Assembly (NCBI GenBank): GCA_017450425.1
Contig: JAFSUV010000069.1
Span: 1-26,965 of the forward strand
Direction: 5' to 3'
Origin: Kiritimatiellia bacterium
GTDB taxonomy: Bacteria; Verrucomicrobiota; Kiritimatiellia; RFP12; UBA3636
DNA: 26,965 bases
Shown here: in pieces, positions 1 through 26,965 of the stretch
Numbering within the stretch: position 1 is the stretch's first letter
Layout: every line of letters begins with the position of its first letter
The notes under the pieces: generated by a model
The model's input: only the letters and a program-made list of their open reading frames with translations
Told to the model about the DNA's origin: nothing
Database searches by the model: none
Made by a program: the position numbers and the translations under genes

Positions 1-1
1 C

Positions 2-385
2 GTGCTCGTCGAAGGCGACGACATGACCGAGCCGATCGCCGACGAGACGCGCTCGATCCTCGACGGGCACATCATCCTCTCGCGCAAGCTCGCGCAGCAG
101 AACCACTATCCGGCGATCGACATCCTCGCGTCCGTCTCGCGCTGCCAGTCGGCCATCATTCCGAAGGACCACAAGGCTGCGGCCGCGAAGCTGCGCGCGC
201 TCCTGGCCAAGTACGCGGAAGTGGAGCTCCTCTTGAAGATCGGCGAATACAAGAAGGGGACAGACCCCGAGACGGACGAGGCGGTCGCGAAGAACGCCGC
301 CGTCAACAACTACCTGAAGCAGGGGCTCGACGAAAAGCCCGTCTACGCCGACTCCATCCAGAAGCTCAAGGAGGCCGTCGCGTAA
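2..385 (+). CDS. sctN: Type III secretion ATPase SctN (YscN/FliI family), C-terminal part; 5' end lies outside the window
   Basis: [47 protein letters not shown] is the conserved C-terminal region of T3SS ATPases. Its stop TAA (383-385) overlaps the next ATG. Confidence 0.95.
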
Positions 386-858
386 TGGCGTACCTCCTCC
401 AGCCGCTTTTGAGAATCCGCACGATGCGCGAGGACCGCGCGTCGGGCGAGCTCGTCGCGGCCAAGCGCGATCTGGCGCTCGCGGAGGAGGCGCTGGCGGC
501 ACGGCAGAAGGATCTGGCGGACTGGGAGGCGACGAAGGAGGCGCGGCGCGACAGGATCTACGATGCGATCATCGGGCGCGAAGTGAGCCGCGACCAGATT
601 GACCTGGCGAACGAAGGGGTGGCGCGGATCGACGAAGAGGGCGTCCTGAAGGCGGACAACGTCAAGCGCGCCGAACAGGAGCGCAAGAAGCGCGAAGAGG
701 CGGCGGACGTCGCCCGCCAGAACTTGAATCTTGCTACGAAAAACCGCATGAAGATCGATGAACACAAGGCAGTGTGGATGAAGGAGGACGCCCTGGCGCA
801 GGAAGCGCGCGCCGAGGGCGAACTCGAGGACTTCACGGTGAGGAAGGAAGAAATCTGA
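385..858 (+). CDS. sctO: T3SS stalk protein SctO (YscO-like coiled coil), 157 aa
   Basis: Directly follows sctN (TAATG overlap). Highly charged, predicted all-helical. N-terminal LLRIRTMREDRA and acidic C-terminal EGELEDF resemble YscO-family termini. Confidence 0.8.
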   Translation: MAYLLQPLLRIRTMREDRASGELVAAKRDLALAEEALAARQKDLADWEATKEARRDRIYDAIIGREVSRDQIDLANEGVARIDEEGVLKADNVKRAEQERKKREEAADVARQNLNLATKNRMKIDEHKAVWMKEDALAQEARAEGELEDFTVRKEEI

Positions 859-3200
859 TGTTTGCAGTAGAAGGTCTGAATGTCGAAGGTCTGAAGGTCG
901 ATGGTTCAAGGTCGTCGGCGCTTTCCTCCTTTAGCGCGTTGCTCCCCGACGCCTCCGGGCTCTCCCCGCTTCCATTGCCGAGTGACGACGCCGTACGCCG
1001 CTTCCAGAGCGCAATGGATGTGGAAGAGCCGTCCAATGGCGCTGGCCAGAAGGACGAAGGGCGGAAAGTCGAATGTCCTCTTAGCCGCAAAGAACGCATG
1101 GATCGCAAAGAGGAGCCCGCTGTTCTACAAGAGCCGGTCTTTCCGCTCGTCCAGAAAATCGTTTCGGATGCACCGGCTGCGCCAACCGTGAGGATTGCCC
1201 CTGTTTCTCCGGAGCAGGTGGACGCCCTTGCCCCGGTTGACTATTTCACCGCCTCCGACGGCACGGCGCTCCCTTATCGCCTGCATGTCCCGGCGCTGCC
1301 GGAATCGCTGCAGGTTGAAGGTTCCAAGCTTGAAGGTTCTACGTCATCCTCGCCTCAGCGTGAAAAAACGGCCGACCTTCGACTTTCCGACCTTCGACCT
1401 TCTACGCCCTCCCCGGTGTTCCCGCTGGTCCTTTTCATGCACGGCGCCGGAACGCGCGGCGACGACGGCAAGGCGTTCGCCGGCAACATTTCCTTCCAGT
1501 GCCTTCTCTCCCAGGTCACGGAAAACACCCCGGCGATTGTCCTCGCCCCGCAGTGCCCCGACGGGGAGAAGTGGGTCAACACCCCGTGGGGGGAGAAAGT
1601 CCACGACTTCGAGCCGGCACCCTCGCGCTACATGGGCGCGGCGCTCGAGCTTCTCGACCGGACCCTTGCGACGCAGCCCATCGACCGCTCGCGCATCCTG
1701 GTCTGCGGCAACTCGATGGGCGGCTACGCCACGTGGGACGTCGTTTCGCGCCGGCCCGGACTCTTCGCGGCGGCCCTGCCGGTCTGCGGCGGCGGCGACG
1801 CGGCGAAGATGCCGGAATTCGACGACATCCCCGTATGGGCCGTCCACGGCGGCGCGGACGGTACCGTGCCGGTGGAGAACTCCCGCGCGCTCGTTTCCGG
1901 CCTTCGCGCCAATCCGGCGCGCTCGGCCGAAACACGCTACACGGAAATTCCCGACGCCGGGCACGATGTCTGGACATACGCCTTCTCGGATCCGCAAATC
2001 CTCTCCTGGTTCTTTTCGAAGACCCGCGCCGCGACGGCGCCGTCGAAGGCGATCGAGCCGATATCCGTCGAGGCGGCGGCCGCGCTCTGTCCGTCCCGCC
2101 TCTACACCGCACCAGACGGCTCCACGATTCCGTACCGCGTCCACATTCCGGAAAACGCGGCTGACGCCGCCGCTCGAGCGGGGGCGCCCGGTCTGCCGCT
2201 CATCCTGTTTCTGCATGGCGCCGGCGAGCGCGGCGCGGACACCGAGCCGCTTGTGCGCTTCCCCACGATCCGCCACCTGCTCGCGCGCAACGCGATGGTG
2301 GAGGACGCGGAACGGGCAATCGTCATCGCCCCCCAATGCCCGGCGGAAGAACGGTGGGTCGATACGTCATGGGGCGAAACGGCACATGTTTTCAACGAAA
2401 ACCCCGCAAAGCCGCTTTCGCTGGCGCTCTCGCTGCTTGACCACGCCGTCGAAACCCTTCCGGTTGACCGTTCGCGCGTTTACGTCTGCGGCGTATCCAT
2501 GGGCGGCTACGGCACGTGGGACGCCCTGGCGCGCCGGCCGGAAACATTCGCGGCCGCGCTGCCCGTCTGCGGCGGGGGCTCAACCGAGGCCGTGGCCCGC
2601 GCAGGGCAAGTGCCCGTCTGGGTCTTCCATGGCGCGGAGGACACTGTCGTCCCCCCCGACAATTCGCGCAACCTTGTGGCCGCAATGCGCGACGACCCCG
2701 CGCGCACGGCTGAAACGCGCTATCGCGAATTTCCGGACGTCGGCCACGACAGCTGGCTGAACGCCTTTTCCTCGCCCGAAGTCCTCGGCTGGCTCTTCGC
2801 CCAGCGCCGGGAAGGGCAGGGGGATCAGTTGGCAGCCGACCTCCGGCCTTCCGACCTGCGACCTTCCGACCTGCGACCTTCCGACCTTCAGTCTTCGGTG
2901 TCCTCTCTCGCCGATGCGATTGCCGCCGAAATCGCGGCGACGCCGGCGCTTGCAAGCGGGGACGGGGAAATCCGAATCGTCCTCAAGCCGACTATGCTGG
3001 ACGGTTCCGAAATCCACCTTTCGGCCAGGACAGGCGAACTGACAGTCGCCATTACGCCGGCGACGCCGGAGGCCGCCGCGCTGGTCGCCGCCGCGCTGCC
3101 GCACCTTGAAACCGCGCTTGCGGCGCACTCGAGGGCTTTCCACCATGTCGCGATCTCAATCGCGCCAGCCAAGAAAGGAAGAAATGATGAAACCGCTTGA
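858..3200 (+). CDS. sctP: T3SS needle-length ruler / substrate-switch protein SctP (YscP/FliK-like) containing two internal alpha/beta-hydrolase domains, 780 aa
   Basis: Lies between sctO and sctQ. Start ATG 858 overlaps the sctO stop (TGATG) and is preferred over the track's 774. C-terminal GEIRIVLKPTMLDGSEIHLSARTGELTVAI...LPHLETAL resembles the T3S4 domain. One uninterrupted frame. Confidence 0.8.
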   Translation: MFAVEGLNVEGLKVDGSRSSALSSFSALLPDASGLSPLPLPSDDAVRRFQSAMDVEEPSNGAGQKDEGRKVECPLSRKERMDRKEEPAVLQEPVFPLVQKIVSDAPAAPTVRIAPVSPEQVDALAPVDYFTASDGTALPYRLHVPALPESLQVEGSKLEGSTSSSPQREKTADLRLSDLRPSTPSPVFPLVLFMHGAGTRGDDGKAFAGNISFQCLLSQVTENTPAIVLAPQCPDGEKWVNTPWGEKVHDFEPAPSRYMGAALELLDRTLATQPIDRSRILVCGNSMGGYATWDVVSRRPGLFAAALPVCGGGDAAKMPEFDDIPVWAVHGGADGTVPVENSRALVSGLRANPARSAETRYTEIPDAGHDVWTYAFSDPQILSWFFSKTRAATAPSKAIEPISVEAAAALCPSRLYTAPDGSTIPYRVHIPENAADAAARAGAPGLPLILFLHGAGERGADTEPLVRFPTIRHLLARNAMVEDAERAIVIAPQCPAEERWVDTSWGETAHVFNENPAKPLSLALSLLDHAVETLPVDRSRVYVCGVSMGGYGTWDALARRPETFAAALPVCGGGSTEAVARAGQVPVWVFHGAEDTVVPPDNSRNLVAAMRDDPARTAETRYREFPDVGHDSWLNAFSSPEVLGWLFAQRREGQGDQLAADLRPSDLRPSDLRPSDLQSSVSSLADAIAAEIAATPALASGDGEIRIVLKPTMLDGSEIHLSARTGELTVAITPATPEAAALVAAALPHLETALAAHSRAFHHVAISIAPAKKGRNDETA
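867..917 (+). repeat. In-frame 7/8-nt tandem repeat (T)GAAGGTC at the sctP 5' end, encoding VEGLN-VEGLK-VDGSR
   Basis: Units GAAGGTC, TGAATGTC, GAAGGTC, TGAAGGTC, GATGGTTC, AAGGTCG read directly from the sequence. Confidence 0.7.
1239..2027 (+). other. Alpha/beta-hydrolase domain 1 within SctP (COG4099 predicted peptidase/esterase type)
   Basis: Motifs LPYRL, PLVLFMHGAG, VLAPQCP, IDRSRI, nucleophile elbow GNSMGG (Ser codon 1713-1715), HGGADGTV (Asp) and GHDVW (His). Boundaries are approximate. Confidence 0.9.
1314..1401. repeat. Imperfect inverted pair of heptamer tracts within hydrolase domain 1
   Basis: GTTGAAGGTTCCAAGCTTGAAGGTTC (from 1314) followed by CCGACCTT-CGACTTT-CCGACCTT-CGACCTT (1372-1401). 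Confidence 0.7.
2097..2810 (+). other. Alpha/beta-hydrolase domain 2 within SctP (paralogous to domain 1)
   Basis: Motifs IPYRV, PLILFLHGAGERG, VIAPQCP, VDRSRV, GVSMGG (Ser codon 2496-2498), HGAEDTVV and GHDSW. Boundaries are approximate. Confidence 0.9.
2836..2895 (-). repeat. In-frame 15-nt-period (8+7) repeat CCGACCTG-CGACCTT, encoding ADLRP-SDLRP-SDLRP-SDLQS
   Basis: Four consecutive 15-nt periods. The CGACCTT core is the reverse complement of the AAGGTCG core at 867-917. Confidence 0.85.
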
Positions 3201-4161
3201 AATCCTCTCCACGCTCCCAAAGTGGGCGAATGCCACGCCGGACGCGATCATCGACTCGCCGGCGTTCGCAATGCCGTGCCGCCTTGGCGAGGAACCGGCC
3301 GTCATCCGCCCCGCGTCCGTGGCACCGGCGGCGGCGGAAACGCTGGCTCTTTCCGTGGCATTCGGCGACGAGCCTCACACGCTCGGCATTGCCCGTTCCC
3401 CGCGCTTTCCCGACCTCGACAAGCTCTGGGACGGCCGCGCCGACGTGCCTGAACCGATCCTGCTTGCCCTCGTCGAACGCGAGTGCGGGCCGCTTCTGCA
3501 ACTGCTCGAAAACGCCGTCAGGAAGCAGCTGCGGCTCGTGGGCATTTCACGCAGAGGCGCAGAGGAGGAGGAGGCGCGGAGCGATGGCACGGAGGACCCT
3601 TCCGGCATCGCTCTCTGTGTCGCCGCTCCTCGGCGCGAGGAAAACGACGCGCAGCCCATCTGTTTTTCGCTTACGCGAAGCGCCACCGTTGTCTCCGCGT
3701 TTGGCGCGCTCCGCAACCTCGACCTGGCGCACGAGTCGATCCGCTCGCAGACGCTTCAGTCCGAGGTTGAATACGCCGCCTTTGCGATGCCGGAAGCCGA
3801 CATCGCCGCCATCTCGCCCGGCGACGCGGTGATGCTCCCGGAAATCGGCTCGATCCAGCCGCGTCTCATAATCGACGGGCGGTTCGTCTGGGATGAGGGC
3901 GGCGTCGCGCCATACGGAGACGACGGAATGTGCCGCGTGCGCGGTGTCGAAGCAAAGGTGGTTTCGCTGGGCGAACTGTTCGATGCGGCAGGAGAGTTGA
4001 AAGTTGAAAAGTTGAAAGTTGAAAGTTATAAGGGTGAAGATTGCCGCGACGGACTTCAACTGCGGCTTCTTCGCAACGGCAAAGCCGTCGCCTCCGGCCG
4101 CTTCGGCCGCCTCGGCGACCATCCCGCACTCCTCGTTGAAAGTGAATTTGGCGGCCGATAG
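3187..4161 (+). CDS. sctQ: Divergent T3SS sorting-platform protein SctQ (YscQ/FliN SPOA family), 324 aa
   Basis: Lies between sctP and sctR. SPOA-like segments IAAISPGDAVML and LRLLRNGKAVASGRFGRLGDHPALLV. Purine-rich RBS AAAGGAAG precedes ATG 3184/3187. Similarity is weak, so the call rests partly on synteny. Confidence 0.65.
   Translation: MKPLEILSTLPKWANATPDAIIDSPAFAMPCRLGEEPAVIRPASVAPAAAETLALSVAFGDEPHTLGIARSPRFPDLDKLWDGRADVPEPILLALVERECGPLLQLLENAVRKQLRLVGISRRGAEEEEARSDGTEDPSGIALCVAAPRREENDAQPICFSLTRSATVVSAFGALRNLDLAHESIRSQTLQSEVEYAAFAMPEADIAAISPGDAVMLPEIGSIQPRLIIDGRFVWDEGGVAPYGDDGMCRVRGVEAKVVSLGELFDAAGELKVEKLKVESYKGEDCRDGLQLRLLRNGKAVASGRFGRLGDHPALLVESEFGGR
3549..3636. repeat. Degenerate octamer (RCGCAGAG) tract plus inverted copies inside sctQ
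   Basis: ACGCAGAG 3549, GCGCAGAG 3557, GCGCGGAG 3574, GCACGGAG 3587; reverse-type CTCTGTGT 3613 and CTCGGCGC 3629. Confidence 0.4.
3993..4028 (+). repeat. 36-nt in-frame AAAGTTG tandem repeat in sctQ (ELKVEKLKVESY)
   Basis: AGAGTTG-AAAGTTG-AAAAGTTG-AAAGTTG-AAAGTTA (7+7+8+7+7). AT-rich within a GC-rich gene. Confidence 0.85.
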
Positions 4162-4205
4162 CAGACGATGGCTGTCGATCGCAGTCGAAAAGGAAAATTC
4201 CCCCC

Positions 4206-4916
4206 ATGTTCCAGACAAACCCTTTCACTCTGATAGTCCTCTTCGTGGGACTGTCCCTGCTGCCGTTCGTGGCGATGATCGCGACGAGCTACCTCAAGAT
4301 CGTGGTCGTGATGTCGCTCATCCGCAATGCGCTCGGCATCCAGTCGATCCCGCCGAACATGGTGATCAACGCGCTCGCGATGATTCTCACGTTCTACATC
4401 ATGGCTCCGATGGCGAGCGAATCGTGGCAGATAATCGCCGAACGTCAAACGTCGAAAGTCGAAAGCCGGCAGGCCGCGAGCGGACAGGCGGAAGGCGCGG
4501 CAGGATCTGCGACCCTGGACCTTGGACTTTCGACCTCTGAATTCGCGGAAGCGGCCGAGCCGTTTCGCAGGTTTCTTTCGGAGCATACGTCCGTGCGCGA
4601 ACGGGCGTTCTTCGTCAACACGGCGGAAACGCTGTGGGGCAAAGACGGGGAACCGGCCGAGGTCGATCCGGAGAGCTTCTACATCCTTCTTCCGTCGTTC
4701 TGCGTGTCTGAGCTTACGAAAGCGTTTCAGATAGGCTTCCTCGTATATTTGCCGTTCATCGCGATCGACATCATCGTGTCGAACATCCTGCTCGCAATGG
4801 GCATGATGATGGTGTCGCCCGTCACGATATCGCTGCCGTTCAAGTTGCTCCTCTTCGTGATGGTGAACGGCTGGACGCTCCTTATCCAGGGTCTCGTGAG
4901 GGGGTACGCGATATGA
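4206..4916 (+). CDS. sctR: T3SS export apparatus subunit SctR (YscR/FliP family)
   Basis: LSLLPFVAMIATSYLKIVVVMSLIRNALGIQSIPPNMVINALA and YLPFIAIDIIVSNILLAMGMMMVSPVTISLPFKLLLFV are family hallmarks. There is no FliP-type N-terminal signal peptide. Confidence 0.97.
   Translation: MFQTNPFTLIVLFVGLSLLPFVAMIATSYLKIVVVMSLIRNALGIQSIPPNMVINALAMILTFYIMAPMASESWQIIAERQTSKVESRQAASGQAEGAAGSATLDLGLSTSEFAEAAEPFRRFLSEHTSVRERAFFVNTAETLWGKDGEPAEVDPESFYILLPSFCVSELTKAFQIGFLVYLPFIAIDIIVSNILLAMGMMMVSPVTISLPFKLLLFVMVNGWTLLIQGLVRGYAI
4440..4538. repeat. Inverted pair of heptamer tracts inside sctR (GAAAGTC-type / GACTTTC-type)
   Basis: GAACGTC-AAACGTC-GAAAGTC-GAAAGCC (4440-4467), a 43-nt spacer, then GACCCTG-GACCTTG-GACTTTC-GACCTCT (4511-4538). 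Total 99 nt. Confidence 0.7.
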
Positions 4917-5179
4917 GTCAGGCGCAGATACTCGACTATGCGAGGATGTGCCTCGTCATCGTGCTTCGGCTGTCGCTCATCCCGATAGTGGTGGCGACGG
5001 TCATCGGCATCCTTGTCTCGCTGCTGCAGGCGCTCACGCAAATTCAGGAGCAGACGCTTGGCTTTGCAGTGAAGCTCATCGCCATTTCGCTGACGCTTCT
5101 CGCCTGCGCCTCGTGGATGGGTTCGTCGCTCATGCTCTACACGCAGGACATCTTCAACAGCTTTGCGCTTCTGAGATAG
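4913..5179 (+). CDS. sctS: T3SS export apparatus subunit SctS (YscS/FliQ family)
   Basis: 88 aa, two hydrophobic helices, VATVIGILVSLLQALTQIQEQTLGFAVKL motif. ATGA overlap with sctR. Confidence 0.97.
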   Translation: MSQAQILDYARMCLVIVLRLSLIPIVVATVIGILVSLLQALTQIQEQTLGFAVKLIAISLTLLACASWMGSSLMLYTQDIFNSFALLR

Positions 5180-5182
5180 CGG

Positions 5183-6004
5183 ATGCCCTACGTTGAATTC
5201 CATCGATGGATCTTGGCGGCGGTCCTTGCCATGGCGAGGATCGGCGGGGCGTTCGCCATCTGCCCGGCGCTTGCGGATTCGATGATACCGGGCGTGGCGC
5301 GTCGGGCGGCGACGTTCGCCTTCGCGGTCATAGCGATCCCGTTCATCCACGCCGGGATGCCGCCCGGCGAACCGGTCGTGTGGGGCTTCGCCCTTCTCGC
5401 CCTCAAGGAGGCGCTGATCGGCTTCATGCTCGGCTTCTTCAGCGCAGTCCCGTTTTGGGTCGCGGAGAACGTGGGCAACTTCATCGACAACCAGCGCGGC
5501 GCGACGATGGGCGAAGTCTATTCGCCGCTTTCCGGCGCGCAGGTTTCGACGACGGGCATTTTCTTCACGCAGATCGTTTCGACGATCTTCTTCACTTCTG
5601 GCGCGGTGTTCCTGCTTCTCGCCGCGCTCTACAAGAGCTATGCCGTCTGGCCGGTCTTCCCCGCCCCCTCTGTTTCTCAGCTTTCAACTTTCAACTTTCC
5701 AACTTTCAACGTATCTTTCTCCCCCGACGCGCCGGTGCAGATTCTCGGAACGCTCGACGGAATGCTGAAGACGACGGTCGTCATCTCGGCGCCCGTCATC
5801 ATCGTGATGTTCCTTGCGACGATCGGCCTCGGGCTCGTCAACCGCACCGCGCCGCAGCTCAACGTCTTCTTCCTCTCGATGCCGGTCAAATCCGCCCTCG
5901 GCGTCGCCATGCTGATCCTCTACCTGCCCTTCATCATGGACATGCTCATGTACACCAGGGACGCCGCCATCCTCGACCCGGTGAGGAAGCTGCTGGGCGG
6001 GTAA
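5183..6004 (+). CDS. sctT: T3SS export apparatus subunit SctT (YscT/FliR family)
   Basis: KEALIGFMLG, GNFIDNQRGATM and GLVNRTAPQLNVFFLSMPVKS motifs; polytopic hydrophobic profile. Confidence 0.97.
   Translation: MPYVEFHRWILAAVLAMARIGGAFAICPALADSMIPGVARRAATFAFAVIAIPFIHAGMPPGEPVVWGFALLALKEALIGFMLGFFSAVPFWVAENVGNFIDNQRGATMGEVYSPLSGAQVSTTGIFFTQIVSTIFFTSGAVFLLLAALYKSYAVWPVFPAPSVSQLSTFNFPTFNVSFSPDAPVQILGTLDGMLKTTVVISAPVIIVMFLATIGLGLVNRTAPQLNVFFLSMPVKSALGVAMLILYLPFIMDMLMYTRDAAILDPVRKLLGG
5678..5713 (-). repeat. 36-nt in-frame CAACTTT tandem repeat in sctT (QLSTFNFPTFNV)
   Basis: CAGCTTT-CAACTTT-CAACTTT-CCAACTTT-CAACGTA (7+7+7+8+7). The core is the reverse complement of the sctQ AAAGTTG tract. Confidence 0.85.
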
Positions 6005-6152
6005 ACGAACCGAAGCGGATTCGATGGGAAAAATGGACAATCAAGATCAGGTCCGGGGCAGGGTTCGCCGCCAGAAGGAGCAGGATTTTCGCGCGGATCG
6101 GGTGCCGTGCGGGAAAAGCCAGGATTCCGGGCCGGCGCGATTTGAGCCGGAG

Positions 6153-6224
6153 GGTAGGACGAGCAGGACGGGTAGGACCAGCAGGACCAGCAGGACTGGT
6201 AGGACGAGCAGGACTGGTAGGACG
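6153..6224 (+). repeat. 9-nt tandem array 1: 8 units of RGYAGGACN
   Basis: ggtaggacg, agcaggacg, ggtaggacc, agcaggacc, agcaggact, ggtaggacg, agcaggact, ggtaggacg. Confidence 0.95.
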
Positions 6225-6245
6225 TTGCGCCGGCTTTTACCAGCC

Positions 6246-6407
6246 AGTCCTGCTTGTCCTACTCGTCTTACCAGTCCTGCTCGGCCTACCGGTCCTGCTT
6301 GTCCTACCGGTCCTGCTAGTCCTACCCGTCCTGCCGGTCCTACCCTTCCTGCTAGTCCTACCCGTCCTGCCGGTCCTACCGGTCCTGCTCGTCCTACCCT
6401 TCCTACC
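6246..6407 (-). repeat. 9-nt tandem array 2: 18 units of NGTCCTRCY, inverted relative to array 1
   Basis: Runs from agtcctgct (6246) to cttcctacc (6399-6407) in exact 9-nt register. Separated from array 1 by 21 nt. Confidence 0.95.
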
Positions 6408-6436
6408 CCTATCCCAAGCTGCGGAGGTGTTTGACG

Positions 6437-7129
6437 ATGGCCGAGATTCCCAAGATTGTCCTGCCGCATGGTGGCTACAAGAACCTCATCGTCTATCGCA
6501 AGAGCGATGTCGTCTATGAGGGGACTGTCGTGTTCTGCCGCCGGTTTCTTCCCGCCCATGGCGACCGCACGGTTGATCAGATGGTCCAGGCCGCGCGCTC
6601 GTGCAAGCAGAACATCGCGGAGGGCAGTTCGGCGTCAGGGGCGAGCAAGGAGACCGAGATCAAGCTCACCAACGTCGCGCGGGCGACGCTGGACGAGCTG
6701 ATGGAGGACTACCTCGACTACCTTAAGCGGAACGGACTCGCTGAATGGGAGGCCACCGACGAGCGTTCGCGCTATGCGCGCGCCTTCGCCAAAGGGCACA
6801 ACGACTGGAGCGGCTGGAAGGAGCTGTTCGAGACACGCCCTGCCGAGACTCTGGCCAATCTCATGCTGACGATATGCAACCAGACGAGTTACATGCTGGG
6901 GCGCATGATCGAGCGGCAGGAAGCGGACTTCAAGAAGTTCGGCGGCGTCCGCGAGCGCATGCACGCAGCCAGAACAGCCGCCAGGGCCGACGAATTCAAC
7001 AGAGGGCTTTACAGCCATCTTGCCGAGGCGAAGACGCCCGATGAATTGAACACCCGGGCCGAAAACCTGCGCCGCGAAATCAGCCGCATAGTCTGGGGCA
7101 TCGAGAGAAAGCGGGGTTGGCGGCAATGA
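6437..7129 (+). CDS. Four-helix-bundle protein with suffix domain (TIGR02436/TIGR04258 type; 23S-IVS-protein/Avd-like fold), 230 aa
   Basis: GGYKNLIVYRKS, FCRRFL, DRTVDQMVQAARSCKQNIAEGS, SKETEIKLTNVARATLDEL and suffix ANLMLTICNQTSYMLGRMIERQEADFKKFGGVRERM match the family pattern as recalled. GGAGG RBS at 6423-6427. Confidence 0.9.
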   Translation: MAEIPKIVLPHGGYKNLIVYRKSDVVYEGTVVFCRRFLPAHGDRTVDQMVQAARSCKQNIAEGSSASGASKETEIKLTNVARATLDELMEDYLDYLKRNGLAEWEATDERSRYARAFAKGHNDWSGWKELFETRPAETLANLMLTICNQTSYMLGRMIERQEADFKKFGGVRERMHAARTAARADEFNRGLYSHLAEAKTPDELNTRAENLRREISRIVWGIERKRGWRQ

Positions 7130-7142
7130 AGGGCGAAAAGAG

Positions 7143-7385
7143 AGCAGGCCTGGCAGGACGAGCGGGACCGGCAGGACCGGCAGGACTGGCAGGACCGGCA
7201 GGACTGGCAGGACTAGCAGGACGAGCAGGACTAGCAGGACGAGCAGGACGAGCGGGCCTGGCAGGACTGGCAGGACCGGCAGGACGAGCAGGACGAGCGG
7301 GACCGGCAGGACCGGCAGGACTAGCAGGACCGGCAGGACTAGCAGGACGAGCGGGCCTGGCAGGACTAGCAGGACGAGCAGGACC
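7143..7385 (+). repeat. 9-nt tandem array 3: 27 units of RGCRGGMCN
   Basis: 243 nt in exact 9-nt register, from agcaggcct (7143) to agcaggacc (7377-7385). Confidence 0.97.
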
Positions 7386-7393
7386 AACAGGGC

Positions 7394-7429
7394 TGTCCTA
7401 CACGTCCTACGCGTCCTACACGTCCTGCA
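7394..7429 (-). repeat. 9-nt tandem array 4: 4 units of YGTCCTRCR, inverted relative to array 3
   Basis: tgtcctaca, cgtcctacg, cgtcctaca, cgtcctgca. Ends 12 nt before the sctU RBS. Confidence 0.9.
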
Positions 7430-7453
7430 TTGCCCCCCCTCAGGAGGCTGCCC

Positions 7454-8545
7454 ATGGCTGAGTCTTCCGGCGAAAAGACCGAGATGCCGACCCCGAAGAA
7501 GCTGCGCGACGCGCGGCAGAAGGGGCAGGTGTGCACCAGCAAGGACATAGTCTCGACAGCAATCCTGATCGTCCTCTTCGCGCTTCTTGGCTGGATGGGC
7601 GTCGCGCTTGTCGATGACGGGGCCATGCTCCTCGACTACATCGGGGACAGGATGCGCGGCGATCCGTTCGACGCGACGCGTCCCGCCGCCGGCCTGACCG
7701 TCATGATCGTCTGCAAGTACTCGTTCATTTTCGTGCTGATTGCCGCCGTCATCGGGATCGCCGCCAATGTGGCGCAGATCGGGTTCCTCTTCACTTTCGA
7801 TCCGATCATCCCGAAGCTGGAGAAGCTCAATCCGGTGGAGGGTGCGAAAAAGATATTTTGCATGAAGAACCTCTTCGAGTTCTTCAAAAACGTCGTCAAG
7901 GTTTCGTTCCTCGGCTATCTAATCTACAAAATCATCTGGGCGAGCGTGCCGGAACTTCTCACGATGTGCTACGGCACGATCGACGACGTGTTCCCGAGTC
8001 TCAAGCTCATGCTGAAACGACTGGCGGTTTACACCGCCTTCGGCTACATCGTCATCGCCATCGTCGATCGCCTCTTCCAGGGGCGGAACTTCACCAAGCA
8101 GATGATGATGACGAAGGACGAGGTGAAGCGCGAATACAAGGAGATGGAAGGTTCGGGCGAGGTCAAACAGGCACAGCGCCAGTTCCGCGACGAAATCCTC
8201 AACGGCCCGGATCCGGCGAAGGCGGCGAAAAAGGCCAGCGTGGTCGTGACGAATCCGACGCGCCTTGCGGTCGGCATCCGCTACGACGCGGAGGAGGCGC
8301 CGCTGCCGCGCATTTGCGCCATGGGCGCGGGCAAGGTCGCCAAAATCATCCGCGAGACCGCGCTCGCCGAAGGCATCCCCGTCATGGAAGACCGCCCGCT
8401 CGCCCGCGCCCTCTACGCCAACGGGCGGCTCGAAGACTTCGTGCCGGAAGATTTTCTCGAACCCGTTTCCGAAGTTTTGAAATGGGCCAAGCGGCTCGAA
8501 GACGCCAGAAGGGAAGAGGAGGAACTCGACAATGTGCAGCTGTAG
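7454..8545 (+). CDS. sctU: T3SS export switch protein SctU (YscU/FlhB family), 363 aa
   Basis: SGEKTEMPTPKKLRDARQKGQV, MMMTKDEVKREYKEMEG and VVVTNPTRLAVGIRY motifs. AGGAGG RBS at 7442-7447 precedes ATG 7454. Confidence 0.97.
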   Translation: MAESSGEKTEMPTPKKLRDARQKGQVCTSKDIVSTAILIVLFALLGWMGVALVDDGAMLLDYIGDRMRGDPFDATRPAAGLTVMIVCKYSFIFVLIAAVIGIAANVAQIGFLFTFDPIIPKLEKLNPVEGAKKIFCMKNLFEFFKNVVKVSFLGYLIYKIIWASVPELLTMCYGTIDDVFPSLKLMLKRLAVYTAFGYIVIAIVDRLFQGRNFTKQMMMTKDEVKREYKEMEGSGEVKQAQRQFRDEILNGPDPAKAAKKASVVVTNPTRLAVGIRYDAEEAPLPRICAMGAGKVAKIIRETALAEGIPVMEDRPLARALYANGRLEDFVPEDFLEPVSEVLKWAKRLEDARREEEELDNVQL

Positions 8546-8584
8546 TCGCAAACGCCGAAACGCAGCGGCAAAAGGGAATCGAAA

Positions 8585-9097
8585 ATGACAGTGGAAGACC
8601 ATTACACGGCCATTGCGCCGAAACTCACGAACTGGCTCGTCGCCACCGGCTCTTCGTACGCCGAGGCCTGCGACTTCGTGCAGGAGGCGTTCGTCCGCAT
8701 CTGGAAGATGCGCGACGACTTGCGCGACAGCGATGCCGCCGTGCGCGGGCTGGCCTACACCATCGCGCGCAACCTGCGCAAAAATTCCTGGCGGGACAAC
8801 AGCCGGTTCGTCCCGGTTGACGAACTTCCGGAATCCGCCGTCACGGTCGAAGCGCCGGAAACCCTTCCATCCGAGGAAGCGGAAGAGAGCGCCCGGCTGC
8901 GGGGCATCCTCGCAAACGCCTTTGCGAAACTACCGCCCGCGCTGCGCGAAGCGTACACCCTCTTCCAGATCGGCGAGCGTTCGATTCGCGAAATCGCGGC
9001 CGAAACCGGGGTGAGCGAAAACCTCGTGAAGGTCCGCATTTTCCGCGCCAAGGAGAAATTGCGCGCGATCCTGACGGACATGGGCGTAACCTTCTGA
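8585..9097 (+). CDS. ECF-type RNA polymerase sigma-70 factor, 170 aa
   Basis: Region 2 (ACDFVQEAFVRIW, TIARN) and region 4 HTH (LPPALREAYTL...SIREIAAETGVSENLVKVRIFRAKEKLR). No regions 1 or 3. Confidence 0.92.
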   Translation: MTVEDHYTAIAPKLTNWLVATGSSYAEACDFVQEAFVRIWKMRDDLRDSDAAVRGLAYTIARNLRKNSWRDNSRFVPVDELPESAVTVEAPETLPSEEAEESARLRGILANAFAKLPPALREAYTLFQIGERSIREIAAETGVSENLVKVRIFRAKEKLRAILTDMGVTF

Positions 9098-9130
9098 CTC
9101 ATTGCGTGTAAACCTGACGGAGATCAAACC

Positions 9131-9418
9131 ATGGAAATCAACTTCAATGCAAACGCCGGCGCACGCTTCGGAGGCGGGATTGAAACGGCGGAAGCCGCAG
9201 CGGGCGCGAAACCCGGCCCTTCGACCGCGGCGCATCCGGCCGGCGGCATGTCCAACGTGACCATTACGCACGGCATCGCTTCGCCGGAAGACGTCGCAGC
9301 GGCGGAAATCCCCGAGGCGGAATTTTCGCGGACTGACGCGCTTGGCAAACTCGTCGGTTCCGCCTTCGCGCTTCCGCCGCCGCCAATGCCCGCGTTCGAC
9401 GCCGCCGGCGCTTCCTGA
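9131..9418 (+). CDS. Small Ala/Gly/Pro-rich hypothetical protein, 95 aa
   Basis: ATG preceded by GGAG, GC3-rich codons, ends just before a terminator. No transmembrane segment or recognisable family. Confidence 0.7.
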   Translation: MEINFNANAGARFGGGIETAEAAAGAKPGPSTAAHPAGGMSNVTITHGIASPEDVAAAEIPEAEFSRTDALGKLVGSAFALPPPPMPAFDAAGAS

Positions 9419-9464
9419 ACGCGCCCTTCCGGCGCCCGCCGCCTCCTTTTGCCGGCGGAAAACG

Positions 9465-9508
9465 AAAAAAAACGACACCGCCTTCGAGGGCGGTGTCGTT
9501 TTGGTTTT
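9465..9508. terminator. Bidirectional intrinsic terminator
   Basis: 14-bp stem AAAACGACACCGCC (9469-9482) / GGCGGTGTCGTTTT (9489-9502) with a 6-nt loop. A-run on the left and T-rich tract on the right, between convergent genes. Confidence 0.9.
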
Positions 9509-9525
9509 CCAAAGACCGTGACGCG

Positions 9526-10068
9526 CTACTCGCCCTTGTAGAAGGCGAACTCGGCGCGGCGGTTCTGCGACCACGCGCTTTCGTCGCTGCCGAACACCGC
9601 AGGGCGCTCCTCGCCGTAGCTGACGGTCTGGATGCGCTGGCCGGAGACGCCTTCCGCCGCAAGCGCGTCGCGCACCGATCCCGCGCGGTATTCGCCAAGC
9701 GACATGTTGTACTCGTTGGTGCCGCGCTCGTCGCAGTTGCCCTCCACCACGAGCACCACGCCGGGATTGTCGCGCATGAAGTTTGCGACGACCGCGATCT
9801 TCGCGCGTTCGCCGGCCGGGATCGACGAGTCGTTGTAGGCGAAATACACGGGATACACGCCCGCGGGGGTGTCCACGCGCGGAAGATCCTGGAAGTTGCC
9901 GCCCGGAAGGGCGCTCGCGCCGATGGCGCCGTCGCCGTCGATCCATCCGCCGGCGCTCAAGTCGGAATCAAGGTCGCCTTCGCCACCGGCGGGCGGCTTG
10001 GTGCGGCAGCCGGCGGTCATGGCGACGGCAGCCGCGACGAGGAAAAAGGAAGCGTATTTGCTTTTCAT
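9526..10068 (-). CDS. pal: Peptidoglycan-associated lipoprotein Pal (OmpA-like domain)
   Basis: Lipoprotein signal ending MTAG-C; VYFAYNDS, VEGNCDERGTNEYNMSLGEYRA and SQNRRAEF motifs; downstream of tolB. Confidence 0.93.
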   Translation of the reverse strand: MKSKYASFFLVAAAVAMTAGCRTKPPAGGEGDLDSDLSAGGWIDGDGAIGASALPGGNFQDLPRVDTPAGVYPVYFAYNDSSIPAGERAKIAVVANFMRDNPGVVLVVEGNCDERGTNEYNMSLGEYRAGSVRDALAAEGVSGQRIQTVSYGEERPAVFGSDESAWSQNRRAEFAFYKGE

Positions 10069-10131
10069 TTTCGGTTTTGTTTTTTTTGTGGGGTTGTTTT
10101 TTTCTCGTGAAATGGCCGTTCGGCCGCCAGG

Positions 10132-11391
10132 CTACGGCCTGAGATTGTCCGACCAGCTGGGCAGATACCAGTCGCCGGAAAGATCGAAAAGTTTGCGCGG
10201 GGGATCGCCCTTGACGTCCAGCACCACGAGCGAGCGGCGGTGGCCCTGGGTGCGGGTGCACACGACATGCCGCCCGTCGGGCGCCCACGACGGATCTTCG
10301 TAATCCGCGCCGTCGCTTGGACTGATCTTGACCGGCGAAGCGGTCCTTGCGTCGCGGGACGGATCCGTCACGAACACTCCGTAGCGCCCGCCCGAGCGCC
10401 CGCAGAAGACAATGTCGCCCGTGACGCCCCATTCCGGCGCCACGTTTTCGCGGATCGACGACGAGTACACCAGCCGGCGCGGCGTCTTGGACGCGACGGA
10501 CATCGTGTAGATTCGCGGCAGTCCGCCAGCGTCGCTCACATAGACGATCGAGTGGCCGTCCGGCGACCACGAAGGGGACGATTCGCTCGCGTCGCGACTC
10601 GAAGTGAGGCGGTCGAGCAGCCGCCCCGACGCGCCATCGACCAGGTAGAGATCAACCTGCCCGGAGCGCGACAGCACCACCGCCACGCGCCCGTCGGCCG
10701 GCGAAGCTGTCGCACCGAGGTTCATCCCGGGATAGGCGCACAGTTTGCGCTGCTTGTTGCGCACAAGGTCGATGCGCCACACTGCGGGAAGGCCGGAAGC
10801 CCACGTCGTGTAGAGAAACGAGTGCGTGCGCGGCTCCCAGTTCGGCGACAGGCACAGGTGCCCGCCGTTCGTGATCTGGCGTACGCGGCGGCCGTCCGCA
10901 TCGCATTCGTAAATGTCGGTCGCAGCCCCCCGCTTGCCGACAAACACGATTTTCGAACTCGCCATCGAGCGCTCGCCCGTGACGCTCTGCACGATCGCGT
11001 CGGCGGCCTCGTGGGCTGCGTCGCGCACGGCATCGCCCGAAGAGGCGCGCGACCAGTCGCGCTGGCGCAGCCCTCCAGCCCAGAGAGTCCTCATGGAGGC
11101 GCTCGCGCCGCCGCCGAAACCGCCGGTCACGGTGCCGGAGAGCTGCACGGAGGCGTTTTCGGCATCGACCGGGATGAACCATCCGGAGAGGGCCAGGTCG
11201 TTGCGGAGCGTCGCCACGAAATCGCGGGCGCCGGGCGAATCGTCGGAGCGCAGACGCGAAAAGGACACGGTCTGCTTGTCGCCGGACGCCTTGCCGGTGA
11301 TGCGGATGTCGGCGGCGCGGGCGAAGCCCTGGAGCGCCAGAAGCGCACCCAGCGAAAGCAACGCGGCAAACTTGCGAATCGGAAAACCCAT
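10132..11391 (-). CDS. tolB: Tol-Pal beta-propeller protein TolB
   Basis: Signal peptide, N-terminal domain, then repeated PD40-type motifs (SPNW, ASPADG, SPSWSPDG, APEW, DPSWAPDG, LPSW); adjacent to pal. Confidence 0.88.
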   Translation of the reverse strand: MGFPIRKFAALLSLGALLALQGFARAADIRITGKASGDKQTVSFSRLRSDDSPGARDFVATLRNDLALSGWFIPVDAENASVQLSGTVTGGFGGGASASMRTLWAGGLRQRDWSRASSGDAVRDAAHEAADAIVQSVTGERSMASSKIVFVGKRGAATDIYECDADGRRVRQITNGGHLCLSPNWEPRTHSFLYTTWASGLPAVWRIDLVRNKQRKLCAYPGMNLGATASPADGRVAVVLSRSGQVDLYLVDGASGRLLDRLTSSRDASESSPSWSPDGHSIVYVSDAGGLPRIYTMSVASKTPRRLVYSSSIRENVAPEWGVTGDIVFCGRSGGRYGVFVTDPSRDARTASPVKISPSDGADYEDPSWAPDGRHVVCTRTQGHRRSLVVLDVKGDPPRKLFDLSGDWYLPSWSDNLRP

Positions 11392-11403
11392 GGCGGCGGA
11401 AGC

Positions 11404-13191
11404 CTACTTGAACTTGCGGATCAACTCCTTGAGCGTCTTGCCCGGCGGGATCATCGGCGTAATGTCCGCCTCCGGCTCGACGATGAACTCCAGCACCCAC
11501 GGCCTGGGGTCGGCAAACGCCTCGCGGAGCGCGCCTTCGACCGCTGCGGGATCGCTTACGCGGCGCGCCTTCGCGCCGTGCGCCTCCGCGAGTTTCACGA
11601 AGTCCGGCAGGTACTCCGGGAGCGCGGGGTCGCGCTCGATGCGCTCCTGCGGCATGCGCCCGGACTGCGACAGGTTCGTCATCGAGCGTACGCCGCGGTA
11701 CATCATGTCCTGCCACTGGCGCACGTTGCCGAGCCAGGTGTTGTTGAGGATCACCACCTTCACCGGCAACTTGTGCTCGACGGCCACGACCAGCTCCTGG
11801 GCGTTCATCTGCACCCCGCCGTCGCCCGTCACGCACACGACGAGGGCGTCCGGACGCCCGATCTGGGCGCCGATCGCCGCAGGGAGACCGAACCCCATCG
11901 TGCCGAGGCCGCCGGAAGAGAGGAAGTTGCGCGGCTTGTCGTGCGTGATGAACTGGCAGCTCCACATCTGGTTCTGCCCCACGTCGGTGGAGATCACCGC
12001 GTCCGGGCCGGCGATGGAATCGATGGCGGAAATCACGGCCTGGGGCATGATGACGCCTTCGTGCATCTGCTCGAACGAAAACGGATCTTCGCTCTTCCAC
12101 TTCATGCACCGGGAAATCCACGGTTCGTGCGATGCGGGGCGCACAAGCGGCAGCAGGGCCTCGAAGACGCTCTTCGCGTCGCCCACCACCGGCAGGTCGC
12201 ACCGCACGCTCTTGCCGATCGACGAGGGGTCGATGTCGATGTGCGCGATGCGGGCGTTTGGCGCGAATTCGCTCACCTTGCCCGTCACCCGGTCGTCGAA
12301 CCTGGAGCCGACGGAAATCAGCAGGTCGCAGGCGGCGAGCGCCTTGTTGGCCGCGATGAGGCCGTGCATGCCGACCATGCGCAGGGAGAGCGGATCGCTC
12401 TCCGGGAAGGCGCCGAGCCCCATGAGCGTGGTCGCCACCGGGATGGAGGCCTTGTGGGCGATGCCGGAAAGCGCCTCGACGGCGCCTGCCGAAATGACGC
12501 CGCCGCCGGCGTAGATGAGCGGCTGGGAGCTGGAGTTGACGAGCTGCGCGAGCCGCGAAAGCATCTTGGGATGGCCTTCCACCTGGGGCTTGTAGCCGAC
12601 GCGGTCGCACTCCTGAGGAAACGGCACCGCGGTTTTGGAAATCTGCACGTCCTTCGGCAGATCGACGAGCACCGGACCCGGCTTGCCCGTGGTCGCGATG
12701 TGGAACGCCTCCACCATGATGCGCGGCAGGTCGTTCACGTCGCGCACGAAAAAGTTGTGCTTCGTTATCGGGCGCGTTATGCCGCACGTGTCCGCCTCCT
12801 GGAAGGCGTCGTTGCCGACGGCCTTCGTGGAAACCTGGCCCGTCACGGCGACCATCGGCACGCCGTCCATGTTGGCCGTGGCGAGACCCGTCACGATGTT
12901 CGTCGCGCCGGGGCCGCTCGTCACGATGCACACGCCGGGCCTGCCCGTGGCGCGGGCGTAGCCGTCCGCCATGTGCGAGCCGCCCTGCTCGTGGCGGGGG
13001 AGGATGAGGTGGAGCTTGTCGGATTTCGCCAGCTCGTCGAACACGTCGAGAATGGCTCCGCCGGGATACGCGAAAACCGTATCGACGCCAAGGCGCTCCA
13101 GCGCTTCGACGACAATCCTCGCGCCCGTCCGCTGGGGCGACTGCGCGGCGGCTTCCTGCCCGCCGACGATTTGATTCTGACCGGTGCTCAT
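11404..13191 (-). CDS. ilvB: Acetolactate synthase large (catalytic) subunit, 595 aa
   Basis: AYPGGAI, LPRHEQG, SGPGATN, DAFQEAD and TDVGQNQMW motifs, plus ThDP motif GDGGVQM...NN. ATG 13191 preferred over TTG 13215 given the promoter position. Confidence 0.96.
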   Translation of the reverse strand: MSTGQNQIVGGQEAAAQSPQRTGARIVVEALERLGVDTVFAYPGGAILDVFDELAKSDKLHLILPRHEQGGSHMADGYARATGRPGVCIVTSGPGATNIVTGLATANMDGVPMVAVTGQVSTKAVGNDAFQEADTCGITRPITKHNFFVRDVNDLPRIMVEAFHIATTGKPGPVLVDLPKDVQISKTAVPFPQECDRVGYKPQVEGHPKMLSRLAQLVNSSSQPLIYAGGGVISAGAVEALSGIAHKASIPVATTLMGLGAFPESDPLSLRMVGMHGLIAANKALAACDLLISVGSRFDDRVTGKVSEFAPNARIAHIDIDPSSIGKSVRCDLPVVGDAKSVFEALLPLVRPASHEPWISRCMKWKSEDPFSFEQMHEGVIMPQAVISAIDSIAGPDAVISTDVGQNQMWSCQFITHDKPRNFLSSGGLGTMGFGLPAAIGAQIGRPDALVVCVTGDGGVQMNAQELVVAVEHKLPVKVVILNNTWLGNVRQWQDMMYRGVRSMTNLSQSGRMPQERIERDPALPEYLPDFVKLAEAHGAKARRVSDPAAVEGALREAFADPRPWVLEFIVEPEADITPMIPPGKTLKELIRKFK

Positions 13192-13224
13192 CGGTGAAAA
13201 TTCCGTGCGTTGCAAAACGCGGTG

Positions 13225-13253
13225 ATTTTAGCGGTTTTTCCGCTTCCAGTCAA
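13225..13253 (-). promoter_or_regulatory. Sigma-70 promoter for ilvB-tolB-pal
   Basis: TTGACT (13253-13248), 17-nt spacer, TAAAAT (13230-13225) on the minus strand. Confidence 0.75.
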
Positions 13254-13273
13254 ACAACCGCGGCCGCAAGGGC

Positions 13274-13294
13274 GCGCGGATTTCAAATCTGCGC
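13274..13294. promoter_or_regulatory. 21-bp near-perfect palindrome, candidate operator
   Basis: GCGCGGATTT-C-AAATCTGCGC, one mismatch, between divergent genes. Confidence 0.4.
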
Positions 13295-13332
13295 GGAATC
13301 GGCGGCGTTCCCCGATTTTTTCGCCCGAAACA

Positions 13333-13341
13333 TGGTACAAT
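13333..13341 (+). promoter_or_regulatory. Candidate extended -10 promoter element for the DUF1846 operon
   Basis: TG-G-TACAAT, 9 nt upstream of ATG 13351. No clear -35. Confidence 0.45.
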
Positions 13342-13350
13342 CGCCGTCCC

Positions 13351-14922
13351 ATGAAAGAAAACGACTCTTCTCGCTCTTCCGGCATGGGTCCAGGCGGCGC
13401 ACCCGCGGCGGTGCGGGCTTTCGACAACGACCTTTACGTTTCGCTCCAATCGGCGGCGATCCTCGAGCGCGCGAAGCGCTTCGGCAACAAACTCTATCTG
13501 GAAATCGGCGGCAAACTCCTTCAGGATCTGCACGCCGCCCGCATTCTGCCGGGCTTCGAGCCGGACGTGAAGCTGCGGATGCTGCAGAGCCTCGGCGACA
13601 AAATCGAGTTCATCGTGTGCGCATACGCCGGGGACATCGAGCACCGCCGCTTCAGGGCCGATTTCGGCACGACCTACGACGCCGAGGTGCTGCGGCTCGT
13701 CGATGACGTGCGCGCCCGCGGTCTCGCGGTCAAATCGGTGGTGCTCACGCGGTTCGATCCGTCGATGACCGTGGCGGCGGCGTTCGCCGAGCGCCTCCGC
13801 GCCTCCGGCATGGCGGTTTACCTCCATTCCGCGATACCCGGCTATCCGGCGAACGTGGATTCGATCCTTTCCGAAGAGGGGTTCGGCCGCAACGCCTTCG
13901 TCGAAACGTCGGCTCCGGTCGTCGGCGTGATCGCGCCCGGCCCTTCGAGCGGGAAACTCGCGACCGCGCTCTCGCAGGTGTGGCACGAAAACAGGCGCGG
14001 CGTCGGCGCCGGGTACGCGAAGTACGAGACGTTTCCGGTGTGGAACCTGCCGCTCTCGCATCCGGTCAATGTCGCGTACGAGGCGGCGACGGCCGACATC
14101 GAGGACTTCAACCAGATCGACCCGTTCCATCTCGACGCCTACGGCGAAAAGGCCGTCAACTACAACCGCGACGTCGCGGCGTTCCCGATCCTGCGCACGC
14201 TCCTCGAGCGTCTTCTGCCGGCCGATCAGGTTTACAAGTCCCCCACGGACATGGGCGTGAACAAGGTCGGCTTCGCGATCGCGGACGACGAAGCCGTGCG
14301 CCGCGCTTCGCAGCAGGAGATAATCCGGCGCCACCTCAAGGGCGAGGTCGATTTCGTCTCCGACCGCGCGACGAAGCAGACTGTCGGGCGCCTCCGCGCG
14401 ATCATGGCGGCATCGGGGCTCAAGGACGAGGACCGCGCGGTCGTGCTTCCGAGCCGCGAAGCCGCCGAAGAAGGCGAAAAAGCGGGCAAGGGCGTGGGCG
14501 GGATGTGCTGCGCGTCGGCCCTCGAACTGCCGGACGGCGCCATCGTGACGGGCAAAAACTCCGTCCTTCTGAGGTCGGCGGCGGCGGCGATTCTCAACGG
14601 CGTCAAGAAGCTCGCGGGCATCCCGGACGCGCTCGAACTTCTTCCCAAGAGCGTGGTGCGCTCCGTGACGGAAATGAAGGCCGGCCTTCTCGGGCACAAG
14701 AACTCGAACCTCAACGTCGAAGAGCTCCTCATCGCCCTCGCCATATCGGCCGGCACCAACAGCGCGGCGGCGCTCGCGCTGGAGAAACTGCCCGCACTGC
14801 GCAACTGCGAAATGCACATGACGCACATCTCGTCGCCGTCCGACGCCGCCGGTCTGCGCAGGCTCGGAATCCGCGTCACTTGCGACCCGAAGTTTCCGAC
14901 GAAAGGACTCTCGAAGCAATGA
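13351..14922 (+). CDS. DUF1846 (UPF0371) family protein
   Basis: AFDNDLYVSLQS...RFGNKLYLEIGGKL, LPGFEPDVK, APGPSSGKLAT, YAKYETFPVWNLPL, VNYNRDV and YKSPTDMGVN match the family as recalled. Confidence 0.9.
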   Translation: MKENDSSRSSGMGPGGAPAAVRAFDNDLYVSLQSAAILERAKRFGNKLYLEIGGKLLQDLHAARILPGFEPDVKLRMLQSLGDKIEFIVCAYAGDIEHRRFRADFGTTYDAEVLRLVDDVRARGLAVKSVVLTRFDPSMTVAAAFAERLRASGMAVYLHSAIPGYPANVDSILSEEGFGRNAFVETSAPVVGVIAPGPSSGKLATALSQVWHENRRGVGAGYAKYETFPVWNLPLSHPVNVAYEAATADIEDFNQIDPFHLDAYGEKAVNYNRDVAAFPILRTLLERLLPADQVYKSPTDMGVNKVGFAIADDEAVRRASQQEIIRRHLKGEVDFVSDRATKQTVGRLRAIMAASGLKDEDRAVVLPSREAAEEGEKAGKGVGGMCCASALELPDGAIVTGKNSVLLRSAAAAILNGVKKLAGIPDALELLPKSVVRSVTEMKAGLLGHKNSNLNVEELLIALAISAGTNSAAALALEKLPALRNCEMHMTHISSPSDAAGLRRLGIRVTCDPKFPTKGLSKQ

Positions 14923-16076
14923 AACCCCGGTTCTTCCTCCCGGCCGCCGTTTCCGGCGCCCTTTTTGCATCAGTCGCGTCGGGCTCGACGCCCACCGCCG
15001 CGGCGGACGGCGCCGAAACGGCGCTCAAGCGCGCCGGCGAGTGGCTCGTCGCCGCCCAGAACGAAGACGGCTCTTTTTCAAACCCGAAGTTTCCGGGCCT
15101 CACGGCGATCGCGCTCTGGGGTCTGGAGGGCGCGGCGGCGGCGAAGGAAAGCGCCGGTGCCGACGCCTCTGCCGAGCGCGCCGCAGCCTCGCGGGCGACG
15201 GACTGGATACTCTCCAAGGCGCAGCCCGACGGCGGCTTCTACACGCCGGTGCCGGGGCGGGCCGGCGGCGGCCTCTCCACGTACAACACCGCGCTTTGCC
15301 TGACTGCGCTCTCGTTTGCAAAGCGCGACGACGCGGACTTCACCGCAAAAATCCTCGCCGCGCGGTCTTTCCTCGCGACCCAGCAGCTTGCCGGCGACGA
15401 TTCGTTCGCCGGCGGGTTCGGCTACGACAAGGAGGCCCCGCACCGCTACGCAGACCTCAACAACTCCACGTTCGCGATGGAGGCGATGCGCAGGACGCAG
15501 CGCTTCGAGGAGATGCGCCCCGCAGGCGAAAAGAAGGCCGACCTCGACTGGGGCGCCGCCCTGAAGTTTGCGGAGAGCCTCCACAACGGGGCCGACGCGG
15601 GCGACAGCGCCGGCGGCTTCGCCTACAGCCCGGCGGACGCCAAGGCCGGCACGGACGGAAACGCCGGCGAAAAGGTCGTGCTGCGCTCCTACGGCAGCAT
15701 CACGTATTCGGGGCTTCTCGCGCTCGTTTACTGCAAACTCGAAGCGCACGACCCGCGTGTGCGCTCGACGCTCGACTGGGCGTCGCGCCACTGGACGCTG
15801 GAGGAGAATCCCGGCGTCGGCGACCAGGGGCTTTACTTCTTCTACGACATAATCGGGCGCTCGCTTTCCGTCGCCGGCATTTCCGCCATCCCGCGCGCCG
15901 GCGACCAAGGCGGCGAAATCGACTGGCGCTCCGAGCTCAAGGCCAAGATGGCCGCCTTGCAGCGCGAAGACGGCTCGTACGCCAACCGCAACGGCCGCTT
16001 CTGGGAGAATGACCGCGTGCTCACGACCGGCTACTCGGCCGTGACGCTCGCGTTCGCCACCGGCGCGTTGCGCTAG
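14919..16076 (+). CDS. Exported prenyltransferase/squalene-cyclase-repeat (alpha-alpha barrel) protein, 385 aa
   Basis: Signal peptide; QW-like repeats WLVAAQNEDGSF, WILSKAQPDGGF, FLATQQ...GGFGY and LQREDGSY. ATGA overlap with the DUF1846 gene. Confidence 0.8.
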   Translation: MKPRFFLPAAVSGALFASVASGSTPTAAADGAETALKRAGEWLVAAQNEDGSFSNPKFPGLTAIALWGLEGAAAAKESAGADASAERAAASRATDWILSKAQPDGGFYTPVPGRAGGGLSTYNTALCLTALSFAKRDDADFTAKILAARSFLATQQLAGDDSFAGGFGYDKEAPHRYADLNNSTFAMEAMRRTQRFEEMRPAGEKKADLDWGAALKFAESLHNGADAGDSAGGFAYSPADAKAGTDGNAGEKVVLRSYGSITYSGLLALVYCKLEAHDPRVRSTLDWASRHWTLEENPGVGDQGLYFFYDIIGRSLSVAGISAIPRAGDQGGEIDWRSELKAKMAALQREDGSYANRNGRFWENDRVLTTGYSAVTLAFATGALR

Positions 16077-16099
16077 CGCCAAACCCCGCAAGCCGCGAC

Positions 16100-17482
16100 A
16101 TGAAAACCGACTCCGCGAAAGAGGCCCGGGGCAAGCCGAAGGGCATGCTCCGCTTTTTCATCCCGCTCGCCATCCAGTCGGCGAGCATGAGCTTTTCGTA
16201 TCTTTTCGTCGCGGCGATCGTGACGGAAGGGTCGCTGAAGGCGTTCGGCATCTCCGGTTCGGCCGAATATGCAGCGTTTTCGCAGGGCCTCACCGTGCTT
16301 TGGGTGCTTGCGGCGCTCGGCATGGGCCTGCCGACGACCGCGCTCGTTTTCTGCAAAACCCGCGAGAACATGCGCAGCTTTTCGCGCATGAACTACGCGC
16401 TCATGCTCGGCACCAACCTGCTGCAACTGCTCGTATGCCTCGTGCATCCGCTGGATCGCCTGGTGTTCGGCTCGTTCCTCGGCTTTTCCGACGACCCCGT
16501 GCTGTTCTCCGTCGCGCGCAACACGCTGCTTGGATGCATTCCGGTGCAGATGCTCTTCTACTGCAGAAACATGTATCTGGCGCGGCTGCTCATCGAGAAG
16601 CGGAGCGACCTGTCGAACATCGCCACCATGGCGCGCATCGCGTTCAGCATAGCTCTTTCGCCGCTTTTCGTGCGCCTCGGCTGCGTCGGATACAAGTGGG
16701 GCGTCGTGGCGATGTTCCTCCCGGTGCTGCTTGAGTTTGTGATAACGCGGCACTTCGCCATGCCGGGGATCCGCACGCTCGGCGACCCGCCGGAGGCGGA
16801 ACGCGCTTCCGCGATGGATCAGCTGCGCTTCACCATACCGCTCTCTTTCGGCGGCCTCATGCTGTCCGTGTCGGGCTTCATGACCGGGTTTTTCATGGGG
16901 CACCTGCCGAACCACGAGAACATGCTCGCCATCCACTACATCATGCTCGGCGTAGTGAACCCGGTTTCGTTTGCGGCGCTGCGCGTGCAGTCGGTCACGA
17001 TCACGTTCGCAGACGAAACGGACGGCGGCCGCAAGGTGCTTCCGTTTGCGCTCGCCGTGGGAGCGGCCTTTTCGTGCGTCACGCTCGTCGGCCAGATTCC
17101 GCCGCTCGCCCGCTGGTATTTCGGCAGTGTGCAGCACCTGCCCGGCGAATTCATCGGCGCCGCGAGTTTTGCGATGCTGCTCGCCTTGCCGATACCGCTC
17201 GGACAGGCGCTGCGCGGCCACGCGGAGGGACTCGCCGCAGTGAGGCGCCGCCCGAACGCGATCCTGTCCGGGCAGACGATCTACCTCGCGGTCCTCGTGT
17301 GCGCCCTTGCGCTCATGGGAAAATCGAGCCTCGTGCCCGGATACGCCCAAGGAGCGGTTGCGCTGGCGCTTGCGATCTGGGCCGCGCTGACCACGACCCA
17401 CGTGTCGCTCCTGGCGGGTGCGCACGAGCCGCACCTCTCGTCCGGCCAGTTCGGGACCGGCGTCCTCCGCACCCGCCGTTAG
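16100..17482 (+). CDS. Polytopic membrane protein, MATE/MOP-flippase-like, 460 aa
   Basis: About 12 hydrophobic segments. FFIPLA and FTIPL half-repeat starts are typical of MOP-superfamily exporters. Substrate unknown. Confidence 0.6.
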   Translation: MKTDSAKEARGKPKGMLRFFIPLAIQSASMSFSYLFVAAIVTEGSLKAFGISGSAEYAAFSQGLTVLWVLAALGMGLPTTALVFCKTRENMRSFSRMNYALMLGTNLLQLLVCLVHPLDRLVFGSFLGFSDDPVLFSVARNTLLGCIPVQMLFYCRNMYLARLLIEKRSDLSNIATMARIAFSIALSPLFVRLGCVGYKWGVVAMFLPVLLEFVITRHFAMPGIRTLGDPPEAERASAMDQLRFTIPLSFGGLMLSVSGFMTGFFMGHLPNHENMLAIHYIMLGVVNPVSFAALRVQSVTITFADETDGGRKVLPFALAVGAAFSCVTLVGQIPPLARWYFGSVQHLPGEFIGAASFAMLLALPIPLGQALRGHAEGLAAVRRRPNAILSGQTIYLAVLVCALALMGKSSLVPGYAQGAVALALAIWAALTTTHVSLLAGAHEPHLSSGQFGTGVLRTRR

Positions 17483-18222
17483 CGGCGGGCAAGCAGGGCG
17501 GACACCACTTTCGCCCGCGCCTCGGCGCCGAGCGGCGGCGAAACCGCCGGCGCGGAGCGGAGCAGATCCCGCAGAACCCGCAGGTTGCAAAGCGGGGTGC
17601 CATCGACGTCGGTGGCGTCGGTGTCCATGCCGTTGGAGGCGAAGCACACGACCGGCATCACCGGGAAGCCGTCCGGCAGCAGACCGTCCAGTATCGCCTT
17701 GAGTTCGCTCGCCTGGCGGCGCGCCTGCACCACCGGGGAGTGCGCCACGGGCATGCCGCCGGTCGTGACGCACCCGCCTTCGACCTTCACCGGGCCGGAC
17801 CAGTTCTTCGTCTCGATCACGAAAATGCCGCCCGCTCCGAGCGCCACGTGGTCGAAGTCCTGCCCGCCGCGCCGGGCGCGGCTCGGGACGCCGTGCAGCA
17901 CGACCCACCCCGCCGGCAGGAGCGCCAGCTCGCGCGCCACCGACTCTTCGCCCTGGGCGCCCTTGAGGAACATCCCGAAGCGCCTGGCGCACCTGTCCGA
18001 CGCCACCCATGCGGCGAGCGCCACCGCCGCGAGGAACGCGGCGGCGGCGATTCGCGGCAGCGGCAGCGGCAGCGCCGCGTGGAGAAAGTAGCCGCAGAGA
18101 AAGACCACGAAAAGGAACGGGCCGTAGATGTCGGCAAGCCCGAAAAAGCGCACTCGCGCTCCGGGGGAGCCGTGGACTGTCGCGTACGGCGACGGGGGCG
18201 GGATGGAAGTGCTGGTGCTCAT
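17479..18222 (-). CDS. NERD-domain (nuclease-related) membrane protein, 247 aa
   Basis: Two N-terminal TM segments, then KGAQGEESVARELALL...DFDHVALGAGGIFVIETKNWSG. ATG 18222 overlaps the upstream stop (ATGA). Confidence 0.85.
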   Translation of the reverse strand: MSTSTSIPPPSPYATVHGSPGARVRFFGLADIYGPFLFVVFLCGYFLHAALPLPLPRIAAAAFLAAVALAAWVASDRCARRFGMFLKGAQGEESVARELALLPAGWVVLHGVPSRARRGGQDFDHVALGAGGIFVIETKNWSGPVKVEGGCVTTGGMPVAHSPVVQARRQASELKAILDGLLPDGFPVMPVVCFASNGMDTDATDVDGTPLCNLRVLRDLLRSAPAVSPPLGAEARAKVVSALLARR

Positions 18223-19730
18223 TGTGCGGGTGTTCCCGTAAGTCCGTGCGCGAGGCGCACGATCTGCCTGTCGTTCACGGCCTCGCCTTCGAGCGGGGCC
18301 GAGGAGACGCCGTCGTGCATCACGACGACGCGGTCGCAGAGGCCGACGACCTCGTCCATTTCCGACGAGATGGCGACTATGGCCATGCCGTCCGCCGCGA
18401 GGCGGCGGAGGGCGGCGTAGATTTCGGCGCGCGCGCCGACATCGACGCCGCGCGTCGGCTCGTCCACCACGAGTACGCGCGGCGCGGCGGCGAGCGCGCG
18501 CGCAAGGACCGTCTTCTGCTGGTTGCCGCCGGAGAGCGACCTCTCCGGATCGGACAGTTTCGAGCGCTGGATTTTCAGCGCGTCGGCCAGAGGCAGCACG
18601 CGCGAATCGCGCCGCCGCGAGGACAGGAACACGCCGCCTGCGGCGTCCAGTCCGAGCGAAGAGAGCGCGATGTTGGCCGCCACCGGTTCGTCCGGCAGGA
18701 TGCCTTCGCCCTGCCTGTCCTCCGTGAGATACGCGACGCCGCGCGCGAGGGCGTCCGACACGGACGAAAACCGGACCTCCTCTCCGCCGAGCAGGATTTT
18801 CCCGCGAACCGGCCGCGAGTGGCCGCAGAGCATGTGCGCAAGTTCCGTCCGCCCCGATCCGGCAAGCCCGGCGATGCCGAGGATCTCCCCTTGGCGCACC
18901 GTGAGCGAGGCGTCTTTCACGCGCCCGCCGTCGGCGAGCGAGACCGCTTCGAGGGCGGGCCCCCGCCCGCTGTCTTCCACAGGCGCCGCCTTGGGCGGGT
19001 AGAGGTGCGAAAGCGGCCGGCCGACCATCGCCTCCGCAAGGCTTTCCGGCGTGAAGTCGCCGGCGGGGCGGCATTCGACGAGCGCGCCGTCGCGCAGCAC
19101 CGCGATGTCGTCGCACACGGCGAGGACTTCGTCGAGCTTGTGCGACACCCACATCGCGGCGCCGCCGCCGTCGCGGAACTTGCGCACCACGTCAAGCAGC
19201 GCCTCCGTTTCTTCGGGGCCGAGCACGGTCGTCGGCTCGTCGAAGAGGAGTACCGGCGCGCGGTTGAGAAGCGCCCGCGCGATTTCGATTTTCTGCCTGT
19301 CCGCGACGCCGAGCGCCGAAACCGGAGCGCCGGGGTCGAGCGCCGGCGCTCCGGCCTCGGCGAGCACCCGCATCGCTTCTTCGTTTTCCAGCGATTTGTC
19401 GATGAAAGACCCGCGCTGCAGCTCGCGCCCGAGGAACAGGTTTTCCGCCACTGTCATGCCCGGCACGAGGTGGAACTCCTGCGGCACGAGGCGGCAGACG
19501 CGCCGCCGCGCTTCGCCTCCGGGCAGGTTTTCGCCGCCCCAGACCACGGAGCCCGCGTCTTCGCCGAGAAAGCCCGCCATGCAGCGCATGAGGGTCGATT
19601 TGCCGGCGCCGTTTTCGCCGCACAGCCCCAGGATTTGCCCCGGCTTTACAGTCAGCGAAACGCCGCGCAGCACGACATTGGGTCCGAACGCCTTGCTGAG
19701 GCCCCGTATTTCAAGCGCCTTTGACGTCAT
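18219..19730 (-). CDS. Sugar (CUT2; RbsA/MglA-like) ABC transporter ATP-binding protein with tandem NBDs, 503 aa
   Basis: Walker A GENGAGKST, LLFDEPT, second domain LSGGNQQK and VDEPTRGVDVGARAEIY. ATG 19730 overlaps the upstream stop. Confidence 0.93.
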   Translation of the reverse strand: MTSKALEIRGLSKAFGPNVVLRGVSLTVKPGQILGLCGENGAGKSTLMRCMAGFLGEDAGSVVWGGENLPGGEARRRVCRLVPQEFHLVPGMTVAENLFLGRELQRGSFIDKSLENEEAMRVLAEAGAPALDPGAPVSALGVADRQKIEIARALLNRAPVLLFDEPTTVLGPEETEALLDVVRKFRDGGGAAMWVSHKLDEVLAVCDDIAVLRDGALVECRPAGDFTPESLAEAMVGRPLSHLYPPKAAPVEDSGRGPALEAVSLADGGRVKDASLTVRQGEILGIAGLAGSGRTELAHMLCGHSRPVRGKILLGGEEVRFSSVSDALARGVAYLTEDRQGEGILPDEPVAANIALSSLGLDAAGGVFLSSRRRDSRVLPLADALKIQRSKLSDPERSLSGGNQQKTVLARALAAAPRVLVVDEPTRGVDVGARAEIYAALRRLAADGMAIVAISSEMDEVVGLCDRVVVMHDGVSSAPLEGEAVNDRQIVRLAHGLTGTPAQ

Positions 19731-20548
19731 GTCTTCCTGCCGACGAGAATGATTGTGGACGGTATCGCGAAAAGTTCGCCGCCGTGGGCCGCCCAATCGG
19801 CGCTCGTGTAAGGGGCGTCTTCGACCGCCGGAGGCTCGGCAAGCGCCGTGACCTGAAGCCCGGCTGCGGTGAACCAGCCGAACCAGGCCGACACCGGCCA
19901 GGCGCGCGACACGACGTGGCCGAAGGCGTCGTCGCGAATGTCGTCCGGCGGGTTGAAATAGCTCTCCAAAAACACGCCCTGCGATTCTTCCGCGCCGTCG
20001 CCGCCGCCGCCATCGTCCTCCCAGGCGCCGGTTGTCCACTCGCCGTTGAACACGGGGTGAACGGACGAAGCCATTACGACGCCGCCCCGTTTTGTCCTGC
20101 GCGCCATGGCGCCGATGACCGGGCCGGGGTCGTCCACGAACTCCAGCGCGTGGCTGCTGTGGACGAAATCGAACTGCTCGCCGCCGCCGAGCGCGTCTTC
20201 GAACCGCTCCAGCGCGGCGGGCCTGAGGTCGATCGCGACTCCGTTCGCGGCGGCGAGGGCGCGGGCGCGCTCGAGCTGCTTTTCCGAGATGTCGAGCGCC
20301 GTGCAGACAAGCCCCTTCTTCGCGAGCCACACGCTGTTTTCCGCGCCGCCGCAGCCAAGCTCGAGCGCCGAAGCGCCCTGCGGAAAGTCCGGCAGCAAAT
20401 GAAGCGCGTTTTCGCCCGGAATCTGAGGCCCGTAGTGGAAGTCGTCTGCGGAAATCCGCGTAATCGCCGCATAATCGGCGGCAAGGGCGTTCCAATAGTC
20501 GCGCTGGCGCGAGGGATTCGTCCGCTCCCTTTCCGATTCGTTTTTCAC
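19727..20548 (-). CDS. Class I SAM-dependent methyltransferase
   Basis: ALELGCGGAENS motif I, LDISEKQLERA motif II and FDFVHSSHAL. GTG start 3 nt after the pdp stop. Confidence 0.88.
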   Translation of the reverse strand: MKNESERERTNPSRQRDYWNALAADYAAITRISADDFHYGPQIPGENALHLLPDFPQGASALELGCGGAENSVWLAKKGLVCTALDISEKQLERARALAAANGVAIDLRPAALERFEDALGGGEQFDFVHSSHALEFVDDPGPVIGAMARRTKRGGVVMASSVHPVFNGEWTTGAWEDDGGGGDGAEESQGVFLESYFNPPDDIRDDAFGHVVSRAWPVSAWFGWFTAAGLQVTALAEPPAVEDAPYTSADWAAHGGELFAIPSTIILVGRKT

Positions 20549-20551
20549 GGA

Positions 20552-21874
20552 CTAGGGTCCAAACTCCGGTTGAATGAAGAGGGGCCGCGCCGGAACCGGC
20601 TCTTCCGAGACCGAAAACGCGCCTTTGAGAAGCGGCATGGCTTCGCCCAGCGCCGCCTCTGACCGTGCGTGGACGACGAGAAGCGGCTCGCCGGCCGACA
20701 CGTGTTCGCCGGTTTTGCGGATGTCCGATACGCCGACTGCGGGGTCTATCGCATCCGAGACGCTCCTGCGCCCGCCGCCGAGCAAAAGCACGGCGCGGCC
20801 GATGGCGTCGGCATCCACGGCGGAAACGAACCCGGCGCGCGGAGCCTCGACGGGCCGCCGCACCGGCGCGCGCGGCAGCACACTCTCCGGGGCGTCGATC
20901 ACGGCGGCGTTTCCGCCGTGCGCCGCGACCATTTCGGCGAATTTTTGCGCCGCCGCGCCGGAAGAGAGTTTTTCCTCCAGCATGCGCATGGCGGCGTTTT
21001 CATCGACCGCGACTCCGGTAAGTGTGAGCATCGGCGCCGCGAGCCGGAGCGTGAGCGCCCGCGCGTCCTTCGGGCCGCCGCCGCGGAGGATTTCCACCGA
21101 TTCGGCAATTTCGAGCGCGTTGCCCGCCGTGCGGCCGAGCGGCTCGTCCATGGCCGTGACGAGCGCTTCGGCGCCGCGCCCGGCGCCGCGCGCGACCGAG
21201 ACGAGCGACTGCGCGAGCGCGAGTGCGTCCTCGCGCGTCTTCATGAACGCCCCGGCGCCGCACTTGACATCGAACACGAGCGCGCCCGCGCCCTCGGCGA
21301 GCTTTTTCGAGAGGATGCTCGCCGTGATGAGCGGGATCGACGGCACGGTGCCCGTCACGTCCCGCAGGGCGTAGAGCTTCCTGTCTGCGGGGGCGAGGCG
21401 CTCGGTCTGCCCGATAATCGAGCAGCCGACGGTCGAAACGATGCTGCGGAAGCGCTCGACGGAAAGCGCCGCGTCGTAGCCCGGAATGGATTCGAGCTTG
21501 TCGAGCGTCCCGCCGGTTATGCCGAGGCCGCGGCCGGAAATCATCGGCACGGCGACGCCGCACGCCGCGACGAGCGGTGCGAGGGGGATGGAGACTTTGT
21601 CCCCGATGCCGCCGGTGGAGTGCTTGTCCGCAGTCGGCGCGCCGATGCCGCCCCAATCGAGCGAATCGCCGGAGAAGCGCATGGCGTCCGTGAGGGCGAG
21701 CGTCTCGGCGCTCGTCATCCCCCGGAAGAACACCGCCATGGCGAACGCCGCCATCTGGTATTCGGGCAGCCGCCCGTCGGTGAAACGGGCGACGAGTTCG
21801 CGCAAGTCGGCCTCGGCGACAGCCTGGCCGTCGCGCTTGCGCTCGATGATCCATTGCGGCACGAAACTGTCCAT
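20552..21874 (-). CDS. pdp: Pyrimidine-nucleoside/thymidine phosphorylase
   Basis: IIERKRDG, DKHSTGGIGDK, SGRGLG(I)TGGTLDKLESIPG, APADRKLYALRDVT, SILSKKLA and DVKCGAGAFMK motifs. Confidence 0.93.
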   Translation of the reverse strand: MDSFVPQWIIERKRDGQAVAEADLRELVARFTDGRLPEYQMAAFAMAVFFRGMTSAETLALTDAMRFSGDSLDWGGIGAPTADKHSTGGIGDKVSIPLAPLVAACGVAVPMISGRGLGITGGTLDKLESIPGYDAALSVERFRSIVSTVGCSIIGQTERLAPADRKLYALRDVTGTVPSIPLITASILSKKLAEGAGALVFDVKCGAGAFMKTREDALALAQSLVSVARGAGRGAEALVTAMDEPLGRTAGNALEIAESVEILRGGGPKDARALTLRLAAPMLTLTGVAVDENAAMRMLEEKLSSGAAAQKFAEMVAAHGGNAAVIDAPESVLPRAPVRRPVEAPRAGFVSAVDADAIGRAVLLLGGGRRSVSDAIDPAVGVSDIRKTGEHVSAGEPLLVVHARSEAALGEAMPLLKGAFSVSEEPVPARPLFIQPEFGP

Positions 21875-21919
21875 GGCGGAAGCGTCTTTGCGGCGGGGCG
21901 GTGCGGCCGGAATCGGGTT

Positions 21920-22831
21920 TTACCAGGGGGCGGCGAGGCCGAGCGAAGGCAGTTTCGCCTTGAGCTCGGTCCCTTCGCGCATGACGCGGATGGAGCCGTC
22001 TTCGTTGCGGCGCAGGAGGCCGCGCTCCAGCGCTTCCCGCACCGCTTCGTCGGCCTTGCCGCCGGCGATGAGGCGCACGACCGCGCTTTCCGGCGCCGTG
22101 AGGTTCGTCGCGCCAAGTTCGTAGTCCTCGAAGGCCCTCCACGCCTTGGGCACCCAGCGCGAGACGATTTCGCGCCCGATGAGCTCCGCATAGACGCGTA
22201 TTTCGTATTGCGCCGCCCCGGGCATGCGCAGGGCGAGGAAGTGGAGAAGGTTTTTGAGGTTGCACTTCCAATACGCTTCCGTGTAGGTCGAAAGCGGCAG
22301 ATCCTTGCGGGCGATTTCGCGCGAGACGCCCGCTTCGAGGCGCTTCTCGTAGAGGGCGCGCGCGGCGGCGTGGAAGTCCTTTTCGTCGGCGGAAAGCGCC
22401 GCCCCCACTTCCGCCGGAAGCGCCTCGCCGGAGCCTTGGCGGTTCGTTGACGACTGCGAGCGCCATTCGTCCGGCGCCAGCGACCGGGCGGCGTCTATGG
22501 CTATCGAGTAGCGCGTCGAATATTCGTTGATGGACGCCGTGCGGTGGCGGACCCACTGCCGCCACACGTCCATCGGCGCGCGCACGTGGAGCTACAATAC
22601 GCACATATCGAACGGCGTGGTGTGGCGGTGGCGCAAGAGGTAGCGGATGAGATGCTCGTCGTCCGACCCCTTTTTCGTGCCGTCGCCGTACGAAACGCGC
22701 GCCGCCTGCACGATTGAGGAGTCGTTGCCCATGTAATCGACGACCCGTACGAAGCCGTCGTCGAGCACTTTGAATGTTTCGCCCAGGATTGCATCGAGTT
22801 CGGGGCTTGCGGCGCGCTGGAGTTTTTCCAT
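21920..22831 (-). pseudogene. thyX: FAD-dependent thymidylate synthase ThyX, interrupted by an in-frame TAG at 22594-22592 (pseudogene or sequence error)
   Basis: Track ORFs 22592-22873 and 21920-22585 are in the same frame. Joined they give [17 protein letters not shown]...[19 protein letters not shown]...RHRTASINEYSTRY (RHRx7S motif)...AREIARKDLP...NLLHFLALR. Confidence 0.85.
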
Positions 22832-22983
22832 GGTTTTTGTCTGGTCGGGAATGGTCTGAATGCGGGGCGGCACAGCCTTGAACCGCCAACTTCGCTGCGT
22901 ATTCTACACCAAGAGCGGGCCTTTCGGTTCATGCGCGCCTCCGCCTGCACGGATTCCAAACCAGCGGCCCGCTTCGGCGGCGA

Positions 22984-23012
22984 TGGACAAATCGCGGAAA
23001 ACCGGATATACT
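22984..23012 (+). promoter_or_regulatory. Sigma-70 promoter for the hypothetical-murE-gluQ unit
   Basis: TGGACA, 17-nt spacer, TATACT. Confidence 0.65.
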
Positions 23013-23058
23013 CCCGTACCAGATGGGCGCGATGTGGGCTTTTCGCCTGGCGCCGCAA

Positions 23059-24180
23059 ATGGAATCGATTCTCAAAATGTCTTCCGAAACAGATAAGGTC
23101 GAGGCGGGCGGAAACGCTGCGCCGCAGAAGGGCGGCGGCGGTCTGCTCATGCGCTTCACCGGCGCGCTGCTGGTCGTCGCGGCGGTGTTTTTGTGGCACC
23201 GGGATTTCCGGGACGCCAAGCGGCGTTCCGATGCCGCCAGCGCCTTGCGCTACGTGGCCAACACTTCGATCCTCGGCATGGGGCTCAGGGCCTCGCCGCG
23301 GCAGGGCGGGGCGGAGCCCGCGCTTTACGAGCCGTGCTCGCCCGAAGTGGCTTCGAACATCCTTGTCCGCCTTGCCATGGCCGAGCCGGTGAAAACCCCG
23401 AAGTTCGACGAGACCGCGAACGCCTACGACATGTTCCTGTTTCTCACCAACCGGGCGCGGGTGTTCTTGCGGGCCAGGCGGAGCGTGAAGTCCGACGAGA
23501 CGTATGTGGCGCTGCTTGAATCCCGCCGCAATTCCGGCTTCGGTTCCAATGGCGGCCAGTTTTCCCTTGTCGAGTGCGAGCCGGCGCTCGTGACGGGTTT
23601 GGGGGCCATTTTCGACGAAATCGATTCCGGCGATCTTTCCGTGCTGCGCAGCGCCCGCGTGATTTTGCCTCCGGGGTTCAAGGCGTGGACGAATCTGGTG
23701 CGCCGCGCCGGAGTGGCCGGGCTCGACGAGGAATCGCTCAAGAGCACGGAGACCGCGCTGCGCGCGATAGTTTCCAGCGCGAAAGTCGTAGGATGCGGTC
23801 TATCGGAAGGCGCAGTGGTGGGGCGGGAAAAGTCCGTCGTCCACAGAGTCGGCGCCGAAACCGCCGCGAAAGTGGCGCAGGCGCTCGCCGGAGCGGAGCG
23901 CGCGGAAACGCCTTCCGGCACGATCGAGGGCGAGGAGTACGGTCTCGTCATCGCTTTCGACGAAGGCTTCGCGGTGAATCTGCGCGTCGCCGTCGCGGAT
24001 GCGGAGCCGCAGGACGCGCTTGTCGGGTTCGTCGATTTCCTGGCGGCGGGCGACGGCGGCGAAGCGCCTAAGGCCGTTGTTTCCGCCCCGGCCCGCGTTT
24101 CCGGCCTGGGCGCGCTGATTTCTTCGATCCGGGCCGAGGAAAAGGGCGGCGGCGCGGCGCGCGCCGGAGCGCCCGAATGA
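23059..24180 (+). CDS. Hypothetical protein with a single N-terminal membrane anchor (start 23059 or 23077)
   Basis: Long ORF with GC3-rich codons; hydrophobic FTGALLVVAAVFLW; no recognisable domain. Confidence 0.7.
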   Translation: MESILKMSSETDKVEAGGNAAPQKGGGGLLMRFTGALLVVAAVFLWHRDFRDAKRRSDAASALRYVANTSILGMGLRASPRQGGAEPALYEPCSPEVASNILVRLAMAEPVKTPKFDETANAYDMFLFLTNRARVFLRARRSVKSDETYVALLESRRNSGFGSNGGQFSLVECEPALVTGLGAIFDEIDSGDLSVLRSARVILPPGFKAWTNLVRRAGVAGLDEESLKSTETALRAIVSSAKVVGCGLSEGAVVGREKSVVHRVGAETAAKVAQALAGAERAETPSGTIEGEEYGLVIAFDEGFAVNLRVAVADAEPQDALVGFVDFLAAGDGGEAPKAVVSAPARVSGLGALISSIRAEEKGGGAARAGAPE

Positions 24181-24217
24181 AGGCGGTCGCGGCCGCTTCC
24201 GGGAGGCATGATGCGAG

Positions 24218-25729
24218 ATGACGCCCTGCGTCTGCGATGCGGCGTCTGAAAAGGGCCGGGGGCGCGTCCGCACCGACTCGCGGCTTGTTTCCCCCGGCGA
24301 CACGTTTGTCGCCGTCGGAGGGGCGAAGGCGGACGGCAACGACTTCGTCGCCGCCGCAATCGCGGCGGGTGCCGTGCGGATCGTTTCGCAGGCCGATCCG
24401 CCCCGCGACTTGCCAAGCGGCGTAGAGTGGATCAAGGCGGGCGACAGCCGCGCCGCAGCCGCCGCGTTCGCGTGTGCGGACTGCGGGCATCCGTCGCGCG
24501 AACTCGGCGTTTTCGCCGTGACCGGGACCAACGGCAAGACGACGGTTGCAAACCTCGTGCGGCATGTTTTGGACGCGAGCGGCATCCCGTGCGGATTGCT
24601 TTCGACGGTCGAGAACGACACTCATCCGCTTGCGCGCCCGCACCCCGTCGCCGCCGCGAACACCACGCCGGGGCCCGTCGAGTTGCAGACGCTTTTCCGC
24701 GACGCCATGCGCAACGGGTGCAAGGCCGTCGCGATGGAAGTCTCGTCGCATGCGCTCGACCAGCGCCGCATCGACGGCACACGCCTGCGGTGCGCGGCGT
24801 TTACGAACCTGACGCAGGACCACCTCGACTACCACGGCTCGATGGAGGCGTACGCCGGGGCCAAGCGGAAGTTGTTTTTTCCGGTCCCCGCGCCGGGGCC
24901 GTGCGCGATCGAAACGCCGCCGCCTAAAACGATGGTCGTCAATGCCGACGATCCGTTCGGCGCGGAACTCGCCCGCTGCCGGAAAGAACTTTTTCCCGGC
25001 GCGCCCGCGCTTACGTACGGCTTCTGCGAAGGCGCCGGCATCCGCGTTGAAATTTCCGGCATGGATTCGGATGGGATGGACGTCCGTTTCGACCTCGGCC
25101 GCAGTCCCGTCGGAGCCGCCCGGCCGGTGCGATTCCATTCGCGCCTTGTCGGGCGGCACAACGCCATGAATCTCGCCGCCGCGTTCGGCGCGGCGCTGTG
25201 TTTCGACCTTGATCCGGAGCGCGTCGCACAGGCTCTCGCCTCGGCGCGCCCCGTGCGCGGGCGGCTCGAGCCGGTGGCGGTTCCGGGGTCGCCCGCCGCC
25301 TTTTTCGTGGACTACGCGCACACGCCGGACGCCCTTTCCAAGGTTTTGTCAACGCTGCGGGAAATCGCCGGCGGCGGGCGTTTGTCCGTGGTGTTCGGGG
25401 CGGGCGGCGACCGCGACAGGACGAAGCGTCCGCTCATGGGCCTTGCGTGTGCGCAGGGCGCAGATCGCCTTGTCGTGACGAGCGACAATCCTCGCTCGGA
25501 AGATCCCGCGGCGATAATCGAAGACATCTTGCGCGGCATTCCGTCCGAATCGCTCGGCAAAGTCGCAGTCGAGCCCGACCGCGCGGCCGCGCTGCGCCTT
25601 GCCGTCGCACAGGCGGACCGGAGCGGGGACGTGGTCCTCGTCGCGGGAAAGGGGCATGAGACGTATCAGGTGCTCGCCGGCAAAACCATCCATTTCGACG
25701 ATCGCGAGATCTTGATGTCGTGCAACTGA
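24218..25729 (+). CDS. murE: UDP-N-acetylmuramoyl-dipeptide--meso-diaminopimelate ligase MurE
   Basis: TGTNGKTT, NTTPG, MEVSSHAL, NLTQDHLDYH, VDYAHTPDA, GDRDRTKR and GKGHETYQ motifs; DNPR motif indicates DAP specificity. Confidence 0.96.
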   Translation: MTPCVCDAASEKGRGRVRTDSRLVSPGDTFVAVGGAKADGNDFVAAAIAAGAVRIVSQADPPRDLPSGVEWIKAGDSRAAAAAFACADCGHPSRELGVFAVTGTNGKTTVANLVRHVLDASGIPCGLLSTVENDTHPLARPHPVAAANTTPGPVELQTLFRDAMRNGCKAVAMEVSSHALDQRRIDGTRLRCAAFTNLTQDHLDYHGSMEAYAGAKRKLFFPVPAPGPCAIETPPPKTMVVNADDPFGAELARCRKELFPGAPALTYGFCEGAGIRVEISGMDSDGMDVRFDLGRSPVGAARPVRFHSRLVGRHNAMNLAAAFGAALCFDLDPERVAQALASARPVRGRLEPVAVPGSPAAFFVDYAHTPDALSKVLSTLREIAGGGRLSVVFGAGGDRDRTKRPLMGLACAQGADRLVVTSDNPRSEDPAAIIEDILRGIPSESLGKVAVEPDRAAALRLAVAQADRSGDVVLVAGKGHETYQVLAGKTIHFDDREILMSCN

Positions 25730-26763
25730 ACGACTTGGGCAGACAAGCCGCGCCGCCGGTGCCGCGGGGCCGGCTCGCGCCATCCCCGACCGGCGCGCTT
25801 CATCTCGGAAACGCGCGGACGTTTCTCCTCGCCTGGCTCTCGATCCGGTCGCGCGGCGGGTCGCTGGTGCTCAGGGTCGAAGACCTCGACCATCCGAAGG
25901 TAAAGCCCGGCGCGGCGGAGCAGGCGATTGAAGACCTGCGCTGGCTCGGACTCGATTGGGACGAGGGGCCGGACTGCGGCGGCCCGTTTGCGCCGTACGT
26001 CCAGACGTCGCGCACCGCGCTCTACAAAGCCGCGCTTGAGACGCTGCGCGACGCCGGGCGGGTCTATCCGTGCGTCTGCTCGCGGCACGATGTCGAGCAG
26101 GCGCAGAGCGCGCCGCACCGCTCGCGATTCCGCTCGCTCGGCTACGAAGGGAAATGCCGCGGCCGTTTCCGCTCGTGGCGCGACGCCTGCGCCGCCTTGC
26201 CGCCAGGCCGGGCGCCTGTGTGGCGGTTCCGCTCCGAGCCGGGAGAAACCGCGTTCACCGACGTTTTCGCCGGCCTTCACGCGCAGGACAACGCGGTGCT
26301 CGGCGATTTCGCGATCGCGCGCGACGAGCACGGCGCCGGCTACCAGCTCGCGTGCGTGGTTGACGATGCCGCCATGCGCATCACCGAAGTCGTGCGCGGC
26401 GACGACCTCATGGAGGCGACGCACGCGCAGCTCGCGCTCCAACGCGCCCTGTCGCTGCCTTCGCCCGCGTATTTCCACGTCCCGCTCGTCGTGGCGCCCG
26501 ACGGCCACCGCCTCGCAAAGCGCCACGGCGATACGCGCCTCTGCGCCTTGCGCGCCTGCGGCGTCGCGCCCGAACTCGTTTGCGGCCTTCTTGCGTGGTG
26601 GAGCGGCATGGCCGGTTTCGGCGAAAAAATCGCGCCGCGCGACCTTTTGCAAAGATACGAAATGTCGAAAATCCCGCATCGCGCCGCCGTTCTCGACGAA
26701 AAAGCGTGGCAATATCTGAAAGTCGATCCGAAAATCACGGAAAACCCAGGCGTCCCTGCCTAA
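25720..26763 (+). CDS. gluQ: Glutamyl-queuosine tRNA(Asp) synthetase (GluRS catalytic-domain paralog); start uncertain
   Basis: GRLAPSPTGALHLGN (HIGH), RVEDLD, Zn-like CVCSR...Y..KC, YQLACVVDD, VRGDDL and RLAKR. About 347 aa with no anticodon-binding domain. Confidence 0.85.
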   Translation: MQLNDLGRQAAPPVPRGRLAPSPTGALHLGNARTFLLAWLSIRSRGGSLVLRVEDLDHPKVKPGAAEQAIEDLRWLGLDWDEGPDCGGPFAPYVQTSRTALYKAALETLRDAGRVYPCVCSRHDVEQAQSAPHRSRFRSLGYEGKCRGRFRSWRDACAALPPGRAPVWRFRSEPGETAFTDVFAGLHAQDNAVLGDFAIARDEHGAGYQLACVVDDAAMRITEVVRGDDLMEATHAQLALQRALSLPSPAYFHVPLVVAPDGHRLAKRHGDTRLCALRACGVAPELVCGLLAWWSGMAGFGEKIAPRDLLQRYEMSKIPHRAAVLDEKAWQYLKVDPKITENPGVPA

Positions 26764-26833
26764 TACCCCACCTTCGAAAACCCGCTCCCAGAGGGCATTT
26801 TGGAAGAAAAGCAAAATTCTTTATTTTTTTGTC

Positions 26834-26862
26834 TTGACTTCCATCCTGTCGATTGGTAATCT
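26834..26862 (+). promoter_or_regulatory. Sigma-70 promoter reading out of the window
   Basis: TTGACT, 17-nt spacer, TAATCT with TG at the extended -10 position. Preceded by an A/T-rich UP-like tract (about 26800-26830). Confidence 0.55.
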
Positions 26863-26965
26863 CTTGTCCCGTTGTGCGCAAATCCCGATTTTTTCGGTGC
26901 GCGCTCTTTGAAAAGGAAACCGCTTTTTCGGGCATGGCCCTCCAAAAGGGCGCACCGCCAAAGGC

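Follow-up and report, generated by a model that had tools for sequence, protein, structure and literature searches.

Type III rulers are the textbook case of measuring proteins that act as unfolded tapes. Can such a protein carry enzymes within the tape? The question is raised by a gene in a stretch of 26,965 nucleotides, hereafter the window, from an uncultured rumen or gut Kiritimatiellae bacterium known from a fragmented metagenome bin. A sequence-only reading had described a frame of 780 amino acids at 858-3200, and the translation on the forward strand is indeed 780 residues and a stop: a single gene, lying between sctO and sctQ. The relevant features, all on the forward strand, are:

385..858, + strand: sctO, 157 aa (Pfam YscO, 62 bits); its stop overlaps the sctP start
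841..857, + strand: ribosome-binding motif AGGAAGGAAGAAAT, upstream of the sctP ATG
858..3200, + strand: sctP, composed of N-module, esterase 1, esterase 2, repeat linker and T3S4 domain
858..1022, + strand: N-terminal module of SctP, aa 1-55, conserved across the SctP family
870..914, + strand: GAAGGTC-type array, in frame, period 15 nt, directly after the start codon
1185..2036, + strand: esterase domain 1, aa ~110-393 (Pfam, AlphaFold2 model, triad motifs); sites H195 (oxyanion HG), S286 (nucleophile, 1713-1715), D334 (1857-1859), H369 (1962-1964)
1305..1415, + strand: repeat-derived loop insertion, aa 150-186, within esterase domain 1
2058..2816, + strand: esterase domain 2, aa 401-653 (Pfam, AlphaFold2 model, triad motifs); sites H453, S547 (2496-2498), D595 (2640-2642), H630 (2745-2747)
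2817..2882, + strand: short linker of DLRPS repeats, between esterase 2 and T3S4
2883..3176, + strand: T3S4 (substrate-specificity switch) domain, aa 676-773 (Pfam HpaP, Foldseek)
3187..4161, + strand: sctQ, intact, overlapping the sctP end by 14 nt
4206..6004, + strand: sctR, sctS, sctT (Pfam FliP, Bac_export_3, Bac_export_1)
7430..8545, + strand: sctU (Pfam Bac_export_2, 335 bits), with NPTR in place of NPTH

The gene overlaps both of its neighbours: at 858 its ATG runs into the stop of sctO (CTGATG). The starts of sctP and sctQ have the ribosome-binding motif AGGAAGAAAT in common, a 93%-identical copy of the sctP motif lying at 3172-3185, ahead of sctQ. The upstream sctO has 157 aa also in the related loci L102, L105 and L106, and 156 aa in L107; sctQ, in the frame of ORF 3106-4161, is 66% identical to SctQ of L102 over 326 aa. 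Type III loci of relatives, located with an alignment of SctR, encode the full set sctD-F-I-J-K-L-N-O-P-Q-R-S-T-U, including a needle-type SctF, and HrpB1- and HrpB2-like genes are present in these operons; sctV and sctJ were not found in the host genome bin, which is 56% complete. The sctU product is the expected partner of the T3S4 domain. Among RNA runs, only one contains 8% of the sampled words.

What kind of protein is it? AlphaFold2 gives a confident C-terminal domain of order alpha-beta-beta-beta-alpha-beta. Foldseek ranks first the switch domain of PscP, 5cuk (E 1.9e-4, TM 0.67/0.74, rmsd 2.5 A), and second the C-terminal domain of FliK, 2rrl: the T3S4-like C-terminus proposed earlier does model as T3S4. 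FliK C is also the best PDB sequence match of the T3S4 profile and, in this match, the motif LKPxxLDG aligns with LHPEELG of FliK at a one-residue offset. The motif L-K-P-x-x-L-D-G-S is invariant in the clade, and LKPxxLDG may be a variant of the family signature, T3S4 domains carrying a signature of P-x-L-G type (PMC2835726). Among T3S4 models, Pfam HpaP (PF09483) alone scores above its curated threshold, with 31.2 bits against 23.8 at aa 682-768; Flg_hook falls just under its own (27.0 versus 29.8 bits), and sequence similarity to Ysc-type domains is weak, since the yscP model TIGR02514 matches with E 2e-5 and 24.8 bits, below its cut-off of 76.5.

At the other end, the sequence-only reading saw 127 residues of low complexity. 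Part of this region is indeed so, but aa 1-55 form the family-conserved module, whose motifs M..A(V/I).., SGLxPLxLP and an A(V/I)RRFxxAM helix are common to esterase-bearing and esterase-free SctP relatives; in the model, aa 43-53 are helical (pLDDT 84). This module presumably holds the export signal and the tip-side part. The product is best read as a true member of the SctP (T3S4) family, belonging to a type III secretion system of the non-flagellar kind. Like YscP, PscP, InvJ, Spa32 and FliK, it has the sctO-sctQ slot, the C-terminal T3S4 fold, a conserved N-terminal part and a middle whose length varies highly between relatives; unlike them, it has two predicted folded catalytic domains in that middle, described rulers having an intrinsically disordered or helical spacer (PMC6140923).

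Two alpha/beta-hydrolase domains had been recognized from the letters alone, and both Pfam and the AlphaFold2 model bear them out, the proposed block 1239-2810 being right to within a few codons. Peptidase_S9 matches two stretches of SctP (70.8 bits, cut-off 22.6), as does DLH (45.3 bits, cut-off 21), and Abhydrolase_2 reaches 35.9 bits (cut-off 23). Both domains, aa ~110-393 and ~401-653, are modelled with confidence (pLDDT mostly > 85), and they share 44% identity (E 1e-79). The full Ser-Asp-His triads claimed for them are present with every motif quoted: GNSMGG (S286), HGGAD (D334) and GHD (H369) in domain 1, and GVSMGG (S547), HGAED (D595) and GHD (H630) in domain 2. The closest solved relative of the module is the Thermotoga maritima esterase 3doh (phmmer E 3e-38, with triad positions aligned; 6e-20 by fold, at about 30% identity in the Foldseek alignment), together with the metagenomic LC-Est1 (3wyd), which has the same fold and an aligned Ser-Asp-His. 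These are free-standing enzymes, whereas in SctP the module lies within a component of the secretion apparatus, and its first copy has a repeat-derived loop insertion. The NCBIfam model NF050058, an extracellular short-chain PHA depolymerase, scores 113.4 bits, below the equivalog cut-off of 150: judged by sequence, the esterase is akin to that family, but the family name cannot be applied to it. Its substrates would probably be acetyl or similar glycan esters.

How widespread is this arrangement? A search for sctP orthologues with zero, one or two hydrolase domains, as the sequence-only reading had proposed, finds all three classes. In this Kiritimatiellae clade, no fewer than 15 distinct SctPs have one esterase, each of them encoded in the sctO-P-Q slot; the fusion is a conserved trait of the clade and not a single recent event. 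In most relatives the middle of SctP consists of long tandem repeats alone, and the esterase, being absent from most close relatives, is dispensable for the secretion system. Ten long SctP relatives of 654-1894 aa contain no other globular domains. The sctP frame of L107 is open from 4373 to 8566 (1397 aa); an inserted reverse gene that seemed to cut it is a gene-calling artefact.

The trees allow part of the history to be reconstructed. Single-copy-type esterase domains form one clade of 17 rows, and the SctRST tree intermingles operons with and without an esterase. Domain 1 shares 52-60% identity with the one-copy orthologues and with a free esterase, P0017 (60%), which is located outside any type III locus. 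A recent tandem duplication is rejected, since the two domains are only 44% identical to each other and domain 2 branches outside the group of domain 1 and the one-copy domains. A recent foreign origin is not supported either: GC3, at 0.79-0.81, is similar to that of neighbouring genes. The AU test does not reject a single origin of all embedded esterase domains (p 0.35). The best reading is an esterase of native origin and one main capture, followed by loss or replacement, with a second, older paralogous copy in the present lineage.

It is natural to conjecture that relatives with zero, one or two esterases reflect needle-building machinery that may also export an enzyme. On balance, we think it probable that the protein is a genuine SctP with a native esterase captured in its spacer, threaded unfolded as ruler length and active after secretion. 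In this scheme, the conserved N-module and the C-terminal T3S4 would flank a freely variable spacer, made of tandem repeats in most relatives, into which one genus-level clade would have captured a native short-chain carboxylesterase module. SctP would be exported N-terminus first, as an early substrate. When T3S4 reaches the export gate, the esterase polypeptide would lie unfolded in the channel and count as ruler length, because in some relatives only 7-33 residues separate the esterase from T3S4. What counts against this scheme is that type III export can be blocked by stable folds, so that the esterase would need to stay, or be brought into, an unfolded state. After release, the esterase domains would fold and become active extracellularly, close to or at the needle tip, so that each completed needle would deliver a fixed dose of esterase. 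We infer secretion, catalysis, site of action and length control alike. The sequence-only reading had offered a ruler-effector hybrid, an unusually long needle or folded domains that would gate the substrate switch: the hybrid is favoured over a pure spacer by the intact triads and by purifying selection, and the unusually long needle is unsupported, since enzyme-free relatives have equally long, repeat-built SctPs of about 400-830 aa.

The alternative that survives best is a switch protein of the HpaP/HpaC kind that lacks ruler function and serves mainly as an export vehicle for an esterase effector, needle length being set otherwise; we regard it as rather unlikely. The word ruler is itself applied to the 780-aa SctP by inference, because its best Pfam family is HpaP, and to our knowledge the plant-pathogen members of that family are switch proteins with no demonstrated ruler action. 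Besides PF09483, the HrpB1- and HrpB2-like neighbours in relatives' operons recall HpaP of Ralstonia and HpaC of Xanthomonas; those proteins are, as far as we know, short, without an enzyme domain and never shown to act as rulers, whereas the present one has 780 aa and two esterases. A precedent for a T3S4 protein with an extra host role is HrpP of Pseudomonas syringae: it is described as atypical for a ruler and itself translocated into host cells, with effector-like activity there (PMC2835726, citing Morello and Collmer 2009; PMC10269811). Unlike the esterase-bearing SctP, HrpP has no catalytic domain, and it exerts its effect through the binding of a host kinase. Two observations speak against the export-vehicle explanation: the operons encode a needle-type SctF, and the middle of the family consists of long, fast-changing tandem repeats, like that of YscP-type rulers.

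Might the enzyme serve the producing cell, either in the cytoplasm or while crossing the envelope, for instance by removing acetyl esters from the cell wall at the point of needle passage, in the manner of FlgJ? The fusion of flagellar rod cap and muramidase in FlgJ is found in some lineages but not in others (PMC8517470, PMC4752226); dual- and single-domain FlgJ show the same patchy pattern of fusion for an assembly factor (PMC8517470). Like FlgJ, SctP would be a type III-exported assembly factor fused to an enzyme; unlike it, FlgJ is a cap whose enzyme is a glycoside hydrolase acting on the cell's own peptidoglycan. The bacterium's genome encodes peptidoglycan synthesis (Mur ligase). No signal peptide is found in the nearest free relatives, P0017, P0018 and P0020, so that the ancestor may have been an intracellular enzyme, and two of these relatives are fused to a CE4-type deacetylase. 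However, the route of SctP is a closed channel, and entry into the periplasm is not known for it; it has no peptidoglycan-binding or lytic domain, and the closest solved relatives of its esterases are general carboxylesterases. A self-directed role would seem improbable.

Could the folding of the domains itself take part in length control? A published model proposes that folding pulls the ruler out (PMC6140923). Applied here, the esterase domains would serve length control in addition to being cargo: the distal one would fold on leaving the tip and pull, the proximal one would measure while unfolded in the channel, and the number and position of domains would set classes of needle length. This extension is speculative, and we give it little credence. 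If true, none, one or two domains, combined with esterase-to-T3S4 linkers that range from about 7 to 210 aa among relatives, would produce discrete length classes, and a finished needle would release one esterase at its tip, which could strip the target cell's glycan coat of acetyl esters ahead of translocon deployment.

Another conjecture is that the esterase is bulk polypeptide that sets the length of the ruler, its chemistry being irrelevant. It does fill the exact slot held by variable tandem repeats in relatives, overall SctP lengths with and without it overlap, and it has been lost or replaced several times. Yet the motifs HG, GxSMGG, HGxxD and H are intact in all 19 embedded domains. 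With L102 as comparison, dN/dS is 0.27 for domain 1, 0.17 for domain 2 and 0.11 for T3S4; in this gene pair the esterase domains keep 84-90% amino acid identity, whereas the true spacer and N-terminal part keep 60% and are rich in indels. Repeats are, moreover, a cheaper spacer, freely used by the clade. A pure spacer is thus very unlikely, as the sequence-only reading had argued from the triads.

If the preferred reading, a ruler with captured esterases, is right, orthologous rulers in which none, one or two well-folding catalytic domains take the tape position make the clade a natural series. Such a series is suited to testing models of length control, a static ruler versus folding-driven pulling, and how readily the export apparatus handles stable folds. 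Were the esterase active after export, a component of the apparatus would also be an enzyme, supplied in a fixed ratio to completed needles, and domain capture would be a route to the origin of effectors. An esterase-bearing SctP also suggests that gut Kiritimatiellae interact with a host or prey; a brief literature search found no paper on their own secretion systems. The earlier remark that no ruler with internal enzymes is known stands: our literature search found no description of a ruler, or of any T3S4 protein, with an internal enzyme domain.

All of this supposes that the gene is real, and the two-esterase fusion does not stem from misassembly: four independent studies yielded contigs that span 568-2109, 2088-3699, 1159-3558 and 1328-3700, crossing every junction as a test for chimerism demands, and a second assembly contains a 74%-identical two-esterase sctP in the same operon context. 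The fragmented, 56%-complete bin and the short repeats inside sctP might suggest a chimera or a decaying pseudogene, but with these contigs, an orthologous two-domain gene and an open reading frame under purifying selection, such an explanation has practically no chance of being correct. The independent contigs also reveal where the gene varies. The loop insertion of domain 1, which appears as a 31-residue gap when compared with domain 2 and is disordered in the model (pLDDT < 50 at aa 158-175), is length-polymorphic between samples, one contig being without 15 nt at 1372. Towards the end of the gene, the GACCTTC-type array spans 2836-2889, and one independent contig has an extra 15-nt unit at 2873.

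The sctP frame runs uninterrupted on the forward strand of the window, with 780 codons and a stop; its ATG shares bases with the sctO stop codon (CTGATG) and is preceded by a AGGAAGAAAT motif, of which a 93% identical copy lies before the next gene. The order of the genes, and of the parts of SctP, is the following:

sctO: directly 5' of sctP, Pfam YscO
sctP: window:858-3200 (+)
SctP aa 1-55: conserved N-terminal module with the motifs common to the family, helix at 43-53
SctP aa ~110-393: esterase domain 1 (Pfam and model)
SctP aa ~401-653: esterase domain 2 (Pfam and model)
SctP aa 654-675: DLRPS-repeat linker
SctP aa 676-773: T3S4 domain (Pfam and fold)
sctQ: window:3187-4161, intact, 14-nt overlap with sctP, sharing 66% identity with its counterpart in a related locus
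sctR, sctS, sctT: 3' of sctQ, in the window operon
inserted cassette, then sctU, then an ECF sigma factor: 3' of sctT
remaining genes: housekeeping (TPP enzyme, ABC-F protein, nucleoside phosphorylase, Mur ligase)

Two long open frames overlap over sctQ, window:3106-4161 and 3197-3832. The second was rejected as sctQ, the gene being the 3187-4161 frame only; it still matched relatives by tblastn because the underlying DNA is conserved. Neither sctV nor sctJ was found for the source bin, which is 56% complete.

The sequence-only reading had described two hydrolase domains with full Ser-Asp-His triads and a T3S4-like C-terminus in this one frame, and the observation is confirmed in every particular. 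Pfam marks two alpha/beta-hydrolase stretches, with Peptidase_S9, DLH and Abhydrolase_2 each above cut-off, and both domains are confident in the AlphaFold2 model (mean pLDDT 79.5), in which most of the initial ~105 residues are disordered and only the helix at 43-53 is confident. The domains are 44% identical to each other, and each has the HG oxyanion motif, the GxSMGG elbow, HGxxD and the histidine, with triads S286/D334/H369 and S547/D595/H630. The closest solved protein is the Thermotoga esterase 3doh (sequence E 3e-38 with triad positions aligned, fold E 6e-20); LC-Est1 and a phospholipase/carboxylesterase are also among the closest. At the C-terminus, HpaP matches aa 682-768 above cut-off, Flg_hook falls slightly below it, and the NCBIfam yscP needle-length model, at E 2e-5, is below threshold. 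The domain has the topology alpha-beta-beta-beta-alpha-beta; modelled alone, its best PDB match is 5cuk, the switch domain of P. aeruginosa PscP (E 1.9e-4, TM 0.67/0.74, rmsd 2.5 Å), and the second is FliK C (2rrl), all further matches having E > 0.05. FliK C is also the top PDB match of the sequence profile. The membership tests that were run place the protein in the T3S4/SctP family and among the 3doh-like carboxylesterases; as a PHA depolymerase it scores below the family cut-off.

The selection acting on each part was computed against the sctP of L102, the closest related locus.

dN/dS and amino-acid identity between the window sctP and that of L102
N-terminal part (many indels): dN/dS 0.27, identity 60%
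domain 1: dN/dS 0.27, identity 84%
domain 2: dN/dS 0.17, identity 90%
T3S4: dN/dS 0.11, identity 88%

The catalytic motifs are all kept in 19 of 19 embedded copies. We lean, with slightly better than even confidence, towards a genuine SctP with a threaded esterase that would be active after export. That the protein is a genuine SctP is very probable, the T3S4 domain and the gene position making this role the default; SctP is exported early and, through its interaction with SctU, switches the substrate class (PMC6140923, PMC2835726). The embedded esterase is probably catalytically active, and its export and action outside the cell are slightly more likely than not. The linker between esterase and T3S4 is short: several relatives have only some 7-33 residues there, and the window gene has some 25. 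With T3S4 positioned at the export gate, the esterase chain next to it would therefore have to be unfolded within the channel. Judging from this geometry, the unfolded residues would count towards ruler length. Once released, the domains would fold; given their intact motifs and the purifying selection on them, they are predicted to act outside the cell as short-chain carboxylesterases. The likely substrates, going by the company that the module keeps in other bacteria, are glycan-borne acetyl or similar esters; its fusion partners there are SGNH esterases, a CE4 deacetylase, CBM9, and GH78, GH12 and GH3 glycosidases.

The literature searched yielded no account of an enzyme domain in a ruler or T3S4 protein. 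Two known cases come closest: HrpP, a T3S4 protein that also acts in an effector-like way (PMC10269811), and FlgJ, an assembly factor that is exported and, in some lineages only, fused to an enzyme (PMC8517470). Two alternatives to an exported esterase on a ruler are a FlgJ-like, self-directed role of the esterase and a HpaP-like switch without ruler function. A third, that the domains are mere spacer, meets the dN/dS of 0.17-0.27 and the motif conservation, which argue that the esterase chemistry is relevant and that the domains do not just fill space. Finally, a spurious two-esterase fusion is countered by Logan contigs of four different studies, aligned to window 400-3700, and by the orthologous gene of L102, in a second metagenome assembly: 853 aa, 74% identical, flanked by sctO and sctQ and likewise with both esterase domains.

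Contigs aligned to the window, by sequencing run
X1: 1328-3700, zero differences
X2: 568-2109 and 2088-3699
X3: 1139-2561 and 2533-3290
X5: 1159-3558

The junctions N-terminus/domain 1, domain 1/domain 2, domain 2/T3S4 and sctP/sctQ are each bridged by independent contigs, which answers the concern over chimeric assembly raised with the first reading. The only insertions or deletions among the contigs are of one 15-nt repeat unit each, at 1372 and at 2873, and both keep the frame. Units of this period, of GAAGGTC / GACCTTC type, form arrays in sctP at window:870-914, 1048-1077, 1372-1402 and 2836-2889, in both orientations and in frame without exception; in two of the arrays, independent samples differ by exactly one unit. 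Copies at 1372 and 2836/2851/2866 have the same orientation and flank most of both esterase domains at distances of 1464, 1479 and 1494 nt, all multiples of 3, and no deletion between them was seen in any contig.

The lineage, drawn from SctR-based loci, is one of uncultured Kiritimatiellae of rumen and gut: the loci come from RUG, RGIG and UBA bins of yak, goat, sheep and deer, and the runs containing the gene are animal gut metagenomes. The relatives' operon reads sctD, sctF, HrpB1-like, HrpB2-like (probably sctI), sctJ, sctK, sctL, sctN, sctO, sctP, sctQ, sctR, sctS, sctT, sctU, ECF sigma factor. Their SctPs share the T3S4 domain and the N-module motifs M..A(V/I)(S/T)(L/F)D, SGLxPLxLP and A(V/I)RRFxxAM; the region between is highly variable, and orthologs with 0, 1 and 2 hydrolase domains, as the sequence-only reading had proposed to seek, were found. 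Most are esterase-free, with long proline/valine-rich tandem repeats instead (the frames span ~260-830 aa stop to stop; counted from the start codon, those that were aligned have ~400-830 aa), and ten long esterase-free representatives contain no other Pfam domains. At least 15 distinct proteins, of 535 to 1397 aa, have one esterase, with or without repeats; only the window gene and L102 have two. The esterase occurs in six of the 150 best 50%-identity cluster representatives of the T3S4-domain search. The genus has 12 species representatives, of which four carry the fusion (G000, G001, G004, G007); five (G002, G005, G008, G010, G011) have T3S4 and no close copy of this esterase anywhere in their assemblies. 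Contig ends truncate several sctP genes within the genus. Gene calls can err in repeat-rich sctP: protein P0004 (521 aa) is a truncated call of a frame in locus L107 (4373-8566) that is open for 1397 aa, its ATG overlapping the sctO stop, with tandem repeats of ~40 residues extending over ~700 aa and, immediately before the esterase, another N-terminal module in addition to the first. A 717-aa reverse-strand 'gene' inside these repeats (4470-6623) is probably spurious. In locus L017 (G008:C105, 1-620) an open frame fuses a metallophosphoesterase-like N-part directly to the second T3S4 half at the conserved LDGS motif, probably an assembly chimera or recombination product. Chains of T3S4 (Flg_hook) domains occur in some T3S4-family metagenome proteins, five in P0198 (1894 aa) and three weaker ones in P0074 (720 aa).

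In the esterase-module tree, the 17 single-copy-type SctP domains form one well-supported clade (99/92). The free esterases P0017, P0018 and P0020 make up its small sister group; they are encoded outside T3SS loci and lack signal peptides, and two of them are joined to a CE4-type deacetylase. P0017 shares 60% identity with domain 1 of the window. Domain 2, in the window as in L102, splits off immediately outside this group (100/99), so it did not arise by recent tandem duplication of domain 1. The AU test nevertheless does not reject one shared origin for every embedded domain (p 0.35). The GC3 of both domains, 0.79-0.81, is the same as that of neighbouring genes, so they look native. A quick SctR-S-T tree, rooted by outgroup, intermixes esterase-bearing and esterase-free operons and needs at least five esterase changes, two of them forced by well-supported branches. 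Together with the monophyletic module, this suggests one main capture and, after it, repeated loss or allele replacement.

Unrelated genes at window:6024-7429 break up the normally contiguous sctS-sctT-sctU, which is likewise interrupted in several relatives (L105:11560-14792, L107:11806-12357) by genes for a four-helix 23S_rRNA_IVP/bAvd-like protein, a PDDEXK_3 nuclease and a 670-aa ORF. The autocleavage site of the window SctU (7430-8545) is NPTR, the usual motif being NPTH; NPTR is also present in four related Kiritimatiellae-clade loci (L014, L022, L027, L029) and, as a candidate by motif scan alone, in four distant ones (L051, L057, L058, L072), the other relatives checked having NPTH. 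Between sctN and sctO, L102:3340-4404 holds a D12-class DNA methyltransferase gene and a 342-aa gene of unknown kind; the window begins inside the counterpart of the latter, part of which is window 1-384.

Follow-up and report, generated by a model that had tools for sequence, protein, structure and literature searches.

Heptamer arrays within sctQ and sctT of a rumen Kiritimatiellae genome as probable translated copies of a dispersed repeat family

Two genes of a type III secretion operon in a rumen Kiritimatiellae genome, a sctQ-like gene and sctT, each carry a 36-nt array of heptamers, and these arrays are probably translated passenger copies of a dispersed repeat family which have come to lie in variable protein loops and do not constitute a special pair. 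The window, the whole stretch of DNA analysed, comprises 26,965 nt (contig JAFSUV010000069.1, positions 1 to 26,965) of a 56%-complete MAG with 66% GC (G000). The architecture that a preliminary description, made from the sequence alone, had given for both arrays, heptamers interrupted by a single octamer (7+7+8+7+7 in sctQ and 7+7+7+8+7 in sctT), AT-rich and in frame, was confirmed.

The sctQ-like gene (3187..4161, + strand) encodes 324 amino acids when read from its ATG at 3187; the mechanically called open reading frame begins at 3106, and close homologues begin with MKPLEIL. By synteny it is located between sctP and sctR. Pfam and PDB sequence searches with the product gave no match, and the model of its C-terminal half has as best fold match the FliM(SPOA)::FliN fusion 4yxb/4yxc (Foldseek probability 1.00, E 9e-4), with a pLDDT of 65-84 in this half and a mean of 51.8 over the entire model. 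The (A)AAGTTG array (3993..4028, + strand), with the units AGAGTTG, AAAGTTG, AAAAGTTG, AAAGTTG and AAAGTTA of which the end units are degenerate, coincides with a dip in GC content (0.46 over 3950-4049 versus 0.64-0.70 in the flanks) and encodes ELKVEKLKVES. In the model the array falls into a loop, residues 296-314, with pLDDT below 50, preceded by a helix and followed by a strand, which is prone to insertions and deletions among homologues. We considered and rejected the idea that a short SctQ-C product is initiated internally, as in the model the array is placed within the last SPOA-like domain and not ahead of it.

The export apparatus subunit gene sctT (5183..6004, + strand), identified by its Bac_export_1 domain (Pfam, 1.7e-55) and matches to SpaR/FliR structures, follows sctS and precedes sctU, which is also directly next in relatives. 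Its CAACTTT array (5678..5713, + strand), with the units CAGCTTT, CAACTTT, CAACTTT, CCAACTTT and CAACGTA, again degenerate at the ends, encodes QLSTFNFPTFN. This array is part of an insertion. Nucleotide alignment with G004, G007, G011 and G001 reveals 42 additional nucleotides at approximately 5661..5702 (+ strand; placement ambiguous by a few bases), sctT measures 819 nt compared with 777 nt in most relatives, and SctT is 14 amino acids (42 nt) longer than in eight relatives of the same genus and order, the array being situated within the surplus and opposite a gap in the alignment with solved SpaR chains. Both arrays are in-frame members of the family at structurally permissive sites, the SpaR gap in SctT and the loop modelled with low confidence in SctQ. 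The sctT array is absent from all of 160 further sctT loci recovered by metagenome and genome scans, none of which stems from the array-bearing clade, and from each of the eight same-genus loci taken from species representatives, with G004 (87% identity) as the nearest, but is present in other strains at 82-89% identity, a patchy occurrence which points to gain and loss or to recombination and speaks against the passenger reading.

Further arrays populate the same operon. A GAAGGTC(T) array at the sctO/sctP boundary (870..914, + strand), which belongs to the same superfamily T[CT]GAA[AG]G, and in sctP a CGACCTT(C) array (1372..1402, + strand) and a CCGACCTT/CGACCTG array (2836..2889, + strand, 94% matches) each have a period of 15, so that the 15-nt periodicity claimed earlier for the sctP tracts was reproduced by TRF for all three; the program called the sctQ and sctT arrays at period 7 and also at period 15. 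In sctR, the tandem-repeat scan detected a CGAAAGT array followed by a spacer and an inverted GACTTTC-type array (4439..4536, + strand), and the peptide encoded by this array pair is shared with G004, whose sctR also holds a heptamer array.

Beyond the operon, the family is one of dispersed 7/8-nt direct repeats, tandem units at many unlinked loci, mostly intergenic and polar near start codons. At least 11 (A)AAGTTG/AAGGTTG arrays occur on 10 contigs of the source genome, the pattern GTTGA-N2-4 repeated three times has 311, 211 and 311 matches in G001, G004 and G010 of the same genus, and a sister genus uses AGTTG[CT]G as the unit. Of the AT-rich 7/8-mer arrays of the source genome not located at contig edges, 29/33 were classed as outside genes by a coding-potential classifier that mislabelled at least one, the sctQ array itself. 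Among 33 arrays sampled in G001, 16 have a start codon at most 40 nt downstream in the CAAC sense and 2 in the opposite orientation. The sctQ and sctT tracts would consequently be local copies of a lineage-wide family with the unit GTTGAAA(R) that fills rumen Kiritimatiellae genomes mainly between genes, in particular in leaders just 5' of start codons. One array would have arisen or landed in the variable SctQ loop and another in the variable SctT loop in this clade, both presumably transcribed and translated as additional loop residues. Slippage would alter array lengths, and inside genes survival would be restricted to variants in which the frame is maintained and the TGA inherent to GTTGA avoided, a restriction which would give rise to the 7+8 = 15-nt structure found in genes.

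The composition of the arrays is in agreement with such a constraint. In the AAGTTG orientation, as present in sctQ, arrays made solely of 7-mers or solely of 8-mers have a TGA in each of the three frames, whereas the alternation of 7 and 8 leaves exactly one frame open; the real sctQ array is open in the used frame only, and its last unit carries GTTAT in place of GTTGA, which if intact would bring a TGA into frame. The 8-mer within the array can therefore be explained by the stop-codon constraint. The sctT array, in contrast, has zero stops in any of the three sense frames. Comparison of strains, one of the checks the preliminary description had suggested, uncovered length variation of the SctT array, as deduced from protein sequences only, in steps of exactly five residues (15 nt = 7+8): P0004 lacks TFNFP, P0251, from a cluster with 90% identity or more, has an extra QPSTC, and P0005, P0006 and P0007 have diverged arrays. 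Intergenic arrays at the sctR/sctS junction, on the other hand, change in 7-nt steps between orthologues (spacers of 98, 112 and 119 nt). The frame effect was judged from such orthologous comparisons, clean arrays being too few in the 56%-complete genome for a count modulo 3. The earlier proposal that selection for frame retention has shaped the mixed unit lengths is upheld by the single open frame in sctQ and by 15-nt steps in strains as opposed to 7-nt steps between genes. One and the same family hence offers a natural contrast, with 7-nt steps between genes and only 15-nt steps inside genes, and annotators who meet AT-rich islands within conserved genes of the lineage should take them for repeat insertions and not for switches, frameshifts or assembly errors.

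The preliminary description had gone further and considered the arrays as a phase-variable switch. Were the arrays a contingency locus, the gain or loss of a single 7- or 8-nt unit through slippage would shift the frame of sctQ or sctT and toggle secretion in a subpopulation, in line with a unit size that is not a multiple of three, the different array lengths among strains, the single 7-nt unit changes at intergenic arrays of the family and the in-frame TGA which a one-unit change in sctQ would produce. Known switching tracts of phase-variable loci are much longer and typically consist of many units. The arrays described here share with SSR phase-variable loci a tandem unit in coding sequence that is not a multiple of three, but their length, location and spectrum of alleles do not fit: each has just 2 to 2.6 perfect tandem units and sits two thirds or farther into its gene, away from the 5' end, and the same arrays are found at more than 100 sites, mostly between genes, where the frame does not matter. 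Length differences among the full-length alleles found are always multiples of 15 nt, and no array-frameshifted allele is present among approximately 15 related SctT sequences inspected, which as assembly consensus sequences would not display minority OFF alleles; the sole split allele (P0247 plus P0248), rejected as an OFF variant, breaks near residue 62, away from the array. An on/off switch is thus unsupported, with none of the results pointing to one, and a contingency locus is very unlikely. Less improbable, if still unlikely, is the retention of the in-gene arrays for an action in cis, as the leader arrays might exert, or for the peptide, with an unstructured G-free or C-free stretch binding a factor or ribosomes and tuning downstream genes. 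The polarity and position bias of the family beside start codons (16 versus 2) is compatible with such a role and makes the family a candidate post-transcriptional signal open to testing, and the tracts remain AT-rich although the genes that contain them have 57-70% GC and the genome 66%. The peptide ELKVEKLKVES(YKGE) is unchanged between SctQ proteins which share only 65-67% identity overall; the array peptide is better conserved than its surroundings, beyond the expectation for a neutral loop, which counts against passenger status, but SctT arrays diverge freely among strains. Also, the next gene starts are not adjacent, lying approximately 180 nt beyond the sctQ array and 290 nt beyond the sctT array, and a consensus scan gave no promoter-like site. 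An internal sigma-70 promoter TTGAAA-N17-TATAAG at the sctQ array was equally dismissed, as the scan did not return the site and the second hexamer misses the final T. CAACTTT arrays might resemble ECF-type -35/-10 boxes or the T7 epsilon enhancer; a literature search on this resemblance yielded nothing usable, and the idea was set aside. A parallel for a role in cis is provided by the TAACTGA repeats, for which binding of S1, Csp or CsrA has been proposed (PMC4679880).

Passenger copies in variable loops also have to be weighed against the inverted arrangement of the two arrays, for which base pairing in the mRNA or recombination inverting sctR-sctS had been suggested. The 18-mer AAAGTTGAAAGTTGAAAG at 4008..4025 (+ strand) recurs exactly at 5681..5698 (- strand), with 0 such matches expected in 100 shuffles, and the arrays, set in the same orientation, are identical at 31/33 bases in register and have their 8-mer in the corresponding unit, which could mean a common origin. 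A functional inverted pair would form a long-range duplex in the mRNA, perhaps as a target of RNase III, or invert sctQ'-sctR-sctS-sctT' by recombination as a reversible OFF switch. Besides the 18-nt exact and 33-nt near-exact inverted match, the duplex predicted at -46.6 kcal/mol favours such a pair, as it is by far the best for any partner in the operon (the next outside the sctT array reaching -26), and cognate inverted partners exist as well for the sctP tracts, the sctR pair and 9-mer arms. However, the DNA between the arrays is the operon's own, collinear with that of G004 and 79-83% identical to it without discontinuity, no recombinase domain was detected by Pfam in the 20 open reading frames of the window scanned, and, both arms being translated, a duplex over 1.65 kb would be opened by passing ribosomes. 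Most arrays of this family stand alone, and those of sctQ and sctT seem to be present or absent independently of each other among strains: a 63216-nt contig encodes the SctT array together with a single LKVE in SctQ and an 8343-nt contig LKVEGLKVE in SctQ together with an insertion-free SctT, the two proteins of a strain having been joined in each case via equal contig size and not by sequence. With 11 arrays taken for 1.36 Mb of the source genome, we estimate a chance of approximately 15% that two lie within 2 kb of each other, and a higher one in an array-rich operon. The claim of a functional pair is therefore unsupported, given the apparently separate occurrence in other strains, an ordinary operon in between and the lack of a recombinase among the 20 frames, and we regard it as highly improbable; inverted orientation and closeness are most likely a coincidence in an array-rich operon. 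Barely credible is the extension that cognate inverted arrays are made pairwise to bracket operon segments, with sctQ/sctT as an RNA clamp or recombination substrate that reversibly silences sctR-sctS-sctT, although, if true, paired arrays would switch the export gate of the injection system of a gut commensal. The same native intervening DNA led us to discard the idea that the arrays are the terminal inverted repeats of a mobile cassette.

With translated passenger copies as the preferred reading, the still unexplained heptamer direct repeats of bacteria now extend to rumen Kiritimatiellae and there into core type III secretion genes. Among published repeats, the most similar are the TAACTGA heptamer direct repeats, reported for marine Beggiatoaceae and some Cyanobacteria and Bacteroidetes (MacGregor, 2015; PMC4679880). 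Common to both families are few-copy tandem heptamers at many loci, mostly intergenic just 5' of start codons in a preferred orientation, with one orientation stop-bearing and the other translatable and a minority of copies within open reading frames. The family described here differs in its unit, GTTGAAA(R), in the phylum and in the mixture of 7- and 8-mers. While forward repeats of Beggiatoaceae can only end open reading frames, the stop-bearing orientation is read through within sctQ because of the 7+8 alternation, and the copies in open reading frames occupy internal loops of conserved proteins of the secretion machine, not protein ends as TAACTGA copies do. Lineage-specific scattered heptamer arrays, often near promoters or start codons and of unresolved function, are likewise shared with the STRR and Nostoc repeats; the published units have other sequences, and translation inside essential genes is not described for STRR. 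The cyanobacterial STRR were reportedly introduced by Mazel et al. in 1990. They have been put to use in fingerprinting (PMC5088731), and heptamer repeats near start codons are documented in Nostoc (bioRxiv 10.1101/2022.06.06.494920). Heptameric SSRs over-represented in particular lineages, as here, are also known from Xanthomonas and Nostoc (Rehm et al., 2015; PMC4692102), but those are G-rich and quadruplex-forming while the present arrays are AT-rich with one strand devoid of C and the other devoid of G. Rickettsia palindromic elements (reviewed in PMC10969869) also reside in frame in unrelated genes and are translated in a seemingly fold-compatible manner; they are palindromic, MITE-like, approximately 150 bp long and encode a conserved peptide, in contrast to the plain tandem arrays of 36-42 nt found here, each of which folds weakly by itself and has no palindrome of its own.

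The two heptamer tracts in sctQ and sctT, which are exactly as the preliminary description gave them in sequence and coordinates, lie within a type III secretion operon (1-9100) composed of a YscO-like gene, sctP, a sctQ-like gene, sctR, sctS, sctT, an inserted block, sctU and an ECF sigma factor gene, on one of the 267 contigs (C264) of a 1.36 Mb metagenome-assembled genome that is 56% complete with 66% GC (G000). The sctQ array (3993-4028) reads AGAGTTG AAAGTTG AAAAGTTG AAAGTTG AAAGTTA and the sctT array (5678-5713) CAGCTTT CAACTTT CAACTTT CCAACTTT CAACGTA; TRF reports periods of 7 and 15 for both and a period of 15 for three tracts in sctP, while GC falls to 0.46 across the sctQ tract. The arrays have an exact 18-mer in common, inverted (0 expected by chance), and read in one orientation they agree in register at 31 of 33 positions. 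Both are unremarkable examples of a repeat type that is known but unexplained, in a lineage new to the literature searched.

Both tracts are insertions within variable loops. Eight SctT homologues, 71-87% identical and drawn from the same genus and order, are shorter by 14 residues exactly at the tract, a 42-nt gap at the DNA level. A survey of genome and metagenome collections that covered 160 further sctT loci found the array in none, though in many lineages this loop accommodates GC-rich insertions of 3-10 residues that are unrelated to it. When aligned with the solved SpaR chains, the tract comes to lie in a gap. The SctQ loop that holds the other tract varies among relatives, either by up to 14 residues or through other repeats, and in an AlphaFold model residues 296-314, connecting a helix to the last beta strands, have pLDDT <50. 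This model's C-terminal half (pLDDT 65-84) has its best match in a FliM(SPOA)::FliN fusion; as Pfam and PDB sequence searches returned nothing for the gene, synteny and this predicted fold are what would identify it as sctQ. In two SctQ homologues (P0126 and P0130), other repeat-encoded insertions of up to ~40 residues (NVANVE..., PAQSSPSPQ...) occupy both the array loop and another one near residue 150.

Selection for frame retention had been proposed from the unit lengths, and for sctQ the case is stronger than claimed. Translation of idealised arrays revealed that in the AAGTTG orientation, arrays built only of 7-mers or only of 8-mers contain TGA in all three frames, and that one frame, and no more, stays open when 7- and 8-mers alternate; in the CAACTT orientation all frames are open. 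The sctQ array itself can be read through solely in the frame used, which together with the idealised translations upholds the frame-retention reading: its single 8-mer keeps TGA out of the third unit, and the last unit is GTTAT where an intact unit would place TGA in frame. The 7+8 structure thus reflects which variants of a slipping repeat survive, and is no evidence of a designed switch.

Comparison of strains extends this pattern. The array-bearing SctT clade is present in the protein collection, and two further assemblies of the same species match in length. P0004 (88% identical) is without TFNFP; in the cluster of SctT proteins at least 90% identical to one another (P0005), the length is 271 residues in six full-length members, and P0251 is longer by five (QPSTC); diverged arrays occur in P0006 and P0007. 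All SctT array differences, as read from protein lengths, are multiples of 15 nt (7+8), whereas the spacers of three related intergenic arrays (98, 112 and 119 nt) differ in 7-nt steps. This contrast between steps inside and between genes is, like the 7+8 stop-avoidance rule, an addition made by this analysis. In SctQ, ELKVEKLKVES is unchanged between proteins whose overall identity is only 65-67%; LKVE occurs singly in many others, and one reads LKVEGLKVE.

Slippage by single units had been suggested to switch these genes ON and OFF, which is unsupported: the tracts hold only 2 to 2.6 perfect units and lie late in both genes, the sole split SctT allele breaks near residue 62, away from the array, and no out-of-frame allele was seen among roughly 15 related SctT sequences from consensus assemblies, which may hide minority alleles. 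For pairing of the two arrays in the mRNA, or recombination between them that inverts the intervening segment, there is a strong predicted RNA duplex (-46.6 kcal/mol; outside the sctT array the next best partner reaches -26), but its arms sit in translated sequence 1.65 kb apart, the DNA between the arrays is native operon, and a scan of 20 ORFs of the window turned up no recombinase domain. By our estimate, the probability that random placement brings two of 11 arrays to within 2 kb of each other is roughly 15%, and higher in an operon so rich in arrays. The arrays also appear to occur separately in other strains: a contig of length 63216 has an SctT array with a single-LKVE SctQ and one of length 8343 a double-LKVE SctQ with an insertion-free SctT (proteins joined by equal contig size, not by sequence), so that on this evidence they are not an obligate pair. 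Both the switch and the pairing or inversion readings are unsupported.

The closest description is that of the heptamer repeats of MacGregor 2015 (PMC4679880), which mostly precede start codons by a few nucleotides, have stops in all frames in forward orientation, are translatable in reverse and occur in few copies inside ORFs, at protein ends; binding of S1, Csp or CsrA has been proposed for them, unproven. Heptamers near start codons have also been discussed for Nostoc (bioRxiv 10.1101/2022.06.06.494920), G-rich heptamer simple sequence repeats have been described (PMC4692102), and Rickettsia palindromic elements occur in frame (reviewed in PMC10969869). No paper on such repeats in Kiritimatiellae was found in the literature searched.

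The partial genome G000 carries at least 11 (A)AAGTTG/AAGGTTG arrays on 10 contigs, of which the intergenic copies likewise mix 7- and 8-mers, besides other octamer families. Three GTTGA cores spaced 7-9 nt occur 311 times in the relative G001, 211 in G004 and 311 in G010, and the unit of a sister genus is AGTTG[CT]G instead. With a home-made codon-usage model trained on 455 long ORFs, 29 of 33 non-edge AT-rich 7/8-mer arrays in G000 score as non-genic, at least one of them (the sctQ array) wrongly. Among 33 arrays sampled in G001, 16 have a start codon ≤40 nt downstream in CAAC... sense and two in the opposite orientation; the genes behind them are ordinary (Pgi-like, CysK-like and FtsA-like by N-terminal sequence). 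Four paralogous ORFs on G001 contig C16 (L187, L190, L191, L193), of at least about 490 aa and each running off the locus end, start MALDINGYN or MPLDINAF, and in each the ATG is preceded at 11-25 nt by a CAAC-sense GTTGAAAR array.

In related operons sctR and sctS ancestrally overlap by ATGA, an arrangement kept in 123 of 133 loci and split by heptamer/octamer arrays in 10 (L023, L031, L040, L041, L101, L102, L105, L145, L154, L173); arrays also fill other junctions and occur within sctQ. At the split junctions the array is followed by a new SD-like GGAG, and beyond the array comes sequence similar to the 3' end of sctR, as though through a duplication of the target. An inverted heptamer pair in sctR (4439-4536; 3379-3466 in locus L012) encodes a peptide, SKVES ... 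LDLGLSTS, common to G004, whose own array has a different number and arrangement of units, showing turnover in place.

The sctP-position ORF (774-3200) has two alpha/beta-hydrolase (Peptidase_S9/DLH-type) domains N-terminal to its HpaP/T3S4-type C-terminus, unusual for a needle-length or substrate-switch protein. It has matching hits in G007 and G001, and its two halves match overlapping regions of G007, suggesting an internal duplication. Between sctT and sctU, which directly adjoin in most relatives, lie 1.4 kb (6004-7430) with a small ORF and a 23S_rRNA_IVP-like four-helix-bundle gene, with inverted 9-mer arrays on its flanks; G008 has 2.4 kb at this junction and G004 1.27 kb between sctS and sctT. 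An octamer array, CGCAGAGG, within sctQ (3550-3581) is one of a family that numbers at least 30 arrays in G000 (on C57, C143, C161, C171, C230 and other contigs). Many of the intergenic members are flanked by a sequence close to TTTTCAATTTTGTCA, with CGGGATRTCG arrays, which have conserved flanks of their own, ~50-245 nt away; the two together look like a composite dispersed element.

Follow-up and report, generated by a model that had tools for sequence, protein, structure and literature searches.

The segment 6005-7453 of the window (the whole analyzed stretch of 26,965 nt, from a Kiritimatiellia bacterium) probably represents a copy of a widespread cassette of the intervening-sequence (IVS) type, in which the arms fold within the transcript of the operon and act as the cognate partner of the protein encoded between them, following a REPIN/RAYT-like logic in which no known enzyme takes part. 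The cassette is a gene of the S23p / 23S rRNA IVS family (TIGR04258 "suffix" subfamily) packaged with inverted short tandem arrays, and it is inserted between sctT and sctU. The left border of the insertion is sctT (5183..6004, plus strand, 273 aa; TIGR01401, 215 bits; TAA stop at 6002-6004) and the right border is sctU (7454..8545, plus strand, 363 aa; TIGR01404, 361.7 bits); both identities are backed by NCBIfam equivalogs. In four relatives (L084, L087, L091, and L092) the sctT stop and the sctU ATG are 1-5 nt apart or overlap, in a fifth (L089) they are 35 nt apart, and the Shine-Dalgarno sequence of the relatives' sctU sits inside the end of sctT. Because these five relatives have adjacent, nearly adjacent, or overlapping genes, 6005-7453 is an insertion of 1449 nt, and the claim of the original prediction that a cassette splits a normally adjacent pair is confirmed by these empty sites. 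Contigs with empty sites were found in the same metagenomes as cassette-bearing ones.

Inside the insert, a leader of 148 nt without repeats (6005..6152), joined to sctT in contigs of four runs, precedes the cassette at 6153-7430, which is built from 9-mers with an AGGAC core. A forward array of 8 units of NNNAGGACN (6153..6224), in which GTAGGAC and GCAGGAC alternate, is followed by a hairpin loop of 22 nt (6225..6246, read from the array register and folding) and a reverse array of 18 units of GTCCTNNNN (6247..6408). Then come a Shine-Dalgarno sequence, GGAGG (6423..6427, by direct reading of the sequence), and the gene for the four-helix-bundle suffix-domain protein of 230 aa (6437..7129; ATG at 6437 and TGA ending at 7129). 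Downstream lie a forward array of about 27 units of the GCAGGAC type (about 7143..7385; 26.9 copies according to TRF, with a 27-nt super-period), a hairpin loop of 8 nt (7387..7394, from the array register), and a reverse array of 4 units of GTCCTACNC (7395..7430, from TRF and the array register). Apart from the two loops, to which no strand applies, all these features are on the plus strand. Written as a polymer, the cassette's own repeat unit is (AGCAGGACN)n. The layout had been predicted in this form and is confirmed in strict 9-nt register, except that the upstream spacer measures 22 nt and not 21 nt. An AGGAC core common to all units, which was also claimed, is exact in 8 of 8 units of the first array, 14 of 18 of the second (as GTCCT; the other 4 are one-base variants), and 22 of about 27 of the third, where the others are GGGAC or GGGCC variants. 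Within 6001-7500, 30 of the 31 AGGAC occurrences fall inside the arrays, and all 31 share one position modulo 9.

The arrays have TRF scores of 186-309, and their arms are 74-84% complementary over 74-168 nt. The upstream hairpin has a folding energy of -177.7 kcal/mol (z = -13.2 versus shuffled sequences). The first part of the array of 18 reverse units pairs with the array of 8, and the remainder can pair with the array of 27; in both the minimum-energy fold and the centroid of the whole cassette, the 18 reverse units are paired with the 27 forward units. Short tandem repeats in inverted arms that pair around an ORF of the S23p family are characteristic of ORF-bearing 23S rRNA IVSs (compared with PMC4990558), and the cassette has this arrangement. 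Scanning for sigma-70 promoters revealed no promoter-like site in the cassette, although that consensus may not apply to this phylum, and the terminator scan gave only one candidate, on the minus strand, which is no more than expected by chance. The other ORFs of the cassette had no family match except for a spurious Collagen match on the array frame. That match (Pfam, E = 2e-16) and the fact that assemblies frequently break at such arrays could be taken to mean that the arrays are coding, for example for a collagen-like protein in the ORF at 7117-7461, or that the cassette was mis-assembled. We give this practically no credence. Any GG-containing 9-nt repeat yields Gly-X-Y in one frame, so that the match is a frame artifact; the ORF has no credible start, as it would begin with a TTG inside the upstream gene without a Shine-Dalgarno sequence; and neither the reverse arrays nor homologues with other units give a Gly-X-Y frame. 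Mis-assembly is ruled out because both junctions (from sctT to the forward array and from the 4 reverse units to sctU) are bridged by contigs from four independent runs, belonging to four studies, of gut metagenomes.

The S23p family was recognized in rRNA intervening sequences as early as the 1990s, and there are solved structures. To our knowledge no function has been assigned to it, and the NCBIfam definition is silent on both function and flanking repeats. By score, the window protein belongs to TIGR04258 (68.4 bits, cutoff 40; residues 138-186, C-terminal to the bundle) and TIGR02436 (31.4 bits, cutoff 24), and it reaches 30.6 bits with PF05635, slightly below the gathering score of 33.8. 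Its closest named homologue is called a four helix bundle suffix domain-containing protein. The helix 2 sequence DQMVQAARSCKQNIAEG (family motif Q..R.A..S...NIAEG) is invariant in 41 homologues and aligns with the classical QxRRAxVSIPSNIAEG motif (hhalign probability 86.5%, E = 4.5e-6); the motif agrees with that reported in PMC3936711. In the AF2 model (mean pLDDT 87.9), the TIGR04258 region spans helix 4 and the beginning of an additional helical hairpin. At the sequence level, the solved Avd and S23p chains are too dissimilar for HMMER: neither a profile nor a single sequence found any PDB sequence, even with E = 10 as the limit. The fold supports the relationship that had been predicted: in VIA-align, 2GSC (Z 14.7, rmsd 1.7 A over 111/113 residues) and 2RLD (Z 13.0) were the top two of 48,161 chains and they were also the top Foldseek matches. 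The closest folds to this all-helical protein are Xcc0516, BT_0352, and Avd, and Xcc0516 is a homopentameric ring (Lin et al. 2006, cited in PMC4990558). The gene is under strong purifying selection, as its dN/dS is 0.08-0.13 (0.084 at a dS of 1.0 in comparison with the L133 cassette).

The likeness to Avd raises the question of whether the protein is an Avd-like accessory of a reverse transcriptase system, a diversity-generating retroelement (DGR) or another retroelement, acting in trans on arrays made or used by reverse transcription. Both have a four-helix-bundle fold and belong to the same Pfam family neighborhood (4DWL, Z 11.5; the DGR ribonucleoprotein 8UB7, Z 11.8), and among the accessory families found near DGR reverse transcriptases PF05635 is the most frequent (PMC10053308). 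Such Z values are, however, within the range common for helical bundles, the window protein has an additional C-terminal helical hairpin of 65 residues, and the locus has neither a reverse transcriptase nor a pair of template and variable repeats. A search with the RVT_1 profile gave no match in G000 (the assembly of the window, 56% complete) or in the three congeners G001, G004, and G007, which are 87-96% complete and have many arrays and as many as six four-helix-bundle genes. We therefore reject a link to reverse transcription as very improbable. The prediction that the cassette is without transposase, integrase, or reverse transcriptase is correct.

The family as a whole shows that gene and arrays belong together; our literature searches turned up no paper that ties four-helix-bundle genes to tandem arrays in their flanks. 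We compared 80 homologous loci of the suffix subfamily from gut and rumen Kiritimatiellia. Most of them have 9-nt arrays (NN, a clade-specific dinucleotide, then G-N-G-A-C) as hairpins beside the gene, and around 20 loci show the layout forward-reverse, gene, forward-reverse. In the flanks, exact 5-mers recur 1759 times at period 9 and 88-292 times at the other periods from 6 to 12. In an unbiased TRF survey, 102 of 119 period-9 arrays contained GAC or GTC, compared to a mean of 39 after shuffling. Some homologues have arrays on just one flank, or themselves run into the following gene (L100 and L129); therefore, complete arms are not obligatory. Classical TIGR02436 genes, sampled from genomes related to two MAGs, one labeled Planctomycetia and one Alistipes, behave similarly: all 34 loci with both flanks available have arrays, which consist of 6-8-mers, are on both sides in 23, and are inverted in all of these 23. 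Arrays occur at 3.56 per kb in these flanks versus 0.22 per kb elsewhere. The unit type tracks the protein tree, with 25 label changes compared to 47.7 after shuffling (none of 200 shuffles was as low), and paralogues within one genome keep different units. These comparisons show that the gene-plus-array architecture is the rule for the family, with each protein clade keeping its own unit. The proposal that arrays and gene are one unit, with flanking arrays and a unit that covaries with the protein to be expected in homologues, is borne out, and the outcome speaks clearly against its refutation.

None of the 80 loci adjoins sct genes, yet most carry the 9-nt arrays, so the cassette is not specific to type III secretion; rather, the package of gene and repeats recurs throughout the family. 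This bears on the second reading offered in the original prediction, a domesticated posttranscriptional module in which hairpins and protein gate the translation or stability of sctU and thereby the substrate-specificity switch of the injectisome. The only Shine-Dalgarno sequence of sctU, AGGAGG (7442..7447, plus strand; from reading the sequence and comparison with relatives), does come from the insert, 11 nt past the last repeat. Cassettes with the same unit are located directly upstream of sctU in L133 and L134. The L133 cassette is 79% identical to that of the window at the nucleotide level, compared to 78% for sctU itself, and it retains the GTAGGAC unit with different copy numbers. As its identity matches that of sctU, the cassette has been kept through long divergence. 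On the question of one insertion or two, a SctU tree, in which the root is arbitrary and the G004 sequence is partial, places L133 outside the marked clade formed by the window and the empty-site genomes G004 and G007; however, L133 is also the most identical (88%). Against a role in sctU control, same-genus relatives with SctU 80-86% identical have the tight sctT-sctU junction and no cassette, other relatives carry unrelated DNA upstream of sctU, and the nearest homologue of the protein (88% identity) is encoded in a Wadjet-like operon. Because cassettes occupy unrelated operons and close relatives run from sctT to sctU without one, this reading is weakened, and we consider it rather improbable.

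The other reading offered, a selfish element whose protein recognizes its own repeats, fits best, and it would agree with the arrays found away from any gene. In relatives, gene-less arrays that share the unit of a cassette are dispersed through the genome. The 96%-complete congener G001 has at least 28 sites with GCG[GC]GAC and at least 12 with CCTAGG+3, each of which also flanks one paralogue, and G054 has at least 9 sites of its own AGGGAC unit. Only one extra array (C50:167-338) was found in the genome of the window, which is 56% complete; another TRF candidate there, C174, is ordinary low-complexity coding sequence and was discarded. It is plausible, as had been suggested, that the heptamer tracts within genes upstream of the cassette are gene-less relatives, since their AGTTGAA unit also flanks classical four-helix-bundle genes in L149 and L152. 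A related strain does not have the heptamer tract in sctT.

This distribution resembles that of REPINs and RAYTs (Bertels and Rainey 2011, PMC3116915), where the gene, present in one copy, has doublet hairpins of its repeat on its flanks, hairpins with that sequence but no gene are scattered by the dozen between other genes, and paralogues in one genome have different repeat families; in G001 and G054, hairpin repeats that flank the gene are likewise dispersed without it. It is possible that the whole phenomenon takes place at the DNA level: the hairpin arrays would be small nonautonomous mobile DNA that the protein recognizes and spreads or maintains on single-stranded or cruciform DNA, and RNA folding would be a by-product. 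The doublets of the same unit on both sides of the gene, the one unit family per paralogue in G001, the GGGAC arm that is always 5' in the hairpins, and arrays that are homogeneous at a dS of about 1 would all suit this. Between sense and antisense arms there is also no difference in folding energy or G-U content (p = 0.19-0.7 for 82 flanks of the suffix family and 30 classical cassettes); therefore, nothing specifically favors the sense RNA over DNA as the target of selection. On the other hand, the protein is a helical bundle with no Y1/HUH transposase motifs or other known catalytic domain (the only families matched in Pfam and NCBIfam are four-helix bundles), the repeats form tandem arrays of variable length with units of 6-9 nt and not fixed palindromes of 20-40 nt, and we have seen no transposition intermediates, so we regard a purely DNA-level element as unlikely. 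Somewhat less doubtful, though still tentative, is the suggestion that suffix-domain proteins are trans partners of genome-wide families of nonamer hairpin arrays, one unit per paralogue, which they would bind and perhaps propagate or protect, as an enzyme-less counterpart of the RAYT-REPIN system.

Movement itself was not seen: no target-site duplication of the kind envisaged in the original prediction is visible at the insertion borders, and there is neither a recombinase nor any pair of nearly identical copies at separate sites. The 148-nt leader is unique, with no significant match in the same genome or in the 80 homologous loci, and capture of a larger fragment fits as well as transposition.

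The IVS-type cassette that we favor has its nearest counterpart in the 23S rRNA of Coxiella burnetii, where a gene of the same S23p family lies between inverted arms that pair into a long stem, the arm contains tandem heptamers whose number varies between strains, and RNase III excises the IVS, cleaving at the first repeat (PMC4990558). ORF-bearing 23S rRNA IVSs also occur in Leptospira (as cited in PMC4990558), and the window cassette shares with the 23S rRNA IVSs a sporadic distribution, empty sites, and the lack of a recombinase. It differs in its location in the mRNA of an operon (sctT-sctU) and not in helix 9, 25, or 45 of 23S rRNA; in its much longer arms (8, 18, 27, and 4 units), made of nonamers with a family-wide GAC core; and in the doubling of the arms into two hairpins instead of one stem. 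Whereas the Coxiella ORF is decaying and apparently untranslated, the window protein has a suffix domain in addition and is under strong purifying selection. By analogy, the cassette, which has no recognizable promoter or terminator, would be transcribed within the sct operon, and its arms would fold either into two local hairpins or into one long stem with the coding region as its loop. The imperfect double-stranded RNA of the arms would be a likely substrate for RNase III, as in the Coxiella IVS, and a gene for this enzyme is present in the genome (C137). Cleavage would free the four-helix-bundle mRNA and separate sctT from sctU; translation of sctU would then depend on the Shine-Dalgarno sequence carried by the insert. 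The protein, probably ring forming, may bind its own repeats both in cis and in trans, as suggested by the G-N-G-A-C core, which is kept among proteins that are 45-88% identical, and by the dispersed gene-less arrays. No RNA runs were found for the organism, and because all 24 runs that contain the sequence are DNA, transcript processing is deduced by analogy; RNase III cutting, binding of the repeats by the protein, and mobility are inferred.

For type III secretion, these results mean that a normally coupled sctT-sctU junction tolerates a structured insert of 1.4 kb and that, in gut Kiritimatiellia, it is a hot spot of rearrangement. For the family, which is very large, with more than 7,700 close homologues, a repeat unit tied to the protein provides an easily synthesized target for studies of binding, RNase III processing, and effects on neighboring genes. 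The association may also explain why metagenome assemblies break around four-helix-bundle genes and why bacterial genes so often have short tandem arrays with units of 6-9 nt between them. Heptamer repeats that abound between genes include the cyanobacterial STRR heptamers. The GGGNATC heptamers of Xanthomonas and Nostoc likewise form arrays of 2-26 copies between co-oriented genes and are transcribed, with unknown function, but they were described without a partner gene and read as G-quadruplex formers (PMC4692102), whereas the repeats described here are inverted pairs tied to a gene family. If suffix-domain proteins are indeed trans partners of nonamer hairpin arrays, this would account for the rRNA intervening sequences as well as for the excess, in many bacterial genomes, of tandem repeats with units of 6-9 nt.

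The cassette lies downstream of sctR, sctS and sctT and upstream of sctU (assigned by NCBIfam equivalogs). Direct reading and tandem-repeat detection bore out, almost exactly as described, the repeat architecture of the original prediction, which was a nested inverted 9-mer cassette between sctT and sctU. A forward array of 8 units NNNAGGACN (6153-6224) is followed by a 22-nt loop (6225-6246), a reverse array of 18 units GTCCTNNNN (6247-6408), a GGAGG Shine-Dalgarno sequence (6423-6427) and an ORF of 230 aa (6437-7129), and then by a forward array of some 27 units (about 7143-7385), an 8-nt loop (7387-7394) and a reverse array of 4 units (7395-7430). All AGGAC copies in 6001-7500 share one position modulo 9, and the cassette arms are 74-84% complementary across 74-168 nt.

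The cassette is real and not artefactual: contigs from four gut-metagenome runs, belonging to four studies, span both junctions (sctT to the leader and forward array, and the reverse x4 array to sctU). It is also an insertion, occupying 6005-7453. In five related genomes, four of them from the same genus, the stop codon of sctT and the start codon of sctU overlap or are 1-5 nt apart (35 nt in one), and the sctU Shine-Dalgarno sequence falls within the end of sctT. In the window these codons are separated by 1449 nt, and the insert carries a new AGGAGG Shine-Dalgarno sequence for sctU. Moreover, contigs of relatives co-occurring in the same samples connect about 5955-5961 straight to about 7448-7453. 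We saw no target-site duplication at the insert borders, and the initial 148 nt of the insert had no match elsewhere. The 35-nt spacer, found in the congener G001 (locus L089), is filled by a short CCACCCA remnant. SctU itself (7454-8545) has NPTR instead of the usual NPTH as its autocleavage motif (residues about 266-269); as NPTR is also present in the related genomes G007 and G050, and NPTH in other relatives, this is a lineage trait independent of the cassette.

The ORF scores above the cut-off against both TIGR04258 (68.4 bits), whose members we call suffix genes, and TIGR02436 (31.4 bits). The AlphaFold model of the protein (mean pLDDT 87.9) has a four-helix bundle in residues 12-164, with an insertion separating helix 3 from helix 4, and an additional C-terminal helical hairpin; the nearest structures are Xcc0516 (2GSC, Z 14.7, rmsd 1.7 A) and BT_0352 (2RLD, Z 13.0), with Avd next. 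In two comparisons dN/dS of the gene was 0.084 and 0.13, similar to that of sctU (0.099), and among 41 homologues (45-88% identity) there are 56 invariant columns, clustered in residues 36-96. These patterns indicate that the gene encodes a working protein, in contrast to the decaying ORF of the Coxiella 23S rRNA intervening sequence (IVS). Neither the assembly that holds the window nor three congeners rich in cassettes yielded an RVT_1 reverse transcriptase.

A protein-level search (E below 1e-5) gave more than 7,700 homologues among the matches listed. There are hundreds of clusters at 70-88% identity, most on contigs about 1 kb long, a size that assembly breaks at the arrays would explain. 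From gut and rumen MAGs, the majority labelled Kiritimatiellia, we retrieved 80 homologous loci, and sct genes adjoined the homologue in none of them. The contexts included a tRNA-synthetase operon, a Wadjet-like operon and the gap separating two giant genes of opposite orientation, so judged by its neighbours the cassette is without T3SS specificity. The exception is P0004, an 86% identical protein whose gene lies directly 5' of sctU and is accompanied by the same ECF sigma gene as in the window. The two cassettes share 79% nucleotide identity and the two sctU genes 78%, and the upstream neighbours at the P0004 locus are an SbcC-like ATPase and MmeI, not sctT. As four more relatives have unrelated DNA 5' of sctU, this side of the gene is a rearrangement hot spot in the group. 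In the genome G008 (L088:1390-1500), about 12 8-mers of the AAACCATC type lie directly 5' of a sctU that no longer adjoins sctT. In close relatives the suffix-type gene is linked to defence loci (L133:1-3000, L129:1-6700): in L133 and L134 the cassette-sctU unit comes after genes for an MmeI-type enzyme and an SbcC-like ATPase, and in L129 and L130 the gene lies within an SbcC_Walker_B / DUF2397 (Wadjet-like) operon, overlapping the next gene by 7 nt. This linkage may reflect recombination among cassettes at separate loci.

The flanks of the 80 loci contained 1759 exact 5-mer recurrences at period 9, compared with 88-292 at other periods from 6 to 12. About 20 loci, including the window, have the layout forward-reverse, gene, forward-reverse; others have a partial layout or forward-gene-reverse. 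The GGGAC-type arm of local hairpins is invariably 5'. All four arrays of a given locus have a common unit, consisting of NN, a clade-typical dinucleotide (GT, AA, CC/AC, CT, AT or TT) and G-N-G-A-C, which is replaced by G-G-G-A-T in one protein clade. Our unit finder presupposed the G-N-G-A-C core, and we therefore ran the test again with unbiased consensus units from TRF: GAC or GTC was present in 102 of 119 period-9 arrays (shuffled mean 39, maximum 54). Unit type changes 25 times on the protein tree, compared with 47.7 changes after shuffling (0 of 200 shuffles as low). This agreement alone is no proof of recognition, as linked inheritance would yield the same. However, the cassettes of the window and L133 differ by a dS of about 1.0 and both have kept homogeneous GTAGGAC/GCAGGAC arrays with differing copy numbers (8, 18, 27 and 4 versus about 6, 5, 10 and 1), which argues for constraint. 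By these comparisons, the arrays are a signature of the gene family. A distinct repeat family, with units of about 24 nt, a AGTCTACCGCG core and inverted copies, lies 3' of another homologue (L106:4700-5100).

Arrays also accompany the classical, short TIGR02436 genes (120-145 aa), which we sampled in relatives of the genome holding the window and in genomes related to two MAGs, labelled Planctomycetia and Alistipes, that were reached via homologous loci. These genes are bracketed by inverted arrays of 6-8-nt units, every gene with its own unit. Where both flanks were available (n=34), arrays were two-sided at 23 loci, one-sided at 11 and absent at none, and all 23 two-sided pairs were mutually reverse-complementary. 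Array density was 3.56 per kb in the flanks and 0.22 per kb in the rest of the same loci. The published Coxiella IVS is consistent with this pattern: its 5' arm has two or three tandem GACAGAT heptamers, depending on the strain, and RNase III cleaves at the first (PMC4990558). A second four-helix-bundle gene in the genome holding the window (L001, C129:about 4250-5030, minus strand; TIGR02436 34.9 bits, weak suffix score 36 bits) has inverted CGGGATTT-type 8-mers on its flanks, together with direct repeats of about 90 nt reaching the contig end.

The same units also occur away from any such gene. In the related genome G054, an AGGGAC nonamer that flanks its suffix gene (contig C223) is present at at least 9 sites with no four-helix-bundle gene within 1.5 kb. 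G001 (96% complete) has six paralogues with six different units. Its GCG[GC]GAC nonamer arrays occupy at least 28 sites, of which only that on C14 adjoins a suffix gene; a CCTAGG+3 nonamer flanks a second paralogue (C159) and is found at 12 further sites, and a third unit is nearly restricted to its gene. With the patterns reversed as a control, counts were 0 in G001 and 0-5 per strand across a 61-genome survey. In the genome holding the window, about 19 window-type G[CT]AGGAC nonamers make up a gene-less forward array (C50:167-338); it lies 5' of an apparent panD-like gene, and the contig has no reverse partner for it. Two gene-less nonamer hairpins in G001 (L186 on C89, L189 on C12) follow closely similar sequences that, by eye, resemble the 3' ends of paralogous ORFs with hydrophobic Ala/Leu-rich segments, which suggests that arrays can be carried at or into ORF ends. 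The original prediction had guessed that the intragenic heptamer tracts were gene-less relatives of the cassette, and two results support this. The TCAACTT tract in sctT (5677-5710) is missing from a related-strain contig, where positions 5659 and 5726 are separated by 24 unrelated bases instead, and its reverse complement AGTTGAA, present as 4.6 copies in sctQ (3995-4038), is the unit flanking the classical genes in L149 and L152. AGTTGAA also abuts GGGAC arrays in L188.

The nearest described systems are ORF-bearing 23S rRNA IVSs and REPIN-RAYT. The cassette lies outside the location that defines the former and lacks the enzyme that defines the latter, its protein having no transposase features. 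RAYT genes are flanked by repeats that are also dispersed without the gene (PMC3116915), a pattern matched by the gene-less arrays of G054 and G001. Heptamer arrays have been reported without a partner gene in Xanthomonas and Nostoc (PMC4692102), and family members wedged into cas operons (PMC3936711); our literature search found no paper that connects tandem arrays in the flanks with this gene family.

As a scan of the cassette gave no recognisable promoter or terminator and it is located in an operon, it is probably transcribed by read-through. The upstream arms form a predicted hairpin of -177.7 kcal/mol (z = -13.2). In the minimum-energy and centroid folds of the whole insert, the forward x27 array pairs with the distal portion of the reverse x18 array and the coding region is looped out, as it is in an IVS. 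Subfamily-wide core conservation, the use of one unit per paralogue and the scattered gene-less arrays of that unit lead us to infer that the protein binds the repeat unit. A test of sense against antisense arms showed no asymmetry, so it does not distinguish action as RNA from action as DNA, and a REPIN-like mechanism at the DNA level, which fits this symmetry, is a serious rival. The double-stranded RNA of the paired arrays is probably processed by RNase III, the gene for which is present in the genome holding the window. Such processing would release the four-helix-bundle mRNA and split the sctRST message from the sctU message.
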